Of a stretch of DNA of 64,000 nt, positions 1 through 64,000 are shown one piece after another. The translations under genes were made by a program, and so were the position numbers. This stretch comes from Bacteroidota bacterium. Its GTDB lineage: Bacteria > Bacteroidota > Bacteroidia > M30B66. The stretch lies in assembly GCA_027483445.1 (NCBI GenBank), contig JAIXUS010000078.1, positions 24,792 to 88,791 of the forward strand, given 5' to 3'. Each line of letters opens with the position of its first letter. Position 1 is the first letter of the stretch. The notes under the pieces are model-generated. The model worked only from the letters and a program-made list of their open reading frames with translations, did no database searches and was not told where the DNA came from.

Positions 1-2
1 AC

Positions 3-3000
3 AACGAGATTGCCGATTACCGGTACGAAGGCTTCGTGTCTACGCCCGGATTTAATCTCAATGCCTTGATTCCCACAAAGCCAACTGTGGGTGTTTTGGT
101 GGGCGATGCGATTATTCAGGGAGAGAGTTTCAATCCCGACCGACTGATCGCTTCGCTCGATGGAAGCATTCAATCCATCGACCTTGCCGGTTATGCCTAC
201 CGAAATTTGAAGTTCGTAGGCGAAGTGGCGAAAAACGTGTACAATGGAAATCTGCAGGTGAATGACCCCAATCTAATTTTGAGTTTCCAAGGGTTAGCAG
301 ATTTCTCAAAGCTGAATTCACGCTTCGATTTTAGCGCTTCGCTCGATAAACTAAACCTCACGGCACTTAAGCTACTGAAGCGCGATTCAGCCTTTATTGT
401 ATCTACGGAAGTGGTTTCGAATTTTACCGGCAATTCTATCGATAACCTCTTCGGTCAGATTGAGTTAAGCAACACGCTTTTTAAGTATGGAAGTCAGCGC
501 TACCGCATGGAAGACCTATTGCTTGAGGCCAGCGGAAACCCTTACGATCGGTTGATTTCGCTCACTTCCGATATGGCCGATGTGCAAGTTGAAGGTTCAT
601 TCCGCCTTGCTACAATGCCCGGGGCAATTTCGGATGTCTTAAACAGCTTCCTTCCCAGCTTTACGCTCATCGGAACAGGTCAGTCGCAAGACCCATTTCA
701 CCAAAACTTTCGGTACAGCGCCACCATTAAAAACATCAGTTTGTTGGAGGAGCTTTTTTTTCCCGACCTCAGCTTTCGAAAAACCACAACCATCAGCGGG
801 CGCTTCGATTCGGCCAGGCGACTGTTAAATGCTCAGGTTGATGCACCAGAATTCAATGCTTATGGCATTACGTTTAATCAGCTAAAAACATCGGCTATTG
901 CCGAAAACAGCCAGTTACAGATTGATGCCGTGAGTCCGGTGGTGAACATTACAGACAGCGTTAGGGTTCGCCATGTGCATCTAAGTTCTAATGCCGTTAC
1001 CGACAATTTGGGGCTTTCGTTGGAATGGGCTTCCAAGAATAACTTACAAGCCGCTGATGCCCAGTTGAATGCCAATGCTCTGTTTCAGGGTGAGTCCATC
1101 AGTGTTCGCCTCTTGCCTTCGATTCTTTTGGTGGGTGATTCGCTTTGGCAAGTGAACGAGGAGAACAAGCTTACCTATTCGGGTGGTAAGCTCGATATCG
1201 ACAATCTTTCGTTCATCCACAACACTGAATTTGTGCGTGTTGACGGGGTATTGAGCGATAATCCCAGTGACGAGGTAGACGTGGTTTTGGACAATTTCCA
1301 GCTTTCCAATCTAAATCCGTTTATTGCGGAGTCTGACCTGAGTTTGGGCGGTACAGCGAGGGGAATCATCACTTTGAGCGATTTAACCCGACAGCTGTTG
1401 TTTACCTCCAACCTTGATTTGAAGGGCATCAAGGTGAACAACGATGCAATTGGTGATGGCTCTTTGATTTCGGAGTGGGATCCGGATGGCAAACGGGTGT
1501 TGCTGGAGGGATTCCTGGGTACAACGGAGTTTAAAAAGCTGTCGTTCGACGGACACTTTACACCGGCCAAGAAGGAGAACAATCTTGATTTCGACATTGC
1601 CATCCGCAACCTGCGGCTAGAGCTTATAAAACCTTATGTGGATGACCTTTTCTCGCAGGTTTCGGGCTTACTCGATGGCGATTTACACCTGAGCGGTTCT
1701 CCCGAAAAACCGGTGCTCGATGGTGAGCTTTCGTTTGATAAACGTACTTTCCTCACCGTTGATTTGCTGAACACCCGTTACCAATTGATGGATAAGGTGT
1801 ATTTCAGAAAAAACCTCATCTTTTCGAAAAGCCTGAAGCTGCGCGACTCGCGTCAGAGTACTGCCAGTTGTGAGCTTACAGTGAAGCACAATTATTTTAA
1901 GGATTTCGACCTCGATATATTGATCAATGCCCAAAATCTTCAGGCGTTGAATACGGTTGAGGGACAAAGCGATTTATTCTTTGGTACCGCCTACGCTACC
2001 GGAACATTCAGGGCTTATGGTAAACTCGACAACATTAAAATGGACATCAATGCCAAAACGGAGAAAGGTACGGTGTTCAATTTGCCGTTGAGTGGTGCAG
2101 GCGATGTGAGTCAGCAAGACTTCATTGTATTCGAAACGCCGGATTCGAAGGCTGCTGAAACTTCTAAAATTCAGAAGAAAACGGAGTACAAGGGGTATGA
2201 GTTGAACTTTAACTTAGAGATTACCCCGGATGCTGAGGCGCGGCTGTTGTTCGACCCCAAGGTGGGTGATGTAATTTCGGGCAATGGCAGTGCGAATTTA
2301 CAGCTTGAGGTTACTGAGGCGGGCGAGTTCAACATTTACGGCGATTATCAAATCGAGAAGGGGGAGTACCTCTTCACCCTGCAAAACATCATTAACAAAA
2401 AGTTTATGGTACGCAAGGGCGGTCAGATTCGCTTCCGTGGCGACCCTTATGATGCCGACATTGACCTTGCAGCCATTTACAGGGTGCGCACTTCGCTCTT
2501 CAACCTTGTGCGAAACATCGACTCTTCGGCTGCGGTAAAACGTCCGATTGACGTAGATGCCACCATGTATTTGAGTGATAAGCTCATGAAACCGACGATT
2601 AAATTCGACATTCAGCTGCCCAATGCCGACGACCAAATGAGAAACCTTCTTAAGTCGCAGATTGTGAGTGAAGACGACCTGAATCGCCAGGTTTTCGCGC
2701 TCGTGTTGTTCAGGGGTTTTCTGCCTAGCTTTCAGGGGGCTACAGATATTGGTAGCGTGAGCAACAATGGCTTTGAGTTGGTTTCCAGTCAGCTTTCGAA
2801 CATGCTTTCGCAGTTTAGCAAGGACATTAACATTGGTGTGAATTATAACCAGGGTGATGGCATTGCCGGCGACCAGGTGAACTTCGATTTTTCTACCCAG
2901 CTGTTCAACGATCGGGTAACGGTAGATGGCTCGGTGGGTACGATGGGTGGAGCGACAACCACCAACACCACTAAAAACACCACGAACATGGTGGGTGAAT

Positions 3001-3188
3001 TCAACATTGAGGTAAAAGTAACGCCCGATGGCGCCATTCGGATTAAGGTATTCAACCGATCCAATCAATACCTGCTGGTTACCAACGACGTTCCGTACAC
3101 GCAAGGAGTAGGGGTGTTTTACAGGCGCGAGTTTGACACCGTTGAAGAGTTAAAACCCAAGAAAAAAAGAGACAAAGCAAACCGATAG
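3..3188 (+). CDS. tamB: Translocation/assembly module TamB (DUF490) family protein, 5'-truncated by the window edge
   Basis: Frame is open from base 3 (ORF track starts at GTG 36). Long beta-rich repeats and C-terminal TamB-type segments (GEFNIYGDYQIEKGEYLF, GGQIRFRGDPYDADIDL, DIQLPNA, NRQVFALV). Confidence 0.85.
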   Translation, partial: NEIADYRYEGFVSTPGFNLNALIPTKPTVGVLVGDAIIQGESFNPDRLIASLDGSIQSIDLAGYAYRNLKFVGEVAKNVYNGNLQVNDPNLILSFQGLADFSKLNSRFDFSASLDKLNLTALKLLKRDSAFIVSTEVVSNFTGNSIDNLFGQIELSNTLFKYGSQRYRMEDLLLEASGNPYDRLISLTSDMADVQVEGSFRLATMPGAISDVLNSFLPSFTLIGTGQSQDPFHQNFRYSATIKNISLLEELFFPDLSFRKTTTISGRFDSARRLLNAQVDAPEFNAYGITFNQLKTSAIAENSQLQIDAVSPVVNITDSVRVRHVHLSSNAVTDNLGLSLEWASKNNLQAADAQLNANALFQGESISVRLLPSILLVGDSLWQVNEENKLTYSGGKLDIDNLSFIHNTEFVRVDGVLSDNPSDEVDVVLDNFQLSNLNPFIAESDLSLGGTARGIITLSDLTRQLLFTSNLDLKGIKVNNDAIGDGSLISEWDPDGKRVLLEGFLGTTEFKKLSFDGHFTPAKKENNLDFDIAIRNLRLELIKPYVDDLFSQVSGLLDGDLHLSGSPEKPVLDGELSFDKRTFLTVDLLNTRYQLMDKVYFRKNLIFSKSLKLRDSRQSTASCELTVKHNYFKDFDLDILINAQNLQALNTVEGQSDLFFGTAYATGTFRAYGKLDNIKMDINAKTEKGTVFNLPLSGAGDVSQQDFIVFETPDSKAAETSKIQKKTEYKGYELNFNLEITPDAEARLLFDPKVGDVISGNGSANLQLEVTEAGEFNIYGDYQIEKGEYLFTLQNIINKKFMVRKGGQIRFRGDPYDADIDLAAIYRVRTSLFNLVRNIDSSAAVKRPIDVDATMYLSDKLMKPTIKFDIQLPNADDQMRNLLKSQIVSEDDLNRQVFALVLFRGFLPSFQGATDIGSVSNNGFELVSSQLSNMLSQFSKDINIGVNYNQGDGIAGDQVNFDFSTQLFNDRVTVDGSVGTMGGATTTNTTKNTTNMVGEFNIEVKVTPDGAIRIKVFNRSNQYLLVTNDVPYTQGVGVFYRREFDTVEELKPKKKRDKANR

Positions 3189-3227
3189 AGCCTTGAATCT
3201 GTTTGCTTACTGAAGCTCAATTCCACT

Positions 3228-3235
3228 TACCTTTG
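3228..3235 (+). promoter_or_regulatory. Bacteroidetes sigma-A -7 element TACCTTTG, with TTTG (-33-like) at 3202-3205
   Basis: Matches the TAnnTTTG consensus directly upstream of ATG 3241. Confidence 0.6.
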
Positions 3236-3240
3236 AGGCA

Positions 3241-4704
3241 ATGCGTAAACACCTCATTTTTCTTTTTCTGTTAGCCGGTTTATCGGCCACGGCCAAAAGT
3301 GGTAAACCGCAGGCTGTTCTTCTTCACAGCTGCTTTATGATGTCGGGCAAAAACCCGTATGTCGAAACCTTTTTGATGGTAAGAGGAAGCAGCGTGCAAT
3401 ACCGAAAAAACGACTACGGAAATTACCAGGCCAGCATCGAAGTGATTCTAACACTCTCAGAAGGTGGGGTCATCCGCTTTGCGGACAAATACAATTTATT
3501 AAGCCCTGAAACCCAGGATTCGCTTACCGAGAACTTCAATTTCATCGACCAACAACGAATCCCTGTTCCAAACGGGCAGTATAGTCTGGGCATCCGAATT
3601 AAAGACCTTCATGCCGATGGTGAGGCGATTGAAGCCGAAGTGCATGTAAGCGTAAATTTTGCACCTGACTCAATTACTATTTCTGATATTCAGCTCATTG
3701 AGCGTTACGAAAAGGCCGAAAAGCCAGGTCCACTCTACAAAGGCGGCTTTACATTGGTTCAGAAACTGGGCGATTTTTATCCGGTTGATGAAAACCGATT
3801 GGCTTTTTATGCAGAAGTGTACCGGAGTTTAGAACGCTTAGGTGAAAATCAGAAATACCTGTTAAGCTGGCATATCGACGACCGTAAATCAGGCAAGCGA
3901 ATGGAGGAATACAGCGGCTTTCGTCGATTTACAACAGCCATGGTAAATAGCGCACTGGCCGAAATTGACATCAGTCGTTTGCCCTCCGGCGAATATTCCT
4001 TACAGCTTGAGGTGAGAGACCAGCAAAACACGGTGCAGCAAAGCAAAAAGCTGAATTTCTCGCGTTACAATCCGCAACAAATCACAAATCTGGAAAGCCT
4101 TGTCACCGTTGTTACAGCGGGGTCGTTTGCCGAGAATTATAAAAACCCCGACAGTTTGGCGGAGCATATTCGCTGCCTTTCGCCCATTTCGTCGCCCATG
4201 GAGCGGACATTCGCAGGTAATCTGTTGAAGGAGAAGAACCTCGAAAACATGAAGCAGTATTTTCTCACCTTTTGGGAAAACCGCGATGCCAAAGAGCCTT
4301 CTAAGGCTTGGGAAACCTATTACCTCGAGGTTCGTAAGGTGCAGAATTCCTTCGGAACATCAATTAAGAAAGGCTACAGCACCGATCGGGGCCGTGTGTA
4401 TTTGCAGTATGGGCCTCCCGATAACCGAACTGTAAGTTTGCGCGAACCATCGGCTTACCCTTACGAAATCTGGCATTATTACAAGATGAAGAACCAAACC
4501 AACCGGCGATTCGTTTTTTACAATCCCGACTTGGTTACCAACGACTTCTCATTACTCCATTCAGATGCTTTGGGCGAGCCTCAAAACGATCAGTGGATGT
4601 TCTTCATTATGAAGCGCGACACGCAAACGAACGACATAGACGCGGAGATTTCCGACCCTCATTTTGGTTCGCAGCTTCGCGAAAATTTCCTAACGCCCCG
4701 TTAA
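3241..4704 (+). CDS. GWxTD domain-containing protein (signal peptide, N-terminal beta-sandwich)
   Basis: GYSTDRGRVYLQYGPP and YEIWHYY motifs of the GWxTD family. Confidence 0.85.
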   Translation: MRKHLIFLFLLAGLSATAKSGKPQAVLLHSCFMMSGKNPYVETFLMVRGSSVQYRKNDYGNYQASIEVILTLSEGGVIRFADKYNLLSPETQDSLTENFNFIDQQRIPVPNGQYSLGIRIKDLHADGEAIEAEVHVSVNFAPDSITISDIQLIERYEKAEKPGPLYKGGFTLVQKLGDFYPVDENRLAFYAEVYRSLERLGENQKYLLSWHIDDRKSGKRMEEYSGFRRFTTAMVNSALAEIDISRLPSGEYSLQLEVRDQQNTVQQSKKLNFSRYNPQQITNLESLVTVVTAGSFAENYKNPDSLAEHIRCLSPISSPMERTFAGNLLKEKNLENMKQYFLTFWENRDAKEPSKAWETYYLEVRKVQNSFGTSIKKGYSTDRGRVYLQYGPPDNRTVSLREPSAYPYEIWHYYKMKNQTNRRFVFYNPDLVTNDFSLLHSDALGEPQNDQWMFFIMKRDTQTNDIDAEISDPHFGSQLRENFLTPR

Positions 4705-5561
4705 TGCTGTATTGGCTCATCCGCAGTGTTGGAGCCTTACCGGCACTGTTGCCCCTTCGGATGCTTTATCCTTTATCTACAGCACTTTCCTGGTTTACAG
4801 GTGCCTTGTTTGGCTATCGCCGGATGGTTGTAGAGCAAAACCTTCGCAACGCATTCCCAGACTTTAGTCCAGCACAATTGCGCGAAGCGGTAAAACAGTT
4901 TTACATGCATTTTACCGACACCCTGGTTGAAACCTATGCCATGCTGGCCATGCGCAAGGATAGGCTCCCTCAACGCATTCGTGTGAAAAATCCTGAATTG
5001 CTGAACCATTATTTCGCCCAGGGGAAATCGGTAATTGCGGTTGGTGGTCACTTCGGCAACTGGGAATGGCTGGGTACCGCGCTGCCTTTGCTCAGCCGCT
5101 ACCCCGTATTGGCTGCCTACCGTCCGCTGTCGAACCCGAGTGTCGACAAATTGATGCGCGAAATTCGCAGCATTCATGGAACCAGACTTCTGCCCGACAC
5201 GCAGATTTATCGAGCCATGCGCAGTAGCACCGAACCCGTGCTCACCTACCTGATAGCCGATCAGAGTCCGCTTCCTGAAAACGCGCGCTGGCTCCGGTTT
5301 TTAAATCAGGAAACCCCTGTTTTTATGGGACCCGAAAAAATGGCCCGCGCATGCAATGCCGTTGTTGTATTTTTGGCCATGCGACGCATTCAACGAGGCT
5401 ATTATGAAGTGGAGGTGCTGCCGGTGACGGAAAACCCTATGGAGGAAGACGATCTGGCCATCACCAAACGCCATGTTCAACTGCTCGAAAATGAAATTCG
5501 GACTATGCCTTCAGCATGGCTCTGGTCGCACAAACGCTGGAAACACCGCAAGCCGCAATGA
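4704..5561 (+). CDS. Lipid A biosynthesis / lysophospholipid acyltransferase (LpxL/HtrB family)
   Basis: GGHFGNWE, IADQSP, FMGPEKMA, WLWSHKRWK motifs. Start moved to ATG 4704 (TAATG overlap with the upstream stop). Confidence 0.88.
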   Translation: MLYWLIRSVGALPALLPLRMLYPLSTALSWFTGALFGYRRMVVEQNLRNAFPDFSPAQLREAVKQFYMHFTDTLVETYAMLAMRKDRLPQRIRVKNPELLNHYFAQGKSVIAVGGHFGNWEWLGTALPLLSRYPVLAAYRPLSNPSVDKLMREIRSIHGTRLLPDTQIYRAMRSSTEPVLTYLIADQSPLPENARWLRFLNQETPVFMGPEKMARACNAVVVFLAMRRIQRGYYEVEVLPVTENPMEEDDLAITKRHVQLLENEIRTMPSAWLWSHKRWKHRKPQ

Positions 5562-6583
5562 GAATCGCTGTAGTTATTCTAAATTGGAACGGGCTGCATT
5601 TGCTTAGGCAATTTCTCCCCGGCGTTATCCGGTTTTCGCCGAACGCAGAGGTAGTTGTGGCCGACAATGCCTCCACCGACGATTCGGTGCGCATGCTCAA
5701 GGAGGAGTTTCCATCAGTTCGAATCATCAATATTCCTACAAATAAAGGCTATACCGGTGGCTATAATGAGGCCCTTCGGGATATTCATGCGGAATATTGC
5801 GTGTTACTCAATTCTGATATTGAAGTCACAGAAAACTGGCTGAATCCGGTTATCGCGTTGATGGATTCGGATAGTAATATTGGAGCTGTGCAGCCTAAAA
5901 TCAGGGCTTTCAAGCAAAGGTCGCACTTCGAATATGCAGGTGCTGCGGGTGGCTATCTCGATCGCTTGGGTTTTCCATTTTGTCGCGGGCGTATTTTTGA
6001 GGTTTTGGAGGAGGATTTGGGGCAATACGACGACACCCGCGAGGTGTTTTGGGCCTCTGGTGCCTGCATGTTTGTGCGCACAGAGGTTTTTCGGGCCTGC
6101 GAGGGCTTCGATGAGAGCTTTTTTGCCCACATGGAAGAAATTGACCTCTGTTGGCGGATGAAGAACCAAGGCTGGAAGGTAATGTACGAGCCTAACTCTG
6201 TGGTTTTCCACATTGGAGGCGGAACCCTCGACAAATCGAATTGGAAGAAGACCTATTTCAATTTTCGGAATAACCTCGAGTTGATGTACAAAAACATCGA
6301 GGATAAGTACCTGTTTCGGAGCCTTTTTGTGCGTATGCTGTTGGATGGCGTTGCGGCATTCAAGTTTTTGTTCTCGAACGGATTTTCTCATTTCTGGGCC
6401 ATTTTAAGGGCACATTTGCATTTTTACCGTTTACTGCCTCAAATTCGTCAGAAGCGCCGCGCACTCAAAAAGAAGGTGCGAAACCGAAACAGTACAGGTG
6501 TTTACATGGGCTCAGTGGTAATCGATTATTTCATCCGCGGTAAGCGGAGTTTCAAAGCTTTACCTATTGACCCTCAACGTTAG
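5558..6583 (+). CDS. Glycosyltransferase family 2 protein
   Basis: VVILNWNG, VVADNASTD, LLNSD, FWASGAC, HMEEIDLCWR. ATGA overlap with the upstream stop at 5558. Confidence 0.9.
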   Translation: MRIAVVILNWNGLHLLRQFLPGVIRFSPNAEVVVADNASTDDSVRMLKEEFPSVRIINIPTNKGYTGGYNEALRDIHAEYCVLLNSDIEVTENWLNPVIALMDSDSNIGAVQPKIRAFKQRSHFEYAGAAGGYLDRLGFPFCRGRIFEVLEEDLGQYDDTREVFWASGACMFVRTEVFRACEGFDESFFAHMEEIDLCWRMKNQGWKVMYEPNSVVFHIGGGTLDKSNWKKTYFNFRNNLELMYKNIEDKYLFRSLFVRMLLDGVAAFKFLFSNGFSHFWAILRAHLHFYRLLPQIRQKRRALKKKVRNRNSTGVYMGSVVIDYFIRGKRSFKALPIDPQR

Positions 6584-6589
6584 CCGACC

Positions 6590-7171
6590 ATGGAAAACCC
6601 ATTTGTGCTCAGTTTAGACCAGATTTTCACGGTAACGCTTACCCTTTTTGCCATCATCGATATTGTGGGCTCTGTTCCGGTTTTGGTTTCGATGAAGAGT
6701 AAAATTGGCGATGTAAATCCCGGTAAAGCCACCCTTGCTTCAGGTTTTTTGATGATTGCCTTCCTGGCTTTCGGGGCGCCGTTTTTAAATATGCTCGGCG
6801 TCGATTTGAAGTCGTTTGCCGTGGCCGGCTCCATTGTTATTTTCATTATGGGCCTCGAAATGGTGATGGGCATTGAACTTTTCCGCCAAGACCCTGATGT
6901 AGGTTCGGGAAGCATTGTACCTGTGGCTTTTCCGATTATTGCTGGTTCGGGAACACTCACCACCATTATGTCGTTGCGCGCCGATTATGGCGTGTACAAC
7001 ATTCTCATTGGAATTCTGATTAATCTCATCGCAGTTTATCTGGTGCTTCGTTCAATCAATTTTCTGGAACGGAAGCTCGGTAAGAGCGGGCTATTCGTTA
7101 TCCGAAAGTTCTTCGGACTGATTTTATTGGCCATTGCCATTAAGATATTTCGCAACAACCTCGGGGTTTAG
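6590..7171 (+). CDS. MarC family integral membrane protein
   Basis: Six hydrophobic segments; PVAFPIIAGSGTLTT and FFGLILLAIAI motifs. Confidence 0.88.
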   Translation: MENPFVLSLDQIFTVTLTLFAIIDIVGSVPVLVSMKSKIGDVNPGKATLASGFLMIAFLAFGAPFLNMLGVDLKSFAVAGSIVIFIMGLEMVMGIELFRQDPDVGSGSIVPVAFPIIAGSGTLTTIMSLRADYGVYNILIGILINLIAVYLVLRSINFLERKLGKSGLFVIRKFFGLILLAIAIKIFRNNLGV

Positions 7172-7207
7172 TCGCATTTCGGCCTGTTTGGTTTTGGCTT
7201 TCCCTTG

Positions 7208-7229
7208 CGGGGATGACTTCCCGTTTATT
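7208..7229 (+). terminator. Possible weak intrinsic terminator after the operon ending in marC
   Basis: CGGGGA-TGAC-TTCCCG hairpin followed by TTTATT. Confidence 0.35.
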
Positions 7230-7247
7230 AATTTGTTAACAAATCAA
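7228..7247. promoter_or_regulatory. Palindrome TTAATTTGTTAACAAATCAA (perfect 14-bp core), candidate operator
   Basis: Core ATTTGTTAACAAAT is self-complementary; lies about 55 bp upstream of the -7 element of the NrtR-like gene. Confidence 0.35.
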
Positions 7248-7299
7248 TTGTTTGCATGATTAATTCGCATTGTTAAGTTTATTCGGTTAGCGTTTATGT

Positions 7300-7307
7300 A
7301 TCTTTGT
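7300..7307 (+). promoter_or_regulatory. Bacteroidetes -7 promoter element TATCTTTG
   Basis: TAnnTTTG match 25 bp upstream of ATG 7332. Confidence 0.55.
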
Positions 7308-7331
7308 GTTCGTAAACCTGTCAATAAAGCA

Positions 7332-8033
7332 ATGAATACACAAGAAGATGATCTTCGCTATTACTTCCGTTCGGCCTTTTCGGCGACGGTGGTTATTTTC
7401 GCGCTGGTTGATGGAAAACTGAACATATTGCTTCAGCGGCGTGACAAAGAGCCGTACAAAGGCAAATTTGGCTTACCAGCCTGCATGCTGTACCCCAATG
7501 ATGTGATTGAAGACCGTGTGGAGGACTTATTGCGTCAAACAACCGGCACAGCCCGATTTTACAAGAAGCAAATTCGAGCCTTCACAGACACTACGAGGCA
7601 TCCGTTAGGCCGTGTTATCAGTATTGGGTTTTATTCCATGGTGAATTACGGAGAGTGTGTCTTAGCCGACAATGCTGAGTTTGTTTGGATGGAGTACCGC
7701 ACTTTACCGACTTTACCTTTCGACCATAACGATATATCCGAAGCTGCGCACCGAAGGCTATTGGCCAAGTTAAGTACGCAGTTAGCCGGTTTTGAATTGT
7801 TGCCTGAGTTGTTTACGCTTAAACAGCTTCAGGAAATGTATGAATCGGTGCTTGGGCATTCGCTCGATAAGCGGAACTTTCGCCGCAAAGTGCTACGACA
7901 TGACGTAGTGCAGGAAACCGGACAGCACCTACAACCCTGGCATGAGAGCGGCAAAGCGCCAATGCTTTATCGGCTCGATCGTGAGACCTATGACCGCAAT
8001 CGCTCACTGGGTAAAGTGTACGACTTATTTTGA
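7332..8033 (+). CDS. NrtR-family Nudix/winged-HTH transcriptional regulator
   Basis: N-terminal Nudix fold with a degenerate Nudix box (LPACMLYPNDVIEDRVEDLLRQTTG); C-terminal wHTH ELFTLKQLQEMYESVLGHSLDKRNFRRKVL. Confidence 0.8.
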   Translation: MNTQEDDLRYYFRSAFSATVVIFALVDGKLNILLQRRDKEPYKGKFGLPACMLYPNDVIEDRVEDLLRQTTGTARFYKKQIRAFTDTTRHPLGRVISIGFYSMVNYGECVLADNAEFVWMEYRTLPTLPFDHNDISEAAHRRLLAKLSTQLAGFELLPELFTLKQLQEMYESVLGHSLDKRNFRRKVLRHDVVQETGQHLQPWHESGKAPMLYRLDRETYDRNRSLGKVYDLF

Positions 8034-8050
8034 GTCGATTTTTCTCTTTA

Positions 8051-8548
8051 TCAGACGTTTACCCGCCGGTCCCAAACCTGAAAACGCATGTCGAAGCCGT
8101 TTTTTTCGTCGGCTTTGTAGGTCAGTTCTAGCGAAAGCGACCATTCGCTGAAGTTGATTTGAGGAAAAAACGTATCGGCATCCGCCACGGTAGTGGCTAC
8201 CCTTGTTAAATAAAGCTTATTGGCGAAAGGAAGTGCCTCACGGTAGATTTGCCCACCTCCGATAACCATTACTTCAGCTTCATTTTCGACGAGGCTCAGT
8301 GCGCTTTGGAGGCTTTGTACCCGCTCAACTTCAGGAATTTCGGGCGCTGCGTTGCGGCTAATTACAATATTTCTTCGCTTGGGAAGAGGGCGGCCAATGC
8401 TGTCGTAGGTTTTTCGTCCCATGACTACGGGTTTACCCAATGTTTGCTGTTTGAACCAATTCAGGTCGGCCGGTAAATGCCATAAAAGCTGGTTGTTACG
8501 ACCAATAGCTCCTTGTTCGTCGATGGCCACGATTAGGGAGAGGCTCAT
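8051..8548 (-). CDS. folA: Dihydrofolate reductase
   Basis: [49 protein letters not shown]. Confidence 0.97.
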
Positions 8549-9339
8549 ACCGAAACCTCCGCTTTAATGGCCGGGTGTGGATCGTAGTTGAGCAGCTGAA
8601 AGTCCTCATAGCGAAAGCTAAACAAGTCATTCACTTCCGGATTGAGTTGCATTTGAGGAAGCGGACGAAAATCTCTGCTCAGCTGTAGACGGGCCTGGTC
8701 GAGGTGGTTTAGGTAGAGGTGTACATCGCCAAAGGAATGGATGAATTCGCCGGGCTGGAGTCCGCAAACCTGCGCCAACATTAACGTAAAAAGGGCATAG
8801 GAGGCAATGTTGAAAGGAACGCCTAGGAAGGTATCGGCGGAGCGTTGGTACAATTGGCAGCTTAGCTTTCCTTCGGCTACGTAGAACTGAAAGAGGCAAT
8901 GGCAGGGCGGGAGTGCCATGTGCGGAATGTCGGCGGGGTTCCAGGCGCTAACGATGAGTCGGCGCGAATTGGGGTTTCGGCGAATTTGATTGAGCAGATC
9001 GGTAATTTGGTCTATGGTTTCACCATTTTTCCCTGGCCACGACCGCCATTGATAGCCATAAACAGGGCCAAGGTTTCCGTTTTCATCGGCCCACTCATCC
9101 CAAATGCTCACTCCATTCTCTTTCAGATATGCAATATTGGTATCGCCTTTAAGGAACCACAACAATTCGTGAATGATGGAGCGGACATGCAGCTTTTTGG
9201 TCGTGAGCAGAGGAAAACCTTCGCTTAAGTCGAACCGCATTTGGTAGCCAAAACTACTGAGCGTCCCTGTTCCTGTTCTGTCTTCTTTTTTCACCCCATT
9301 GTCGAGCAAATGCTGCAAGAGGTCGTGGTACTGTTTCAT
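8545..9339 (-). CDS. thyA: Thymidylate synthase
   Basis: [24 protein letters not shown] (catalytic Cys), [18 protein letters not shown]. Confidence 0.98.
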
Positions 9340-9496
9340 GTGGGGAAAAGTGGATAATCAAAAAACGGTAAACTTCTGCAATCGTTGGAGTTTACAGGGC
9401 TTAAGTTTTTCAAAAATTATGAGCCATGGTTTTGGTGTTTCCGGTTGACCGGGTTTTCAACAGCTCTCCTTATTTTTTTGAAAAGTATTGCTTGTT

Positions 9497-9522
9497 CGAC
9501 GGATTATTCGTCGCTATATTTG
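9497..9522 (+). promoter_or_regulatory. dinB promoter: palindrome CGACG-N7-CGTCG (9497-9513) abutting the -7 element TATATTTG (9515-9522)
   Basis: Both motifs read directly from the sequence; ATG is at 9530. Confidence 0.5.
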
Positions 9523-9529
9523 TTCATCC

Positions 9530-10714
9530 ATGGCTGATTTACCGAACAACAGAGCTGTAGCGCACATTGACCTTGACAGTTTTTTCGTCAGTGTTGAGTG
9601 TTTGCGCGACACCCGCCTGAAAGGGTTGCCGCTCATTATTGGGGGCAACAGCGACAGGGCCGTGGTTTCGTCGTGCAGTTATGAGGCCCGGCGTTTTGGG
9701 GTACATTCGGCCATGCCGGTTAAGCTGGCCAAACGCCTTTGTCCGGATGCCCTAGTTATTCAAGGCGACATGGAATTGTACAGTCGTTATTCGCAGTTGG
9801 TAACCGATGTGGTTCGTGATTCGGTTCCACTGTATGAGAAGGCCTCTATTGACGAGTTTTATCTCGACTTAAGTGGTATGGATCGCTATTTTGGTACCTG
9901 GCGGTGGATGGTAGAGCTAAAGGATAAGATTGTTCGTGAAACCGGGCTTCCGAACACCTTTGCACTTTCGGTGAACAAAACCGTTTCGAAAATTGGAACC
10001 GGAGAAGCCAAGCCGAACGGGCAGTTACAGGTGCCGTTTGGAACGGAAAGATCGTTTCTTTCGCCGCTTTCTATCCGGAAAATCCCAATGATAGGCGATA
10101 AAACATATACCACTTTGTGCAGCATGGGTATTCGTCGCATCGAGACGCTTCAGCAGATGCCGGTAAGAGCCATGGAACAAGTGATGGGTAAGCATGGTAT
10201 CCTGATTTGGAACAAGGCCAATGGTATTGATAACAGTCCGGTAGAACCCTATCATGAGCAAAAATCGATTTCTACCGAACACACCTTCGAAACTGACACT
10301 ATTGATGTTGTAAAGCTGCGTGAACTTCTTGCGGCCATGTCGGAAAAGCTGGCCTACAAGCTCAGGCGGAAAAACCGGCTTTGTGGTTGCATCGCGGTAA
10401 AGATTCGGTATGCCGACTTTGATACGGTGACCAAGCAGTTGAAGATTCCGTATACGGCCAACGATAAAACCATCTTACAGACGGTGCAGCAGTTGTTTAA
10501 GCAAAGCTATCAGCGGCGCTTACGCATTCGCCTTATCGGCGTCAGGCTGAGCGACTTGGTGCAAGGCTCATTGCAAATCAGCCTGTTCGACGACACGCCA
10601 GAGATTATTAACCTTTATCAGGCCATGGACCGTATCCGAAATCGTTACGGGGCAACAGCCGTTCAGCGGGCCATTACGCTGGGCGTCGACTTTAGAGAAT
10701 ATCAGTCGGAGTAG
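9530..10714 (+). CDS. dinB: DNA polymerase IV (Y-family)
   Basis: AHIDLDSFFVSVE, SCSYEARRFGVHSAMP, ASIDEFYLD, little-finger KIRYADF...IRLIGV. Confidence 0.95.
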   Translation: MADLPNNRAVAHIDLDSFFVSVECLRDTRLKGLPLIIGGNSDRAVVSSCSYEARRFGVHSAMPVKLAKRLCPDALVIQGDMELYSRYSQLVTDVVRDSVPLYEKASIDEFYLDLSGMDRYFGTWRWMVELKDKIVRETGLPNTFALSVNKTVSKIGTGEAKPNGQLQVPFGTERSFLSPLSIRKIPMIGDKTYTTLCSMGIRRIETLQQMPVRAMEQVMGKHGILIWNKANGIDNSPVEPYHEQKSISTEHTFETDTIDVVKLRELLAAMSEKLAYKLRRKNRLCGCIAVKIRYADFDTVTKQLKIPYTANDKTILQTVQQLFKQSYQRRLRIRLIGVRLSDLVQGSLQISLFDDTPEIINLYQAMDRIRNRYGATAVQRAITLGVDFREYQSE

Positions 10715-10745
10715 TTGCTCACCTTCCAATACAGTTGTTAGCATG

Positions 10746-12572
10746 CTACTCGGACTTGAGCAAGGGAAATGAAAATCGTTCGTTTTGACGCTCTACTATC
10801 AGAAAATAAGCTCCGGATGAAAGGTGAGTCAAGGTAAATGCGCTATGTCCGGCTGCTATCCGTCGGCCATCCACAATTTTACCGCTCAAATCGGTAATAT
10901 AAAGTTGGTCATCAGCCTTTAGGCCTTGAATGTTTAATTCGCGCTGAAACGGGATTGGCCAAATGTTCAGAAGAGGACCTCCAGTGAAGGACTCGATGCC
11001 TGTGACCACATTCAGGTTGGTGGTTACAACGCTATCACAGCCATTTGCAGCGACGAAAACATCGATATAGGTTTCTTCTTCGGTATATGTGCTGTTTCCG
11101 ACCGAATAGCTTTCGCCTTCGGTAATCGTTACATTCTGATTGGTATTTATGTTTGGAATCACTGAAAGTTGCGTGGTAACCAAGCTGTCGCAACCACTTG
11201 GCAAGCTGAGTAAATCTGTATATGTGCCACTTGAATTGTAGGTGTTGTTGCCAACAATAACCGATTCTCCGCTACAGATGCTCATTACTTGGGTTGAAGA
11301 AACCTCTGAACACTCTCCCTGTATTCGAACGATGGCAAAATCGTTTTGCCCTTGGAAGTCGGTACTTCCTACCAGTACAATTTTACCATCTGCTTGTAGT
11401 GCTACGGCATGGGCATAATCATATGTTCCCGAAATATCGACGGTTGTTTTTCCATCCATGCTAAAAAGATTGTCAAGTGTTCCATTGGGCAAATAGCGCA
11501 ACACCGACATGTTGTATAGATTGTAATTCGAGTAACCAGCGGCAACAATTCGTCCGTCGGCATCTAAACTGAGGTCGGTCAAATTATCAAACGAATCGCT
11601 CATGTCAGTTTCAACGATGCCATCACCACTAAATGAATTGTCGAGACTTCCATTTGAATTGAATCTGGCAAGCGCAAAATCAACGTTACTGGTCGCGGAA
11701 ATCAATAATTTTCCGTTAGACAGTTGTAAAATTCCTGTGGCAAAGTCATCATAAGCATCCAATGAAAGGGTTCGAATCCCATCGCCATCAAAGCTTGCGT
11801 CGAGCACTCCATTCGACAAATAGCGAACTACGGCCACATCACTGTAACTTCCGTCGCTCACAAATCCTGCCACTGCAATTTTTCCATCGGCTTGTTCGAT
11901 TAAATCTAAGGCAGTGCTGCTTGCACCAATTTCGGTGAGTAGTTGACCTGTTCCATCACCGAACGATTGATCTAATGTGCCATTGCTGTTTAATTTTAAT
12001 ACGGTGATGTGAGTTCATGCACCGGTATAGCCTCCGCTGCCGGCCAATAATATGGAACCGTCGGTTTGTATAGCCAATGAATTTATGCTGATGCTTCCTT
12101 CGAGGCTGTAGGAAAACATTCCATCTCCGCTAAATGTGGCATCAAGCTCGCCGTTTGGCAAGTAGCGCGCAACGGCCATGATGAAATATGAGCCAACCAA
12201 GGTTGCTCCTGCAACTACAATCTTCCCATCGGTTTGCAATGCGGCACACTCGGCCACTGAAATGTTACTACTCCCAAATTGGGTTTCAACTTTGCCATTT
12301 ACCCCAAAGTTTAAATCTAAACTACCGTCGGAATTCAACCTGACCAAAGAAAATTTATTAATAAAGTTGTTATTGCAACTTCCTACAATAATTATCTTCT
12401 CATCCGGTTGAATTAGGACATCTTTTGCTTCATCATTCTCCGTATGAAAGTCGAGAATTATCTTGCCACCGAGTCCAAAGGAATTGTCTAAAACACCAGG
12501 CTGAGCCATGGTTGGATTTCCGTTCAGAAAATGGAAGATGCATATAACCATCAATAGGATTGCGGTTTTCAT
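10746..12572 (-). pseudogene. T9SS type-A sorting domain protein with delta-60 (beta-propeller) repeats, interrupted by a single in-frame TGA at 12015-12017
   Basis: ORFs 12015..12686 and 10746..11873 share a frame. The 141 nt between them translate without stops as THITVLKLNSNGTLDQSFGDGTGQ...EQADGKI, a normal delta-60 repeat. C-terminal T9SS CTD present (WPIPF...SGAYFL). Confidence 0.85.
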
Positions 12573-12740
12573 TGTAGCGTAGTTTGTTTGAAAGTGCAAA
12601 TTAGAATTTATGACTGAAACAGAAAACGAATGGGTTGTTTCATGGTGGATGAATCGAGTGTATGGGTATTTCTGAATTGCATTCAATGAATTTAAATTTA
12701 CCTACTACGATTAAATATGTGCTGAGTAAAAAGAACAGCC

Positions 12741-12960
12741 AAACGGAATATTAATTTCTACTTACCACCCCGAAATCTGTTGATGAAATGGTCGTGTAGA
12801 CTGGATTTTTTTCTTGACAATTGGGGAGAAATAGGCGAGGGGATTCCCACAGCTTTCCCCTTCCCGGTTTAAAGTTCGGCCTCAGCGACATACGCCCGAC
12901 TCCCCGATTTTTTTTAAATCAACAGCACTGTGGAAAACCCGGTGGATGAGTGGTGGAAAA
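12741..12960. repeat. 220-bp direct repeat, copy 1
   Basis: Aligns ungapped to 13095-13314 with 6 substitutions (214/220 identical). Confidence 0.97.
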
Positions 12961-13094
12961 CGCAGAGCACTCTATAAAATCGAGGAATAACTCAGCTTTT
13001 ATTTTTTTTGGGGTCCATTCAGTACAAAATGGGTGGAAATCCAACCCAAACGATGCAATGTTCGCCTCTTGTACTTTGGCTTCCTGAAATGGAA

Positions 13095-13314
13095 AAACGG
13101 AATATTAATTTCTACTTACCACCCCGAAATCTGTTGATGAAATGGTCGTGTAGACTGCATTTTTTTCTTGACAATTGGGGTGAAATGGGCGAGGGGATTC
13201 CCACAGCTTTCCCCTTCCCGGTTTAAAGTTCGGCCCCAGCGACATACGCCCGACTGACCGATTTTTTTTAAATCAACAGCACTGTGGAAAACCCGGTGGA
13301 TGAGTGGTGGAAAA
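13095..13314. repeat. 220-bp direct repeat, copy 2 (period 354 bp, 134-bp unique spacer)
   Basis: Manual alignment to 12741-12960. Confidence 0.97.
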
Positions 13315-13470
13315 AGAAATATCAGACTCTTAAGTCAAGTGGTGGGGCAGAATTCCTAAAGCAGGGCAATTAACCTAGATCCTTTCTCGATTGACTCTTG
13401 GTTTTCGAAACGGTAATTGTTTCATTTTATAAGTCCTGAAAAAGAGGTTTTACTTCACTCATTCGACAAA

Positions 13471-13770
13471 ATGAAAAACATTCAATCGTTGGCATATAGT
13501 CATCAAAAAAACAATTGAAATGCTTGATGCTCTTCGAAAAGCTTATTATTGGGGGCGTTATTTATATGAAGAATTGTGGAGATCAGAAAATGACTCCAAT
13601 AGTGCTAACGGTTTGTTCGGTTGTATGGCCTTACTCTCAATCTAGAAACACTACAGAGGCAGGGCTACGAAGCATAGCTGTTTTATACCGAAAAAAATAT
13701 TGCACGTGTTAATTCAATGGTGAATGGATTTTAGAATGTCAACCGCAAAACTCACATCTAGCCCTATTCA
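13471..13770 (+). pseudogene. Possible decayed gene remnant of unknown family
   Basis: Protein-like frames MKNIQSLAYSHQK / MLDALRKAYYWGRYLYEELWRSEND... / LETLQRQGYEA*LFYTEKNIARVNSMVNGF* broken by an A7 run and stops. Confidence 0.25.
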
Positions 13771-13828
13771 ATGTTGACTTAAACGGTTAGAAATAAGTCT
13801 ACTGAGTTTTCAGAATGCGATGTTACGC

Positions 13829-14554
13829 TTAGACAATTGAGGCCCAAACCATGAAGGCTATCCAAAAGAAAAGCAATGCGATTACAATTCCATAATAAAG
13901 TTGTAAACCACTTTTTCTTTTATTGAAATTCCCTGAAGTTTGAGCAACGTGAATAAGTTCTGATTGAGCTTGATTACTATCAGTTACAACGACCAGCGGT
14001 GTTTTTATTTCAACTTCCGAATTCAGGAGTTCAGGTGTTTCACTAGTGCTAGAAACTTCATCTTTGGGCAATTCAGGCGGAACAACTTCTTGAATAGTGG
14101 GCGCATCGGCGGCGGGAATAATTATTTCGTATGGATATTCAAGCTCAGGCTGTGCAAACTGTTTTCCGACTTCCTCCACGAGCTCAGCTGTAGCATCGCG
14201 TTGGTAAAGACTTGGCTCTATAGGCAGAACATAATCAGTAGCATCGCTTGTTTCAACCAAGTCTTGAATCTGATCATCGCTCGGTATCGTTAAATCTCCG
14301 CTGGAGCCCATTTCCAGCAGAGCCGGACGAAGTTTTTGCCATTCAACACGGGTAAATCCGATTTGAAGCTCGTCGTCTTGGTCGAGAATGTGGCGACTCA
14401 CTCGTTGTCCGTTCACAAAAGTTCCATACTTACTTTTGAGGTCATCCACCTGAATTTTACCTTGTTCAGTAACAGTGAGAATGCAATGGAAATCCTCCGC
14501 AATCCGGTCTTTTAAAACCAAATCATTTTGTGGATTCTTACCTATGCGAAACAT
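13829..14554 (-). CDS. FHA-domain protein with acidic/Pro-rich linker and C-terminal membrane anchor
   Basis: N-terminal FHA (FRIGK...DDLKSKYGTFVNGQRV...LQIG); C-terminal hydrophobic helix LYYGIVIALLFFWIAFMVWASIV. Confidence 0.8.
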   Translation of the reverse strand: MFRIGKNPQNDLVLKDRIAEDFHCILTVTEQGKIQVDDLKSKYGTFVNGQRVSRHILDQDDELQIGFTRVEWQKLRPALLEMGSSGDLTIPSDDQIQDLVETSDATDYVLPIEPSLYQRDATAELVEEVGKQFAQPELEYPYEIIIPAADAPTIQEVVPPELPKDEVSSTSETPELLNSEVEIKTPLVVVTDSNQAQSELIHVAQTSGNFNKRKSGLQLYYGIVIALLFFWIAFMVWASIV

Positions 14555-14559
14555 CAACC

Positions 14560-16098
14560 TTACAATTTTAGCGTCAATTCAATAGTGCCTAAACGAATTC
14601 GGTCGCCACTTTGAATGAGCTTTTTGCGGATACGCTCACCATTCACAAAAGTTCCATTTGTACTTCCCATATCCTCCAGCTCGATACCCTCTTTGAGTTT
14701 ACGTACAACGGCGTGCCTTCCGGTAATGGTTATTTCTTTAATAATGATATCGTTCGTATCGTGCCGGCCAATTACGGTTTCCTCTTTTTCGAGTGGATAG
14801 CTTTGGGTTCTACCATTTTGACTCACCAAAAGAACAGGCCCTGAGGGGACAGGCGGTTTGGGCGTTGTGCTACGAATCGGCTCATGTGTGTTGCGTTCGC
14901 CGCTTACCACGGCCGACTGAACACGCGGATTGGTAAACCCTCCGGTGCGAAGCACAGTTGCTTGATTCTCAATGGGTGCAAGCAATTCGGTTTCCTCTTC
15001 TGAATTGCTTTGCGCACGTGACTTTCGCTTCGAAAAGAGGTTAATCATAATCATCATAACCACGATTAGCCCGAAAATACCTACCGAAATCCAGAGGTAT
15101 TTCTTGTAATCATCAGGAATAAACTCTTCGCTGTTGGGCGCATTCAAAATGAGAATCTGACGGGAGCCTTTGAACTTCAAATCGACTTTAGCCGTGCGCA
15201 ATTGCAATGGGTCGGTTACGGTAAATCGGGCTTCGTAAAACGCATCTTTCATGCTTTCGGGCACCGGAAGATTGAGAATGTCGGTTATGGCATTGGTGAT
15301 TTCAACTTCCGATTTACAATTGAAGTATTTACCTCCAGTTTTACGGCTAATTAAGTCCATGCGCCCCGCACTGTAAGCGCTATCATTCATTAGAATGGTA
15401 AGCGAATGAATAGGAATTCCAAATTCTTTGGCTTTTCCGATTACTTCGCTGCTTGTAGCCGGGTACTGGCTGTTGTTTCGGGCTGCCGACAATACAATGA
15501 ACAGCCTGTGCTGTGGTAGCGAAGATTGAGCGAACATCTTGTCGAGCGACGACAGTATATTCTTGTACAAGTCAGACCTTCGGGCGGTATCTTCAACAGC
15601 ACGAAGTCGCGATAGCAAAGCTTCACGGATGCGTCCGTGACTTGTGGTAAACTCCGAGTTGAGCAAGGTTAGTCCCGTACTGTCAACTTCAAAAGAGCCA
15701 AAATATCCTACATTGATTAAGTCCTCAGGCTCAAGATTGTCCAACGCATTCACCATACCGTCGCGAATGCCGATGAGGCTTTTCCCAAAAGTATTTCCAG
15801 AAGCTTCAAGAAGAAAAAACACAGCCCGTCCTCGCTCAGGGGCTGCTCCAGGAGCGCTTTCGTTGATGGTAAACTGAATTAACTTGTTGTCTTGAGAAAC
15901 ACTCAAATCATTCTCATCAAACTTTTTCCGCCCTTTATATACAAGTTGAACCCGAATTTCAGGGAATGCCGATGTGTCGACCGATAAAACCTGTAATTCC
16001 TGAGCCTTGGCAGGAAAGGTGATCAACACTACCAAACAAGTCCAAACGAGTCCTTTCAGAATCCCGATGTATGACCTTTGTTGACAAAGCAAGCGCAT
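14560..16098 (-). CDS. Signal peptide - VWA domain - TM helix - C-terminal FHA domain protein (start uncertain, 16098 or 16110)
   Basis: VWA strands FFLLEASG, FIVLSAA, IPIHSL, SRKTGGKYF; TM YLWISVGIFGLIVVMMIMINLF; FHA IGRHDTND...TGRHAVV...DMGSTNGTFVNG. Confidence 0.85.
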   Translation of the reverse strand: MRLLCQQRSYIGILKGLVWTCLVVLITFPAKAQELQVLSVDTSAFPEIRVQLVYKGRKKFDENDLSVSQDNKLIQFTINESAPGAAPERGRAVFFLLEASGNTFGKSLIGIRDGMVNALDNLEPEDLINVGYFGSFEVDSTGLTLLNSEFTTSHGRIREALLSRLRAVEDTARRSDLYKNILSSLDKMFAQSSLPQHRLFIVLSAARNNSQYPATSSEVIGKAKEFGIPIHSLTILMNDSAYSAGRMDLISRKTGGKYFNCKSEVEITNAITDILNLPVPESMKDAFYEARFTVTDPLQLRTAKVDLKFKGSRQILILNAPNSEEFIPDDYKKYLWISVGIFGLIVVMMIMINLFSKRKSRAQSNSEEETELLAPIENQATVLRTGGFTNPRVQSAVVSGERNTHEPIRSTTPKPPVPSGPVLLVSQNGRTQSYPLEKEETVIGRHDTNDIIIKEITITGRHAVVRKLKEGIELEDMGSTNGTFVNGERIRKKLIQSGDRIRLGTIELTLKL

Positions 16099-16223
16099 AG
16101 CATTCTGCACGATGGAAAGATTACGTTTTTCTTGTGTTTAATGGCAAAAATGGGAAAAATAGGCGCGTTATTTTTGTGGCCTAACCACAGTTATTAACTA
16201 AATTATTTACATATTCGGGGGAC

Positions 16224-16958
16224 ATGAAAGAACTCTTTACGCTAATCAAATCAATGCTGGGCGACCGCTACGAACGCCGGGTACAAATCGTTGTTTTCAC
16301 TTCGGTGCTTATGCTTAGCCTTGTATACTATCTGGGTTCAGGTTCTGTGTTGGGTTTGAAGGTTTATTCGCTTAACCACAACTCAATATGGCTTAGTCCG
16401 CTTGCCGCTCGTTGCCTTTGGGCCCTATTGTGTTTTTGCTGTTATGCCTGCATTCCATTTTTGGTTTCGCGCTTCGTCCTCGGTATTCCTCTAAATGCCC
16501 AGGGGTTTACGCTTCGCATTCCGCCCACCCATGTAAAGGGTTACTGGGCTGCCGCCGGATTCATGTTTCCACTGGTATTGGCCGCTTCGTTTTTGCCGGC
16601 GTTTCAACGCACCTACCCATTTGTTGAGTTACAACTCGAGCCGTTTGCGTGGAAGGAATTTCTGATTTGGGAGTTTTTCTATCTGCTCCAATTTGTGGGT
16701 GTTGAGTACTTTTTTCGGAGTTTCTTACTTTTTCCATTGGCTGAAAAATTTGGGAAAATGACAGTCTACCTCTCAATTTTACCCTATGTGATGATTCATT
16801 TCGGTAAGCCCTTGCCTGAAACTTTAGCGGCCGCGTTCGCGGGATGGCTCCTCGGTAACCTAGCTCTGCGTTCCGGAAGTATTGTGCCCGGAATTGCCTT
16901 GCATTTTGGTGTGGCCTTGAGTATGGATGTACTCAGCCTTTGGCAACAAAGCCGATGA
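16224..16958 (+). CDS. CPBP (Abi/CAAX-like) intramembrane metalloprotease
   Basis: Multiple TM helices; VEYFFR, IHFGKP and IALH motifs. Confidence 0.8.
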   Translation: MKELFTLIKSMLGDRYERRVQIVVFTSVLMLSLVYYLGSGSVLGLKVYSLNHNSIWLSPLAARCLWALLCFCCYACIPFLVSRFVLGIPLNAQGFTLRIPPTHVKGYWAAAGFMFPLVLAASFLPAFQRTYPFVELQLEPFAWKEFLIWEFFYLLQFVGVEYFFRSFLLFPLAEKFGKMTVYLSILPYVMIHFGKPLPETLAAAFAGWLLGNLALRSGSIVPGIALHFGVALSMDVLSLWQQSR

Positions 16959-16973
16959 AGCTCAAGCTATATA

Positions 16974-17598
16974 TCACTTTTCTGAAATTTCCAAGAATTA
17001 TCTGAATCCAACAGAATTGCTTTTTGAATCACCTTCTTTAAATTCTTCGGTTGCCTCAATTTTCATAGATTCTTGATTGTCAGTCCAACCTCCTCCTTTT
17101 GTTTTTCCTTTTGTTGAAATCACTTCTGCAATATTACCGCTCATTGTATTTAGCCCAAAATTGTTGGGCCAATAAGCGTTAACATTCGCTTCTGTATTTT
17201 TTTCTTTTACTTGAGTTATACTGTTAAGTTAACCAGTCACAATAAAGCAAAGCAGCTTCATACGAAACATTTACCAATGGATGATTGCTGTAGGCTTTAT
17301 GATTAAGATAATATTTAATATATGGGTGTTCTTTATCATTGTTTTCATTACAGTTTGCAGTATCAATTTGTGCAACATTTAGTTGCTCCTTCAGTTTGTT
17401 CAGCTTTAGAAACAATCGAAAATCTGAGTATTGTTTATTTGTTACTTCAAATTTAGATGCCAACAAGGAATCATTAATTTTCACGAATGATTCCTTTATA
17501 TCCTTTCTGCTGAAATTGATTTGTTGAGCAAAAACGTTCGCTAAAAACAAAAAGAGTAATGTGGTTAAAAATAGTTGTTTAAAAGTTAGTTCTAGCAT
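16974..17598 (-). pseudogene. Formylglycine-generating-enzyme/sulfatase-modifying (SUMF1/GldK-like) family pseudogene
   Basis: FEVTNKQY...HPLVNVSYEAALLYCDWLT*QYNSSK, then after a frameshift YWPNNFGLNTMSGNIAEV...KGGGW...NSVGFR*FLEI. Two nonsense codons (17224-17226, 16998-17000); the central RLPTEAEWE segment is missing. Confidence 0.8.
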
Positions 17599-17610
17599 GT
17601 TTTTTCGATA

Positions 17611-17733
17611 TGTGACGAGGCTTTGAGAAAGTGGTTCCATTACCCTGCGATCTTGTTTTGAAAACCAATGCCCAATCTAACGAAACCGTTATAAAAAAAA
17701 CCAACCGCAACTTTTGCAATACCGCTGTTATGT
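17611..17733 (-). repeat. attC-like imperfect inverted repeat between the deacetylase gene and the FGE pseudogene
   Basis: Minus strand reads ACATAACAGCGGTATTGCAAAAGTTGCGG ... CCACTTTCTCAAAGCCTCGTCACA just after the upstream stop codon; the right arm is degenerate. Confidence 0.5.
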
Positions 17734-17738
17734 GCTGC

Positions 17739-18689
17739 CTATTTCTGATTCGTTCTCTTTTTATATTGCTCTAAATAACTTTCTAAGGGGGCTTTTTCAT
17801 ACTCTCCATCTTCAGCTGGATAGCGTAATTCTTTTGAAATCCAATCTATCTCCTTTGCGCATTGCCAAATTATACTTTCTCCACAAGGGACTATACTGGG
17901 TTGTAATTGAAACACATCATCAGTAAACGCATCTTTGGCGTCAATTAATTTCCACCCATTTGCATTCAGTTCATTTAGCAAATCGTTGAGAAATAAAGCG
18001 TTTAATAAAGAATGATGTATTAGCAGCGTGTGTTTTATGTCTCTTTTAAACAACAAGTGTGCTAATGAATCATAATAATTAACTCTATCTAAAATATGCT
18101 TTATGTAGTATTCTTTGTAGGGTGTTAAATCGGCATTAATGTCTTTTTGCAATGCGGTAGTTAATTGGGCATCAATGAACCAGTCCGATGCATCAATAGT
18201 CACATAGCCATTTTTGTAACCTTCATTCTTCAATACATATCTCATCGAATCTCTCTTTTCAACAGAGTTTCCTTCTTTTAGAAAAGGAAATCTGAATAGT
18301 TGATTGTAATTTTTGTAGTTTCTAATTATACTATCGCCTTTTTTAAAATCGGCAACATAAATCTTACTTGTTATTGATTTTGAATTATAATATAAGTGTG
18401 AATATGAATGATTACAAATCAAATGATTTTTCGAATCCCAATTATTTAATAATACCTTTCCATTATAATTATCAACGCGCATTCCACAAACAAAAAGGGC
18501 AGCTTTAATTTTATGTAAATCAAGCGTTTTTAAAATCATGCTATCTCTTACCAACCAATTTAATTTAGGTGTTTCTTTGGTAGTCGGGTCGTCTATTGTA
18601 ATTGCAATCTGCTTTTGAGCAAATGTTGAGCTATTCAGTATGCAAAAGAATATTCCGGCTAGTATTGTCTTCCTGTATCTTCTTTTCAT
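17739..18689 (-). CDS. Polysaccharide deacetylase family (NodB/CE4) protein, secreted, AT-rich
   Basis: IAITIDD, LICNHSYSH, FRFPFL, LLIHH motifs; N-terminal signal peptide; composition clearly more AT-rich than flanking core genes. Confidence 0.88.
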   Translation of the reverse strand: MKRRYRKTILAGIFFCILNSSTFAQKQIAITIDDPTTKETPKLNWLVRDSMILKTLDLHKIKAALFVCGMRVDNYNGKVLLNNWDSKNHLICNHSYSHLYYNSKSITSKIYVADFKKGDSIIRNYKNYNQLFRFPFLKEGNSVEKRDSMRYVLKNEGYKNGYVTIDASDWFIDAQLTTALQKDINADLTPYKEYYIKHILDRVNYYDSLAHLLFKRDIKHTLLIHHSLLNALFLNDLLNELNANGWKLIDAKDAFTDDVFQLQPSIVPCGESIIWQCAKEIDWISKELRYPAEDGEYEKAPLESYLEQYKKRTNQK

Positions 18690-18714
18690 GTGTTTGTCGG
18701 GATTTTTTGTTAGG

Positions 18715-18790
18715 TTGCAAATAACTAGTATTTATCTGCCTATCTATTGCATATTTTTCGTTTTTCGGTTACGAATTAACGCTCATTTAC
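18715..18790 (-). other. Putative cassette 5' boundary (GTTAT-TTGCAA core site plus residual arm)
   Basis: Minus strand ...ATGCAATAGATAGGCAGATAAATACTA GTTAT TTGCAACCTAACAAAAAATCCCGACAAACAC ATG; GTTAT at 18725-18721. Confidence 0.4.
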
Positions 18791-18819
18791 TCACCTTTCA
18801 AAGCCAACTTTACATACCT

Positions 18820-19090
18820 AGTCCGGTTTTAGGGTTGCGCCTGTGTATCGGTTGTTTCGCAGTGCCCGGGTTGTTGGAATACTCGGGCTGCGCAGGTTTG
18901 GTTGGGACCTACAGTGGTTTATTGGGACCGGAAAAGACGTAAAAGCATGTGGTGGGTAACAGGGTGAAAGGTTATTACCGTTATCACCAAGGCTCGGCCC
19001 TGGTGGTGTCTCAGGTGTAAGGAGAGGGCCGGGCCGTGTATTTCGGGGTTTCCGCCTTGGTTGATGGGTATTCAGTAGGCGGCAATTGAA
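18820..19090 (+). other. GC-rich multi-hairpin intergenic element (candidate ncRNA or decayed REP cluster)
   Basis: Stems at 18864-18888, 18951-18979, 18992-19034 and 19052-19082; three of them use G-U pairs on the + strand. Confidence 0.35.
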
Positions 19091-19146
19091 TGAAAGCATG
19101 AATTAGGCATTAAGCCTGTGGGCATGCTGATTTAAGTCAGTAGGGC

Positions 19147-19755
19147 TTATTTGCGCTTGGCTAGCTCGTCGCGGATTCTTCCGGCTTTTTCATAAGCCTC
19201 GTCCTCAATGGCCGACTTCAGCATGTCCTTTAATTCATCTTTGCTTTTACGACTAAGCTCATCGCCTGAGTCGGACGGAACGGCATTGCTCACGCTGGCT
19301 TCCGCTGCCATACCGGTATCTTCCTTTGCAGAGGAAGGGTCATCATCGATAAGAATACCCGCAGAACTGAGAATGAATTCGTAGGTGTAAATCGGACAGC
19401 TGAAGCGAACGGCCAAAGCAATGGCATCGCTGGTTCGGGCATCAACCTCCACGTCGTTGGCTCCGTTTTGCTGGCAGATCAATTTTGCATAAAAAATGCC
19501 TTCTACCAAGTTGTAAATCACCACCTCTTTAACGGTAATGGAAAAAGACTCGGCAAAAGCCTTGAACAAATCGTGGGTCAAGGGACGTGAGGGGGCCATT
19601 TTTTCGAGTTCTATGGCGATGGCTTGGGCTTCAAAACCGCCAATAATGATGGGTAATCGGCGTTTTCCGTTGCTCTCTCCCAGCACCAGCGCGTAAGCTC
19701 CGCTTTGCGTTTGGCTGTATGAAAGGCCTGAGATATCCAGCTTAATCTTCTTCAT
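19147..19755 (-). CDS. Bifunctional nuclease family (DUF151) protein with C-terminal UVR motif
   Basis: RRLPIIIGGFEAQAIA, RPLTHDL, DARTSDAIALA, EDEAYEKAGRIRDEL. Confidence 0.9.
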   Translation of the reverse strand: MKKIKLDISGLSYSQTQSGAYALVLGESNGKRRLPIIIGGFEAQAIAIELEKMAPSRPLTHDLFKAFAESFSITVKEVVIYNLVEGIFYAKLICQQNGANDVEVDARTSDAIALAVRFSCPIYTYEFILSSAGILIDDDPSSAKEDTGMAAEASVSNAVPSDSGDELSRKSKDELKDMLKSAIEDEAYEKAGRIRDELAKRK

Positions 19756-19810
19756 GCTTGGTCTGATGAAAGTACGAAACTTTCGGCAGATAATTTAAAC
19801 CTGAATAAAA

Positions 19811-20788
19811 TCAGGAATTGGCTGCTTTAAATTTACGGAAGGCTTCTGTTAGGCGGGGCACCACTTCCATGGCATCGCCCACTACACCATAATCGGCGGC
19901 TTTGAAAAATGGAGCTTCAGGATCTTTGTTGATCACTACAATCACCTTTGAGCCGTTTACCCCGGCCAAATGCTGAATGGCTCCTGAAATTCCTACAGCA
20001 ATATATAAGTTGGGTCGGATGGCAATACCGGTTTGTCCAACGTGCTCGTGGTGAGGCCTCCAACCAATGTCAGATACCGGTCTGCTACACGCTGTAGCTG
20101 CACCCATCGTTTCGGCCAATTCTTCAATAATGTTCCAGTTGGATGGGTCCTTCATTCCACGTCCGGCCGATACTACAAGCTCAGCTTCAGTGAGGAGCAC
20201 TCCACCTTTGTGTTCACGTACTTTTTTCTCGATTTTCAACGACGATTGCACGCCGGCCAGAGCCGCGTCGAATGCTTCTACTGCTGCGGCGGAACCATTT
20301 TTTTGCGCAGGCACAGAGTTCGGCAGTAAGGTAATCACCTTTACCTCTGTGTTCATCTGATATTCGGCCAATGCCTTTCCGGAGAATACGTTCTTTCTTA
20401 CCACAAATCCGCTGCTGGTGTCGGGCAAGGCTACTGCGCCAGAAACGAGACCGGCTTTGAGCCTGGCGGCAATGCGCGGTGCAACCGAACGTCCGGCATA
20501 GTCGTGACTAAACACCACGATTTTAGCACTGCTGGCCTCAACGGCCTTTAGCACAAGCTGTTCAACGAGCATCGGATCGAAGTGCCCTGGAAGGTTGGTG
20601 GCCAGCAACACCTTGCTTACCCCAAACTCGCCTGCGCGGGCGGCCTCCTCATTGGAGATGGCGCCACCAACAACAGCGGTTGCCGTGGTTTGAAGTTGTG
20701 CAGCAATCTGCGCTCCGTAAGAAATGGCTTCCAATGAAGCCTTCTTGATCGAACCTTTGGCGGTTTCGGCAAAAATGAGAACTGACAT
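19811..20788 (-). CDS. etfA: Electron transfer flavoprotein alpha subunit
   Basis: LVVSAGRG, ACSRPVSD, HVGQTG, LYIAVGISGAIQHLAG, INKDPEAPFF. Confidence 0.96.
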   Translation of the reverse strand: MSVLIFAETAKGSIKKASLEAISYGAQIAAQLQTTATAVVGGAISNEEAARAGEFGVSKVLLATNLPGHFDPMLVEQLVLKAVEASSAKIVVFSHDYAGRSVAPRIAARLKAGLVSGAVALPDTSSGFVVRKNVFSGKALAEYQMNTEVKVITLLPNSVPAQKNGSAAAVEAFDAALAGVQSSLKIEKKVREHKGGVLLTEAELVVSAGRGMKDPSNWNIIEELAETMGAATACSRPVSDIGWRPHHEHVGQTGIAIRPNLYIAVGISGAIQHLAGVNGSKVIVVINKDPEAPFFKAADYGVVGDAMEVVPRLTEAFRKFKAANS

Positions 20789-20789
20789 A

Positions 20790-21527
20790 TTAAATGACTT
20801 TAGCTTCGGTATGAAGGAGTTGAACAAGAGAATCCATTTGATCGGCGTCAATGAGCTTAACCTCCGACTTCGGCTTGGGCAGTGAGAACTTGTGCACCTT
20901 CACAAGGGGCTGTTCTGTGCTGCTCAACACGCTGATGGCCTTAGTGCGTGCAGCCATAATGCCCCGCATGTTGGGAATTCGCTGTTCGGCCATGCCTTTT
21001 GCGGCGCTTACAACGCAGGGTAGGGCGGTGCTGATGACTTCCACTTCGCCATCTATTTCTACTTCCACGCTAACGGAATTACCAATCACATCCAGCTTGC
21101 TGCCCAAGGCAATGTAAGGCTGGTTGAGCAGGGCTGCAATCATACCGGGCACCTCAGAGCCATTGTAGTCGATGGTCTCTTTTCCGGCGAGAATCAAATC
21201 AAAGCCTTTGTCGGAGGCGTAGTCGGCGATTGATTTGGCTACCGACCAGGCATCGGCGGCTTCCATATCAATACGTACGGCATCATCGGCACCAATGGCC
21301 AAGGCTTTACGGATAATGGCTTCAACCGAAGCGTTTCCTACAGTAATAATGGTCACATTGCCTCCCAATGTTTCTTTCAGTTCAAGGGCTCGTACCAACG
21401 CATACCATTCATCGTAAGGATTTACGATATACTGAACTTTGTCTTCGTTGAAACGGGTGTCGTTGTCGGTGAAGGCAATTTTGGTCGTGGTATCGGGTAC
21501 CTGACTGATGCACACTAGGATTTTCAT
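20790..21527 (-). CDS. etfB: Electron transfer flavoprotein beta subunit
   Basis: VCISQVPDT, NPYDE, ALAIGADDA, LAGKETIDY, RIPNMRGIMAA. Confidence 0.96.
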   Translation of the reverse strand: MKILVCISQVPDTTTKIAFTDNDTRFNEDKVQYIVNPYDEWYALVRALELKETLGGNVTIITVGNASVEAIIRKALAIGADDAVRIDMEAADAWSVAKSIADYASDKGFDLILAGKETIDYNGSEVPGMIAALLNQPYIALGSKLDVIGNSVSVEVEIDGEVEVISTALPCVVSAAKGMAEQRIPNMRGIMAARTKAISVLSSTEQPLVKVHKFSLPKPKSEVKLIDADQMDSLVQLLHTEAKVI

Positions 21528-21736
21528 AGGCTTTAGAAGCTGTGATTTCGGGCTGCAAATTTAGGAAAAAACCCCTGCGAAAAAGGAAATGTTCAGACTG
21601 GTCGAAAAATCCTGGAGTATGAATTGGTAAGTCTTGATTTTGAGTACTTTGATTCAACCCGTTTTGCGCGGTAACTTTTCAACCACACTGTTCAAAACTT
21701 AGGTAAAATCGTTTCGGCGCAAACCTCGGTGTGTTT

Positions 21737-21744
21737 TACCTTTG
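21737..21744 (+). promoter_or_regulatory. Bacteroidetes -7 element TACCTTTG
   Basis: TAnnTTTG match 22 bp upstream of ATG 21766. Confidence 0.55.
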
Positions 21745-21765
21745 CCCTTCAGTAATTTTTTTTCT

Positions 21766-22206
21766 ATGGCACTTGAATTAAACGGCAAACTGATTCGCGT
21801 TATGAATCCTGTTACCGGCGAAGGTCGGAACGGCTCCTGGACCAAGCAGGAGTTTGTGGTAGAAACATTTGATCAATACCCGAAGAAGATCTGTATGTCG
21901 GTATGGGGAGAAAAGGTTGACGCCTTGCGCCGTTTTCAAATTGGCGATGATGTAAAAGTGAGCATCAACCTTGAGTCGCGCGAATACAACGAGCGTTGGT
22001 ACACAGAAGTGCGTGCCTGGAAAATCGATTCACTGGCGCAGGCCGCGCAAGGAATGGCCCCTAACCAAGGCTACGCTCAACCGGGAGCGCCTTCACAGGG
22101 CTACAATCCTTCAACCGCTCAGTCTCCATCGCCTTCTTTTCAGCCGGCCAGTCAGCAAAACGACGATTTCTTCAAGAGCGACGAAAGCGACGATCTCCCA
22201 TTCTAA
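21766..22206 (+). CDS. DUF3127 (OB-fold, SSB-like) protein
   Basis: WTKQEFVVET..QYPKKI...WGEK, SREYNERWYTEVRAWKI; Q/P-rich linker; acidic tail SDDLPF. Confidence 0.88.
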   Translation: MALELNGKLIRVMNPVTGEGRNGSWTKQEFVVETFDQYPKKICMSVWGEKVDALRRFQIGDDVKVSINLESREYNERWYTEVRAWKIDSLAQAAQGMAPNQGYAQPGAPSQGYNPSTAQSPSPSFQPASQQNDDFFKSDESDDLPF

Positions 22207-22221
22207 GTCTGTAGTGGGAGC

Positions 22222-22887
22222 ATGAAGCGCACGCTGGAATTTCTGAGTCAACTCAGCGAGCACAACAACCGCGAGTGGTTTCAGGCCAACAAATCGGCAT
22301 TTGAGGTCTCCAAAAAAGAAGTCGTTGCCCTGTGCACCTATATTCACAACACCTTAGGTAAGCAAGCCCCGGAGATTCTGCGCGACGATCCTTCAAAAGC
22401 TCTGTTTCGAATTTATCGCGATACCCGATTTTCGAACGACAAAACGCCCTACAAAAACAATTTGGGTTTTTGGCTCGCACCGGGTAGTAAACAAGACATT
22501 AGGGCAGGGTTCTACGTTCACATTCAGCCTGAAGCCTCGTTCATTGCTGCCGGTATATGGATGCCTCCAGCACCCGAACTCCAAGCTATACGGCAAGAAA
22601 TCTATTTCCGACACGAAGAATTGAGTGCTGTTCTAAGCCAGTCGAAGCTTCGTAAAGTCTGGGGAGACCTCGAGGGTGAACAGTTGAAAACCGCACCCAA
22701 AGGATACGACAAAGACCATCCGGCGATTGATTTGCTGAAGTTTAAAAGTTTAGTACTTACCAAAAACTACAGCAATAAAGCTCTGCTCTCAGAGGCTTGG
22801 AAAGACGAGGTGGTTGAGCATTTGGTCCTCACCATTCCAGTTGTCCGCTTTCTCAATGGCGCTCTCGAAATGGCTGCGGCCAACTAA
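22222..22887 (+). CDS. DUF2461 / TIGR02453 family protein
   Basis: HNNREWF, FRIYRDTRFSNDKTPYK, LKTAPKGYDKDHPAIDLLK. Confidence 0.9.
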   Translation: MKRTLEFLSQLSEHNNREWFQANKSAFEVSKKEVVALCTYIHNTLGKQAPEILRDDPSKALFRIYRDTRFSNDKTPYKNNLGFWLAPGSKQDIRAGFYVHIQPEASFIAAGIWMPPAPELQAIRQEIYFRHEELSAVLSQSKLRKVWGDLEGEQLKTAPKGYDKDHPAIDLLKFKSLVLTKNYSNKALLSEAWKDEVVEHLVLTIPVVRFLNGALEMAAAN

Positions 22888-23185
22888 GCGCCGATTCGTT
22901 TCTCAAGACAAGGAATTCTTGATTTACCGTTTGATATAATGCGAACGGTTTTCTGAAATATTCGTTACCTGAAAGTCATCAACCTATATCTATATAGGGC
23001 TGAAAATGAGTCATGTAATGGCGGTTTCGTTGACTTTTCAACCTCCTGAATGTATAGTGCCCCCGGAATTTTTTCGCGCGTTAGTGAAGTAAAATCAGAC
23101 GACTTTCCGGTGTTTCATTCTGCAAACTACTTAGGTTTGAGGGATTGCTTTGTATTTTCACCTTTATAAAACCTGAAACTGCCTT

Positions 23186-24979
23186 ATGAAGCAAATCTTT
23201 ACCTCCTGCTTTGTCCTGATTGTCGCTTTCTCTGCCAGTGCTCAATGTACGCTAAGCATCGATTCGGTGCTCAGCTCAGCTGTTTCCTGTAATGGTTTAA
23301 GCGACGGCGAGATTACCGTTTTTGCCAGCGGCGGCAATGGAGCAATCAGTTTTTCAAATACCGCAGGTGGCGAGGTTGTTTCACCTAACCAGCCCTTTGA
23401 TGCAGCCACTGCCTTGAGTAATGCTTCAGGCTCCGGTCCAACCAACCGCTGGTGGTCGCCCTCTTCCTGCACTGGTGGTGCCTCCTTTCAGTTTAGCGCT
23501 ACACAAGGCTGCCCTGCTGGTTCTGCCACCTACACCGGTCCTTTCAGTGGCTTTGCTGGCTGTTTTCTACGCTCGCCACAATTAAATATGAACGGCATCG
23601 ACCTCGTTACCGCAACCTTCGACCTCAGCAATTCTTTTGCAGCCAACAGGCCTAACGACCGACTTCGATTCTATGTTTGGGTAAATAATGGATACCTTTC
23701 AGTTCCAGCTGCTTACACGGTAAATGGGAATAGTGGCCAATTTCTCAATTTTAACCAGGCAAACACCTGCGCGCCAATCACCGTAACCGTAAATTTATCC
23801 TCTGTACCTTCTAATAGCCGGAGCGATTTCCTGTTCTACATCGAAGCCAATTGCCAATACAACAACTGCACACCTTACCTTGCAGTAGTCGACAATATCG
23901 TTATCTCAGAAGCGGCTCCAACGCAGGCTTCGAACGTGTTTTCCGGCCTCCCTGCTGGCAATTATCCCATTACCGTGAGCGATGCCTCCGGTTGTCAGGT
24001 TAGCCTCCCGGCTCCGGTTACCATCACCCAGCCACCGGTGTTAACGGTAAGTACAACTGTTTTTCCGGCAACTACCGTGGGCGGAAATCAAGGGAGTGCC
24101 ATTGCCAACGTTTCAGGTGGAAATGGCGGTTATACATTCGCCTGGAACACCAATCCACCGCAGAACACCGCTCAGGCTTCAGGCTTATCTGCCGGCACAT
24201 ATTCAGTAACCGTTACCGATGCCGAAGGCTGCACTCAATCAACAACTGCGCAGGTAACGGAACCGAGCTGCGATGGATTAAGCATTTCAAGTGTTACCGT
24301 TCAAAACCCAAGCTGTGCCGAGGCCAACGACGGAAGTTTAACCATCACGGCGCAAAGCCCCAATTCAGGGTTAAGCTACACACTCAATGGAGTTGATTTT
24401 CAGTCGGAACCCTTATTTTCTTCACTCTCCGAGGGCAGCTATTCTGCAGCAATTGCCGATGCCGCTGGCTGTAGCCTAGCTTATGCAGCCAATCCACTTG
24501 TACTCGTTGCCCCGGAAAGTCCGGCTGTTATCATCAATTTCGACGGTAATCAGCTCAGCGTGAATGGCTTTACAGCCGTTCAATGGTATCTCGATGGCGA
24601 GGCTATTCAAGGGGCGAATAGTGCGGAATGGAGCCCTAATGCCGATGGTATTTACACCGTTCAAATTACTGATGAAGAGGGTTGTATCTACTTTTCCCAA
24701 GGCTTTGAGGTATTGCTAACCCATGCTTTAACAAACCACCAAAATCCAGACTGGCTTATTTTTCCCAATCCGGGTCGCGAGTTTATCCGGCTTCGCCGGG
24801 ATGACCTTTCGGGTAACGCACAATTGCGACTTTGGTCTGTAACCGGTCAGCAGCTTGCAGTTCAGCAATTGGAGGGCTTTGAAACTGTTATAGATGTTTC
24901 TCTACTCAAAAATGGAATTTATCTTATTGAATATAAAGATGATAATGGTGTTTACCGTCAGTATTGGATTAAACAATAA
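23186..24979 (+). CDS. T9SS type-A sorting domain surface protein with SprB repeats
   Basis: SprB-like repeats (VSGGNGGYTFAW...GLSAGTYSVTVTDAEGC); C-terminal CTD IFPNP...LKNGIYLI. Confidence 0.88.
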   Translation: MKQIFTSCFVLIVAFSASAQCTLSIDSVLSSAVSCNGLSDGEITVFASGGNGAISFSNTAGGEVVSPNQPFDAATALSNASGSGPTNRWWSPSSCTGGASFQFSATQGCPAGSATYTGPFSGFAGCFLRSPQLNMNGIDLVTATFDLSNSFAANRPNDRLRFYVWVNNGYLSVPAAYTVNGNSGQFLNFNQANTCAPITVTVNLSSVPSNSRSDFLFYIEANCQYNNCTPYLAVVDNIVISEAAPTQASNVFSGLPAGNYPITVSDASGCQVSLPAPVTITQPPVLTVSTTVFPATTVGGNQGSAIANVSGGNGGYTFAWNTNPPQNTAQASGLSAGTYSVTVTDAEGCTQSTTAQVTEPSCDGLSISSVTVQNPSCAEANDGSLTITAQSPNSGLSYTLNGVDFQSEPLFSSLSEGSYSAAIADAAGCSLAYAANPLVLVAPESPAVIINFDGNQLSVNGFTAVQWYLDGEAIQGANSAEWSPNADGIYTVQITDEEGCIYFSQGFEVLLTHALTNHQNPDWLIFPNPGREFIRLRRDDLSGNAQLRLWSVTGQQLAVQQLEGFETVIDVSLLKNGIYLIEYKDDNGVYRQYWIKQ

Positions 24980-25025
24980 ACCCAACACTTGAACGGTCGA
25001 AGTGAGCTATCAACCATGTGGAGCG

Positions 25026-25424
25026 CTACGCTTCTTGAATTCGGGCAATGTAGGCTTTTAAAACCGGAATATCGGCAGGAGCCCACCTGAGGTTCTCCAG
25101 CAGTATTTGAGGGTCTCCGCTGATGGCCATATCGTGGTCGGCACCCGGCGGTGGCAGTTGTTTCACTTTGGCCAGGAAAACGTGAAGTTTAACCCATGTT
25201 TGGGGGTATTCAAAAGGAAATACACCCAGATACTGGGTAATTTCAGGTTGTATCGATAACTCTTCCGCCAACTCTCTTTCCAGTGCCTTTAGTGGATCTT
25301 CGCCATCTTCCAGTTTTCCTCCCGGAAACTCCCAATGCTCCTCCAAAGCACGACCAGGCGCACGTCGGTAGGCACAGATTTCAACACCCAGCTGAAGGAT
25401 AGCGCAGGAAACCTCAATTTCCAT
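25026..25424 (-). CDS. MutT-like Nudix hydrolase ((d)NTP pyrophosphohydrolase)
   Basis: [26 protein letters not shown] Nudix box; WAPADIP. Confidence 0.88.
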
Positions 25425-27537
25425 CGCGGTAAGCCTCCAACAGAATTCCTAAAATCTCTGAAGCCGCGAGTGGTATGCTGGTGCCTGGACCAAAAACCAA
25501 GGCAACGCCCGACTCATACAATTGGGTGTAGTCTTGTTGTGGAATCACGCCTCCGGCCACAACAATAATGTCATCCCGCCCAGCGGCCTTAAGCTCTTCT
25601 ATAACTTTAGGAATGAGAGTTTTATGTCCACCGGCTAACGACGAAACGCCGAGCACGTGTACATCGTTTTCCAGAGCCTGCCTGGCCACTTCGGCCGGCG
25701 TTTGAAAAAGAGGGCCAATATCGACATCAAATCCGATGTCGGCAAAACCGGTGCTGATCACCTTAGCTCCGCGGTCGTGACCGTCTTGTCCCATTTTAGC
25801 CACCAAAATGCGTGGTCTTCTCCCTGCCAAATGGGCAAAATCATCGGCCATCAAACGGGCTTTTTCAAGGGCTTCGTTGTTTTTCACTTCGCCCGAATAT
25901 ACACCACGAATGCTTTTAATACTGGCCTGATACCTTCCAAATTCTTCTTCTAATGCCATTGAAATTTCGCCAAGAGTGGCTCTTTCCCTCGCAGCATCAA
26001 TGCTGAGTGCCATAAGGTTGCCTTGACCACTTTTTGCGGCTTCACGAAGTTTTTGTAAACACAGCTCAACCTTTTCAGCGTTACGCTCGCGTTTAATCTT
26101 TGTCAGGCGTTCAATTTGTTCGGCTCGTACACGTGTATTATCAACTTCCAGAATTTCAAGGGGTTCCTGAGTGTCAACCTGAAATCTGTTTAATCCAACA
26201 ATTACCTCTGTTCCGGCGTCAATTCGGGCCTGCTTCCTTGCGGCGGCCTCTTCGATACGCATCTTAGGAATGCCTGTTTCTATCGCTTTGGCCATCCCGC
26301 CAAGGGCTTCAACCTCTTCAATGAGCGCCCAGGCCTTATCGGCCAGCTCATGGGTTAAATATTCAACATAAGCGCTTCCGCCCCAAGGATCTATGGCCCG
26401 TGTAACTCCACTTTCCTGTTGAATAAACAATTGCGTGTTTCTGGCAATGCGCGCCGAAGCATCGGTGGGCAAAGCAATGGCTTCATCAAGCGCGTTGGTA
26501 TGCAAACTTTGTGTGCCTCCGAGCACAGCCGCCATGGCCTCAACCGTGGTGCGCGCTACGTTGTTATAAGGGTCTTGCTCCGTTAAGCTCCAGCCGCTCG
26601 TTTGGCAGTGTGTTCTGAGCGATAACGACTTCGAATTTTTCGGATTAAAGCGTTTGAGCATGCGCGCCCAAAGCATCCGTCCCGCGCGCATCTTGGCAAT
26701 TTCCATACAATGATTCATGCCAATTCCCCAGAAAAATGAAAGGCGGGGTGCGAATTCATCAATGCTCAAGCCCGCCGCCATTCCAGTTCGCACATACTCT
26801 AACCCATCGCACAAGGTGTAAGCCAGCTCTATGTCTGCTGTAGCGCCAGCTTCGTGCATGTGGTAGCCACTGATACTAATGCTGTTAAATTTTGGCATGT
26901 GCCTCGAGGTGTAGGCAAAAATATCGGCAATGATGCGCATCGATGGCCCGGGCGGATAGATATACGTGTTGCGCACCATGAACTCTTTCAAAATATCGTT
27001 CTGGATGGTTCCGCTCAGCTGTTCAGGCTTCACACCTTGCTCCTCAGCAGCCACAACGAAAAAGGCCATCACCGGTAATACCGCGCCGTTCATCGTCATA
27101 GAAACACTCATCTCGTGGAGAGGAATCTGATCGAATAAGATCTTCATATCCTCCACAGAATCAATAGCTACGCCGGCTTTACCAACGTCACCTTCCACGC
27201 GTTCATGGTCAGAATCATAGCCCCGGTGCGTAGCCAAATCAAAAGCAACGGATAAACCCTTCTGTCCGGCCGCTAAATTGCGTCTGTAAAAGGCATTGCT
27301 TTCAGCCGCAGTACTGAAGCCTGCGTATTGACGTATTGTCCATGGCCTGCTTACGTACATGCTCGAGTAAGGGCCCCGCAAAAAAGGCGCAATTCCCGGG
27401 TAATGGGTGGTGGGGTTTTCGCCTTTGGCCGGATAAGCCGAACCTACTTCAATATCTTCCGGGGACTTCCAAGAACGTTGGCCTTCAAATCGTTCAGGAG
27501 TTTTGGGGATGGCAATTCGGGTAAAGTAGGGCTTCAT
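25414..27537 (-). CDS. scpA: Methylmalonyl-CoA mutase, catalytic (large) subunit
   Basis: [34 protein letters not shown]12-binding [11 protein letters not shown]. Confidence 0.97.
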
Positions 27538-29366
27538 GCGTTGGGGCTGAGGGGTGAATATTGTTCCAGAAACGGAGCGAAAACAGATTCGACATTGCAG
27601 CCAATAAAGATAAATTGTTGAATGCCCAGGGCTTTAAGCCTTGGCTCATCGGCGGGTTTTCCGGCAACCCAAACCGGTGCATCGGGACGGGCCTTAGGGA
27701 AGAGCTCCTCGACCAGAGGCAAGTAATCATCATCGCCGGCGCACAATACGATAAGGCCTGCGTTTAGGGCGTCTCGGCTTTGTAGCTGGTCTTCTGGATT
27801 CACATTCCGGTTGCCCCTTACCGAAACGATGCCAGCCAAGGCGAGGAAATCTGCCGCAAAACCTGCTCGTGCAGCGCTTTTTGAGGCTTCGCCGAAGCAA
27901 ACCAAAAAGGCTTTCTTTCCAAAGTGACGATGTAGATGTCTTCTCAGCCGCTCGAAAGCCTCGGCCTCGCGCCAGGGCTCTAACTGCTTCACTTCCGGTA
28001 TTTTACTCAAAGGGTCGCGGGTCTGCGGCAAGGCTTCCGGTAAATTTTTATGTGCCTCGGCGAAAACCGAAGTGCCAACAATCGGACGTTTTCGGCTCAT
28101 CACCATTTTGCGAAGCTCTCCCGCCGATTTTCGGATTTCCTCCTGCATAAATCCGGTTCTTACCGCACTGAAAAATCCACCAAGCTCCTGCACACGGCAG
28201 AACAAAGCCCACGATTGCTCTACAAGTTGCCTAGTGAGGCCATCGATGTACCATGAGCCGGAAGCCGGGTCTAAAACCTTGTCGAGCCTACTTTCTTCCT
28301 GCAATAAATGTTGGATGTTTAATGCCAGACGCCTTGAGTTAGCCGTATTCTGGGCATACAAAACATCATGAGGAAGCACGAAAAGGCGATCCACACCGGC
28401 CATTACGGCGGCCATTGACTCGGTGGTGGCTCGAATCAGGTTGGTGTAGGGATCGGCAATGGTTTTATTCCTTAACGTTGTTATGGCTTCTATTTCCAAA
28501 GGAAGCTTTGTTGCATCGAGCTTGTATGCCTCAAGCAGCATGGCCCACAAAAGACGCATTGCCCTGAATTTTGCCAATTGCAGAAAGTAATCGGAACCGA
28601 TACTCAAGCGAATTTGGGCGGCTTCCAGCACAGCTTCCGGATTTTCACCCCGATACAGATTTTCGGCATATTCGGCGAATGCTGCAAGACTGAAAGCGAG
28701 TTCTTGTACCACCGACGCTCCGCTTTCTGCATAGATGCGCGCATCGTGAACTACAAATTTGAACCGGGGCAAGGCCGCTTTTCCCTGATCAATCATTGAG
28801 TTGAGTACAGAGAAATCGGTATGCTGGTCGTGGAAAAATGCGCCGGTTCGAAGCAGCTGACCGGGAATGTCGAAAGTGACCGATCCTGTAAGTAAATCAC
28901 GCTTCAGCGGGCGACGTGCGAACTCATCAGCAAGCATGAACAGCAAGGCCGGCGAGCCTTCTCCACAATCGAAATGCAACGATACAGCTTCGGGAAGCAC
29001 TCCCCGCAGGGTAAGAATCAATTCCTCCTGGTTGCTAATGCCAATGCCCTCAAAGCAAAGCGCAGAAGCTCCCTGTTCAAGGTGTTGCAAGGCCGATTTG
29101 TTGGCCACAAGAAGGTCATCGGTGGCTAGAATTACGCCCTTTTCCCAATCGTTAGCAAAGGCAAACTCAGGGTGATGTGGCCTGCGCAAGTGCCCCACAA
29201 AAAGCGATTCACTGTTTGCTTCTGAAGAACCTAGATTTTGAACTTCAAGCGACTCAACGCGCGAACTGAGGATTTTACTCAGGTCGTCGGTCTTGAGATC
29301 CTTTTTTAATTGTTCAAGCCAAAGCGTATAGTTAGCCTGAGGAAAATCGGTATTTAGCTTTTCCAC
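27534..29366 (-). CDS. mutA: Methylmalonyl-CoA mutase small (non-catalytic) subunit
   Basis: [40 protein letters not shown]; lacks the DxHxxG cobalamin motif. GTG start. Confidence 0.88.
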
Positions 29367-29410
29367 GGTCGAGGAGTTAGTTTAACAATGCAGCCTTCTC
29401 GGCGAGATAC

Positions 29411-29740
29411 TCAGTTTTCTGATGCGGTAGTGTCTACCAAAGTCCAGATTTCCTCTCCCTCCTTCTTCATGAAGTAATTTTCTCTCGCGTATTGTTCAAG
29501 GGTTTGTTCACTGGTGTTGATGGCTTCCAGCTTTTCGCGGGTGTTTTTGATTTGCTCCTGATAATACTTCCGTTGTTTGCGCAACTCAGTGAGCTCTTTT
29601 CTTTCGGTGTACTGAAGTACAAGGTTATTGCCGTCTAAGAAAAGCAGCCAAATCAGAAAGCCGAAAAAGGTGAGAAAATACTTGTTTCCCAGTAGCGGAT
29701 ATCGCTCGGTGAGTTGAGTAAATGCAGCCTTGAGCTTCAT
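29411..29740 (-). CDS. FtsB/DivIC septum formation initiator family protein
   Basis: Single TM helix, coiled coil, LEQYARENYFMKKEGE. Confidence 0.85.
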   Translation of the reverse strand: MKLKAAFTQLTERYPLLGNKYFLTFFGFLIWLLFLDGNNLVLQYTERKELTELRKQRKYYQEQIKNTREKLEAINTSEQTLEQYARENYFMKKEGEEIWTLVDTTASEN

Positions 29741-29808
29741 GGAACAAAAATAGGAGGAGTCGTTGTCTTAAGAAATCGTCCTTTCAAAAGTTCTGAGCAT
29801 TGTGGTGT

Positions 29809-30282
29809 TTATTCAATCGAGAGCTTGCCAATCAGTTTCGGGAAATTCCCGGGATAGGTGCTAATGTAATTGAATGAACCCGAGGCCGGAGTGGTAAACT
29901 CAACCGATACACTGCTTCCGGAAGCGGCCAGCTCGGTGGCGGCAATTACATTTCTACCCGAGGGCACGTAATTGTTGTTCGACCCGGCGGCAATCGCGTC
30001 ATTCACCACTTCCTGACCAGTTCCCATATTCACCAACACCCAGTTCTGATAAATGTCGGTACTTTTCATCGCATTATTCAGGGTGAGCTTTACCTTCGAC
30101 TGCGCCGGAAGTGTAAGTCGGGCAGGCTCAAAGCGCATATCCGACATGCCCGACCCCAATACTTTAACCTCTACCTGATAAACGCCATTGGCATCTTTTT
30201 GCCATGTTTTATCACTCCCGCCGCAGGCAATCGCAAGGATTAACAGCGTAAAGAGTGGAATAATTCGTAAACGTTGCTGCAT
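29809..30282 (-). CDS. Azurin/auracyanin-like cupredoxin-fold lipoprotein lacking type-1 Cu ligands
   Basis: Lipobox LAIA-C; MRFEPARLTLPAQSKVKLTL, QNWVLV, SVEFTTP, YISTYPGNFPKLIGKL follow the azurin scaffold. Confidence 0.8.
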   Translation of the reverse strand: MQQRLRIIPLFTLLILAIACGGSDKTWQKDANGVYQVEVKVLGSGMSDMRFEPARLTLPAQSKVKLTLNNAMKSTDIYQNWVLVNMGTGQEVVNDAIAAGSNNNYVPSGRNVIAATELAASGSSVSVEFTTPASGSFNYISTYPGNFPKLIGKLSIE

Positions 30283-30593
30283 GGTTGTATAATCTGTTGC
30301 AATATCTGATAAAATATGATTGCTCAAATCTACATTTTAGAATTGATTTGAAATGTAATCTATCCTATACTGAATCAGTCATTTGAATCGATGTTTCCCT
30401 GTTTTAACACAGTATTTATTGCCATAAACCTAGCCCGTTGTTGTCCTCATTCCTTACAATAGATTCCATAAGGTCATCAACAATTACCTTTAGAATTGGC
30501 CTAAACCTGTAAACCGGGTTGCCTCACATTCAATTTTTTCTCACTTTTAGCCATCCCTTTCGCTACAAAAGGCATCCGCCAAATCAAACTAAT

Positions 30594-32492
30594 ATGTACA
30601 CTCACCGAATTCGATCTTCTGAGGACTACTACTCGGCTATAACGCAAAGTCGGGAAAATCCCGAAGCATTCTGGGCCGCCGTGGCCTCTAACCTTCATTG
30701 GCAAAAGCCCTGGGAGAAGGTTCTCAATTGGAATTTCGACCCTTACGCTGTGCATTGGTTCGAGGGCGGAAAGTTGAATATTACCGAGAGTTGCCTCGAC
30801 CGCCACCTGGCCGAACGCGGCAATCACACCGCCCTGTTATTTGAGCCCAACGACCCGAAAGACAGAGCCCGCCGCATCAGCTACAACGAGCTGTTTATGG
30901 AAGTGTGCCGATTTGCCAACGTGCTCAAACGCAATGGAGTGCGAAAAGGCGACCGCGTTTGCATTTACATGCCTATGATTCCCGCCTTGGCTGTGGCCAC
31001 CTTGGCCTGTGCCCGAATTGGGGCCATCCACTCGGTGGTCTTTGCCGGCTTCTCTGCCCAATCGATGGCCGACCGCATCAACGACGCCGGCTGCATTGTA
31101 GTGGTTACCGCCGATGGCATGAGCCGCGGTGCCAAGCAGTTGCCGCTCAAACGAACCGTCGACGAAGCCCTCGAGCATTGCGACACCGTTTCGCGCGTAA
31201 TCGTTTACAATCACTTGGATTGGCAACCCGAAATGCTCGATGGTCGCGATGTTTATTGGCACAACGAACTCGAACATGTCGACAGTCACTGCCCGGCCGA
31301 ATCCATGGATTCAGAAGACCCGCTATTTATTCTCTACACCTCAGGCTCTACCGGCAAACCCAAAGGCGTAGTGCATACCACCGGCGGCTACGCAACTTAC
31401 GTCGACTACAGCTTCCGCAACGTGTTTCAAGTAGAGCCCAACGATGTTTACTGGTGTACTGCCGATATCGGCTGGATTACCGGTCACAGCTACTTACTCT
31501 ACGGTCCGCTCATGTCGGGCATCACCAGCCTTATGTTCGAAGGCATTCCCACATGGCCCGATGCCGGCCGCTTCTGGTCGGTCATCGACAAGCATGGCGT
31601 AACCGTATTTTACACCGCGCCAACCGCCATTCGTTCGCTGATGGCTGCCGGCATTGATCACGTTTTGCCCTACAACCTTCATTCACTCAGAGTTTTAGGT
31701 TCGGTAGGAGAGCCCATCAACGAAGAGGCCTGGCATTGGTACCACGTGCATGTGGGCAAAGAAAGATGCCCGGTAGTCGACACCTGGTGGCAAACCGAAA
31801 CCGGCGGCATCATGATTTCTGCCCTGGCCGGCGTAACGCCCTCTAAACCAGCCCATGCGGGTTTGCCCTTGCCGGGTATTCAAACCGTGTTGCTCAATCA
31901 GGAAGGAAAAGAAATTGAAGGCAACGACCAGGAAGGCTACTTGGCGGTCAAATTCCCTTGGCCGTCGATGATTCGCACCACCTGGGGCGACCATGAGCGC
32001 TGCTATCAGACTTATTTTACGGCCTACAAGGGGTATTACTTTACCGGCGATGGCGCAAGGCGCGATGAACAGGGTATGTACCGCATTATTGGCCGTGTTG
32101 ATGATGTAATTAATGTATCAGGCCACCGCTTCGGAACGGCCGAAATTGAAAATGCCATTAACCTGAATAAATCGGTAGTCGAAAGTGCCGTTGTGGGTTA
32201 CCCGCACGACATTAAAGGTCAGGGCATTTACGCCTTTGTGATTTGCGAAAAATTACCGGAGCACCCCGAATATCTGCGCGAAGAGATTTACGAAACGGTG
32301 AGCACCGCCATCGGTCGTATTGCCAAGCCCGATAAAATTCAGTTTGTTTCCGGCTTGCCCAAAACGCGCTCAGGAAAAATCATGCGCCGAATTTTACGCA
32401 AAGTAGCCGAGGGCGATTTGAGCAACCTCGGCGATACCACCACCTTACTCGACCCGCTGATTGTGGATGAGATTGTGGAGGGGAAAGTGTAA
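30594..32492 (+). CDS. acs: Acetyl-CoA synthetase (AMP-forming)
   Basis: YTSGSTGKPKG, DTWWQTETGG, GDGARRD, LPKTRSGKIMRRILRK. Confidence 0.97.
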   Translation: MYTHRIRSSEDYYSAITQSRENPEAFWAAVASNLHWQKPWEKVLNWNFDPYAVHWFEGGKLNITESCLDRHLAERGNHTALLFEPNDPKDRARRISYNELFMEVCRFANVLKRNGVRKGDRVCIYMPMIPALAVATLACARIGAIHSVVFAGFSAQSMADRINDAGCIVVVTADGMSRGAKQLPLKRTVDEALEHCDTVSRVIVYNHLDWQPEMLDGRDVYWHNELEHVDSHCPAESMDSEDPLFILYTSGSTGKPKGVVHTTGGYATYVDYSFRNVFQVEPNDVYWCTADIGWITGHSYLLYGPLMSGITSLMFEGIPTWPDAGRFWSVIDKHGVTVFYTAPTAIRSLMAAGIDHVLPYNLHSLRVLGSVGEPINEEAWHWYHVHVGKERCPVVDTWWQTETGGIMISALAGVTPSKPAHAGLPLPGIQTVLLNQEGKEIEGNDQEGYLAVKFPWPSMIRTTWGDHERCYQTYFTAYKGYYFTGDGARRDEQGMYRIIGRVDDVINVSGHRFGTAEIENAINLNKSVVESAVVGYPHDIKGQGIYAFVICEKLPEHPEYLREEIYETVSTAIGRIAKPDKIQFVSGLPKTRSGKIMRRILRKVAEGDLSNLGDTTTLLDPLIVDEIVEGKV

Positions 32493-32503
32493 ATTGTCCG
32501 GTC

Positions 32504-33031
32504 ATGAACATTCGGCAAATGTTGGTGCTGACATCCATTTTGGGATTGTCGCTTATGGTTTTAGGCCAGAAAGCCCTGCCACGGCCGTTTTACCGGAACC
32601 AGATTGCATTGCAGTTGGGGTTTGGTCAGACCAGCGCACCCGGTGTAGTGTTTCCGTTTTCCTCGGGTTTTGGCGCTTATGTGCGCCGTGATCGGCATGC
32701 TTTAGGATTTCGCCAGGATTACCACACGGAGCTGGAAATTTTCAAGGAGGCCACCTTTTACCGCTTTAGGTCGGTGTACTATGGAAATGCCTGGGTGCTC
32801 AAAAACACGGTGTTGATGCCGCAATTGGGAATTGGCAGCTTTAAATCGAATTTTCCTACCGGGCAGAACCGGGAATATTCCGGACTGGCCGCTGAAATTG
32901 GCATTGAAGGTTCGTGGCTGAACCGTGGTAATGGAATTGGCGCCCGGGTGTTTTTCAATTGGAATAAGCCACAGCCTTATGTTGGCTTGCACATAATGCT
33001 CAATCTCGGTTACAGTTGGATGAAGCAATAA
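32504..33031 (+). CDS. Hypothetical protein, probable outer-membrane beta-barrel
   Basis: Signal peptide, then alternating hydrophobic/Gly strands with an aromatic C-terminus. Confidence 0.55.
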   Translation: MNIRQMLVLTSILGLSLMVLGQKALPRPFYRNQIALQLGFGQTSAPGVVFPFSSGFGAYVRRDRHALGFRQDYHTELEIFKEATFYRFRSVYYGNAWVLKNTVLMPQLGIGSFKSNFPTGQNREYSGLAAEIGIEGSWLNRGNGIGARVFFNWNKPQPYVGLHIMLNLGYSWMKQ

Positions 33032-33222
33032 TGCTGCAGTTCGGAGCCTGATGTTGTTTCCGGTGCAGATCTGAATTTCCGCCTAAATTTTATTCATACA
33101 AACAAGGCACTTAAAAGTATTCCTTGCGGTTTTAATCATTCAACCGAAAGCCAATATTGATCAAGGATTTGCTTTTTAAGGTTGCGATTTCCGGTTAGCA
33201 TTAACAATTCTGTTTGTTTTTT

Positions 33223-33372
33223 GGGCGTTCCGGCCCGCTCAGTTCCATTTCCAAATAAAACCCACGGGGGCCGTCGCGCTTTCCGCTGCAAGTCCTCGCG
33301 CCTCCGCTCCCTTCGGCTTCGCTCAGGGAACGGCTGCGCCGCTGTGGGCTTTGCGCTGCAATCGCTAACGTG
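33223..33372. repeat. Composite REP-like palindromic element
   Basis: GGGCGTTCC...GTCGCGCTTTCCGCTGCAAGTCCTCG...GCTGTGGGCTTTGCGCTGCAATCGCTAACG scaffold (internal direct repeat CTTT[C/G]CGCTGCAA) with a nested CCCTTCGGCTTCGCTCAGGG unit at 33309-33328. Confidence 0.65.
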
Positions 33373-33521
33373 GCCCTACGTTATTTTTTTAATGGATAGG
33401 TTTATCTGTCAGCATTGCGTATCTGTTGCAAAGACCACGTAATCAATGTATTTTAAGATTTCTCTTTTTCACCGTTTTTCTCAGAAAAACCATAACTTCG
33501 AGCCATAACCATTAAGTCTGC

Positions 33522-36212
33522 GTGCTTCCGGCCATCAATTTTCGCCTTGTTATTTTCGCTGTACTTCTTCAATGCTGCGGCATTCTAGGTGCGCAAGACG
33601 ACTTTCAATTGATTGGTAGCGGAAGTCAGGCCAACCTAGGGAACAATTGTTTCAGGCTCACACAAGCGGTAAATGGTTCATTTGGGGCAGTTTGGTATCG
33701 ATGGCAAGCAGACCTGAACCAGGACTTTGACCTGAATGCCAACCTTAACTTTGGCTTTAACGATTTCGGAGCCGATGGCATCGTCTTCGCCTTTCAGAAC
33801 CTGTGTACCAATGTGGGTTCTACGGGCGGCGGAATGGGAATTGCCGGCGTTAATCCTTCGCTGTTCGTGGAATTCGACACCTTTGAAAATCCAGAGAACG
33901 GCGATTTGGCCGATGACCACATCGGAATCATGAGTGATGGGATTTTGTTTCACACCGGCCCGAGTTCTCTCGCGGCTCCTGTGTGTGCGACGCCGAATTG
34001 CGACAATATCGAAAGTGGTATCGATTACCCTGTGCGCATTCATTGGCAGGCGGCCATTCAAAAGCTCGATGTGTATTTCAATGGCATTCTGCGCTGTTCC
34101 TACACAGGCGATGTTATCAATACCATATTCAATGGAAACCCACTTGTGTATTGGGGATTTACTGCTGCAACCGGAGGATTTAACAATAGCCATACAGTTT
34201 GCGTTAACACCTTTAACAACAACCAAATACAGCCTGCCGATACCACTTGGTGCGCGAACCAACCCATCTCCTTTAGTGTGGGAAATCCTGTTCCTAACGT
34301 TACGTACCAATGGCAGGTGAGCACCGATGGCGGAACCACCTTCAGCAACCTCAGTAATTCGGCTATTTACAGTGGAGTAACCACGCCAACTTTAGTGCTT
34401 AACAATGCACCCAACACTTTGATTGGAAACTTCTACCAGGTGGTTATTACAGGTTGCGGAGGACAAACCACGAGCGAGCCTGCTGAAATCCTACCCGGGC
34501 AGGTCATCACCATAACTCAACAACCTGCAAACCAAGATGTTTGTGAGGATACACCGGTAACACTTACTGTAGCCTCTCCTGAGGCCACCACGTTTCAGTG
34601 GCAGGAACTGGTGGGCGGAAATTGGTTGAATTTGACTGATGATGTCATCCTCGGCTTTGCCGGAACCCTTACGCCCAGTTTAAGCCTTAGTGGACAGGCA
34701 ACTTCAGCCGGAATTCGCGTGTATCGATGCTTGCTTTTGGCCGATTGCAGTGCGGAAACATTTAGTAATCAGGTTACTGTTACCCACACGGCGGGGCCAT
34801 CTATAACTAACCAAACGATTGACCAAACGGTTTGCCTTGGCAACGATGCCGGGTTTTCAATCAACGCGTCCGGACCGGGTTTAAGCTACCAATGGCAAAT
34901 GAGCACTGATGGCGGGGTTAGCTTCGTTAATTTGGTGAACAATGCCCAATTCAATCAGGTTGATGCCGATTTTTTGATAATTCTCGGTGCCACGGCCGGC
35001 CTTCATAACGCGCTTTTTCGCTGTCAGGTGAGCGGAACATGTGGAACGCCCATCACCACGAATCCTTCGACACTATTTGTGTTAAATCCACCGGCATTTG
35101 TGGTACAAGCCCTTTCTGCTGAGGCCTGTATTGGGAGCGAGGTTCAGTTTGTGGCAGCGGTGAGTGGCACGGCTACATGGCAATGGGAATATAGCACCGA
35201 CAATGGTTTAACGTTTCAAAACCTTCAGAATGGCGCGCCCTTTTCGGGAGCAACGTCGCCAACTCTTACAATTAACCCGGTTTCCGGCGCAATGCAGGGC
35301 TGGGTGTTTCGGGCTGCGGTTTCGGGCTGTGGTCTTTCAATAATCGGCAATGCGGCAAGTCTAAACCTGTTGCCCGAGTTAACCATTGAGCCAATTCCCA
35401 CCGAACTAACGCGATGCGAAGGGGCCTCGGTGCAAGTGTTTGTGCAGGCGCTCAATGCCAATGCTTACCAGTGGGAAGTCAACACTGGCAGTGGCTTTAG
35501 TCCACTTCCCAACACCAGCGAAATTAGTGGAGAAACCACAGCCGGAGTGCTCATTACCAATCTTCCGGCTTCATGGCACAGGGCTCAAATTCGTTGTCGG
35601 ATTGTGGGCGAATGCGCAACCCTGTACAGCAGTATTCTAACCTTGAATGTGAACGGGCTTCCGGTGTTACTGGCAGAGCCCGATCCAATTCCAGTTTGCT
35701 CCGGGAGTTCTACTACGCTGGCTATACAATCGTCGGGTGTGGGAATTCAATTTCAGTGGGAAATCCTTGATGCTACCGGAGAGTTTGTGCCATTGGAGAA
35801 GAATGGATTCATTGGTGTTTCTTCATCTGTGCTGTCGATAGAAACCCAGGCCGATATGGATGGGCTCTTGTTGCGTTGTGTGCTCAGTGGCTGCGATGCA
35901 GAGGTGTTTACTGACACCATTCGACTGAATGTGCTCGAAAATGAGCCGGTGTATTTGCCCAATTCCTTTAGTCCGAACGAAGACCAACTTAACTCTGAAT
36001 TTCAGTTGTTTACAGCCGGGAACCCACAAATAGAGGCCTCTATTTTTAACCGTTGGGGCGAAGTTGTACACCGTTGGACGGATGCGAAGCTGGGTTGGGA
36101 TGGTAAGGTTAATGGGCAATTTGTGGCCGAGGGTGTTTATGCTTACAAAATTCGTGTGGAAACCGCCTGTGAAACCAAGACTTACACCGGCTTGGTTCAG
36201 GTGATTCGATGA
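33522..36212 (+). CDS. T9SS type-B (gliding-motility-associated CTD) protein with L-type lectin domain and tandem Ig-like domains
   Basis: GADGIVFAFQ...FVEFDT...YWGFTAATGG (legume lectin); repeated YQWQ.STDGG Ig units; LPNSFSPNED...FNRWGE CTD. Confidence 0.9.
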   Translation: MLPAINFRLVIFAVLLQCCGILGAQDDFQLIGSGSQANLGNNCFRLTQAVNGSFGAVWYRWQADLNQDFDLNANLNFGFNDFGADGIVFAFQNLCTNVGSTGGGMGIAGVNPSLFVEFDTFENPENGDLADDHIGIMSDGILFHTGPSSLAAPVCATPNCDNIESGIDYPVRIHWQAAIQKLDVYFNGILRCSYTGDVINTIFNGNPLVYWGFTAATGGFNNSHTVCVNTFNNNQIQPADTTWCANQPISFSVGNPVPNVTYQWQVSTDGGTTFSNLSNSAIYSGVTTPTLVLNNAPNTLIGNFYQVVITGCGGQTTSEPAEILPGQVITITQQPANQDVCEDTPVTLTVASPEATTFQWQELVGGNWLNLTDDVILGFAGTLTPSLSLSGQATSAGIRVYRCLLLADCSAETFSNQVTVTHTAGPSITNQTIDQTVCLGNDAGFSINASGPGLSYQWQMSTDGGVSFVNLVNNAQFNQVDADFLIILGATAGLHNALFRCQVSGTCGTPITTNPSTLFVLNPPAFVVQALSAEACIGSEVQFVAAVSGTATWQWEYSTDNGLTFQNLQNGAPFSGATSPTLTINPVSGAMQGWVFRAAVSGCGLSIIGNAASLNLLPELTIEPIPTELTRCEGASVQVFVQALNANAYQWEVNTGSGFSPLPNTSEISGETTAGVLITNLPASWHRAQIRCRIVGECATLYSSILTLNVNGLPVLLAEPDPIPVCSGSSTTLAIQSSGVGIQFQWEILDATGEFVPLEKNGFIGVSSSVLSIETQADMDGLLLRCVLSGCDAEVFTDTIRLNVLENEPVYLPNSFSPNEDQLNSEFQLFTAGNPQIEASIFNRWGEVVHRWTDAKLGWDGKVNGQFVAEGVYAYKIRVETACETKTYTGLVQVIR

Positions 36213-36244
36213 GTTTTCGCGAATTCAGTTTTGAATGGATTTGG

Positions 36245-36405
36245 TGCAAGGGTTTTAGTTGGGCTTTTTGAAATCTATGCATCAAAATTTTTCGTTAGCC
36301 AGAAATGCGCATCCACTTCGTTACCCGCGGCTCGCAGTATTCAATATACAGCTTCTCCTTGTCGCATCGCATCTGCCGCATTTCTGACTTTTCCAGTAGG
36401 CCCTA
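36245..36405 (+). mobile_element. MITE-like element copy A (left end lost or diverged)
   Basis: Shares TGCAAGGGTTTTA...AATTTTTCGTTAGCCAGAAATG...CTGCCGCATTTCTG with copies B and C; ends in the terminal repeat TTTTCCAGTAGGCCCTA. Confidence 0.75.
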
Positions 36406-37392
36406 TTTAATTTCTTCAATTCCATCCATTCCCACATATAAATCCTCAATAGAGGAGTTTTCAATGTCGTCATCCTCAGAATCATCATCTATTTCCGCTA
36501 GCCAATTTCTGCGCGGCATCCTGGGTGGCGCACCAAGTTGACCGAAAAAGTTGCAGAAGTAATCTATGCTGGCAGGTTCTTGTGCGGTAATCCTCAGCTG
36601 ACTTCCTTGTTGGTGTACAATTACCTTCATGTGTTCATTAAACAGCAAATACCTGTAAATGCCAACTTTTGCGTCTCTTGTTTTTTGCAGTACAAATTGC
36701 CATTTATTGCTGGTATCTAGTCGGCTTTCAACTTCACCAAACCAGTTCGGAAAATTCACTCCGCGGCTTGAATACAATTTAAAATTTGTATTTTCCGGTA
36801 ATTCCTGGACCCAATTGGGAAATACACCATCAATTGTGAGTTGCTTATTTCCCCGCGAAATTGTTAATGGCAAGCGACTGTAATCCCAAAGGGTGTTCAA
36901 TTCTTCTTTTTCAGGATTTGATAAACCCTCATAAATGAGAAAACGCCTTCTACGGGCATTTTCTTCGAAGGCCGAACCCATGCACTGGTAGCGATGTTTC
37001 TCCCATTTGCTGTCGGTAAATCCTTCAAAAATAAAACCCGATAACTTCAGAATGGAATTGTATATTTCAATTTCGAACCAACCCGGAAATTCATCTGAAA
37101 TATAGAATGGAAAAATCAAGGGTAGATAGGATTTCCCGATATCTACAAAATATTCGTACTCATATCTACTGATGGGTATCCAATGCGGATTAAAAAAAGC
37201 TTTTTCATCTCCGTCAATTTTGTCCAGAAGCTTAAGATATTGATCATGGTAGTGTATGATTTCCTGATCTGTAATGAAATTTCTAATAACCTCTGGCTTT
37301 TCGGGTAATTGTTCAATTCTTCTCAACGCACTGCCAATTAGTGCAATGCGTTGGTCAAATTCGGATTTGCTTAGTTTAATTGATGGGTGCAT
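36403..37392 (-). CDS. Hypothetical AT-rich protein (weak SMI1/KNR4-like WIPI...YFVD motif, acidic tail)
   Basis: 329-aa ORF, low GC; its stop TAG is the first triplet of the MITE terminal repeat. Confidence 0.6.
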   Translation of the reverse strand: MHPSIKLSKSEFDQRIALIGSALRRIEQLPEKPEVIRNFITDQEIIHYHDQYLKLLDKIDGDEKAFFNPHWIPISRYEYEYFVDIGKSYLPLIFPFYISDEFPGWFEIEIYNSILKLSGFIFEGFTDSKWEKHRYQCMGSAFEENARRRRFLIYEGLSNPEKEELNTLWDYSRLPLTISRGNKQLTIDGVFPNWVQELPENTNFKLYSSRGVNFPNWFGEVESRLDTSNKWQFVLQKTRDAKVGIYRYLLFNEHMKVIVHQQGSQLRITAQEPASIDYFCNFFGQLGAPPRMPRRNWLAEIDDDSEDDDIENSSIEDLYVGMDGIEEIK

Positions 37393-37416
37393 GAATCAAA
37401 TGTATTTATAAAACAC

Positions 37417-37462
37417 TAAAGGCTTGTTTGAAAATGCTTAAAAGTTTAGTTTATAGCACTTT
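37417..37462 (+). mobile_element. Degenerate left end of the same MITE family (copy E)
   Basis: TAAAGGCTTGTTTGAAAATGCTTAAAAGTTTAGTTTATAGCACTTT resembles TAGGGCTTACTGAAAAACACTCAGTAGTTTTATTTGTAGCACTTT of copy B. Confidence 0.45.
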
Positions 37463-37768
37463 AAAACTTATCCAGGTGTGAGCAGGTGTAAAAAATCAGT
37501 TTGGCAGCTGAGCAGCCATGGACGTTTGAATTATGAATGCTCAGTATTTATTGGTCAGCATTAAAGCCTTGGCTTTGTTTCCTGCATTCAATATACCGAT
37601 TTGCCTTATTGTCTTGCATTTTACGTATTATGACAATCAAAGTATGGCCTCATGAATCTAGCATAAGAAAAAATGTATGAGTTATTCAATTGTATAGATG
37701 AATTGTCAGATTTTCTTGCATAAACATGACGTTATTATTGTTGGTTTTTATTCGCATTGATTTTTTAA

Positions 37769-40312
37769 TTATAATTTAGGTAAGGTAAATGAAAATGTAC
37801 TTCCTATTCCGAGCTCACTTTTTACTTCAATTTTCCCATCGTGTTTTTCAATAATCTTTTTGCAAATCGCAAGACCAATTCCTGTTCCAGAGTATTCGTT
37901 TCTTTGGTGTAGTCGTTTGAAGGGAATATAAATTGTTTCGAAATGTTTTGGATCGATTCCAATACCGTTGTCGACAATGCTAAAGCGATGTTCTTCGCGA
38001 AGCTCTTCATATTGAATATTCACTGTAGGTAGGGGTTTATTGTTATATTTAATAGCATTTGAAATTAGATTGTCAAAAACCTGCTGCAATAAAGAACGGA
38101 TACACTTCACATTGGGCATAGGCGAAACAATAATTTGTACTCGTTTCTCGCGGATGGCCTGTTGGTAAACCAAGAGTGTATCGTGAATAATTTCGCGAAT
38201 GTTCGACTCGGTAAAATCTTCTTCGGAGGTTCCAATTCTGGAGTAATTGAGTAAGTCCTGAATAAGTCTTTTCATTCGATCGGCCCCATCAATGGCGAAG
38301 TTGATATACTGTTCAGAGCGCTCAGTCATGGTTACTTCTTTGCTGTTGAGCAGCAATTTCATGAATGAGGAAATCATTCGAAGTGGCTCTTGTAGGTCGT
38401 GCGAAACGATATAGGCAAACTGCTCCAGTTCTTTATTGAAGCCCAGTAGTTGCCGTGCTCTTTCCTGTAAAGCATTGTTGAGCTGCAAAAGCGATTCTTC
38501 GCTTTGTTTGAGGGCAGTGATGTCTTGCATCAAGCCAATTTGACGGATCGCATTTCCTTGAGAATCAAACAGAAAGATGCCTCTGTCGAGTACAAACTTA
38601 TAGCTTCCATCGGCATGTCGAAACTGGTACTCGTCGTTCCAAAGCCGTTCTTTCTGAAGCATGGCTGCGTTCAGATTGTTCATCACTCTTTCACGGTCTG
38701 ATGGATGCAGGAATTGTTCCCAGGCTTCTATTGTATCTCCGCTATTGAAAGGATGTCCAAAAACGCGTTCCAGTGAATCGCCCCAATCAATGGTGTTATT
38801 CTTTACGTCCCATTCATAAATGGCATCCTGTGCGGCTTGGCGCAGCAGCATAAATTTCTCGTTTTGGGTTCGGAGCTCTTCGTCGTATAGAACACGAATG
38901 GTGAGATCCTGACCGGCCGCATAAACGATTCCGTCTTGTTTTCCCAACGAAGCCGACCATTCCAACCAGAACCTGCGTCCATCTGCGCCGTGCATTACGG
39001 CCTCAAAATGAACAACAGGGGTAATTTGTAGCTGCTGGAAGGCATTGAGACCAACCTCTATATATTCTTCATCGATGCAATCGAAAAACGACTGACCTTT
39101 AAGGTCATCAGGGCTTTGCCCTAACAATTCGGCAAGGCGTTTATTGACTTTATAGAATTTTCCACTTTGATTGAGCACACATAAAAAATCAGGAACCAAT
39201 TCAAAAATCTGCTCGCTCTCGCTAGAAATACGCCGACTTTCAATATATGTCCCTAGTCTTCCCGAAAGCAATCGCAACAGCCGAATACCTAATAATTCAT
39301 TTACTTTTTCGGATTTTCCGAAGAAAAATAAACGGGCAATTTTTCGCTTTCCTAAACGAATCGGAATTGAATAACCACGGTCGAGGCCACATTCAAGGGT
39401 TATGTTTCGCCGCGGGAAGTCATCCAACAATAAGATATTTGAAACTTTTGCTATCTCTTCTGTGGGGTTTTCCTCTTCGTCCAGCAAATCTTCTAATGTG
39501 GAAGAAAAATCCTTGAATTTCCGATAATTCTGTCCTTCAGGATAGTGCCCGGTGAAGAGTTTTTCTTTCTTTTTAAAATAATCAGGAAGCCAGCATTCCG
39601 CAATTTCAAACTGAGTTTCGTTACAAATTCGCTGTAGGAATTGCTGAAGGTTGTTTCTGAAATCGTTTGGGTCTTCGAGAATAAATGACAACTCATCAAG
39701 CAACGTATCCAACCGTCGATCATCTTCTGCTTTGCTGATATCGCGGGCTAAACAGGCCAGTTGTTCTGAATCTTCCGACTGCAAGAATTCTAATTCGACA
39801 TGTTTGATGGTATTTCCGATAGCCTGAAGCTCTGCAGTAATTTCAGTCGAAGTACCCGGTAAAAGTCCTTCAATAACCTGCTTTAACCGAAATTTATCGG
39901 TTTCGGTGAAAAACTCAAATAGGCTATGATGTGCATTTTCAGATAAACCATAAAAGAGTCGAACGAAAGCGGCATTAGACTGGATGAGTTTTCCGTTTCG
40001 TTCGAGGATGGCAATGGGGAGTTGACTGTTTTTCCAGGTTGAAAAGAGTAGGGGACTTTCGTTTGAAGAAGCCATCCAAAACAAAACCCAATGATTATTT
40101 GGGTTTTGGAAGTTTTTCGTTTTCCAGCCCCGGTTGCGAAACCCGATTTCGAGTTCTGTTTGTGAGCTAAGGTTTTGGGGTAAATTATCTGTATTTGCCG
40201 AAAAAATTACCGGTGATGAATCCTCATTAATCCATACAAAAGCCCAATACTTAACGAGAGGATTGGCTATTTCCTTCAGCAGTTCGACCGGTATGCCTTG
40301 TGGGGAATTCAT
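37769..40312 (-). CDS. PAS/GAF sensor histidine kinase (HisKA-HATPase, no receiver)
   Basis: FAYIVSHDLQEPLRMI, NLISNAIKY, DNGIGI, GTGIGLAICKKI; PAS motifs (FLHPSDRERV, YQFRHADGSY). ATG 40312 overlaps the upstream TGA. Confidence 0.93.
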   Translation of the reverse strand: MNSPQGIPVELLKEIANPLVKYWAFVWINEDSSPVIFSANTDNLPQNLSSQTELEIGFRNRGWKTKNFQNPNNHWVLFWMASSNESPLLFSTWKNSQLPIAILERNGKLIQSNAAFVRLFYGLSENAHHSLFEFFTETDKFRLKQVIEGLLPGTSTEITAELQAIGNTIKHVELEFLQSEDSEQLACLARDISKAEDDRRLDTLLDELSFILEDPNDFRNNLQQFLQRICNETQFEIAECWLPDYFKKKEKLFTGHYPEGQNYRKFKDFSSTLEDLLDEEENPTEEIAKVSNILLLDDFPRRNITLECGLDRGYSIPIRLGKRKIARLFFFGKSEKVNELLGIRLLRLLSGRLGTYIESRRISSESEQIFELVPDFLCVLNQSGKFYKVNKRLAELLGQSPDDLKGQSFFDCIDEEYIEVGLNAFQQLQITPVVHFEAVMHGADGRRFWLEWSASLGKQDGIVYAAGQDLTIRVLYDEELRTQNEKFMLLRQAAQDAIYEWDVKNNTIDWGDSLERVFGHPFNSGDTIEAWEQFLHPSDRERVMNNLNAAMLQKERLWNDEYQFRHADGSYKFVLDRGIFLFDSQGNAIRQIGLMQDITALKQSEESLLQLNNALQERARQLLGFNKELEQFAYIVSHDLQEPLRMISSFMKLLLNSKEVTMTERSEQYINFAIDGADRMKRLIQDLLNYSRIGTSEEDFTESNIREIIHDTLLVYQQAIREKRVQIIVSPMPNVKCIRSLLQQVFDNLISNAIKYNNKPLPTVNIQYEELREEHRFSIVDNGIGIDPKHFETIYIPFKRLHQRNEYSGTGIGLAICKKIIEKHDGKIEVKSELGIGSTFSFTLPKL

Positions 40313-40677
40313 TCTTCTTCCTCGTTTTGTTGGTTTCGAAGTCCAAATAGACTTTCCAAAATAGAGGTGATTATCGAAAGGATGAGACCAAAAAGGAAGG
40401 CCCATCCGAATCCATCGACTGTGAAGCCATCGAAAAGGGCATCGGCCGAAAGGATGATGATGGCGTTTATAAAGAGTAGAAAAATGCCCAGTGTGATGAT
40501 GGTGATGGGTATTGACAAAACCAGCAGCAGCGGTTTCAAAAAGGTATTAAGGAACGATAGCAATATGGCGAGTATTAAGGCGGCTCCGATGCCATCAATG
40601 TGCACACCGCTGAGCATTTCGGCTGTAATCAACACAGCGATAGCCACAATCAAAATTTGAATTATCCAGTTCTTCAT
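40309..40677 (-). CDS. Phage-holin-family (YvlD/DUF360-like) membrane protein
   Basis: LNTFLKPLLLVLSIPITIITLGIFLLFINA, GFTVDGFGWA. Confidence 0.85.
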   Translation of the reverse strand: MKNWIIQILIVAIAVLITAEMLSGVHIDGIGAALILAILLSFLNTFLKPLLLVLSIPITIITLGIFLLFINAIIILSADALFDGFTVDGFGWAFLFGLILSIITSILESLFGLRNQQNEEEE

Positions 40678-40724
40678 GTGAGATTCTCGTTCCCAAAATA
40701 GCGTTTTTCCTACATTTACGGCCT

Positions 40725-41885
40725 ATGAAAATTGTCACCATCATTGGAGCCCGACCTCAAATTATTAAAGCTGCTGCCTTAAGCCGCGCTGTGAGAGGCT
40801 TCCAACATCCGGTGCATGAGGTTATTGTTCACACCGGACAGCACTATGACCCCAACATGTCGGAGGTTTTTATTCGGGAGTTAAGCATCCCTCAGCCCGA
40901 CTATAATTTAGGTGTAGGCTCGGGTTCGCATGGAAAACAAACGGCCTCGATGATTGAGGGTATTGAACAGGTGCTAACTACCGAACAGCCTGATTGGCTT
41001 GTGGTCTACGGAGATACAAATTCTACCCTGGCCGGAGCCGTGGCAGCCTCTAAGCTGCATGTGCCTATTGCCCATATTGAAGCCGGCCTTCGGTCGTTTA
41101 ACAAATCGATGCCTGAAGAAGTGAACCGGATCATGTGCGACCATGTGTCGACCTTGCTTTTTTCTCCAACGGGTGCCGGGATTCGTAACTTGCTGCGGGA
41201 AGGCTTTGTTCAGCAAGAGGGGCCGTATACTGCCGACCGACCCGGCGTTTTTCATTGTGGCGACCTGATGTACGACAACAGTTTGCATTTTGCCGGTGTG
41301 GCAGAAGCACAAACCGATATAGCTAAGCGTCTCGATTTATCGCGGAAGCCCTTTCTATTGGCCACCATTCACCGAAATGCCAACACCGACGATGCCGAGC
41401 GCTTGAATCGACTTTTCGACACCTTATGTGAATTGTCGGAGCGCTTCGATCGCAGGATTATTTTACCCTTGCACCCCAGAACACGAAAAATGATGGAGCA
41501 AACTTTAACTTCTGAGGTGCAGGCGAGGTTGAAGGGTGTGGATATCGATGTTGTGGAACCCGCCTCATTTCTTGAGATGATTGTTCTTGAAAGCAGATCG
41601 GAGTTAGTGGTAACCGACTCAGGTGGCGTTCAAAAAGAGGCATATTATTTCAAGAAGCCCTGCATTATTCTACGTCCCGAAACTGAATGGATTGAATTGG
41701 TTGAGCTCGGTTGTGCGGCCTTGTGTGATGCCGACCGAAACCAGATTTTGGAATCCTACGTTGAGTTAACCCAGAGAGATTTATCGTTTCCCGATGTTTT
41801 TGGCGACGGAAAAGCGGCTGAATTTATCTTGTCGACCCTCTATAAAAACAGATTAATGAGGCCCACCGAGGGGGCGATTTTATAA
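40725..41885 (+). CDS. wecB: UDP-N-acetylglucosamine 2-epimerase (non-hydrolysing)
   Basis: IGARPQIIK, HTGQHYD, YGDTNST, HIEAGLRSF, TDSGGVQKEA. Confidence 0.95.
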   Translation: MKIVTIIGARPQIIKAAALSRAVRGFQHPVHEVIVHTGQHYDPNMSEVFIRELSIPQPDYNLGVGSGSHGKQTASMIEGIEQVLTTEQPDWLVVYGDTNSTLAGAVAASKLHVPIAHIEAGLRSFNKSMPEEVNRIMCDHVSTLLFSPTGAGIRNLLREGFVQQEGPYTADRPGVFHCGDLMYDNSLHFAGVAEAQTDIAKRLDLSRKPFLLATIHRNANTDDAERLNRLFDTLCELSERFDRRIILPLHPRTRKMMEQTLTSEVQARLKGVDIDVVEPASFLEMIVLESRSELVVTDSGGVQKEAYYFKKPCIILRPETEWIELVELGCAALCDADRNQILESYVELTQRDLSFPDVFGDGKAAEFILSTLYKNRLMRPTEGAIL

Positions 41886-41887
41886 AT

Positions 41888-43192
41888 ATGGTGCTGATTT
41901 ATGTAAACCGGATTACTTCTCGAAATAACTTTATTTTTAAGTTGTTTTTTAAGGAGATTTTGGGTTTACCCTATCAGCTTACAACACAAATTGAGGATTT
42001 CTCTCAGTATCAAGGACCAAAGCTGAGTTATTGCAGAACAGCTTTATGCGATGAAGTGTTTTTTTCAGCAACCGGATTGTTGTTTGAAACGGGAATTGTT
42101 GTGCAGGAAACCGAGCCGGTTATTTATCAGGGTAAACGTTATTTTTACCCCACACATCGCTCTTCTTCATTGCCTTTTGATCCATTCGCAGCGGCATTTT
42201 TTCTGGTAAGTAGATATGAAGAATATTTACCCCATATAAAAGATGCACACGGGCGATTTTCTTCTTCTCAGAGTTTAGCAGTACTGTATGGATTTATTGA
42301 GGAACCGGTTGTTAACCAATGGGCGCTGTTGGTGCTTGAATTACTCGAGCAAAAATATGGTAAATTAAAGCGACAAGCCTCTGCATATCGCTTTGAGCCG
42401 ACCATTGATATTGATAACGCCTGGGCCTTTCAGCATAAGGGTTTTATTAGAGTCGGGGCGGGGTTGTTTGGCGATTTAATAAACTTTAAAATCCGACATT
42501 TTCTTGAGCGGCTTCTTGTGTTGTTGCATTTGCGTAATGACCCATACGACACTTATGAGTATCAACTTTCGTTAACGGAAAAATATGGTTTATCGCCCAT
42601 TTATTTTTTTCTGTTAGGCGACTTTTCTACCTACGATCGCAATGTGCCTTACCAAAATAAGCAATTTCAGTCGTTGATTAAGTATTTAGACGACATTGGG
42701 CAAGTAGGAATTCACCCATCATACGCTTCCAATCAGAATGTTTTGCAATTAAAAAAGGAAATTTCAAGACTTTCCTTTATTTTGCATCGTGAAATTCGAT
42801 TAAGTCGACAACACTTTTTAAAATTGAGCTTGCCTGAAACATATCAGCGTTTGGTGGATTGCGATATTACCGACGATTACACAATGGGTTATGCCGACCG
42901 TGTGGGATTTAGAGCCGGTATGGCCAGTCCGTTTTTCTTTTACGATTTGGACCTGGAAATTGAAACGTCGTTGAAAATTCACCCATTTGCAGTAATGGAC
43001 GGGACATTAAAAGATTACATGCGTATTCAGCCTGAAAATGCGCTTTCGGTGATACGTCCAATTATTGAGCATATAAGAAAAGTAAATGGCACATTTATCA
43101 CTGTTTGGCACAATGAATCCTTTGCCGAGAACGAGCGATGGCGCGGTTGGAGAAAGGTTTATGAAGATCTTATTCTAGAAGCGATAACTTAA
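41888..43192 (+). CDS. Polysaccharide deacetylase-like protein (DUF7033-type)
   Basis: FFLVSRYEEY, TIDID, GIHPSY, RQHFL, DDYTMGY, VWHN. Confidence 0.8.
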   Translation: MVLIYVNRITSRNNFIFKLFFKEILGLPYQLTTQIEDFSQYQGPKLSYCRTALCDEVFFSATGLLFETGIVVQETEPVIYQGKRYFYPTHRSSSLPFDPFAAAFFLVSRYEEYLPHIKDAHGRFSSSQSLAVLYGFIEEPVVNQWALLVLELLEQKYGKLKRQASAYRFEPTIDIDNAWAFQHKGFIRVGAGLFGDLINFKIRHFLERLLVLLHLRNDPYDTYEYQLSLTEKYGLSPIYFFLLGDFSTYDRNVPYQNKQFQSLIKYLDDIGQVGIHPSYASNQNVLQLKKEISRLSFILHREIRLSRQHFLKLSLPETYQRLVDCDITDDYTMGYADRVGFRAGMASPFFFYDLDLEIETSLKIHPFAVMDGTLKDYMRIQPENALSVIRPIIEHIRKVNGTFITVWHNESFAENERWRGWRKVYEDLILEAIT

Positions 43193-43196
43193 TTTT

Positions 43197-44132
43197 ATGC
43201 ATTCAAATCTACCCTCACTTAAACTTATTCGTAGCAAAGAAATTAACCGCATATTGTGGGATCAATCCATAGAAAAAACCTGCAATGCACTGCCCTATGC
43301 CTGTAGCTGGTATCTCGATGCTGTTTGTGGCGACCAATGGGATGCGTTGATTTCTAGTGATTATTCGTGGCTTATTCCCTTGCCCTATAAAAGAAAAATG
43401 GGCATTCAGTATTTGCCTACTCCTTTATTTGTGCAACAGTTGGGCGTTTTTGGTCCTGATAAACCGACGCCAAAACTCATGGAAAGCCTTTTTGCTTACC
43501 TAGAAAAAACGTGTTCTTTGGTCGAGTTTAATATAAATTTTGCCAATCCCATTGAACCACAAGACGGTTGGGGGTTTCGTGAGCGCAGCAATTTAATACT
43601 TGCGATACCTTCAGAGCGGAGTAATTTGGTGAAAGGGTTTTCAGAAAACACACGACGAAATATCCGTAAGGCTGAGGATGCCCAATTGCGGTTTGGAAGC
43701 GCCTCGATTCGATCAATCATAAAGTTGTTTCAGGACTATAAAGAAGCCGAGGTTAAGCATTGGAAAGTAGAGTATTACAACGTGCTTGAGCGTTTGTATC
43801 ACATGGCTGCCTATCGCGGGTTCTCGAGGTGTTTTGGTGTATACAACACCGTGGGTGAGATGATTTGTGGGGCCATGATTGTTGAGTGGAACCACAGGGC
43901 TGTATTTGTGTTTTCCGGCAATTCACCGGAAGGCAAGGAGCTTGGTGCCATGCCATATTTAATTCACAAGTACTTGTTGGAAGCCCCTCCTGAAATAACC
44001 TGTTTCGACTTTGAAGGCTCCGACAATCCGGGCTTAAAACGGTTTTATCAAAGTTTTGGTGCGATTGAGTCGAACTACGTACATTTGACGATGAACCGGT
44101 TACCTTTTTATTTGCGCTGGTTAAAGACATAA
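43197..44132 (+). CDS. GNAT/FemAB-like acyltransferase-fold protein
   Basis: YACSWYLD, LFVQQLG, NTRRNIRKA, FDFEGSDNPGLKRFYQSFGA. Confidence 0.75.
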   Translation: MHSNLPSLKLIRSKEINRILWDQSIEKTCNALPYACSWYLDAVCGDQWDALISSDYSWLIPLPYKRKMGIQYLPTPLFVQQLGVFGPDKPTPKLMESLFAYLEKTCSLVEFNINFANPIEPQDGWGFRERSNLILAIPSERSNLVKGFSENTRRNIRKAEDAQLRFGSASIRSIIKLFQDYKEAEVKHWKVEYYNVLERLYHMAAYRGFSRCFGVYNTVGEMICGAMIVEWNHRAVFVFSGNSPEGKELGAMPYLIHKYLLEAPPEITCFDFEGSDNPGLKRFYQSFGAIESNYVHLTMNRLPFYLRWLKT

Positions 44133-44134
44133 CT

Positions 44135-44782
44135 ATGGTCCATATTCTCAACGACAAACCCAGCATTGCCAACGTTTTTCTCGCCGAACTGCGCGATGAA
44201 ATCATTCAAAAGGATCCGTTGAGATTTCGCAGAAACCTTGAGCGCTTGGGGGAGATTTTGGCCTACGAAATCAGTAAGAACCTTCAGTACCAACTCCAAG
44301 AAGTAACCACACCTTTGGGTGTTGCGGAAGTGCAGTTGCTTGCTGAACAACCCGTGATTGCCACAATTCTAAGGGCCGGTTTACCCGTTCATACCGGTTT
44401 GCTCAATTACTTCGACCGGGCAGGCAGCGCCTTCATTTCAGCTTACCGTAAACATCACAAGGATGGCTCTTTTGAAATCAAGGTTGAGTATTTAAGCAGT
44501 CCGAACCTCGATGATAAAGTGTTGATTCTCTGCGATCCTATGCTGGCTACCGGGCAGTCGATGTATCTTACGTACAAGGCGATTTTGGCCATGGGCAAAC
44601 CCCGACATGTGCATGTTGTGAGTTTAATTGCATCGGCCGAAGGGCTTGAATATGTGAAGCGGCATTTTCCGGTGAACACCAGTATTTGGTTGGGTGCAGT
44701 AGATGATGAGCTTACGGTAAAGTCGTACATCGTGCCGGGACTTGGTGATGCAGGTGATCTGGCTTACGGTCCGAAAATCTAG
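44135..44782 (+). CDS. upp: Uracil phosphoribosyltransferase
   Basis: TILRAGL, DPMLATGQS, YIVPGLGDAGDLAYG. Confidence 0.95.
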   Translation: MVHILNDKPSIANVFLAELRDEIIQKDPLRFRRNLERLGEILAYEISKNLQYQLQEVTTPLGVAEVQLLAEQPVIATILRAGLPVHTGLLNYFDRAGSAFISAYRKHHKDGSFEIKVEYLSSPNLDDKVLILCDPMLATGQSMYLTYKAILAMGKPRHVHVVSLIASAEGLEYVKRHFPVNTSIWLGAVDDELTVKSYIVPGLGDAGDLAYGPKI

Positions 44783-44787
44783 CCCCA

Positions 44788-45240
44788 ATGCTTTTTAAGC
44801 TAATCCCGATTTTCTTATTGTGCATGGTGAAGTTTGTGGTGGGTGTACCGGCGATGTATGCGGCCACGCGATGGGACTTTCTGCCTTTGTTTTTAGTGTC
44901 GAGCGTTGCAGGAATTTGTGGTGTAGTAGCCTTCTTGTTTTTTGAAACTTGGCTTAGCAAAATGTGGAATGCATTTATGCTCAGGTTTAGAAAACCGAAA
45001 CAGCGGGTGAAGCCTAAGTTGTTTACTCGGCGTAATCGGCTGCTGGTAAAAATACTCAGGCGATATGGACTACCCGGAATTGCATTTATTACACCAACAC
45101 TCATTTCAATTCCTGTAGGCAGTGTGCTTGCGGGCAGGCTCTTTCCCGACCATAAAAAGGTATTCGTGAACCTCTCTGTTTCGGTACTGCTGTGGTCGGC
45201 ATTTCTGAGTATAATTCTAACAAGTGGCATTAAATGGTAA
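44788..45240 (+). CDS. Small membrane protein (small multidrug export-like)
   Basis: Hydrophobic helices; RRYGLPGIAFITPTLISIPVG motif. Confidence 0.6.
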   Translation: MLFKLIPIFLLCMVKFVVGVPAMYAATRWDFLPLFLVSSVAGICGVVAFLFFETWLSKMWNAFMLRFRKPKQRVKPKLFTRRNRLLVKILRRYGLPGIAFITPTLISIPVGSVLAGRLFPDHKKVFVNLSVSVLLWSAFLSIILTSGIKW

Positions 45241-45917
45241 ACAAAACAACCATTCAGCACATATTCTTTGATTTAGATCGAACTCTTTGGGATTACGACA
45301 AGAATGTGAGAGAGTCGCTTTTTGATTTGTATGATGAATATCTGAGAGGGCTCGTTATAGGTGATGCCGCTACCTTTCATCGTGTTTTTCTTTTCGAAAA
45401 TGGGCGTTTGTGGGAGGACTATACAGCGAATAAAATTGGTAAGGATTATCTACGTCAGAACCGATTTTTTTTCACGATCCGCCGTATGGGCTTGCCCGAT
45501 GTTGATGTGGCCGAAGCTTTAGAGAAGGCTTATATGGCCGTAACTCCTGCGAAGAAGCACTTGATTCCCGGAGTTCATGAAACCCTTTCGGAATTGTCGA
45601 AGAGATATAGGCTGCATATTTTAACCAATGGTTTTGAGGATGCGCAGAATTTTAAGTTAGAAAATTCGGGTATTAGGCAGTATTTCGACACGGTTATAAC
45701 GAGCGATGCGGCACAGTCGACCAAACCGAACCGGAAAATTTTTTTGTATTCGGAAAGCAAGATCAACTCCGGACCTATGCATTGTGTGTTGGTGGGTGAT
45801 GATTTAAGGGCCGATGTTGGTGGTGCCCGCAACGCGGGATGGCAGGCCGTTCATTTTCATCCCAACCAGGAAGGTGAAGGAGTTAAATTGTTGGAGGAGC
45901 TCCTGGAGCACCTCTAG
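45234..45917 (+). CDS. YjjG-family HAD noncanonical pyrimidine nucleotidase
   Basis: FFDLDRTLWD, ILTNGF, KPNRKIF, VGDDLRADVGGA. Confidence 0.88.
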   Translation: MVNKTTIQHIFFDLDRTLWDYDKNVRESLFDLYDEYLRGLVIGDAATFHRVFLFENGRLWEDYTANKIGKDYLRQNRFFFTIRRMGLPDVDVAEALEKAYMAVTPAKKHLIPGVHETLSELSKRYRLHILTNGFEDAQNFKLENSGIRQYFDTVITSDAAQSTKPNRKIFLYSESKINSGPMHCVLVGDDLRADVGGARNAGWQAVHFHPNQEGEGVKLLEELLEHL

Positions 45918-45968
45918 GCCGGCTGTCGAGAATTATTGTGCCAGCGGGTGCAGCGGATACCCCGCAAA

Positions 45969-46049
45969 ACAGAGTGAGCGTGAGCGTGGGAGAGTGAGTG
46001 CGGTACTGAGAGTTGGAGTGGGAAGGGAGTGCGTGAGCGCGGACTCTGT
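45969..46049. repeat. Low-complexity purine-rich GAG[C/T]G[T/C] tract bracketed by ACAGAGT/ACTCTGT
   Basis: gtgagcgtgagcgtgggagagtgagtgcg...; read directly from the sequence. Confidence 0.5.
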
Positions 46050-46144
46050 TTGAGGAGTATGAGCGAAACACGCGGTGCCCGGCGATACAGCAACAGTATA
46101 CCGAAATGCTGAGCGAGGCAGGCACCCCAACAATCAACTCTACT

Positions 46145-46356
46145 TAGGGCTTACTGAAAAACACTCAGTAGTTTTATTTGTAGCACTTTCGTCCCTGTTT
46201 AATTGAGGCTTAATGCAAGGGTTTTAAGTCTGGCTTTTGAAAATCCATTCACTCTTAAGTTCATGAAGTTCAATTTTTCGTTAGCCAGAAATACAACATC
46301 TGCTTCGTTGCCCGCAGCTCGCATCTGCCGCATTTCTGGCTTTTTCAATAAGCCCT
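46145..46356 (+). mobile_element. MITE-like element copy B, both terminal inverted repeats, about 35-bp internal deletion
   Basis: Left TAGGGCTTACTGAAAA, right TTTTCAATAAGCCCT (1 mismatch); body colinear with the reverse complement of 51639-51880. Confidence 0.8.
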
Positions 46357-46489
46357 GCTTGACCTAGGCAGGTGCCCAGATGTTTCGAAAACTTAAGTAG
46401 TTTATTTTCAAGCAGTAGCTTGGTTTGAGCGGTAAACCTTTGTTCGGAATTCGTTTGATTTGAGTGGTGTACTGAAGGCGGTACAAACG

Positions 46490-46512
46490 AAAAAAGGCGG
46501 TTCTCACCGCCT
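46490..46512 (-). terminator. Intrinsic terminator of the Cys-rich protein gene
   Basis: Minus strand AGGCGG-TGAGAA-CCGCCT followed by a T run, about 20 bp after the stop. Confidence 0.75.
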
Positions 46513-46533
46513 CTTCGAATCGCTTTTCTCAGA

Positions 46534-46857
46534 TTATTTCTTTTCGCCTGAACAGCTTTTTGCTGCTGATTTGCTGCAGCAGCCACCTGTTTTTGCAGGA
46601 GCAGCGCCTCCGTTTCCGGATTCTACAGCTTTAATTTCTGTGGCTTTTGTTTCAGTTGCTTTCTCTGCTGATCCACATGATTTTGCGGCAGTAGATGAGC
46701 AGCAGCTACCTTTTTTGTTTTTCTTCTTGTCTTTGTCCTTATCCTTGTCTTTGTCGGTTTTTTCGATAGAAACAGTGTTGTTTGAAGCGGCATAAGCGCT
46801 AACAACAGAACCCAAAGAGAAGGTGCTCAATAGGAGCAGGGCGATGATTTTTTTCAT
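46534..46857 (-). CDS. Small secreted low-complexity protein with (KD)n tract and two GxCCSxxAAKSC motifs
   Basis: Signal peptide MKKIIALLLLSTF...AYA; own terminator. Confidence 0.75.
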   Translation of the reverse strand: MKKIIALLLLSTFSLGSVVSAYAASNNTVSIEKTDKDKDKDKDKKKNKKGSCCSSTAAKSCGSAEKATETKATEIKAVESGNGGAAPAKTGGCCSKSAAKSCSGEKK

Positions 46858-46906
46858 GGTTTGAAGAATTGTTCGGTAAATGTACGTGAAAAAACAAATA
46901 ATCGTA

Positions 46907-47560
46907 TCAGAGCCATGCAATTTCTGTGATGCCACCTTTCACAATCTGACCGAGTTGAACGTTCACTTTGGCCTCAAGGGGCAAGATGATATCGACACGC
47001 GAGCCGAATTTGATAAACCCAAATTCAGCGCCCTGGCTGGCTTTGTCGCCCACCTTACTGTAGGTGATAATTCTGCGGGCCACGTATCCGGCTATTTGCC
47101 TAAGCATAACGCTATGGCGTTCATTTTCAACCACAACGGTGCTCCGTTCATTTTCAGTGGAGGACTTTGGATGGCTGGCTACGAGGTATAGGCCTTCGTG
47201 GTATTTCACATACTTTACGGTGCCACTGATCGAAAATCGGTTTATGTGAACGTTGAGGGGCGACATAAACACCGACACTAATCGGCGTTTGTCGTGGTAG
47301 TACTCCTGTTCATCGATTTCTTCGATAGCCACGATTTTTCCATCGGCGGGACATAAAACATGGGCATCTCCGATATTTTGTTTGCGCGATGGGTTTCGAA
47401 AAAACTGTAAAACGAGCAGGAACACGATTACAGAGGCAGTCAAAACCACGGCGCGTAACACCAATGCATCGCTGAAAAATTGCTGCATGCAGGCATTTAG
47501 AACAATATTGAAAATAGCCAGTATGATGAGCATTTTATGCCCTTCTCGATGTATCGTCAT
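46907..47560 (-). CDS. psd: Phosphatidylserine decarboxylase proenzyme
   Basis: FFRNP, CPADG, FMSPLNVH, GFIKFGSRVD self-cleavage motif. Confidence 0.93.
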   Translation of the reverse strand: MTIHREGHKMLIILAIFNIVLNACMQQFFSDALVLRAVVLTASVIVFLLVLQFFRNPSRKQNIGDAHVLCPADGKIVAIEEIDEQEYYHDKRRLVSVFMSPLNVHINRFSISGTVKYVKYHEGLYLVASHPKSSTENERSTVVVENERHSVMLRQIAGYVARRIITYSKVGDKASQGAEFGFIKFGSRVDIILPLEAKVNVQLGQIVKGGITEIAWL

Positions 47561-47594
47561 GTACGCGTTAATTTAGGTTGGCAAAAAAGATAGC

Positions 47595-47939
47595 CTAAAG
47601 GTGCATGTAGTTCTTTTTAGCCATCAACTGCTCCTGTGTTTCCCGGAAGTCGGGATCATCTACGCAGCAGTCAACCGGACAAACCGCAGCACACTGTGGC
47701 TCATCGTGGAAGCCAACGCACTCTGTGCACTTATCGGTAACGATGTAGTACACGTCCATCGCTTTTGGCTGGTTTGTTTGGTCGGCTTGATAAGTGCCAC
47801 TTGAGACGTTCACCTCGCCTTTGAGCGAAGTGCCATCCGCGAAGCGCCATTCTGTTCCGCCTTCGTAAATAGCATTATTGGGGCACTCCGGCTCGCAGGC
47901 GCCGCAGTTTATACATTCATCAGTGATCATGATTGCCAT
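47595..47939 (-). CDS. 2[4Fe-4S] ferredoxin (YfhL-like)
   Basis: [12 protein letters not shown] and [21 protein letters not shown]. Confidence 0.93.
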
Positions 47940-47997
47940 AGCACATCAGATTTAAGGGTTATTTTCGCGGGGCGAAATTACGTGATATTTGATTCAA

Positions 47998-49056
47998 ATG
48001 ACCACCGAACAAAGAATACAGGCTTTTGTTGCTTTGGGGCTGGAAATCCGCCAATTGCTTGAAGACCCTGAAAGTCAAGCCCTGAATGTGCGCCAGCAAC
48101 AGCTGAAAAAGCTGGCCGCCAACCTCTATTTGAGTAACGCGTGGTTTAGTCCCGACCAAGTTGAGCTCGCATTACAGGGTTTGGTAAGGCTCCTCGATGA
48201 AGACGCCTTGCGAGGCTGGCTTGAGTCGTACAAATCGAGTCTTGATAAGCCTTCTGCGGCAACCATTGGTGTGGTGATGGCCGGAAATTTACCCGCTGTT
48301 GGCTTTCATGATTTTTTGTGTGTGCTGTTAAGTGGGCGAAAAATAACGGCAAAGCTGAGTTCCGACGATCGTTTGCTGCTTCCTGCTCTGGCGGCCATGC
48401 TGGTGGCCATCGAGCCCGGCTTTGCGAACGATATACACTTTAGCGACGGCAAGCTGCTTCCTTTCGAAGCCATAATTGCCACGGGCAGCAACAACTCATC
48501 GCGATATTTTGAGTATTATTTCGCTCAGTATCCGCGCATTATCAGACGAAGCCGAACCTCGGTGGCTATCTTAAACGGGCTTGAAACAGAAGCCGACCTT
48601 GCCTTGTTGGCCAATGATGTATTCTCGTTTTACGGCATGGGCTGCCGAAGCGTAACGCATGTGTTTTTACCCGAGGGCTTTTCGCCCATTCGGTTTCTTG
48701 AACAATGCGGACAATGGTCGCATCTCCAACACCACTCTAAATTTTTTCATAACTACGAATATCACCGGGCGGGCTTTCTCATCAATCAAATAGCGCACTT
48801 CGACAACGGATTTCTAATTCTGAAGGAAGATGCCGCGTGGCAGAGTCCGGTGGCAGTTTTACATTATTCGATGTATACCAATTACGAAGATGTTAAATCG
48901 GAAATTTTGCAGCGCCGAGAAGAGGTTCAGGTTGTTGCCATGTTGAAGCCCGACAAAGACTTACAGGCCGTACCTTTCGGCACTACTCAAATGCCGGGTC
49001 CGGCCGACTACGCAGACGGAGTGGACACGTTACAGTTTATTCTTGAAAATACTTGA
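47998..49056 (+). CDS. Acyl-CoA reductase (LuxC-like)
   Basis: VMAGNLPAVGFHD, IATGSNNSSRYFEYYF, FYGMGCRS (catalytic Cys). Confidence 0.88.
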   Translation: MTTEQRIQAFVALGLEIRQLLEDPESQALNVRQQQLKKLAANLYLSNAWFSPDQVELALQGLVRLLDEDALRGWLESYKSSLDKPSAATIGVVMAGNLPAVGFHDFLCVLLSGRKITAKLSSDDRLLLPALAAMLVAIEPGFANDIHFSDGKLLPFEAIIATGSNNSSRYFEYYFAQYPRIIRRSRTSVAILNGLETEADLALLANDVFSFYGMGCRSVTHVFLPEGFSPIRFLEQCGQWSHLQHHSKFFHNYEYHRAGFLINQIAHFDNGFLILKEDAAWQSPVAVLHYSMYTNYEDVKSEILQRREEVQVVAMLKPDKDLQAVPFGTTQMPGPADYADGVDTLQFILENT

Positions 49057-49062
49057 TTTACC

Positions 49063-49548
49063 ATGGGTTCCACGACAATTCGACAGCAGTTTCTCATTTT
49101 TCTTCTCTTTACCTTTTCTACCATGCATGCGCAAGAAAATACCCCAATCATTACCGGAATTATGAACGACACTTTGTTTCAAACAGAGTGGTATACCCAG
49201 TGGAACGATGCCAAAGACTACAAGGCTAATCCAGACGTGTTGAAGAAGTTATCGGAACTTCCTACAGGTTCCATTCACTTTATGGTTTATCTGGGTACCT
49301 GGTGTGATGACAGCCGTAAGCATGTTCCGGTTTTTCTTGACCTTGCCCGTCAGCTTAACTGGAAGTACAGTCTCATTGGCGTTAATCGCGAAAAGGAATG
49401 TCCGCTCGACAAGAAAGCCTGTAAATCGTGGGATATTCTCTATCTGCCAACCATTGTTGTGCTGCGCGATGGCGTTGAGCTTGGGCGCATGGTGGAAACG
49501 CCTAAAGCATCTGTTGAACAGGATATACTCGACATTCTTGGAAGGTAA
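49063..49548 (+). CDS. Thioredoxin-family protein (WCxDS type)
   Basis: YLGTWCDDS, LPTIVV..DGVELGRMVE. Confidence 0.8.
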   Translation: MGSTTIRQQFLIFLLFTFSTMHAQENTPIITGIMNDTLFQTEWYTQWNDAKDYKANPDVLKKLSELPTGSIHFMVYLGTWCDDSRKHVPVFLDLARQLNWKYSLIGVNREKECPLDKKACKSWDILYLPTIVVLRDGVELGRMVETPKASVEQDILDILGR

Positions 49549-49616
49549 CCTGTGCTTGCACAGATGAAGAAATTGTGAAACCCTCGATTTTACCGCACAC
49601 CAAGCGAGGCAAATTC

Positions 49617-49624
49617 TAACTTTG
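49617..49624 (+). promoter_or_regulatory. Bacteroidetes -7 element TAACTTTG
   Basis: TAnnTTTG match just upstream of ATG 49631. Confidence 0.45.
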
Positions 49625-49630
49625 AGGCCT

Positions 49631-51136
49631 ATGCAAAAGTTGTTCATCCTGCTGCTCATCTTTGGTTTTACAGAACGCGCCGTATCTCAAGTGTTTTGTC
49701 GGGAAATTGATTCCATCGCGGCTTCGCGCAACACTCCATTCCCATTTGGTGTTGCTTCCGGCGATCCTCGCGAAAATTCGGTGGTGTTGTGGACCTGTTT
49801 GTATACCAATGAATCGGGCCCTCAACGTGTGCAATGGGAATTGTCATTAGACTCATCCTTCACCCAATTGACCAACAAAGGCGATAAATCGACTGATATC
49901 AGCCAGGGTTTTGCAGTTAAATTGCAGCTTAGCAACCTCAAGCCGGGTACTACCTATTATTATCGCTTTAGTTGGAAAGGGAAGTATTCGGTTACCGGTC
50001 GCACACGAACAGCCCATAAAAATGCTACGCAGCTCAGGTTTGGCGTGGTGAGTTGCAGCAGTTATTCATGGGGTTATTTCAATGCCTATGCTGCCTTAGC
50101 CAAGGAGAAAGATTTACAGGCGGTGATTCACCTGGGCGATTACATCTACGAACAAGGTGCCGGAGAGTACGCCCATCCAAAGCTTGGACTGAAACATTTG
50201 CCTACACATGAAATTGTGAGCCTTCAGGATTATCGGAGTCGCTATGCGCAATACAGGCTCGACCCTTCGCTTCAGGAGGCGCATCGAATGCATCCATTTA
50301 TTGCGGTTTGGGATGACCATGAGTTGGCCAATGACGCTTACAAAGACGGTGCACAGAACCACCAGCCTGAGACAGAGGGAAGCTGGGAGCAGCGAGCAAA
50401 AACGGCTCGTGAGGCCTATTTTGAATGGATGCCTATTGAATCTAACGAGCAGTATAGCATAAGGAGGAGCTTTGATTTTGGTCAGGTTGCCTCGTTGTTT
50501 ATGCTGGATGGCCGTTTGGAAGGTCGAGATAAACAATTGAAAAACTTCAACGATCCTTCATTGGCCGACACCACCAGGTCGATGCTTGGTCGTGACCAGG
50601 CCAATTGGCTTATTGAATCTGTTTCAGGCTCAAAGTCGAAATGGAAATTGATTGGCAACCAGGTGATTTTTTCAGCGTATGAGTTACCGGTCAAATTCAA
50701 GACCTACCCTAAAAGCACCGACATGTGGAATGGTTATCCCGCGGAGCGGCAAAGAATTTTAAATGCCTGGGAGCGAAATGTGGTGCGCGATGTGCTGGTT
50801 TTAACCGGCGATGTGCATAGTGCCTTCTCTTTTGATTTACGATACCGGCGCAATGAACCCGCCAGTTCGTTTGGTGCGGAGTGGGTCACTACCAGTGTTT
50901 CGTCGTCTAACTTGAACGAATACACCAAAACCTGGAAGGTGCGTATCGCAGAGCGGTGGTTTACGGAGAACGGACTTAATCCTGAGTTGGAATACTGCAA
51001 TCTCAGAGATCACGGGTATTTGGTGGTAAATCTGGATGAGAAGGAAGCCCGTGGTGAATGGAAGTTTATCGAGGTGCATAAGCCGGGTAAAACGAGGGCC
51101 AAGCGTGGCGAACAGCGGAGTGTGAAGGCGAAGTAG
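49631..51136 (+). CDS. phoD: Alkaline phosphatase D family protein
   Basis: FGVASGDP, HLGDYIYE, WDDHELAND, DMWNGY, LTGDVH. Confidence 0.93.
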   Translation: MQKLFILLLIFGFTERAVSQVFCREIDSIAASRNTPFPFGVASGDPRENSVVLWTCLYTNESGPQRVQWELSLDSSFTQLTNKGDKSTDISQGFAVKLQLSNLKPGTTYYYRFSWKGKYSVTGRTRTAHKNATQLRFGVVSCSSYSWGYFNAYAALAKEKDLQAVIHLGDYIYEQGAGEYAHPKLGLKHLPTHEIVSLQDYRSRYAQYRLDPSLQEAHRMHPFIAVWDDHELANDAYKDGAQNHQPETEGSWEQRAKTAREAYFEWMPIESNEQYSIRRSFDFGQVASLFMLDGRLEGRDKQLKNFNDPSLADTTRSMLGRDQANWLIESVSGSKSKWKLIGNQVIFSAYELPVKFKTYPKSTDMWNGYPAERQRILNAWERNVVRDVLVLTGDVHSAFSFDLRYRRNEPASSFGAEWVTTSVSSSNLNEYTKTWKVRIAERWFTENGLNPELEYCNLRDHGYLVVNLDEKEARGEWKFIEVHKPGKTRAKRGEQRSVKAK

Positions 51137-51231
51137 GGTAGATGCTGAGTTCCGGGTGGACCCCAAAAATCGGGGCCGGCCGCGAGCCTCCCTCCATTGC
51201 AAAATTACAACACAAACCTCCCAGCAGTCGG

Positions 51232-51269
51232 TATTTAAACATTTATAAACGTGTATAAACGTTTAAATA
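51232..51269. promoter_or_regulatory. 38-bp AT-rich near-perfect palindrome
   Basis: TATTTAAACATTTATAAACGTGTATAAACGTTTAAATA; 17 of 19 pairs complementary. Confidence 0.5.
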
Positions 51270-51638
51270 GTGAGGGTTTTTAAGAGGTTCATTTTTATTG
51301 GGATTTGGTTAATTTGGTGGTTTTGACAACTATTTGAATTTGAAAGCGATCTTTGTTGGAATAGGGCGGAATTTGGGTAAACCTCTGACAATCAGATTAA
51401 CGCAAAAGCAGATTCAGAGCTAGTTTTGAAAATCTTCGAAATTGCAGGCTTGAAAGGCTTTTTGGGGTTGACAAACTGCGACTTCGCATCCTTGCCGGAA
51501 AATCATCACACCGTAAATGACAAAACGCACTGGCTGTGGACTTTCTTCATATCACATGATTAACCGATGATCTCGGATTGCGAATTGTTATTCCTGTTTT
51601 TCGCAGGCTTATTCAAATGCACGCAGACGAAGTACTTG

Positions 51639-51880
51639 AGGCTTGCTGTAAAATTCAGAAATGCGGCAGTTGCAAGGCGAAAAGGCGAGGCTGTATATTG
51701 AATATTGCGAGCTGCGGGCAAAGAAGCAGAGGCTGCATTTCTGGCCAACGAAAAATTGAGTCTAATGAATTCAAGAATGTATGGATTTTCGAAAGCTGAT
51801 CAAATACAGGTCTAAAGCCTCATCCAAACAGGACCGAAAGTGCTGTTAATAAAACTATTGAGTGTTTTCAGTAGGCCCTA
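51639..51880 (-). mobile_element. MITE-like element copy C (most complete, 242 bp)
   Basis: Reverse complement begins TAGGGCCTACTGAAAACACTCAATAG and ends TTTTACAGCAAGCCT; contains the internal CAGAAATGC...GCATTTCTG inverted repeat. Confidence 0.8.
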
Positions 51881-52018
51881 GCGGGTTGATTACTGCATAA
51901 ACAAAGTTGAAAGTAGGACATGAGCTGCAACGCCATGGTTGAAACTGACTAGGTCGCACCCTCAAGATAATTGTAAATGCAATTGCGATTTATCAATTGA
52001 ATCTGATAGATTTGTCGC

Positions 52019-52315
52019 ATGACACAATTCTTTGTCGATTTCGATTTACCCGAAACCTTCAGCAGCGAGTTTGTTCGGCTCATACCGGCTCAACGCCGGA
52101 AGGTGAACGAGTTGCTGAACGATGGTGTCATTCTCTCCTATGCCTTGTCGGCCGATAGAACCAAGGTTTGGGCAACCATCAATGCACGTAATGGGCAAGA
52201 AGTGGATGCCATACTCGAACAACTGCCATTGTCGCCATACATGGTTGCAACCATTCATTTGTTGGAGTTCTACAATGCAACGGGGAACGGTCTTCCCGCC
52301 ATTTCGCTGAATTGA
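52019..52315 (+). CDS. Muconolactone delta-isomerase-like (YciI/MIase fold) protein
   Basis: QRRKVNELLNDGVILSYALSADR...LEQLPLSPYM pattern. Confidence 0.65.
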   Translation: MTQFFVDFDLPETFSSEFVRLIPAQRRKVNELLNDGVILSYALSADRTKVWATINARNGQEVDAILEQLPLSPYMVATIHLLEFYNATGNGLPAISLN

Positions 52316-52488
52316 TTGCGAGTGCTTCCAACATAAATTAGCAGCTTGTTTTTTGTGGATGACCCTTCGCCAGTGAAGTGAAAGTCATGGTTTAATGCAG
52401 GTTAGTGGATGCCGTAAAATGCTCATTGACGAAATTCAATGAACTCCTTCGTTGTTAATCAATTTTATGCATCTTTAGCCATTGATTC

Positions 52489-52920
52489 ATGTACGATATG
52501 CGCTTTGTTTCTTCCATTTTATTGATGCTCTTCCTTCTGGCCTGTTCCAATAAATCGAACGAGGAGTTGCTGGTTGGCGAATGGAAGATGGAAGGCTTCG
52601 ACTTAAGTAAGGCCGATACCAGTGTTGGAGAACGCCAGCGTGAGGTTATGGAGAGCTTTAACAATAAAGATGGCGGATTGGTACTCAAGTTTGCGGCCGA
52701 TAAATCATTGCAAACAGTAATTGATGCCAATGGAAGAAAGTTCGACATGCGTGGAACATATTCGCTGGCCGATGAAGGCAATACTCTCGTTGTGCAAATG
52801 GAGGAAGACCAAATCGAGGTAGACGAGGAGCGAAGTAGTATTGTTTTTCTTACCAGCGACACCTTGAAGCTCCAAGTAGAACAAGGTGTTATCATTGTGT
52901 ATTCGAAAAATCCAGGCTGA
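52489..52920 (+). CDS. Lipocalin-like domain lipoprotein
   Basis: Lipobox FLLA-C; LLVGEWK; GTYSL; LTSDTLKL. Confidence 0.7.
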   Translation: MYDMRFVSSILLMLFLLACSNKSNEELLVGEWKMEGFDLSKADTSVGERQREVMESFNNKDGGLVLKFAADKSLQTVIDANGRKFDMRGTYSLADEGNTLVVQMEEDQIEVDEERSSIVFLTSDTLKLQVEQGVIIVYSKNPG

Positions 52921-53030
52921 TTCTATTAGCGTTTTTGGCGAAAAACATACCCTCCAACGCAGTAATCGAGTGCGGACTTTACAGCATGTTGGCTCGATAA
53001 ACTTTTACTGTATATCAATTTATTCCTTGT

Positions 53031-54023
53031 ATGCTGCAGATACGACTTCTTGGATTAATGCTCGTTATTGCAACTACAGGTACTCTGGCACAGGTAAACC
53101 CATTAGGATTGTTTGTTGACGTTGATGGCAAGGTGAAATTTTGGGAATCTGAGCCCAATTACAATGGTCAAGTTGATGACACCGTGTATATCACCACGAA
53201 TAAGGAGCGGAATATCGAGGACCTCAGAAATTTACGATACAATTATTTAACCTTCGTGGAAGCGCCCGGCGATGAATGGATTATTCCTTCTAATCTAGAT
53301 CCAAGTAAGCTAAACGATACGTTACAAACCGCATTAGATGCTACACAATATGGGCTCGGTGTGCATTCGCTTGGTTATGATCATTTTACCAATACATTTT
53401 TCATTCAACAATCACCAAATATCACCAGTGATTCTGGCATTCAGGATATTCCTAAAGCTAACTATGAAGATGAATCCCGAGGCGCCAACCTAAACGATTC
53501 ATTGCTTCGGTTGGTGCAACAAAAATTAATTCTCTATAAAAATCGCAATTGCGAAAAGCCTTTAGACTCACAGGAACTAGAGCTCCTTCAAAAGGAAATT
53601 TCAAGCTGCGATACGGTAATTGATGGAAAAGCAGTTTTTGATTATTTGGTCGATTTGTTCATCGACTACACCTACGATACTCGCAATCGATTAACGCAAG
53701 TCATCGGCTATCACTGGAGCCATCCTTTAGAAATAGACACATTTATTTACGACCAGGCCGGAAACATAAGCTATTTTTCCCGAGAACAAATCGGAATTAG
53801 GCGCACCGAAATTTCGTTTAAGTATGACACTTCTTCTAAAGTAGTTTTCGTCGCTGAACATTATTGCCACATTGATTCTGACCCGAATTCAGAAATTAAG
53901 TACTCTTCGAATACCTATTTCTCTTATAACAGTAAAGGTGTGATGGATTCAAAAACGGTAATTCAAGATGGAAACCACCTTCACTTTCGTTTTGAATTGA
54001 AGGAGGGCTTGCTGAAACAGTAA
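53031..54023 (+). CDS. Hypothetical secreted protein with YD/RHS-like C-terminal repeats
   Basis: Signal peptide; YTYDTRNRL, FIYDQAGNI, FKYDTSSK, FSYNSKG repeats; AT-rich. Confidence 0.55.
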   Translation: MLQIRLLGLMLVIATTGTLAQVNPLGLFVDVDGKVKFWESEPNYNGQVDDTVYITTNKERNIEDLRNLRYNYLTFVEAPGDEWIIPSNLDPSKLNDTLQTALDATQYGLGVHSLGYDHFTNTFFIQQSPNITSDSGIQDIPKANYEDESRGANLNDSLLRLVQQKLILYKNRNCEKPLDSQELELLQKEISSCDTVIDGKAVFDYLVDLFIDYTYDTRNRLTQVIGYHWSHPLEIDTFIYDQAGNISYFSREQIGIRRTEISFKYDTSSKVVFVAEHYCHIDSDPNSEIKYSSNTYFSYNSKGVMDSKTVIQDGNHLHFRFELKEGLLKQ

Positions 54024-54140
54024 AAACACCATCAAAATCTTTCCACAAAGCTGACGGTAAATGCCCATCACCAGGTTTTTTCAAACATGAATTAAAGCAC
54101 TGTTTATAAGAGTGTTGAGTGTTTTCAAGTAAACCCTTAG
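54004..54140 (-). mobile_element. Short MITE-like element copy D (about 135 bp) overlapping the 3' end of the upstream gene
   Basis: Ends AGGGCTTGCTGAAA and TTTTCAAGTAAACCCT(TAG); 54091-54137 matches the left end of copies B and C. Confidence 0.6.
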
Positions 54141-54189
54141 AACTGGTTGGTTTACTATTCCTACCTTTCGGCCACCAAAATCAAACAAC

Positions 54190-57100
54190 ATGAGAGTGCA
54201 TTTTGCCTTGCTCGGACTCGCTTCGCTGTTGGGTCTATCTACAGTTTTTGCCCAAAAAAAGAAAGATGAAGCAGCACCAAAACCATGGGACGTCAATGCA
54301 CCCGGAGCACCCGCCAAAAGTGTTTCGTTTACCGTCGACGAAGGAACATGGATGAACTTGGATGTTAGTCCCGACGGAAAACAAATCGTATTCGACCTTT
54401 TGGGCGACATCTACATTATGCCCTCCGAAGGCGGAAATGCCCGCTGCTTAAGGTCGGGATACGCTTTTGAAGTTCAACCGCGGTTTTCACCCGATGGTAA
54501 ATACATCTCCTTCACCTCCGATGCCGGTGGTGCCGACAATATTTGGGTGATGGATGCCGCTGGAAATGGCGCTAAAGCCATCACCAACGAAGATTATCGA
54601 CTGCTTAACAATGCCGAATGGTCTGCCGATGGACAATACCTCATCGCCCGGAAACACTTCACCAATACCCGATCAGCCGGTGCAGGAGAACTCTGGATGT
54701 ATCACCTCAGCGGAGGTTCCGGATTGCAACTGGTGCAAAAGAAAAACGATCAACAAGACATCGGCGAACCCTGTATTTCAAACAATGGTAGATATGTTTA
54801 CTATTCTGAAGATATGTACCCGGGAGGCTACTTCCAGTATAACAAAGACCCCAACTCGCTGATTTATGCCATCCGCCGGCTTGACCGGCAAACCGGAAAA
54901 ATACGCACCGAAGTGCAAGGACCTGGTGGAGCTTGCCGGCCTGTTCTGTCGAACGACAACCGCAGCCTGGCTTTTGTGAGAAGAGTGCGTGATAAATCGG
55001 TGCTTTTTGTGCGCGACCTTGGCAGTGGCCGCGAACGCCCCATTTACACCGAGCTGAGCAAAGACCAGCAAGAGGCCTGGGCCTTATTTGGGGTGTATAC
55101 CAACTTTAGCTTTAGTCCCGACGACCGCCACATTTATATCTGGGCACAGGGTAAAATCAGGAAAATTGAGGTGCAAAGCGGTCAAATGTCGGTAATCCCA
55201 TTTACCCTCACGGCCAACCACAATATTACGGAAGCGCTTCGTTTTCAGCAGGAAACGGCGCCCGACAGTTTTACCGTAAATACCATCCGCAATGCGGCCA
55301 CAAGTCCTAACGGCCGCCGACTCGTGTTTAACGCCGTGGGCCAGTTGTGGATGAAGATTTTACCCAACGGGCACGTTACCCGACTTACGAAGAATGCGGA
55401 GTTTGAATTTGAGCCCTGCTGGTCGGCCAACAACGAACGGATTGCCTACGTAAGCTGGTCTGATACCGCGATGGGAGCTGTAAAGCTGCTCGATCCGGCA
55501 ACGGGGAAAACCGATGTTATCACCAACGAAAAAGGCATTTACCGAACTCCGTCACTTTCGCCCGACGGCCGCTATTTGGTGTATGTGAAGGAAGAAGGGA
55601 ACGACCATCAGGGCTTTGCCCACTGCATAAACCCTGGAATTTATCTCTACGACTTTTCTTCCAAAACGTACACGCTGCTCGATGTGGAAGGCGAGTATCC
55701 ACGCTTTTCGGCCGATAGCAAACGGATTTTCTTTCAAACCGGCGGCTACCTTTTTGGAGCCCTTGAGAAAGCATTTAAAAGCTGCGATTTAACCGGCAAT
55801 CAGGTAATTACTCATTACACATCAAAGTATGCCAATAGCTATTCGCTGAGCCCCGACAACCGATACCTTGCATTTACCGAGCTTTTTAAAGTATATGTTA
55901 CACCTTTTATTCAAACAGGTAAGGCCATCGACCTGAGCAACAGTACTTCTGCATATCCGGTTAAACTGCTTTCAACCGAAGCCGGCATCAGCCTACATTG
56001 GTCAGATACTACCCAACTTCACTGGACCTTGGGTGAGGAATATTTCAGCACAAATGTGGATGGCTTTTTCCTGAAAGACAAAGAGCAGGAGTCCAAGTTC
56101 AAGCCCGTTTCGGAAGGTGCTTCCATTGGTTTAAAGTTGGCCCACGACAAGCCCAAGGGAGTTTTTGCGTATACCAATGCCCGAATCATCACCATGAAGG
56201 GCGACGAAGTAATTGAAAGTGGAACCATTGTGGTACGCGATAATCGCATCGAAGCCGTGGGTTCGGCCGAAAAGGTGAGCCTTCCCGAAGGGGCAAAAAT
56301 TGTGGATTGCAGCGGGAAAACGATCATGCCCGGCTTGGTCGATGTGCACGCTCACCTGGGCACCTTCCGCCATGGATTAAGTCCGCAGCAACAGTGGTCG
56401 TACTACGCCAACCTCGCTTTTGGCGTTACCACTACCCACGACCCCTCGTCGAATACTGAAATGGTTTTTTCGCAGAGCGAGATGGTAAAATCAGGGCAGA
56501 TGGTTGGTCCACGCATTTTCTCCACCGGTATCATTCTTTATGGTGCGGATGGCGATTTCAGGGCACAAATCAACAACCTCGACGATGCCCGTTTTGCCTT
56601 GCGCCGCACCCGTGCTTTCGGGGCTTTTAGCGTGAAAAGCTATAACCAGCCACGCCGTAATCAACGCCAGCAAGTAATTGCTGCTGCCCGAGAGCTGAAG
56701 ATGAATGTGGTGCCTGAGGGCGGCTCTCATTTTTTGCACAACCTTTCGATGATTCTCGACGGCCACACCGGCATTGAGCACAATCTTCCGGTGCACGATC
56801 TATACAGCGATGTGGTCAAACTTTGGGGCGCCTCAAAAACAGGTTACACACCCACTTTAATCGTGAATTATGGCTCAATAAACGGTGAGTATTATTACTA
56901 CCAGAACGAGAAAGTGTGGGAAAACCAGCGTTTGCTGAACTTCACACCCCGTGCATTAGTCGATCCGCGGGCACGTCATCGCACCATGGTGCCCGACGAC
57001 GAATACCGAAATGGTCACATGCATGTGGCCCGAAGCATTAAAAAACTCAACGATGCCGGCGTGAAGGTGAATCTGGGTGCACACGGTCAAATTCAAGGTT

Positions 57101-57471
57101 TGGGTGCGCATTGGGAGTTAAAAATGCTCGCCTCCGGCGGGATGACAAATCTCGAAGCCTTGCGCTGCGCCACACTGAATGGAGCGCATTACATTGGTAT
57201 GGAAAACCACATTGGCTCGCTCGAAATAGGCAAACTGGCCGATTTTATTGTGCTTGACGAAAATCCGCTAACCAACCTCGACAACATTGGAACCATCAAG
57301 TATACTGTTGCCAATGGACGGCTTTTCGAGGCCATGAGCATGCAGGAACTCATCACAGGAAATAGAAAGCGAATGCCTTTTTATTTCGAGCAAGAGTTTG
57401 GAAACAACGACTTCCACTTTCACGAAGAAACCGGCTGTTTTCAAGGTCATACCTGTGGTTGTCGTAAATAA
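54190..57471 (+). CDS. Amidohydrolase family protein with N-terminal PD40/TolB-like beta-propeller
   Basis: Repeated VSPDG/FSPDG blades; PGLVDVHAH, TTTHDP, GAHGQ, GKLADFIVLDENPL. Confidence 0.9.
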   Translation: MRVHFALLGLASLLGLSTVFAQKKKDEAAPKPWDVNAPGAPAKSVSFTVDEGTWMNLDVSPDGKQIVFDLLGDIYIMPSEGGNARCLRSGYAFEVQPRFSPDGKYISFTSDAGGADNIWVMDAAGNGAKAITNEDYRLLNNAEWSADGQYLIARKHFTNTRSAGAGELWMYHLSGGSGLQLVQKKNDQQDIGEPCISNNGRYVYYSEDMYPGGYFQYNKDPNSLIYAIRRLDRQTGKIRTEVQGPGGACRPVLSNDNRSLAFVRRVRDKSVLFVRDLGSGRERPIYTELSKDQQEAWALFGVYTNFSFSPDDRHIYIWAQGKIRKIEVQSGQMSVIPFTLTANHNITEALRFQQETAPDSFTVNTIRNAATSPNGRRLVFNAVGQLWMKILPNGHVTRLTKNAEFEFEPCWSANNERIAYVSWSDTAMGAVKLLDPATGKTDVITNEKGIYRTPSLSPDGRYLVYVKEEGNDHQGFAHCINPGIYLYDFSSKTYTLLDVEGEYPRFSADSKRIFFQTGGYLFGALEKAFKSCDLTGNQVITHYTSKYANSYSLSPDNRYLAFTELFKVYVTPFIQTGKAIDLSNSTSAYPVKLLSTEAGISLHWSDTTQLHWTLGEEYFSTNVDGFFLKDKEQESKFKPVSEGASIGLKLAHDKPKGVFAYTNARIITMKGDEVIESGTIVVRDNRIEAVGSAEKVSLPEGAKIVDCSGKTIMPGLVDVHAHLGTFRHGLSPQQQWSYYANLAFGVTTTHDPSSNTEMVFSQSEMVKSGQMVGPRIFSTGIILYGADGDFRAQINNLDDARFALRRTRAFGAFSVKSYNQPRRNQRQQVIAAARELKMNVVPEGGSHFLHNLSMILDGHTGIEHNLPVHDLYSDVVKLWGASKTGYTPTLIVNYGSINGEYYYYQNEKVWENQRLLNFTPRALVDPRARHRTMVPDDEYRNGHMHVARSIKKLNDAGVKVNLGAHGQIQGLGAHWELKMLASGGMTNLEALRCATLNGAHYIGMENHIGSLEIGKLADFIVLDENPLTNLDNIGTIKYTVANGRLFEAMSMQELITGNRKRMPFYFEQEFGNNDFHFHEETGCFQGHTCGCRK

Positions 57472-57519
57472 AAATTTGGATGACCATCATCGCTGCTGAA
57501 GACTAAACCCAAACCCTAA

Positions 57520-57762
57520 ATGGAAGAACCAATTGTTTGTCCCGAATGCCGTTCGCCATATGGATACAACACCGGCAGCAGTTTTATGTGTCCGGAATGC
57601 GGTCACGAATGGCTGGAAAACGCAACAACTGACATTGAAACGGGCTTAATGGTTGTAGATGCCAATGGCACCCGATTGCTCGACGGCGATCATAACATCG
57701 ACTGCCGCATAGATGGGTTTGGGCAGATGGCTTTGAAGTCGGAATTTGTTCGCAAAGCCTAA
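57520..57762 (+). CDS. phnA: PhnA/YjdM zinc-ribbon protein with an internal in-frame deletion
   Basis: CPEC..Y.Y...CPECGHEW, VDANG, DGDHNIDCRIDGFGQMALKSEFVRKA; only 80 aa. Confidence 0.8.
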   Translation: MEEPIVCPECRSPYGYNTGSSFMCPECGHEWLENATTDIETGLMVVDANGTRLLDGDHNIDCRIDGFGQMALKSEFVRKA

Positions 57763-57836
57763 TCGTTTCGGCCACGATGATTTTTCTCCTACTTTTGGCA
57801 ATTCCTCAACCTATGCCTCGTTAACCTAAGCGAATT

Positions 57837-58379
57837 ATGTCGGAACCTATAGAACGCAAAACTACCCTCCAGGCCGCAGCCCGTTATGGATTGTACACCG
57901 GACTGATGCTGGTGTTTATTCAAACCATTCAATACTTAGCCGGACTTTACGTGTCCTTTTTCTTCTCCATCATCACAGGCTCGCTGTTTATTGTGGCTCT
58001 CGTGCTGAGCATCCGAAATTACCGCGACAAAGAGCTGAATGGATGGATGAACTATGGCGAAGGTGTTAGTTTGGGAACCCTGATTTCCATTGCTTCTGGA
58101 CTGATTTACGGAGCTTTCATGTTGTTGCTCGTTATGGTTATCGACAAAACCTATTTTGATGAGCTCATCATCCAAACCCAGGAAATGATGGAGGCTTCAA
58201 AGGTGCCCGACGATGTGGTTGAAAAAACCATTGATCAGATGCAGGAAAATTCTTCACCTTGGCAGTTTGCCTACGGGCCTATCGTTCAATATGGTGTTTC
58301 TGGATTAATCGTTAGTTTAATTGTTGCGATTTTCTTCCGGAAATCACCCGAAAACTCCTTCGAAAAAGATACGCTGTAA
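57837..58379 (+). CDS. DUF4199 family membrane protein
   Basis: YRDKELNGWMNYGEGVSLG; four TM helices. Confidence 0.8.
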   Translation: MSEPIERKTTLQAAARYGLYTGLMLVFIQTIQYLAGLYVSFFFSIITGSLFIVALVLSIRNYRDKELNGWMNYGEGVSLGTLISIASGLIYGAFMLLLVMVIDKTYFDELIIQTQEMMEASKVPDDVVEKTIDQMQENSSPWQFAYGPIVQYGVSGLIVSLIVAIFFRKSPENSFEKDTL

Positions 58380-59320
58380 TGCCCGATATCTCGATTGTAA
58401 TTCCTCTCTACAACGAGGAAGAGTCGCTACCCGAATTGTCGGCATGGATCGACAAGGTGATGCAACAGCATGGCTTCAGTTATGAAGTGCTTTTTGTTGA
58501 TGACGGTAGCACCGACAGCAGCTGGTCGGTCATCCAAACACTGAGCGCCCAAAACAACAAACTCAAAGGCATTCGTTTTCGACGGAACTACGGTAAATCG
58601 GGGGCTCTCAATACCGGTTTTGCAGCTGCCGAAGGCGATGTGGTCATCACCATGGATGCCGACCTGCAAGACAGTCCCGACGAGATTCCCGAGCTCTACC
58701 GCCTCATTCAGGAAGAAAAATTCGACCTTATTTCAGGTTGGAAGCAAAAGCGCTACGACCCAATCACCAAGACGCTTCCAACCAAGCTGTTTAACTGGGC
58801 CGCCCGTCGCATGAGCGGAATTTATCTGCACGACTTCAACTGCGGTTTGAAAGCCTACAAACATGAGGTTGTCAAAAACATCGAGGTTTACGGCGAGATG
58901 CATCGTTATATTCCCGTGCTTGCTAAGTGGGCGGGTTTCAAGAAGATAGGGGAGAAGGTGGTTCAGCATCGCGCCCGAAAATACGGTACCACCAAGTTTG
59001 GCTGGGAGCGCTTCATCAATGGCTTCCTCGATTTGCTCAGTATTACATTCGTTTCGCGCTTTGGAAAACGCCCAATGCACCTTTTCGGGTTACTCGGAAC
59101 GCTGAGTTTTTTCATCGGTTTTGTTATTGCGGGCTATCTCACCTTCGCCAAGTTTGTGTATCAGGCGTACCGAATGACCGACCGACCGGTGTTTTATTTC
59201 GGGTTGTTTTTCATGGTCATCGGCACTCAGCTCTTCCTGGCGGGGTTTCTCGGAGAGCTCATCGCCCGCAATGGGCACGATCGAAATCAATATCAGGTTC
59301 GCGAACGTATCGGCTGCTGA
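58379..59320 (+). CDS. Glycosyltransferase family 2 (ArnC/polyprenol-phosphate glycosyltransferase-like)
   Basis: VIPLYNEE, VDDGSTD, RRNYGKS, MDADLQD, HDFNCGLKAY; two C-terminal TM helices. Confidence 0.9.
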   Translation: MPDISIVIPLYNEEESLPELSAWIDKVMQQHGFSYEVLFVDDGSTDSSWSVIQTLSAQNNKLKGIRFRRNYGKSGALNTGFAAAEGDVVITMDADLQDSPDEIPELYRLIQEEKFDLISGWKQKRYDPITKTLPTKLFNWAARRMSGIYLHDFNCGLKAYKHEVVKNIEVYGEMHRYIPVLAKWAGFKKIGEKVVQHRARKYGTTKFGWERFINGFLDLLSITFVSRFGKRPMHLFGLLGTLSFFIGFVIAGYLTFAKFVYQAYRMTDRPVFYFGLFFMVIGTQLFLAGFLGELIARNGHDRNQYQVRERIGC

Positions 59321-60261
59321 TGCGCACTGTGCTGCTTTTGGGCTTGCTTTTCTCCTTTGGGCCTGCATTTGGACAATGGGAGCGTTTTAACTACGAAGGC
59401 GAAAATCCGGGTGAACTGTCGTTCTTCAAGTATGCGCCCCGCGCTGCACTCGACAATCCTGATGCGCCAATGGTTTTGGTGTTGCACGGCTGTGGACAGG
59501 ACGCCCGGCAGATCAATGCCCTGGCCGGTTGGTCGGCCCTTGCTGATGAACTGGGCCTTTTGCTATTGTTTGCGGAACAAAAGAAGCTGAACAATTTAGG
59601 CGACTGTTTCAACTGGTTTTTGGCAAACGATGTGGAGCCATTTGGCGGCGAAATGCACTCAATTTACGTTGCTGCTCAAGCCTTTAGGCGTAGTTACCCC
59701 GGCAGTCGTAACTATGTGTATGGGGTTTCGGCCGGGGCGGCGATGGCATTAGCGATGCTTTACAATTATCCGGCATACTTTCAGGCGGGAGCCGTTTTGG
59801 CCGGTGGCGCCTTTAAATACCACGATTCGATGTTGAGTGCAGCCTCGTACCTGCAGCAATCGAACAATTACCCGAGCGACATCATGCTGAGTTTTCTGCC
59901 CGAGCGCATTCGATTGTATTCAGGACCATTTCCTGCTCTGGTGAGCATCCATGGAACGGCCGATCCGGTTGTGCATATCGCCCATCAGGAAGGGCTTCGA
60001 AAGCAATACCTCGCGTGGACGCGCAACGAAAGGGCGGTAGAGGAAGCAAGTGCGCCCCTTGAACGCATCCGCCGAAGGCAATACAGTCTGAACGATGCCA
60101 AAACCACTCAGCTCATTGTTTACACCGTCGAAGGCATGGGCCATGCGGTGCCGGTTGACCATTCGCAGCCGGAGCGAAACGGAGGAAGTGGTTTATTTGC
60201 GGCTCCTGTCGATTGGTTTTCGACCCGGGCAATTTTGAATGATTGGGGCCTAACTAGATGA
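59320..60261 (+). CDS. PHB depolymerase family esterase (LpqC-like alpha/beta hydrolase)
   Basis: VLHGCGQ, CFNWF, GVSAG nucleophile elbow, HGTADPVV, GMGHAVP. Start set at the TGATG overlap (ATG 59320). Confidence 0.85.
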   Translation: MRTVLLLGLLFSFGPAFGQWERFNYEGENPGELSFFKYAPRAALDNPDAPMVLVLHGCGQDARQINALAGWSALADELGLLLLFAEQKKLNNLGDCFNWFLANDVEPFGGEMHSIYVAAQAFRRSYPGSRNYVYGVSAGAAMALAMLYNYPAYFQAGAVLAGGAFKYHDSMLSAASYLQQSNNYPSDIMLSFLPERIRLYSGPFPALVSIHGTADPVVHIAHQEGLRKQYLAWTRNERAVEEASAPLERIRRRQYSLNDAKTTQLIVYTVEGMGHAVPVDHSQPERNGGSGLFAAPVDWFSTRAILNDWGLTR

Positions 60262-60357
60262 AAAACATAATTTTAGAGAAATTTCCCTATTCTGTGTTTT
60301 CAAAACTGTAAATGCTTAATTTAGAGCCTCATTTTGTAATCTCAGCCCATAGATTTC

Positions 60358-60576
60358 ATGAAACGCATTGGAATAGGAGTAATGTTGTTCAGCGCACTTT
60401 TGCTTAGCTCATGCAGCAAAGAACAGTGTGGAGAATGTTTTACGGAGGAGACCAATAAGGAAACCGGCGAGAGGGTTACCACTTCAATTGGTGAACTGTG
60501 TGGTGAGGAGTTAACAAACACCGACGGAACTACCTTTCCAACCGTGAGTGGTACTGCCCGAACTTACTGCGAATAA
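60358..60576 (+). CDS. Small Cys-containing lipoprotein
   Basis: Lipobox LLSS-C; CGEC...C...C pattern. Confidence 0.65.
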   Translation: MKRIGIGVMLFSALLLSSCSKEQCGECFTEETNKETGERVTTSIGELCGEELTNTDGTTFPTVSGTARTYCE

Positions 60577-60698
60577 GGCAGTTCAAGTGTGATGTATTCT
60601 GTTGATAATTTGCCGGAATGCATCATTAACATTTTTTAAAATTCTGCATCTTGACCCGTCGGTCGCGTTATCATTTCTTTGCGCGACAATTATAACCT

Positions 60699-61685
60699 AT
60701 GACAGATATTCGAGAAATTAACGAGCGAATTGAACGGGAGAGCGCCTTTATTGAGCTGCTCAAACTTGAATTAGACAAGGTCATCATTGGCCAGCAGTAC
60801 ATGGTCGACCGCCTTTTGATAGGGCTTTTGGCCAACGGGCACTTACTTTTAGAAGGGGTTCCCGGATTGGCCAAAACTCTGGCGATTAAGTCGCTGGCCC
60901 AAACCATTGATGCCGCTTTTAGCAGGATACAGTTTACCCCCGATTTGCTGCCGGCCGATTTGGTGGGAACCATGATTTACAATCAAAAGCAGGAGCAGTT
61001 TACCGTGCGTAAAGGGCCACTGTTTGCCAATTTCATCCTTGCCGATGAGATTAACCGGGCCCCGGCAAAAGTGCAAAGTGCCTTGCTCGAAGCCATGCAG
61101 GAACGCCAGGTGACCATTGGCGAAACCACCCATAAGCTGCCTGAGCCATTCCTTGTGTTAGCCACACAAAACCCGGTAGAGCAGGAGGGAACCTATCCGC
61201 TGCCTGAAGCCCAGGTAGACCGTTTCATGCTCAAGATTGTAATCGGTTACCCCAATCGCGAAGATGAACGGAAGATCATCCGCCAAAACTTGGCGGCCGA
61301 ATTTCCTAAACCCTCCAAAGTCGTTAGCCCTGAACAAATTATCAGAGCGCGACAGGTGGTTCGGGAGGTTTACATGGACGAGAAAATCGAGAATTACATC
61401 GTCGATATCGTTTTTGCTACGCGTTTTCCCGCCGATTCCGGCCTGGCCAAATACCAACCGCTCATTTCGTTTGGTGGCTCTCCGCGGGCCTCAATTAGTT
61501 TAGCCCATGCTGCAAAAGCATACGCCTTTATACGCCGCCGTGGTTATGTAATCCCCGAAGACGTTCGCGCCGTTTGTTTAGATGTATTGCGCCACCGAAT
61601 CGGGCTTACCTACGAAGCCGAAGCTGAAAACATCACCACCGAGCATATTGTCCAGGAAATTCTCAATACGGTTGAAGTACCTTGA
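60699..61685 (+). CDS. moxR: MoxR-family AAA+ ATPase
   Basis: LEGVPGLAKT, RIQFTPDLLPAD, LADEINRA, ATQNPVEQEGTYPLPEAQVDRF. Confidence 0.96.
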   Translation: MTDIREINERIERESAFIELLKLELDKVIIGQQYMVDRLLIGLLANGHLLLEGVPGLAKTLAIKSLAQTIDAAFSRIQFTPDLLPADLVGTMIYNQKQEQFTVRKGPLFANFILADEINRAPAKVQSALLEAMQERQVTIGETTHKLPEPFLVLATQNPVEQEGTYPLPEAQVDRFMLKIVIGYPNREDERKIIRQNLAAEFPKPSKVVSPEQIIRARQVVREVYMDEKIENYIVDIVFATRFPADSGLAKYQPLISFGGSPRASISLAHAAKAYAFIRRRGYVIPEDVRAVCLDVLRHRIGLTYEAEAENITTEHIVQEILNTVEVP

Positions 61686-61749
61686 TTAAGGTAAGCTTCA
61701 CACCTGATTGCGTCTGTTCATCCTAATCAGTGTTGAAAACACGGCCACT

Positions 61750-62622
61750 ATGCAAACAAACGACCTGCTGAAGAAGGTACGCAAGCTCGAAATCAAAAGC
61801 CGCGGACTCTCGTCGGAGCTCTTCTCCGGCCAGTATCACAGCGCGTTTAAAGGACGTGGAATGTCGTTCAGCGAAGTCCGCGAGTACCAGCCCGGCGACG
61901 ATATCCGAACCATCGATTGGAACGTCACGGCAAGGTTCAACCACCCTTATGTGAAGGTGTTTGAAGAAGAACGGGAACTCACCATCATGCTCGTTGTGGA
62001 TGTTAGTGGCTCCAACGATTTCGGCACACAGCGCATGTTCAAAATGGAACTCGTTACCGAGGTATGCGCCGTTCTTGCCTTTTCGTCGCTTCAAAATAAC
62101 GATAAGGTTGGGGTGATTTTCTTCTCCGATAAAATCGAGAAATACATCCCGCCCAAAAAAGGAAAATCGCACGTGCTTCGCATCATTCGGGAGCTCATCG
62201 ACTTTCGTCCTGAACACAAAAAAACCAACGTAGCTGAAGCCTTACGTTTCCTCACAAACGTAACCAAAAAGCGATGTACTGCATTTGTCCTCAGCGATTT
62301 CCAATCGCCCGGGTTTAATGACGTGCTTAAAATCGCGGCCCGTAAACACGATGTTGTCGCGCTTCAGGTGGTAGACCCGCGTGAGGCCCAGCTTCCCGAT
62401 GTGGGGTTGGTACAGTTTCTCGATGCTGAAACCAACGAGGTACGATGGATCGACACCTCCGACCGCGCTGTTCGGAAAAGCTACGAACTCAACTACCGCA
62501 AACACGATGAAGCGCTGCGAAACAGCTTCGCCCGTGCAGGTGTCGACATGGCCGTGCTCCAAACCGACCGCTCCTGGATTACCCCATTGAGTAACCTTTT
62601 AAAACGCCGAGGAGCCCAATGA
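61750..62622 (+). CDS. DUF58 domain protein
   Basis: FSEVREYQPGDDIRTIDWNVTAR, VKVFEEERE, VDVSGS. Confidence 0.93.
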   Translation: MQTNDLLKKVRKLEIKSRGLSSELFSGQYHSAFKGRGMSFSEVREYQPGDDIRTIDWNVTARFNHPYVKVFEEERELTIMLVVDVSGSNDFGTQRMFKMELVTEVCAVLAFSSLQNNDKVGVIFFSDKIEKYIPPKKGKSHVLRIIRELIDFRPEHKKTNVAEALRFLTNVTKKRCTAFVLSDFQSPGFNDVLKIAARKHDVVALQVVDPREAQLPDVGLVQFLDAETNEVRWIDTSDRAVRKSYELNYRKHDEALRNSFARAGVDMAVLQTDRSWITPLSNLLKRRGAQ

Positions 62623-63569
62623 AAAACGCATGGTTGCTTAGTTTACTGTTTTTGTTTTTTGGCTCATCAGTCGTGGCGCAGAAGGCCTCCGTACAAGCCG
62701 GAAGCTATCGCATTCGACTGGGCGAACAAATCGAGCTCAACCTGCAGGCTCAACCCCTCGATGGCCAAAAAGTCATCTGGCCCACATTTCCCGACAGCCT
62801 TGGGCCTTATTTCGACATCGTTCGCCGCGATACCCTCGATACCCTAAGTTTGCCTGATAAACCTCTGATATACAGTCAGAAAATTATCATTACCTCTTTC
62901 GATTCGGGCCGACATGTACTGCCGGTTTTCGACTTTGGCTTTTTCAAACCGGGTGGTGATACCCAGTCAGTCATCACCGACGCCCTAAGCATTGAGGTTT
63001 TAGTGGAGCGTGTTGATACCACCAAGGCGATTAAAGATATCCGCGGTTTGGCAACAGTGCCGCCTGATTATTGGCAATACCTGATGTATGCTGGACTGGC
63101 CATCCTGCTAGCATTGATTGCATACCTCGTTTGGCGGCGTCTGTCGAAGCATAAAAAGCCGGTTGTTGTGGCCAAGCCTGATGTCGCTCCGGTTCCAGCC
63201 TGGGAACTTGCACTGACGGCACTCAGCACCATCGAACAGGAAGCCTTGTGGAAGCAGCGCAAAGAGAAGGCTTTCCACTCGGCCTTAACCGAAGTGATGC
63301 GGAACTACATCGAAGCGCAGCTCAAATTGCCGGCTCCGGAGTCGACTTCCGATGAAATCTTGGTCATGCTCCGCAATGCCTCGGTTGCTCCAGAAGCCCT
63401 CGACGCCATGCGCAGAGTGCTGTTGCTGGCCGATTTAGTTAAGTTCGCCAAGGGAACAGCATTGCCGTCTGAACACGAGCTCAGTGTTCAACTGTGCCGA
63501 CAGTTTATCGAGCTTACCAAGCCACAGTTAGCGGCATCGGAACCCGGAAAGGAGGCTGCTGATGTTTGA
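62619..63569 (+). CDS. Bat operon protein (BatD-like N-terminus, TM helix, DUF4381-like)
   Basis: IITSFDSG, IKDIRG, TM helix, STSDEIL, ADLVKFAK; lies between DUF58 and batA. Confidence 0.7.
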   Translation: MKNAWLLSLLFLFFGSSVVAQKASVQAGSYRIRLGEQIELNLQAQPLDGQKVIWPTFPDSLGPYFDIVRRDTLDTLSLPDKPLIYSQKIIITSFDSGRHVLPVFDFGFFKPGGDTQSVITDALSIEVLVERVDTTKAIKDIRGLATVPPDYWQYLMYAGLAILLALIAYLVWRRLSKHKKPVVVAKPDVAPVPAWELALTALSTIEQEALWKQRKEKAFHSALTEVMRNYIEAQLKLPAPESTSDEILVMLRNASVAPEALDAMRRVLLLADLVKFAKGTALPSEHELSVQLCRQFIELTKPQLAASEPGKEAADV

Positions 63570-64000
63570 CTTTAGCAACCTTGGCATCCCTAATTTTGCC
63601 GACATCCAGTTCGAACAACCCTGGATGTTCCTGCTTCTCTTGCTCATTCCATTACTGGTATTCTGGTACATCCGTAAAGGCAGAAGAAACAAGCCGGAGC
63701 TGAGAATTTCGGCCATGACAGGTTTGATTCAAGGCGGGAAAAGCACACTGGTGCGCCTAATACACCTGCCATTTATTCTACGGATGATCAGCTTTGTGGC
63801 CTTAACCGTGGCTTTGGCCAGGCCTCAAACCCGGCTTTCGTGGCAGGATTTGTCGGCTGAAGGTATCGACATCGTACTTGCAATGGACCTGTCGCCCAGT
63901 ATGTTGGCTCAGGATTTTAAGCCAAACCGACTGGAGGCAGCGAAAAATGTGGCCCTCGACTTCATCAACAACCGTCCGAACGACCGCATCGGACTGGTTA
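63562..64000 (+). CDS. batA: BatA VWA-domain protein, 3'-truncated by the window edge
   Basis: Translation MFDFSNLG...FEQPWMFLLLLLIP...ALARPQ...EGIDIVLAMDLSPSMLAQDFKPNRLEAAK...RPNDRIGLV. Confidence 0.9.
   Translation, partial: MFDFSNLGIPNFADIQFEQPWMFLLLLLIPLLVFWYIRKGRRNKPELRISAMTGLIQGGKSTLVRLIHLPFILRMISFVALTVALARPQTRLSWQDLSAEGIDIVLAMDLSPSMLAQDFKPNRLEAAKNVALDFINNRPNDRIGLV

Follow-up and report, generated by a model that had tools for sequence, protein, structure and literature searches.

Non-coding elements that occur in several copies per bacterial genome are known both as small-RNA (sRNA) genes and as intergenic repeats. The Qrr1–5 genes of Vibrio are paralogous sRNA genes with three features in common, namely ~30 nt of invariant sequence, a promoter for an alternative sigma factor and a regulator site upstream, the rest being variable. 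In the cyanobacterium Nostoc, NsiR1 is encoded by a tandem sRNA array at a single locus with HetR-dependent promoters, and in Listeria the genes lhrC1–4 are also arranged in tandem. REP/BIME, BOX, and ERIC elements are intergenic repeats built on stable palindromes or hairpins. LhrC1–5 of Listeria monocytogenes are multicopy sRNAs under LisR control, with UCCC motifs (PMC4132741, PMC5880928), and NgncR_162/163 of Neisseria have been described as "sibling" sRNAs (PMC9973317).

Here, we describe a family of ~160–220-nt non-coding units from a few uncultured freshwater Bacteroidota that appears to be undescribed; the kind to which it belongs, whether multicopy sRNA genes or intergenic repeats, is already known. 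Two of the units lie in the 64,000-nt stretch of DNA analyzed in this study (the window). As in LhrC, there are several near-identical units of ~100 nt, some of them in tandem; in LhrC, every unit comes with a LisR-regulated promoter and a terminator of its own and with C/U-rich UCCC pairing motifs, and the core of the present units contains UCCC, CCCC, and UUCCC. Unlike the LhrC RNAs, which were shown experimentally and have defined stem–loops and canonical terminators, the present units are known from sequence, their promoter is non-canonical, and no structure is supported; moreover, their host phylum, Bacteroidota, is without Hfq-type and SD-based mechanisms, and there is no sequence similarity between the two families. 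The units resemble the Qrr genes in having an invariant stretch of ~30 nt amid a variable remainder, but the Qrr genes are dispersed, single, sigma-54-dependent, and present in 4–5 copies, whereas the units number 10–26 per genome, often form arrays, and have no sigma-54 motif. They share with NsiR1 a head-to-tail arrangement of short units, each with its own (here putative) promoter and terminator, although the arrays occur at many loci and in several subfamilies rather than at a single locus. Like REP/BIME, BOX, and ERIC elements, the units are multicopy, intergenic, often located at gene ends, patchily distributed among relatives, and modular; unlike them, they lack a significant fold, carry a promoter-like TTG, and occupy syntenic sites under strong constraint. 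Within the phylum, a parallel is the Flavo-1 RNA motif (Rfam RF01705), another orphan non-coding, multicopy, intergenic element of Bacteroidota, but the units have no Rfam match and their architecture differs.

For uncultured freshwater Bacteroidota, an abundant group, next to nothing is known about regulation by RNAs or by repeats. The family offers a searchable sequence signature, strong evidence of selection, concerted evolution of tandem copies, and a probable non-housekeeping type of promoter. Should the units prove to be sRNA genes, they would be among the first multicopy sRNA families of the phylum and would open a way into the regulon of an alternative sigma factor; should they be repeats instead, they would represent a Bacteroidota equivalent of REP/BOX elements, built in an unusual, promoter-like manner.

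Two copies of the unit at the window locus

An earlier note on this DNA had reported two 220-nt direct copies, 97% identical and separated by a 134-nt spacer within a gene-free gap, and our comparison reproduced each of these observations (Table 1). The copies, hereafter units a and b, differ by six substitutions, the number that had been reported. We located them at positions 12804, 12827, 12833, 12882, 12902, and 12903, all of which fall within the variable leader and the segment before the T-run; the TTG, the core, and the 3' module are identical in both units. No convincing ORFs were found in the region, and the spacer contained neither an ORF nor an Rfam match. The T9SS gene with a nonsense mutation on the left side was also recovered, its single in-frame TGA being located at 12015–12017. 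A sister species (G008) does not have this beta-propeller gene at the orthologous locus, and its unit pair comes directly after dinB. To its right, the window pair is followed by two minus-strand genes with FHA domains. The "decayed ORF" that had been proposed on this side (13515–13712) was not confirmed: it had no Pfam match, and the DNA surrounding it shows no conservation in the sister species.

Table 1. Positions of the two units, their parts, and the left neighbor in the window
Feature	Position	Counterpart in unit b	Strand	Basis or remark
Unit a, type-A family member, full 220-nt repeat	12741–12960		+	Repeat comparison
Unit b, 97% identical to unit a	13095–13314		+	Repeat comparison
Inter-unit spacer, weakly conserved	12961–13094		.	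59.6% identity to the orthologous G008 spacer vs ~48% shuffled
5' arm of unit a: TTTCTAC... and CTGTTGATGA (TGTTGAT motif)	12755–12786	13109–13140	+	
T-run, then CTTGACAAT, containing the invariant TTG	12806–12821	13160–13175	+	
Nearly invariant core GGGGATTCCCACAGCTTTCCCCTTCCCGG, proposed RNA 5' seed	12839–12867	13193–13221	+	
Conserved AAAGTTCGG, then variable segment with AAWAC motif, CCCGAC, and T8	12871–12915	13225–13269	+	
3' module: ATCAACAG-CAC-TGTGGAAAA, GGTGGATG, GGTGGAAAA	12918–12960	13272–13314	+	
Left neighbor, outside the element: T9SS-secreted DUF5122 beta-propeller gene with Por_Secre_tail	10746–12686		-	One in-frame TGA

Copy number and distribution of the family

The pair had been taken for a one-off duplication, but it is one locus of a 10-copy family. 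When the unit was searched against the 4.26-Mb assembly from which the window derives (G000, a MAG in 87 contigs), 10 copies with 72–100% identity were found at seven loci on six contigs. At three of these loci the units are paired, their starts lying 354, 359, and 360 nt apart. The copies in this genome share a common part of ~160 nt, which extends from the T-run and CTTGACAAT through GGTGGAAAA(C), and most of them additionally have the 5' arm of ~55 nt. The three pairs (C39:60590–61260, C40:14680–15350, and 12709–13369 of the window) can be aligned over their full length of ~520 nt, spacer included, at 68–76% identity, so that a pair with its spacer looks like a higher-order unit that has itself been copied. 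Elsewhere in the genome, the sequence TTGATAATTCCTGTTGATGGATTAGGGAA (C45:61117–61145) brings a TTG, a TGTTGAT motif, and AGGGAA close together; it may be related to the unit, in degenerate or minimal form.

Members in other genomes were searched for with a degenerate core pattern and then with a sequence-only covariance model. The resulting collection comprises 83 units in at least eight subfamilies, with 1–4 units per array and array periods of 141, 155, 157, ~190, 200–260, ~297, and ~355 nt. Related units are present in seven of 25 species of the same order. Five of the 10 species of the genus carry 10–14 units each and the other five carry none; in a sister genus, two species have three units each. 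A further 26 units were found in an unrelated MAG labeled Weeksellaceae (G413), which is the sole carrier among 31 genomes, no units being detected in its 30 nearest relatives. Approximately 400 other sampled genomes of the class, outside the window's own family, also had no units, and a scan of the JGI metagenomes returned only three true members and no new context. In one array of G001 (contig C100), the third and last unit (L102:2380–2450) is truncated: the T-run, CTTGACAAG, and the leader are kept and the core is missing.

The core pattern also gave 11 matches in viral contigs, but these were rejected as an unrelated GC-rich phage family or as chance matches. The phage group in question (IMG/VR contigs L117–L123, L125, and L126) is GC-rich and unrelated to the units, and shares ...CACCTTGTATC-CCCGCACCTTTCCCCTTCCCCAAAAA... 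among its members. Several of its contigs end 37–78 nt past this motif, which suggests that the site is a genome end or a repeat.

Anatomy of the units

The order and spacing of the motifs are fixed across the eight or more subfamilies, and the leader and body are variable. In most subfamilies, a unit opens with an A/T-rich tract, followed by (Y)TTG(R), which mostly takes the form TTGACA or TTGGAA. The TTG is invariant in all of the ~70–83 units and lies 23–24 nt upstream of the (T/A)AGGGAA with which the core begins, across a variable leader of 16–18 nt. The core itself is nearly invariant over the 83 units and reads (T/A)A-GGGAA-(0–4 nt)-(T)CCC-N-CA-N-CT-W-TCCCCTTCCC-(R)G. It is followed by (A)AAGTT and, ~45 nt past the core start, by an AAWAC motif. 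A variable segment then leads, in type A and in the G413 units, to a T-run of 5–8. In compact arrays, the place of this T-run is taken by a TGTTGAT-based inverted repeat and a T-rich tract that runs straight into the next TTG.

TGTTGAT-type motifs form, in type A, a 45-nt 3' module after the T-run; in other subfamilies, a module homologous to it sits just upstream of the TTG of the next unit. The 3' module carries the motifs that the earlier note had called DnaA-box-like, and a single CTGTTGAT occurs in the 5' arm of type A, an arm that is found in most type-A copies but not in all. The units are intergenic and mostly located at the 3' ends of genes. At ~70% of the loci, the downstream neighbor is convergent, from which it follows that the unit is not the 5' leader of a gene.

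Purifying selection and concerted evolution

The sister species G008, whose coding flanks are 81–86% identical to those of the window genome, has units at six of the seven loci, in synteny. At the window locus, the orthologous units of the two species are 82.4% identical, whereas the 514-nt right intergenic flank is 49.8% identical, compared with ~50% for shuffled sequences. As the flank does not exceed the shuffled level, neutral DNA is saturated between these species, and the units are under purifying selection. Within each species, the two copies are more alike (97.0% in G000 and 94.1% in G008) than the orthologous units are. The tandem copies therefore evolve in concert and are homogenized, by gene conversion or by unequal crossing-over, and this accounts for the 97% identity of the window copies. 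Over longer evolutionary distances, there is turnover of units: an array of three units, present in synteny in five species from two genera (including G001), corresponds to an empty 64-bp gap in G000.

Promoter-like elements and candidate terminators

The motif TAnnTTTG is the canonical promoter consensus of Bacteroidota (PMC9723704, PMC7366714). In the window genome, it was found upstream of 23 of the 39 tRNA genes, compared with ~1.4 expected by chance. In these 23 cases, TAnnTTTG(C) is mostly located 13–32 nt before the tRNA gene, with a TTG 21–22 nt upstream of the box; these promoters are a useful yardstick for further findings in this genome. The TTG of the units resembles the -33 element of Bacteroidota because of its position 23–24 nt upstream of the core, and A/T-rich tracts precede the TTG in the units and in the tRNA promoters alike. 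The units have no housekeeping TAnnTTTG -7 box, and inspection by eye together with a scan for the sigma-54, sigma-32, ECF, and sigma-70 consensus gave no convincing fit. Elsewhere in G000, the TTG-N-AGGGAA arrangement was found only in units and as chance matches. Judged from the TTG and its placement, the units carry a putative promoter, probably of a non-housekeeping, alternative-sigma type.

In type A and in G413, the body leads into T-runs of 6–8; a scan detected no canonical GC-rich stem immediately ahead of these runs. In unit a, the stretch from AAAGTTCGG to the T8 may be a hairpin with a U-tract, non-canonical and without covariation. Weak hairpins with U-tracts, as candidate terminators, were read by eye in two subfamilies. 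On the plus strand of the G413 subfamily, a hairpin with G·U pairs is followed by a U-tract (GGRUUU..AAACCU-G-U6), and in the 141-nt subfamily, GAAUUAACA-GUCG-UGUUGAUUU is followed by a U-rich tract.

RNA structure and coding potential

A search with the Rfam 15 covariance models returned no relevant match at E ≤ 10 between 12000 and 14200 and none at the gathering score in the window; at six loci of other subfamilies, there was no match at E up to 0.1. Two structural features had been proposed for the window copies. The inverted ends, CTGTTGAT and ATCAACAG, are indeed present in both, but they are not kept complementary in most paralogues, which have ATGAACAG. For the GC-rich branched fold, a prediction was obtained with copy a (z = -2.4) but not with copy b (z = -0.1) or the paralogues; the fold shows no covariation and fails the terminator scan. 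Across single-sequence folds compared with shuffles on both strands, no significant energy was obtained (z from -2.4 to +1.1), and alifold applied to the 10 copies gave only invariant short hairpins. When the 5' leader was tested for duplex formation with the segment preceding the T-run, cognate pairing was no better than non-cognate pairing. Three hand-built helices examined over 19 copies contained no compensatory pairs, and shuffles scored equally. A structured RNA of the riboswitch or ribozyme-like type was consequently rejected, there being neither covariation nor energy beyond that of shuffles.

A protein-coding micro-gene was also excluded, because indels of 0–4 nt in the core shift the frame while the surrounding nucleotides stay invariant. 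In some subfamilies, a frame of 46–47 amino acids spans the units, and the 141-nt period is divisible by three; the same core indels tell against it, and the periods of 155 and 157 nt are not divisible by three.

Sibling small-RNA genes as the favored reading

The earlier note had offered three readings of the duplication: a duplicated promoter/sRNA module, a DnaA-titration site, and a recombination or expression site at which cargo is exchanged. The first fits best, given the TTG, core, body, T-run, and selection, although it is unproven. We tentatively favor the view that each unit is a small independent transcription unit, a "sibling" sRNA gene with a C/U-rich seed, and hold it with somewhat less than even confidence.

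From the sequences, we infer that the units are transcribed, which strand is read, where the RNA would begin and end, and how it would act. The -33-like TTG and the (T/A)AGGGAA 23–24 nt downstream of it would be recognized by RNA polymerase, the sigma factor probably being an alternative one. GGGAA would be part of a downstream promoter element, and the length-variable stretch leading to CCC would precede the start site; that the distance from GGGAA to CCC may differ by 0–4 nt is consistent with sequence lying between such an element and the start. If transcription begins within or just after GGGAA..CCC, the 5' end of the RNA would be the G-poor, C/U-rich (R)CA-N-CU-W-UCCCCUUCCC. This seed could pair with purine-rich sites in target mRNAs, or a protein could bind it; screening for targets complementary to the core yielded no informative candidates. 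Since Shine–Dalgarno sites are largely missing from the mRNAs of Bacteroidota (PMC6847099), a seed of the anti-SD type is less obvious. The variable body and T-run, or in some subfamilies the inverted repeat and U-rich tract, would end the RNA after ~70–110 nt, and the TGTTGAT-type motifs would be regulator sites. The bias toward convergent neighbors also fits a free-standing unit. Such a layout would match that of multicopy "sibling" sRNAs, among which LhrC1–5 offer the best-known parallel.

Several observations count against an sRNA gene. The consensus scans located neither a promoter nor a terminator in the unit, and folding energies and helices gave no sign of RNA structure. The conserved 45-nt module after the type-A T-run is needless for a simple sRNA gene. 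In addition, the patchy presence of the units (five of 10 species in the genus and one of 31 genomes around G413) and their high copy number are more like those of a spreading repeat.

Alternative readings

The main rival to sRNA genes is an intergenic repeat of the REP/BOX/ERIC kind. Such a repeat would be non-autonomous, spread and homogenized by recombination or by a trans-acting enzyme. Any action it had would be in cis (as an insulator, terminator, stabilizer of mRNA ends, or outward promoter), without a trans-acting RNA. We consider this a serious possibility, though on balance a doubtful one. It would account for 10–26 copies in many subfamilies per genome, for on/off presence among congeneric species and a lone 26-copy carrier among 31 related genomes, and for a position between genes and mostly at their 3' ends. 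The ends of type A form a weak inverted repeat, TTTTCTACC...GGTGGAAAA, matching at eight of nine positions; the array locus of G001 is empty in G000; the contigs of the sister MAG (G008) break at units; and the RNA-structure tests gave no support, all of which is as expected of a repeat. No target-site duplication, however, was found, comparisons of filled and empty sites gave no clean junction, and a survey of neighboring genes revealed no transposase, RAYT, or recombinase adjoining any copy. MITEs seldom form head-to-tail arrays of constant period, and the units have no stable palindrome of the REP type. Six of the seven loci are syntenic and their units are 82% identical even though neutral DNA is saturated, which implies selection at the level of the host. 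The sRNA and repeat readings are compatible and not exclusive.

The same surveys bear on two further proposals. The suggestion that the locus is a recombination or expression site at which cargo is exchanged was not sustained: the spacers are gene-free, no recombinase lies near, and synteny between the two species is kept at six of the seven loci. An inverton was also rejected, as CTGTTGAT and ATCAACAG are complementary in just a few copies, no recombinase is near, and the neighbors are ordinary, including PNPase, aldehyde dehydrogenase, peptidases, and T9SS cargo across the loci.

It is rather unlikely that the units serve as arrayed binding sites on the DNA, of the TGTTGAT type or the GGGAA..TTCCC palindrome, that titrate or store a protein (DnaA among the candidates) or organize the nucleoid and yield no RNA product of importance. 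Conservation that is purely at the sequence level, without covariation, would suit such arrays, as would the tandem arrangement, the palindromic or repeated motifs (ATSAACA-N4-TGTTSAT and GGGAATTCCC), and the 11–12-nt distance between boxes of the 3' module. On the other hand, the spacing between GGGAA and CCC varies by 0–4 nt, which a dimer site would not tolerate, and the half-sites of the inverted repeats are often mismatched without co-varying. The case for DnaA is weakened further. The box that had been described as perfect, TGTGGAAAA, matches the consensus TTATCCACA at eight of nine positions, and there is one such box per copy; in other subfamilies, its place is taken by TGTTGAT/TGTTGAAAA, variants with two mismatches. 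Boxes with no more than one mismatch number 1016 in the genome, compared with ~910 expected by chance, and a genome scan for clusters detected no 300-bp window with four or more boxes. The dnaA gene (C9:208507–208992) has no boxes nearby and no copy of the unit near it, and GC skew has no extremum at 12.7–13.3 kb. With boxes at chance frequency, no cluster at dnaA, no switch in skew, and ten copies spread over six contigs, neither an origin or a datA- or DARS-like cluster nor the DnaA titration that the earlier note had envisaged was borne out.

A more speculative extension of the sRNA reading, and something of a long shot, is that the units are a horizontally spreading "sRNA cassette" consisting of a promoter and a seed, which would move among distant Bacteroidota (for example, into G413), multiply in tandem, and become domesticated by its host; or that the 30-nt core would serve as a handle for a dedicated protein that travels with it. 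Finally, an assembly artefact or a recent, inconsequential neutral duplication, which the 97% identity of the copies and the 87-contig MAG might suggest, is scarcely credible, and a pure assembly artefact had rightly been doubted, given that the orthologous pair (94% alike) comes from an independently assembled species, that G000 has two further pairs with the same 354–360-nt period, and that the units are conserved where the flanking DNA is randomized.

A second dispersed repeat

A second repeat of ~250 nt, unrelated to the units, is dispersed in more than 30 copies with 71–90% identity in the window genome, including 46145–46323 of the window and C40:15395–15629. Its copy in the window has no Rfam match. 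Further copies lie at L064:9192–9445 and L070:6194–6356, and in G008 the repeat directly adjoins two of the units.

Follow-up and report, generated by a model that had tools for sequence, protein, structure and literature searches.

The AT-rich island at about positions 16970-18725 of the window (the whole 64-kb stretch of DNA that was analysed), together with an AT-rich remnant that reaches ~18790, is very probably an immobile relic of an array of integron-type cassettes, which has become fixed in a freshwater Bacteroidota chromosome. The island would have been drawn from a large pool of AT-rich cassettes, an origin that was shown for related loci, and this pool is shuffled at conserved attC hairpins of ~134 nt, with crossover at G|TT of the R' core. 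According to this model, cassette 1 comprises a G|TTAT core, a leader, a polysaccharide deacetylase gene and an attC site, and cassette 2, which carries an FGE-like gene, would be dead and have lost its terminal attC. There is no recombinase within the 64 kb, and therefore excision or exchange of these cassettes is no longer expected.

An AT-rich island with two co-oriented genes

The initial annotation of this DNA had described an AT-rich block of two co-oriented genes within GC-richer surroundings, and we recovered this arrangement in full. GC content is ~0.27-0.35 over about 16950-18750 compared to ~0.45-0.50 in the flanks, and the island as a whole (0.324) resembles related cassette arrays (0.33-0.35) rather than the complete window (0.466). 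Both island genes, the polysaccharide deacetylase and a broken FGE-sulfatase gene, lie on the minus strand. They are flanked by a CPBP/Rce1-like gene on the plus strand (16224-16958) and a BFN/DUF151 gene on the minus strand (19147-19755). Synteny with the closest relative, L001 (86% nucleotide identity), is lost exactly at the BFN stop codon, and in a second relative, L002, the CPBP-FHA block sits elsewhere. We counted the AT-rich composition and this synteny break as pointing toward a foreign origin. An empty site between the CPBP and BFN genes was not found in L001 or L002, the closest relatives, and the insertion itself is thus putative. Exact-sequence look-ups of the deacetylase, BFN and CPBP proteins of the window returned no further contigs, the GC-rich spacer at 18726-19146 had no homologue among the fetched loci or plasmids, and nothing in Rfam matched positions 16000-20000 at E ≤ 1.

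Cassette boundaries and the intervening attC

The deacetylase gene (17739..18689, minus strand) is intact and encodes a 316-residue protein with a signal peptide and a CE4/NodB domain (PF01522, E = 5e-12). Its 5' end (18690..18725, minus strand) starts with an R'-type core, G|TTAT (18725-18721), from which a leader of 31 nt runs to the ATG, such that the core, within GTTATTTGCAA at 18725-18715, begins 36 nt ahead of the start codon. We found the same gene again in three unrelated contexts, with nucleotide identities of 93% (L081-86), 85% (L087/88) and 80% (L089-91). Across these contexts, homology starts at GTTAT (18725) or at most 9 nt from it, the DNA further upstream is unrelated, and homology stops just past the ACATAAC motif that follows the gene (ACATAAC+3, 17724). 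Judged by where homology begins, the deacetylase cassette has its exact 5' boundary at the GTTAT core in all four independent settings, the window being one of them. A core with a leader before the first gene and an ACATAAC directly after its stop codon had been proposed by the initial annotation, and both are present (18725-18715 and 17733-17705).

The deacetylase has 3580 homologues, and all of those that carry a name are from Bacteroidota. The GC content of the gene, 0.319, is like that of cassette arrays, and its dN/dS relative to L081 is 0.13. By these sequence measures, purifying selection acts on an intact coding sequence, and the deacetylase now acts like any ordinary resident gene. 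The Bacteroidota-type promoter motif TAnnTTTG is absent upstream of both island genes, and no sigma-70-like site was found upstream of the deacetylase gene, whose transcripts probably arise by read-through of the ETF-BFN genes, which lie upstream in the same orientation. Among metatranscriptome contigs, the sole RNA contig that matches the deacetylase represents another cassette context.

Between the two genes lies a decayed attC of cassette 1 (126 nt; 17610..17735, minus strand), which is identified by homology to a family of ~134-nt attC sites. After the deacetylase stop codon the element has ACATAAC-AGCGGTATTGCAAAAGTTGCGG (17733-17705), made up of R'' (ACATAAC, 17733-17727) and L'' (17726-17705), and on its other side CAAAGCCTCGTCACA (17626-17612), which contains the end of L' (17636-17617) and the R' core (GTCAC, 17616-17612). 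A covariance model, R1, matched it over its full length with 23.3 bits (E = 0.0015), and this was the only significant match within 64 kb. An nhmmer profile built from 90 family sites matched 17734-17617 (E = 1.9e-7), a score that is partly circular because the pattern used to fish for attC sites included the left arm of the window. When the profile was restricted to the right two-thirds of the site, the match had E = 1.5 window-wide, yet it was in register and adjoined the left arm. Neither the family profile nor the covariance model found a second significant attC in the 64 kb.

The site is degraded. Only 12 of the 18 stem pairs remain and the other six are non-canonical, five nucleotides are deleted ahead of R', and R' itself is mutated to GTCAC. 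Its folding energy equals that of shuffled sequence (z = +0.08 and +0.12), and a repeat search did not list the 123-bp inverted repeat that the initial annotation had seen here. The repeat is thus at chance level when considered alone, and we accept it as real because of its homology to a large attC family. Tested against canonical cores, R'' (ACATAAC) is intact and R' is not, and the site does not form a recombinogenic hairpin. The left arm has been retained, and the right arm and R' core have mutated to the point that the hairpin can no longer form.

Compared with the 93% relative L081, the attC of the window shares the R'' core and the next three nucleotides, and beyond this point it belongs to a different attC subtype. 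After ACATAAC-AGC, three different attC bodies are found behind the same deacetylase gene: those of the window, of L081 and of RNA contig X23. The divergence from L081 suggests that the attC is a hybrid: an internal deletion would have joined the left ends of two attC sites and removed the cassettes that lay between them.

Directly upstream of cassette 1 is an AT-rich remnant (18726..18790, minus strand) with no detectable hairpin and no match to the family by nhmmer or the covariance model. Its terminal sequence, GGCAGATAAATACTA, ahead of GTTAT, resembles the pre-core sequence in L081 (GGCAAATAAAATGCTGAGAA) and L087 (GCGAGTAAATGATA), and the remnant may represent a right arm, now decayed, of an attC that preceded cassette 1. 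We also considered an attC that ends at the 5' GTTAT (18716-18826), and this candidate was rejected, as neither its weak folding (z -1.4 to -2.4) nor the profile search was convincing.

The cargo of cassette 2 is an FGE-sulfatase-like pseudogene (16974..17598, minus strand), recognized in a three-frame translation with PF03781 on its N-terminal part. That part spans 17224-17598 (E = 1.5e-7), and the C-terminal part continues in another frame down to 16998. The gene carries an in-frame TAA at 17226-17224, a net internal deletion of 191 nt with a frameshift near 17185-17194, and a stop codon at 17000-16998 that falls ~8 codons early; intact homologues have 266 residues. The nonsense codon is polymorphic, with T17225G present in lake metagenome runs X5 and X7. 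Two loci, L212 and L213, are 84% identical to the FGE sequence of the window in two blocks, and the 195-199 nt between these blocks are absent from the window. In both loci the FGE cassette starts at GTTAC and the DNA ahead of it is unrelated. The homology of the window to these loci begins 2 nt before the FGE ATG, 11 nt past the putative GTCAC core, and the 5' boundary of the FGE cassette therefore appears less crisp than that of the deacetylase.

At the distal junction (16959..16973), FGE-cassette homology ends at 16970, and the CPBP stop codon is 12 nt away. In L213, an attC of its own follows directly on the FGE stop codon, GGTAAC AGCGGTTTTGC ... GCAAAGCCGCGGCCC GTTGTGC, which has no counterpart in the window, and neither the covariance model nor nhmmer matched an attC at 16959..16973, where one is expected after cassette 2. 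With no attC detected at either outer end of the island, the designation "array" rests on one internal site and one core. The two-cassette array bounded by attC-like sites that had been proposed holds insofar as the cassettes are of integron type and the attC is a real homologue, but a single, degraded attC is detectable, cassette 2 is dead, and the locus does not function as an array.

Source arrays, recombinases and alternative origins

The attC family (~134 nt, conserved) was collected from more than 120 metagenome contigs that carry its left-arm pattern, and comprises 217 matches over 127 loci; as many as 7 sites lie co-oriented within 9 kb. In family alignment A1, pairing holds for 96% of stem cells and compensatory double changes occur at 12 pairs, and not one of 500 shuffles attained these values. 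In the 93% relatives, the deacetylase gene lies within true attC arrays and the cassette that follows it varies by sample. L081, L082 and L085 have cassettes in common and differ in the next one, with the junctions at AAC|GTTA. Across loci, 20 pairs share the upstream flank alone and one pair shares the downstream flank alone, a bias that points to crossover at R'. Of the 20 upstream-flank-only pairs, 18 have an attC body that has moved together with the upstream gene (at least 91% identity, compared to a background of 73%), and crossover at R'' is thereby ruled out as a general rule. The attC of the window, which has only R'' and 3 nt in common with L081, is an exception to the rule that attC follows the gene.

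We detected no tyrosine recombinase in the 64-kb window, either by tblastn or with a recombinase HMM on six-frame ORFs (best E = 0.28), consistent with the initial description of the locus as integrase-less. In related loci L166, L173 and L131, a recombinase sits at the head of the array and is co-oriented with it. The recombinases that adjoin arrays in these three loci and in L099 score below the TIGR02249 cut-off and match it in two stretches, and nothing in the L131 protein corresponds to residues 182-242 of VchIntIA (2a3v). By these alignments, related loci have an array-proximal recombinase of Xer-like type, extended at its N-terminus and without the IntI additional domain, which bears out the earlier suggestion of a Bacteroidota-type cassette system. 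Those of its homologues that carry a name belong to Cytophagales, for example Algoriphagus and Belliella. In L081 and L084, a 283-aa recombinase and an IS91-family Y2 transposase are found immediately upstream of the 93% cassette. Similar recombinase/IS91-family pairs are found directly beside attC sites in L188, L200 and L203.

We considered whether the locus could still be an active integrase-less array (CALIN), with both cassettes reshuffled in trans by a recombinase encoded elsewhere in the genome. The intact attC left arm and R'', the canonical GTTAT at the 5' end and the demonstrable mobility of the same cassettes in other genomes all fit this idea. It is nonetheless unlikely, given that the attC is missing a third of its stem pairs, has GTCAC for R', is 5 nt shorter through a deletion and shows chance-level folding, that no second attC was found in the 64 kb and that cassette 2 is a pseudogene. 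Moreover, the island and both junctions recur at a minimum of 99% identity in lake metagenomes from four studies, in which no excision or skipping joints were seen; the Logan contigs used here show presence, and rare excision products would escape them. A simple islet gained by horizontal transfer, or else a native deacetylase-FGE operon, in which the spacer is a terminator or regulatory hairpin and the attC likeness arose by chance, is more improbable still. The hairpin alone is not significant and the right-arm-only profile is weak, as this explanation would have it, but the left arm fits the family consensus exactly where the 93% relative has its attC, and the minus strand showed no terminator-like site. 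A fusion of PF01522 and PF03781 domains in protein P0119 hints at a functional link between the genes; however, its FGE domain is not close to that of the window (E = 0.15), so the fusion is no proof of an operon. Elsewhere, each gene occurs alone with attC cores at its borders: other cassettes follow the deacetylase in L081-86, and unrelated DNA precedes FGE in L212 and L213.

Delivery by another mobile element, such as an IS91-family rolling-circle element with a small tyrosine recombinase that carried the attC as passenger DNA, is comparably improbable. The recombinase and transposase upstream of the cassette in L081 and L084, and the similar pairs at L188, L200 and L203, would be expected of such an element, as would the missing terminal attC and the position of the island at a synteny break. 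Yet the window contains no IS91 or recombinase sequence, and homology to L081 begins only at the GTTAT core and not inside the IS. We prefer the reading of the island as an immobile cassette relic.

We lean slightly toward the broader view that this relic strayed from a class of integron-like platforms that is Bacteroidota-wide and goes unrecognized by standard integron tools. If so, each platform would depend on an N-terminally extended Xer-like recombinase with no IntI additional domain, co-oriented with the array, and an attI-like GTTA insertion point would lie ~90-260 nt downstream of the recombinase stop codon (L166, L173 and L131). The attC bodies would be swappable at the R'' core, and the locus would illustrate how cassettes become domesticated as ordinary chromosomal genes. 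By itself the locus matters little, as a dead-end remnant with one working gene. Its value would be as a clean, datable example of domestication in a phylum reported to be nearly integron-free: the cargo gene is under selection, the recombination site is decaying, and the neighbouring cassette is eroding with a nonsense codon that has remained polymorphic in lakes. It is also another independent entry point to the large cassette pool of Bacteroidota, in which the recombinase has no hallmark IntI domain.

Comparison with known systems

Complete integrons are reported to be very rare in the host phylum (PMC9024848), and integrase-less relics, be they CALINs or single attC sites, have been interpreted as degraded integrons (IntegronFinder; PMC4889954, PMC9024848). 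The window contains no IntI and thus no complete integron. IntegronFinder 2 defines a CALIN as at least two clustered attC sites with no integron integrase nearby. The locus has no integrase in the window and, by the family profile and covariance model, one significant attC against the threshold of two, so it is not a CALIN, and the earlier description of it as CALIN-like does not hold. With integrons, the system shares the attC layout of R''(..ATAAC)-L''...L'-R'(GTTA..), a covarying stem and crossover at G|TT, as well as attC sites that move with the upstream gene and a cassette order that varies between samples. Its promoterless, co-oriented single-gene units and AT-rich cargo are also like those of sedentary chromosomal integrons with homogeneous attC families, such as the VCRs of Vibrio. 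In contrast to integrons, the locus has one degraded attC, and the recombinases adjacent to the family lack the IntI-specific domain and are N-terminally extended.

Integrase-mediated insertion of cassettes outside att sites, as outlined in one preprint (bioRxiv 10.1101/2022.09.11.507474), would explain isolated cassettes in an ordinary chromosome away from an integron platform. Such a route would leave a full attC at the 3' end of the inserted cassette. The terminal attC is missing here, so a later deletion or another route would be needed in addition.

The initial annotation had regarded this as possibly the most novel system in the window, but integron-like arrays with a XerD-like recombinase have already been published for Bacteroidales under the name rAID-1, for recombinase-associated acquired interbacterial defence (bioRxiv 10.1101/471110). 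In gut Bacteroidales, these are low-GC co-directional arrays with a 5' XerD-family recombinase and intergenic repeats "reminiscent of integrons"; the definition calls for a XerD-like recombinase that shares 44% identity or more with BF9343_RS08045 and has behind it at least two co-directional genes of no more than 41% GC (bioRxiv 10.1101/471110). Unlike rAID-1, the window has no recombinase, its cargo is a deacetylase and an FGE-like enzyme instead of immunity genes, and it derives from freshwater rather than a gut host. Like the rAID-1 arrays of Ross et al., the locus belongs to Bacteroidota and carries low-GC co-directional genes (GC 0.32 here), and the related loci L166, L173 and L131 have a co-oriented XerD-family recombinase at the 5' end.

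Gene content and boundaries of the cassettes

GC content is 0.27-0.35 within the AT-rich block at ~16950-18750, versus ~0.45-0.50 outside, and the block edges are sharp (0.324 for the island, 0.466 for the entire window). It is flanked by a CPBP/Rce1-like gene (PF02517; 16224-16958, plus strand) and a BFN/DUF151 gene (PF02577; 19147-19755, minus strand). The GC profile, together with an intact 316-aa polysaccharide deacetylase gene (PF01522; 17739-18689) and a broken FGE-sulfatase gene, both on the minus strand, bears out the initial annotation's AT-rich block with two co-oriented genes. The strings it quoted are also all found in the sequence: GTTATTTGCAA lies 36 nt ahead of the deacetylase ATG (minus strand), ACATAAC-AGCGGTATTGCAAAAGTTGCGG directly follows the deacetylase stop, and CAAAGCCTCGTCACA precedes the FGE-like gene.

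The deacetylase belongs to a large family whose named members are Bacteroidota, and its three nearest relatives occupy three mutually unrelated neighbourhoods. DNA homology to these relatives is restricted to the gene and short flanks, corresponding to window positions 18726-17724 for loci L081-86 (93% identity), 18734-17725 for L087/88 (85%) and 18689-17712 for L089-91 (80%). In all four contexts, the window included, the common sequence starts at a GTTAT core and the DNA further upstream is unrelated; in the window, L081 and L089 it stops just past an ATAAC core (ACATAAC or ATATAAC). Textbook attC sites lie on both sides of the deacetylase gene in L081-L086 (for example, ACATAAC AGCAGCTACAAGAAATTGG ... 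CCAACTTCTTGTAGCTGC AAAAC GTTAC). The cassette after the next attC differs among L081, L082 and L085, with junctions at AAC|GTTA, which indicates integron-style cassette shuffling. Judged from these contexts, the deacetylase gene is evidently a mobile cassette.

The 85% identical cassette (L087, 5881-7157) is also single and lies within an ordinary-looking row of co-oriented genes. The profile does not match its attC, which is weak (-9.2 kcal/mol), and its upstream flank resembles that of the window over ~45 nt. This could be another domesticated cassette. Among the deacetylase homologues (P0093-P0111, P0119), some carry a fused metallo-beta-lactamase-fold domain (PF00753), and a single one carries an FGE-sulfatase domain (PF03781), which is not close to the window FGE gene.

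The array is truncated and its second cassette is dead. Where homologues of the FGE-like protein are intact, they are 266 aa long. In the window, the N-terminal part (17598-17224), which retains a signal peptide, terminates at an in-frame TAA (17226-17224), a net 191-nt internal deletion shifts the frame, and the C-terminal part, which continues in another frame to 16998, stops ~8 codons early (all minus strand). Two loci with 84% nucleotide identity to this gene (L212 and L213) begin their homology at a GTTAC core, 5 nt ahead of the first ATG, and L213 carries its own attC after the FGE stop. No attC follows the window gene in this comparison, and cassette homology extends to 16970, which leaves 12 nt to the CPBP stop. 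Thus, the proposed pair of cassettes bounded by attC-like sites is not supported as a functioning array. The TAA codon is a natural polymorphism: position 17225 is T in the window but G, yielding a Ser codon, in contigs of two further lake studies (runs X5 and X7). Both sets of contigs also have the 191-nt deletion, which is therefore older than the stop.

The inter-gene spacer and the attC family

As a hairpin, the 123-136 nt inter-gene spacer is indistinguishable from shuffled sequence on both strands (z=+0.08, +0.12). It has no Rfam match, and a repeat search of the window did not list the inverted repeat described in the initial annotation. What makes it a real element is its homology to an attC family. 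A degenerate 20-nt pattern that combines the window and L08x attC left arms is present on at least 120 metagenome contigs, and most of the matches listed lead into an element of ~134 nt whose last bases are AAAC GTTA or a one-base variant thereof. When 90 such sites were built into a profile, it recovered 217 sites spread over 127 loci, as many as seven of them co-oriented within 9.4 kb. In an alignment of 50 sequences, the 18-bp L''/L' stem is 96% paired and 12 stem pairs show compensatory double changes. All 500 shuffles fell short of both values, and pairing dropped to 30-45% in control structures shifted by 1-3 columns.

The sole significant match of the sequence profile in the window is 17734-17617 (E=1.9e-7), a value to be read knowing that the pattern used to gather the family included the window's own left arm. 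The other two-thirds of the site, profiled separately, gave E=1.5 window-wide, with the match in register and abutting the left arm. The covariance model of the family likewise has one significant match, full-length, at 17610-17735 (minus strand; 23.3 bits, E=0.0015), in which six of 18 stem pairs are non-canonical, 5 nt are deleted ahead of R', and R' reads GTCAC versus GTTA. Independent support comes from R'', which lies exactly where it does in the 93% relative, and from L'', which matches attCs recovered through gene context before any pattern search. Together, these results identify the spacer as a probable decayed attC from a large family.

Pairs of attC sites share only the upstream flank in 20 cases and only the downstream flank in one. 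For 18 of the 20, identity across the attC body is 91% or higher; the background value is 73% (sd 12%). Therefore, the attC belongs to the upstream gene and exchange occurs at R', which is canonical integron behaviour. The window attC is a rarer exception to this rule, because past ACATAAC-AGC its subtype differs from that of L081. We infer that an internal deletion or an exchange between attC left ends could have produced it. A freshwater metatranscriptome contig (X23) includes the 3' end of a deacetylase cassette ~95% identical to that of the window (17724-17860) and departs exactly at 17724 into a third type of attC body. The cassette is thus transcribed somewhere, and its attC appears to have been exchanged repeatedly at the R'' core.

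Present state of the locus and recombinases of related arrays

A dN/dS of 0.13 relative to L081 indicates that the deacetylase gene is maintained. Its translation has a signal peptide and contains TIDD, HSYSH and RFPFLKEG, which we take to be NodB motifs. We found no promoter motif upstream of the gene and no terminator-like site between it and the co-oriented ETF-BFN genes, so it would be transcribed by read-through from the latter.

The locus is integrase-less, as first proposed: neither tblastn for tyrosine recombinases nor an HMM from six family recombinases found anything in the window. Logan contigs from lake metagenomes of four studies (2022-2024) span the island together with its two junctions (≥99% identity), and none has a joint that skips the island, though rare events could escape contigs. 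In the nearest genome (L001, 86% nucleotide identity), synteny is lost exactly at the BFN stop codon (window 19146 / L001 6610), and in L002 the CPBP-VWA/FHA block lies elsewhere, upstream of the ETF genes. These arrangements place the island at a rearrangement breakpoint; neither of these closest relatives has an empty site between the CPBP and BFN genes. ORFs past the L001 breakpoint were assigned by eye from their translations as gpsA-like, cysteine desulfurase-like, glmM-like and dapA-like. The island is separated from the BFN stop by a 357-nt, GC-rich (~0.50), strongly G-skewed non-coding spacer (18791-19146), which folds better than shuffles on the minus strand (z=-3.07). L001 does not have this spacer, Rfam does not match it, and searches of the comparison loci and of plasmids found no homologue.

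At four related loci (L166, L173, L131 and L099), a tyrosine recombinase gene either immediately precedes the array or is divergent from it. These array-proximal recombinases have an N-terminal extension and score under the integron-integrase cut-off, and the L131 enzyme has no counterpart of VchIntIA (2a3v) residues 182-242. For the L173 recombinase, those homologues that carry a name belong to Cytophagales (e.g. Algoriphagus, Belliella). In L166, L173 and L131, an attI-like GTTA insertion point follows ~90-260 nt past the recombinase stop codon, and the first cassette opens at a GTTA core after the attI-like region. In L173 (~4640-4730, reverse strand), two direct repeats, CGCAATAACCTGCG, are followed by ACAACC|GTTATAGCC.

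In several arrays, attC sites are directly adjoined by a 283-302 aa Xer-like recombinase gene followed by an IS91-family Y2 transposase gene (L081 217-2225, L084, L188, L200, L203). At the left end of the attC, three of these five loci share an identical flank, AAGGTTTNGTNCAAC. These gene pairs may represent an IS91-type element that targets or hitch-hikes on attC sites.

Relation to known systems

The locus, modest in itself, is an inactive, decaying remnant of an integron-like cassette system known in outline. The cassette interpretation in the initial annotation was therefore largely right, though not for a working system, and its suggestion of possibly the most novel system in the window fails because the parent system has published counterparts. 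Architecture and exchange logic are those of integron cassettes. Integrons are reported to be very rare in complete Bacteroidetes genomes (PMC9024848). Among known types, a degraded CALIN or a one-attC relic (PMC4889954, PMC9024848) comes nearest to the locus. The rAID-1 clusters of Bacteroidales have a XerD-like 5' recombinase, low-GC, co-directional genes and integron-like intergenic repeats (bioRxiv 10.1101/471110), and the related loci match these published clusters in such features.

What the first reader, a model, noticed from the sequence alone, without database searches (positions are those of the whole stretch)
29809..30282. Azurin-fold lipoprotein with all four type-1 copper ligands substituted
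Seen (checked in DNA): where azurin/auracyanin has GHNW and C-T-F-P-G-H-x-x-x-M, this protein reads YQNW and S-T-Y-P-G-N-F-P-K-L, i.e. His to Gln, Cys to Ser, His to Asn, Met to Leu. The scaffold, lipobox and frame are intact. Known: His-Cys-His(-Met) is required for blue-copper binding. Four clean, mostly isosteric swaps suggest selection rather than decay. Inference: a metal-free or alternative-ligand cupredoxin with a new binding or structural role.
Basis: partly seen in the sequence, partly recalled or inferred. Interest (0 to 1): 0.7.

Follow-up and report, generated by a model that had tools for sequence, protein, structure and literature searches.

The report
Copper-free azurin-family lipoprotein, conserved clade
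A freshwater Bacteroidota bacterium carries a membrane-tethered relative of the blue-copper electron carriers azurin and auracyanin that has lost every copper-holding residue, yet is conserved, expressed and selected, so it probably now works by binding a partner.

Summary
The minus-strand gene 29809-30282 encodes a 157-aa lipoprotein. It is homologous to auracyanin A (E 4e-16) and folds as a cupredoxin (pLDDT 86.5; Foldseek TM about 0.8). The four type-1 copper ligands read Gln79, Ser141, Asn146 and Leu150, and the mature chain has no His or Cys.

This is not a one-off decay.
- 25 protein clusters, including 7 species-level Bacteroidota MAGs, share [Q/E]-S-[N/S/T]-[M/L/V/K].
- They form one clade (support 100) on the longest inner branch of the tree.
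- dN/dS is 0.02-0.06.

The sister group is strictly His-Cys-His-Met (72/72). It occupies the same chromosomal slot (dnaX / cupredoxin / DivIC-FtsB / mutA / mutB), so the clade consists of positional orthologues of a normal blue-copper lipoprotein. One canonical orthologue sits beside COX3-COX4-Sco1. A lake metatranscriptome holds fragments of this gene and none of its neighbours.

Most likely this is a redox-inert cupredoxin whose former copper pocket is filled by polar side chains. It keeps the old docking loop and acts by protein binding; the partner is unknown.

Caveats:
- All four swaps are single-nucleotide steps.
- Most of the clade keeps the axial Met.
- Whole-genome searches were shut, so I could not check for oxidases or paralogues.

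I rate it a new variant of a known kind (FtsP/SufI and plant ENODLs are copper-less precedents).

The parts
29809..30282 (-). Gene for the 157-aa copper-ligand-free auracyanin/azurin-family lipoprotein (P0001)
   Evidence: ORF and translation. PF00127 hit. Auracyanin A at E 4e-16. AF2 pLDDT 86.5. Foldseek top hits are auracyanins and azurins.
30223..30282 (-). Signal peptide with lipobox (MQQRLRIIPLFTLLILAIA-C20). Cys20 is the predicted lipid-attachment site.
   Evidence: Read directly from the sequence. The Cys is invariant in the clade and in the canonical orthologues.
30040..30051 (-). Y78-Q79-N80-W81: the first ligand motif. Gln79 replaces the upstream His ligand, and Tyr78 is a clade-specific fixed residue.
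   Evidence: Alignment to auracyanin A. Y78 is 14/14 in the clade against Leu in 49/59 canonical orthologues. Q79 codon CAG against CAY in canonical orthologues.
29833..29862 (-). Former copper-binding loop S141-T-Y-P-G-N146-F-P-K-L150. Ser replaces Cys, Asn replaces His, Leu replaces Met.
   Evidence: The canonical orthologues read C-T-Y-P-G-H-F-P-K-M. S141, T142, P144, G145, P148 and K149 are invariant in the clade.
30325..30332 (-). TAGATTTG, a match to the Bacteroidota -7 promoter consensus TAnnTTTG, 43 nt upstream of the ATG
   Evidence: Read. The consensus comes from my own knowledge of Bacteroidota promoters and is not a tested function. The sigma-70 scan found nothing on this strand.
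29411..29740 (-). Downstream neighbour: a 109-aa DivIC/FtsB-type septum-formation initiator, 68 nt after the stop. The adjacency is conserved.
   Evidence: PF04977 scores 30.4 bits against a cut-off of 28.9. The pair is conserved in L001-L007, L014, L016-L019 and L024; in L015 the gene in that slot is a 77-aa ORF with no Pfam hit.
25414..29366 (-). Context genes mutA (27534-29366) and mutB (25414-27537), the methylmalonyl-CoA mutase subunits. They are part of the conserved synteny block.
   Evidence: PF01642 and PF02310. Synteny.
29764..30179 (-). Span covered by two 151-nt metatranscriptome contigs (29764-29914 and 30029-30179) at 99% identity or better
   Evidence: run X8, freshwater metatranscriptome. 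No other fragment of this organism lies in the surrounding 20 kb.

Best explanation
The gene encodes a lipid-anchored periplasmic cupredoxin. It is the positional orthologue of a normal type-1 blue-copper lipoprotein of Bacteroidota (auracyanin-like, probably an electron donor to an aa3-type cytochrome oxidase). One freshwater Bacteroidota lineage lost the copper site once and has kept the protein ever since.

Shown:
- The fold, the lipobox and the loss of both His ligands and the Cys.
- A single origin of the loss.
- Long-term purifying selection.
- Conserved synteny with copper-bearing orthologues.
- Transcript fragments in a lake metatranscriptome.

Inferred:
- The protein binds no copper and carries no electrons.
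- The polar replacements Gln/Glu79, Ser141 and Asn/Ser/Thr146, together with the newly fixed Tyr78, fill and hydrogen-bond the empty metal pocket. The 'northern' loop (S-T-[YF]-P-G-x-[FY]-P-K) therefore keeps the shape it had around copper.
- That loop and the surrounding hydrophobic face were the docking and electron-exit surface of the ancestor. They are still the most conserved part, so the protein most likely works by docking to a partner as a non-redox subunit, scaffold or regulator.
- It sits on a tether that is 9-20 residues shorter than in the canonical orthologues.

The partner is not identified. The candidates are the respiratory complexes served by the ancestor and the divisome protein FtsB/DivIC encoded next door.
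For: - Homology and fold.
- Ligand replacement.
- No His or Cys beyond residue 25 (after the lipobox Cys20).
- The clade has 25 clusters at 90% identity, all lacking the ligands and with no intermediates. It includes 7 species-representative genomes.
- Monophyly is supported at SH-aLRT 99 and 100. The stem branch is 0.82, the longest inner branch, against a median of 0.07.
- dN/dS is 0.064 (window vs L014), 0.024 (L001 vs L002) and 0.051 (L005 vs L006).
- Ser141 is encoded by AGC or AGT and Gln79 by CAG or CAA, so both residues are kept across synonymous change.
- All 72 complete sequences recovered with the sister protein P0014 are H-C-H-M.
- L015, L018 and L019 lie in the identical gene order OmpA / Methyltransf_30 / DUF4920 / x / dnaX(divergent) / cupredoxin / DivIC / mutA / mutB, as do L001-L007.
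- The canonical orthologue in L023 lies directly upstream of COX3 / COX4_pro / SCO1-SenC / DUF420.
- The loop flanks are nearly identical between the groups (YNYICTYPGHFPKMIGKLVVE against YNYISTFPGNFPKMIGKLVVE).
- Residues invariant in canonical orthologues around the site (M46, M49, N72, M77) are relaxed in the clade. New residues are fixed instead (Y78, R50, K60, V93, N94, N103, G109).
- The ex-ligand positions vary (Q/E; N/S/T; M/L/V/K), including a Lys at the axial position in P0237. This fits packing rather than a metal site.
- Two RNA contigs lie inside the gene and none in the other 19.5 kb.
Against: - No metal content was measured, and the model coordinates could not be inspected. The hydrogen-bonded pocket is therefore inference from the known azurin geometry.
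- No partner is identified.
- The adjacency to DivIC predates the copper loss and is absent in more distant canonical relatives, so it may be plain synteny.
- The link to cytochrome oxidase rests on one locus.
- The RNA evidence is two short contigs from one run, and DNA carry-over cannot be excluded.
- Conservation of the loop could reflect folding constraints alone.
- Whole-genome searches were shut. I could not test whether these genomes still have the oxidase, ACIII or a second, copper-bearing cupredoxin.
Confidence: 0.7

Rival explanations
1. The protein has become a divisome-associated periplasmic lipoprotein that works with the FtsB/DivIC protein encoded 68 nt downstream. This would be a single-domain analogue of E. 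coli FtsP/SufI, a cupredoxin-fold protein without copper that localises to the septal ring.
For: The cupredoxin-DivIC pair persists even where both outer flanks differ. The window has acs upstream instead of dnaX. L016/L017 have GCV_T upstream and LNS2 downstream. L024 has PS decarboxylase upstream. FtsP is a documented precedent for a copper-less cupredoxin fold in cell division (PMC2661564).
Against: Copper-bearing orthologues have the same adjacency, so the adjacency does not explain the loss. The intergenic gaps are 68-223 nt with no translational coupling. RNA fragments cover the cupredoxin gene but not ftsB. More distant relatives lack the pair.
Confidence: 0.1
2. The remodelled pocket (Gln/Glu O, Ser O, Asn O, Met S, backbone carbonyl) still binds something: a harder metal ion, a type-2-like copper, or a small molecule. 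The protein would then be an alternative-ligand cupredoxin rather than an empty one.
For: The replacements are all polar and potentially coordinating. Ser141 is invariant in 25 clusters and Met150 is retained in most. Engineered azurins with Cys112Asp, and an iron(II)-loaded azurin, still bind metal (PDB titles 1ag0, 3fq1 and 4hz1 listed).
Against: Both His ligands are gone, and no natural or engineered cupredoxin site I know of binds metal without them (my own knowledge). The ex-ligand positions vary within the clade (Q/E, N/S/T, M/L/V), and P0237 places a Lys at the axial position. That fits poorly with a defined cation site. The mature chain has no His or Cys.
Confidence: 0.1
3. A decaying relic: the gene lost its function with the copper site and is simply not yet deleted.
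For: The defining cofactor site is lost. The stem branch is very long.
Against: dN/dS is 0.02-0.06. The frame is intact in 25 clusters and 7 species genomes whose synonymous sites are saturated. Thirty-seven positions are invariant in the clade. Transcript fragments are present.
Confidence: 0.03

Closest known systems
Auracyanin A and B of Chloroflexus and Roseiflexus (PDB 2aan, 1qhq/1ov8, 6kol)
   Same: Best sequence match (E 4e-16) and best structural match (TM about 0.8). Same loop spacing, Cys+5 = His and His+4 = Met. Auracyanin A is also a lipoprotein with an N-terminal tether (the lipidation of auracyanin A is from my own knowledge).
   Different: Auracyanins carry His-Cys-His-Met, bind type-1 copper and shuttle electrons from alternative complex III. 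Here the ligands are Gln-Ser-Asn-Leu, and no His or Cys exists in the mature chain.
Canonical Bacteroidota 'azurin / plastocyanin-azurin family' lipoproteins (P0014, P0160-P0217; loci L015, L018, L023, L024)
   Same: Positional orthologues with the same gene neighbourhood. They are 40-50% identical, with a nearly identical C-terminal loop and lipobox.
   Different: They keep H-C-H-M in 72/72 sequences. They have invariant Met46, Met49 and Met77 around the site and a tether 9-20 aa longer.
FtsP/SufI of E. coli
   Same: A periplasmic cupredoxin-fold protein that lacks almost all copper ligands and binds no metal. It acts through protein-protein contacts (PMC2661564). The present gene also sits next to a divisome gene.
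   Different: FtsP is a three-domain multicopper-oxidase homologue exported by Tat and is not lipidated. It has no sequence relationship to the azurin/auracyanin subfamily beyond the fold.
Plant early nodulin-like proteins (ENODLs, phytocyanin family)
   Same: Single cupredoxin domain, lipid-anchored to a membrane (GPI). They lack the residues needed for copper binding and are retained as a large functional family (PMC10048054).
   Different: They are eukaryotic, glycosylated and belong to the phytocyanin subfamily. The loss is independent and the partners are different.
Subunit II (CyoA) of cytochrome bo3 quinol oxidase
   Same: A membrane-anchored cupredoxin domain that lost its copper (CuA) ligands but remains an essential structural part of a respiratory complex (my own knowledge, not tested here). 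It is a model for the 'non-redox subunit' reading.
   Different: It belongs to the CuA rather than the type-1 lineage and is an integral oxidase subunit with transmembrane helices.

Membership tests
Cupredoxin fold, azurin/auracyanin subfamily (Pfam PF00127 Copper-bind) | Significant sequence match to the family model and to solved members | tested here: met
   PF00127 scores 27.9 bits against a gathering score of 21.2. Auracyanin A at E 4.2e-16, with 106 PDB sequences at E<=1.
Cupredoxin fold, azurin/auracyanin subfamily (Pfam PF00127 Copper-bind) | Eight-stranded Greek-key beta-sandwich with the azurin-type helix insert | tested here: met
   AF2 model with pLDDT 86.5, showing strands plus helix 89-98. 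The Foldseek top 50 hits are all auracyanins or azurins, with target TM 0.72-0.84.
Type-1 (blue) copper protein | His-Cys-His trigonal ligand set, with an axial Met, Gln or Leu | tested here: not met
   Q79, S141, N146 and L150. No His or Cys beyond residue 25, i.e. after the lipobox Cys20.
Type-1 (blue) copper protein | Binds one Cu with an intense band near 600 nm and transfers electrons | not testable with these tools
   Needs purified protein, UV-vis, EPR and ICP-MS.
Azurin proper (NCBIfam TIGR02695 equivalog) | Score above the equivalog cut-off | tested here: not met
   46.1 bits against a cut-off of 105.1. The canonical sister P0014 also fails, at 47.2 bits.
Lipid-anchored cupredoxins (auracyanin A, Neisseria Laz type) | Signal peptide ending in a lipobox Cys, followed by a flexible tether | tested here: met
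   L-A-I-A-C20 follows a charged n-region and a hydrophobic core. The Cys is invariant in clade and sister group. Lipidation itself was not tested.
Copper-less cupredoxin-fold proteins (FtsP/SufI, ENODL, CyoA type) | Cupredoxin fold retained, copper ligands lost, gene kept under selection | tested here: met
   Fold. Ligand loss. dN/dS 0.02-0.06. Clade of 25 clusters.
FtsP/SufI family | Three-domain multicopper-oxidase architecture, Tat signal, septal-ring localisation | tested here: not met
   Single domain of 157 aa with a Sec/lipoprotein signal. Localisation is not testable here.

The most novel reading that the evidence does not exclude
A natural, ancient 'apo by design' azurin-family protein whose former copper pocket and docking face have been re-used for a new job. 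One possibility is a lipid-anchored, non-redox subunit or regulator of the respiratory supercomplex or of the divisome (a Bacteroidota counterpart of FtsP, partnered with the adjacent FtsB). Another is a binder of a new ligand in the Gln/Glu-Ser-Asn pocket. As far as my literature searches reach, this would be the first copper-free member of the single-domain bacterial azurin/auracyanin family to be given a function.
Probability: 0.15. Interest if true: 0.7.

Novelty: new variant of a known kind. Interest (0 to 1): 0.5.

Why it matters
Blue-copper proteins are the textbook case of a fold built around a metal. Here nature provides matched orthologue pairs in the same chromosomal slot whose metal loops differ in essentially five residues (L>Y, H>Q, C>S, Y>F, H>N). 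One set is copper-bearing and the other is not, and both have been kept by selection for a very long time.

That gives a clean system for two questions. How is a cupredoxin stabilised without its metal? What second, non-redox function can an electron carrier have? The result may also bear on how freshwater Bacteroidota rewired respiration or their copper use.

On the practical side, automatic annotation calls these proteins 'azurin' or 'copper-binding protein'. That label is very probably wrong for this clade and for several other independent ligand-loss lineages.

Tried and rejected
- **Whole-genome search.** I tried to search the window's own genome and its relatives for other cupredoxins, oxidases, ACIII and Sco. 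The genome search was shut, so this key test could not be run.
- **Local tblastn.** I searched COX3, COX4, Sco1, DUF420 and the cupredoxin of L023 against the window and loci L001-L007 and L014. Only the cupredoxin itself matched.
- **Earlier findings of this scan.** Searches by place, genome and sequence gave nothing relevant.
- **Sigma-70 promoter and intrinsic terminator scan.** No site on the gene's strand and no terminator between the gene and ftsB.
- **Longer TTG-initiated ORF (172 aa, start 30327).** Rejected. All homologues start near the ATG, and the extension overlaps the -7 motif.
- **L013 (Saprospiraceae).** This is a spurious pattern match full of stop codons.
- **Met-rich Cu(I) site (M46, M49, M72, M86).** Rejected, because these positions are not conserved in the clade.
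- **Surface-export (LES) signal after the lipobox.** There is only one acidic residue (C-G-G-S-D/E), so there is no support for surface exposure. This rests on my own knowledge of the motif and was not tested.
- **Literature.** Four searches for copper-less azurin or auracyanin homologues in bacteria found none described. They returned only FtsP, and a fifth search returned the plant ENODLs, as analogues. The library is incomplete, so absence is not proof.

Full report
**1. What is there**

The minus strand between 30282 (ATG) and 29809 (end of TAA) carries an intact 157-codon ORF. Its product begins with a lipoprotein signal, MQQRLRIIPLFTLLILAIA-C20. A short Gly/Ser tether follows, then a domain that matches Pfam PF00127 above threshold (27.9 bits against 21.2). 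Among solved structures the best match is auracyanin A of Chloroflexus (2aan, E 4.2e-16), then auracyanin B and the azurins.

An AlphaFold2 model built on 18 sequences is confident (mean pLDDT 86.5, pTM 0.78). Its 50 best Foldseek matches in the PDB are all auracyanins or azurins, with target-normalised TM 0.72-0.84. The fold assignment is therefore solid.

**2. The copper ligands**

The HMMER alignments place the four ligand positions without gaps.

| Ligand position | Auracyanin A | This protein | Codon |
|---|---|---|---|
| Upstream His | QQHNW | Y78-Q79-N-W | CAG |
| Cys | ICTVPGH | S141 | AGC |
| Downstream His | (loop His) | N146 | AAT |
| Axial Met | (loop Met) | L150 | CTG |

The loop spacing (Cys+5 = His, His+4 = Met) is the azurin spacing. 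Beyond residue 25, that is after the lipobox Cys20, the protein contains no His and no Cys at all.

**3. Not a one-off**

- A word-seeded search found seven close relatives with the same pattern.
- A scan of one genome per species found seven Bacteroidota MAGs carrying it. Several isolate names look like lake or reservoir sample codes (L001-L007).
- A final profile search raised the count to 25 clusters at 90% identity.

Every member reads [Q/E]-S-[N/S/T]-[M/L/V/K]. None has a His or Cys at a ligand position, and no intermediate state was found.

An exhaustive HMMER pass over 1.84 billion 50%-identity representatives listed only one further representative of the clade (P0010). Everything after it in the list is a canonical copper protein or a separate ligand-loss lineage. 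The clade is therefore narrow.

In trees it is monophyletic, with SH-aLRT 99 and 100. It sits on a stem of 0.82 substitutions per site, the longest inner branch of that tree (median 0.07).

**4. Selection**

Nei-Gojobori dN/dS on the mature part gives these values for the three pairs whose synonymous sites are not saturated:

| Pair | dN/dS |
|---|---|
| window vs L014 | 0.064 |
| L001 vs L002 | 0.024 |
| L005 vs L006 | 0.051 |

Between sub-clades dS is saturated while the proteins stay 46-60% identical. Thirty-seven positions are invariant. Ser141 is encoded by AGC or AGT, and Gln79 by CAG or CAA. The residues, not just the bases, are being kept. Decay is excluded.

**5. Where it came from**

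The sister group was found by searching with the canonical sister protein P0014. It is strictly His-Cys-His-Met in all 72 complete sequences.

Three of its loci (L015, L018, L019) show the gene order OmpA-like / Methyltransf_30 / DUF4920 / small ORF / dnaX (divergent) / cupredoxin / DivIC / mutA / mutB / NUDIX. This is the order seen around the copper-free genes in L001-L007. In the window and in L014 the downstream part (DivIC, mutA, mutB) is the same, while the window has acs upstream.

The copper-free proteins are therefore positional orthologues of an ordinary blue-copper lipoprotein, not a diverged paralogue.

Around the site the two groups are almost identical. The sequences are GMLHNWVLVNL ... 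YNYICTYPGHFPKMIGKLVVE against GMYQNWVLVNL ... YNYISTFPGNFPKMIGKLVVE. All four ligand changes are single-nucleotide steps: CAY>CAR, TGY>AGY, CAT>AAT, ATG>CTG. The 'clean isosteric swaps' are thus also the mutationally nearest ones.

One canonical orthologue (L023) lies directly upstream of COX3, COX4_pro, SCO1/SenC and DUF420. This is the only direct hint of the ancestral job, which would be electron donation to an aa3-type oxidase. More distant canonical relatives have unrelated neighbours.

**6. What else changed**

I compared 14 clade members with 59 canonical orthologues.

- Residues invariant in the copper proteins and lying around the site by homology to azurin are relaxed in the clade. 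These are Met46 and Met49 (the azurin Met13 region), Asn72 and Met77.
- New residues are fixed only in the clade: Tyr78, Arg50, Lys60, Val93, Asn94, Asn103 and Gly109. Asn85 is also invariant in the clade, though 6 of the 59 canonical orthologues carry it too.
- The tether after the lipobox is 9-20 residues shorter.

A burst of change on the stem followed by strong constraint is the signature of a change of function, not of loss of function.

**7. Expression**

All of the listed public runs that hold this sequence at all are freshwater, lake or subsurface metagenomes. One rRNA-depleted freshwater metatranscriptome (X8) contains two 151-nt contigs at 99% identity or better, at 29764-29914 and 30029-30179. 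It contains nothing genuine from the other 19.5 kb laid; the third record is a 32-nt match from another organism's acs.

This evidence is weak: two fragments from one run, with DNA carry-over possible. It is consistent with the gene being the best-expressed one in its neighbourhood and transcribed separately from ftsB-mutAB. A match to the Bacteroidota -7 promoter motif (TAGATTTG, 30332-30325) lies 43 nt before the ATG (the motif is from my own knowledge). No terminator is predicted between the gene and ftsB.

**8. Most likely mechanism**

It is shown that the protein cannot form a type-1 site. The following is inferred.

- It is metal-free. The ex-ligand positions vary in a way that suits hydrogen-bonded packing (Q/E; N/S/T; M/L/V), and one member even has Lys at the axial position. 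A defined cation site would not tolerate that.
- The invariant Ser141, Asn80 and the new Tyr78 probably satisfy the hydrogen bonds that the Cys thiolate and the metal used to organise. This keeps the northern loop in shape.
- That loop (S-T-[YF]-P-G-x-[FY]-P-K) is as conserved in the clade as in the copper proteins. In azurins it is the docking and electron-exit face (established knowledge of the family).

The best reading is therefore a redox-inert, lipid-anchored docking protein. The partner is unknown. Two candidates exist:
- the respiratory complexes that the ancestor served;
- the FtsB/DivIC protein next door, whose adjacency survives changes of both outer flanks but predates the copper loss.

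**9. Comparison with what is known**

Copper-less cupredoxin folds are known. E. coli FtsP/SufI is multicopper-oxidase-like, keeps 2 of 12 ligands, shows no metal in the crystal and localises to the septal ring (PMC2661564). [quoted passage not shown] CyoA of quinol oxidases is a further case (my own knowledge).

Four literature searches found no description of a copper-free member of the bacterial single-domain azurin/auracyanin family. A survey of azurin distribution that includes Bacteroidetes auracyanins does not address ligand loss in the passages retrieved (PMC8779525). Public annotations call clade members 'azurin' or 'cupredoxin-like copper-binding protein'.

I file this as a new variant of a known kind. 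It is a member of the fold and of the homologous family, but not of the functional class 'type-1 copper protein'.

**10. Limits**

- The genome search and the fetch from genomes were shut for the whole session. I could not check whether the window's genome or the other clade genomes keep an aa3 oxidase, ACIII, Sco1 or a second, copper-bearing cupredoxin. That census is the most informative missing computation.
- Trees were built with the quick method on short alignments (133-171 columns).

Noticed in passing
Proteins P0047, P0084, P0104, P0158, P0096, P0109 (representatives): The auracyanin-like family contains other, independent lineages that lost copper ligands: F-S-F-M, F-S-Y-L, Q-S-H-M, Y-S-D-M, R-C-Y-M and H-F-H-M. 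The tree needs 7 changes to explain them. Among the full-length lineages that lost the Cys, it became Ser in all but one (Phe in P0109). P0047 has a Tat-like RRRF lipoprotein signal, so it probably comes from another phylum.
   Followed up: partly
L023:4001-6982: A canonical H-C-H-M orthologue lies between divergent dnaX and COX3 / COX4_pro / SCO1-SenC / DUF420. This links this orthologue group to aa3-type cytochrome oxidase and its copper chaperone.
   Followed up: partly
Protein P0237 (clade member): The axial ligand position is Lys (Q-S-N-K). This is a positive charge where the copper-bearing relatives have Met.
   Followed up: no
window 29741-29808 and the equivalent gaps in L001-L024: The spacer between the cupredoxin gene and the DivIC/FtsB gene is 68-83 nt in copper-free loci. 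It is 83-223 nt in canonical loci. No terminator is predicted in the window's spacer.
   Followed up: no
window 32504-33031 (+): A 175-aa ORF with an N-terminal signal-like segment and no Pfam match, lying just after acs. It may be a small exported or outer-membrane protein.
   Followed up: no
window 30519-32492 (+): Acetyl-CoA synthetase is listed from a TTG at 30519. The Pfam ACAS_N domain begins about 13 residues after the ATG at 30591, so the ATG is the more likely start. That leaves a divergent intergenic region of about 300 nt shared with the cupredoxin gene.
   Followed up: no
L013:7998-8285: The Saprospiraceae locus returned by the pattern scan matches only the IYQNWVLIN word, in a frame full of stop codons. 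It is a chance match, not a relative.
   Followed up: yes
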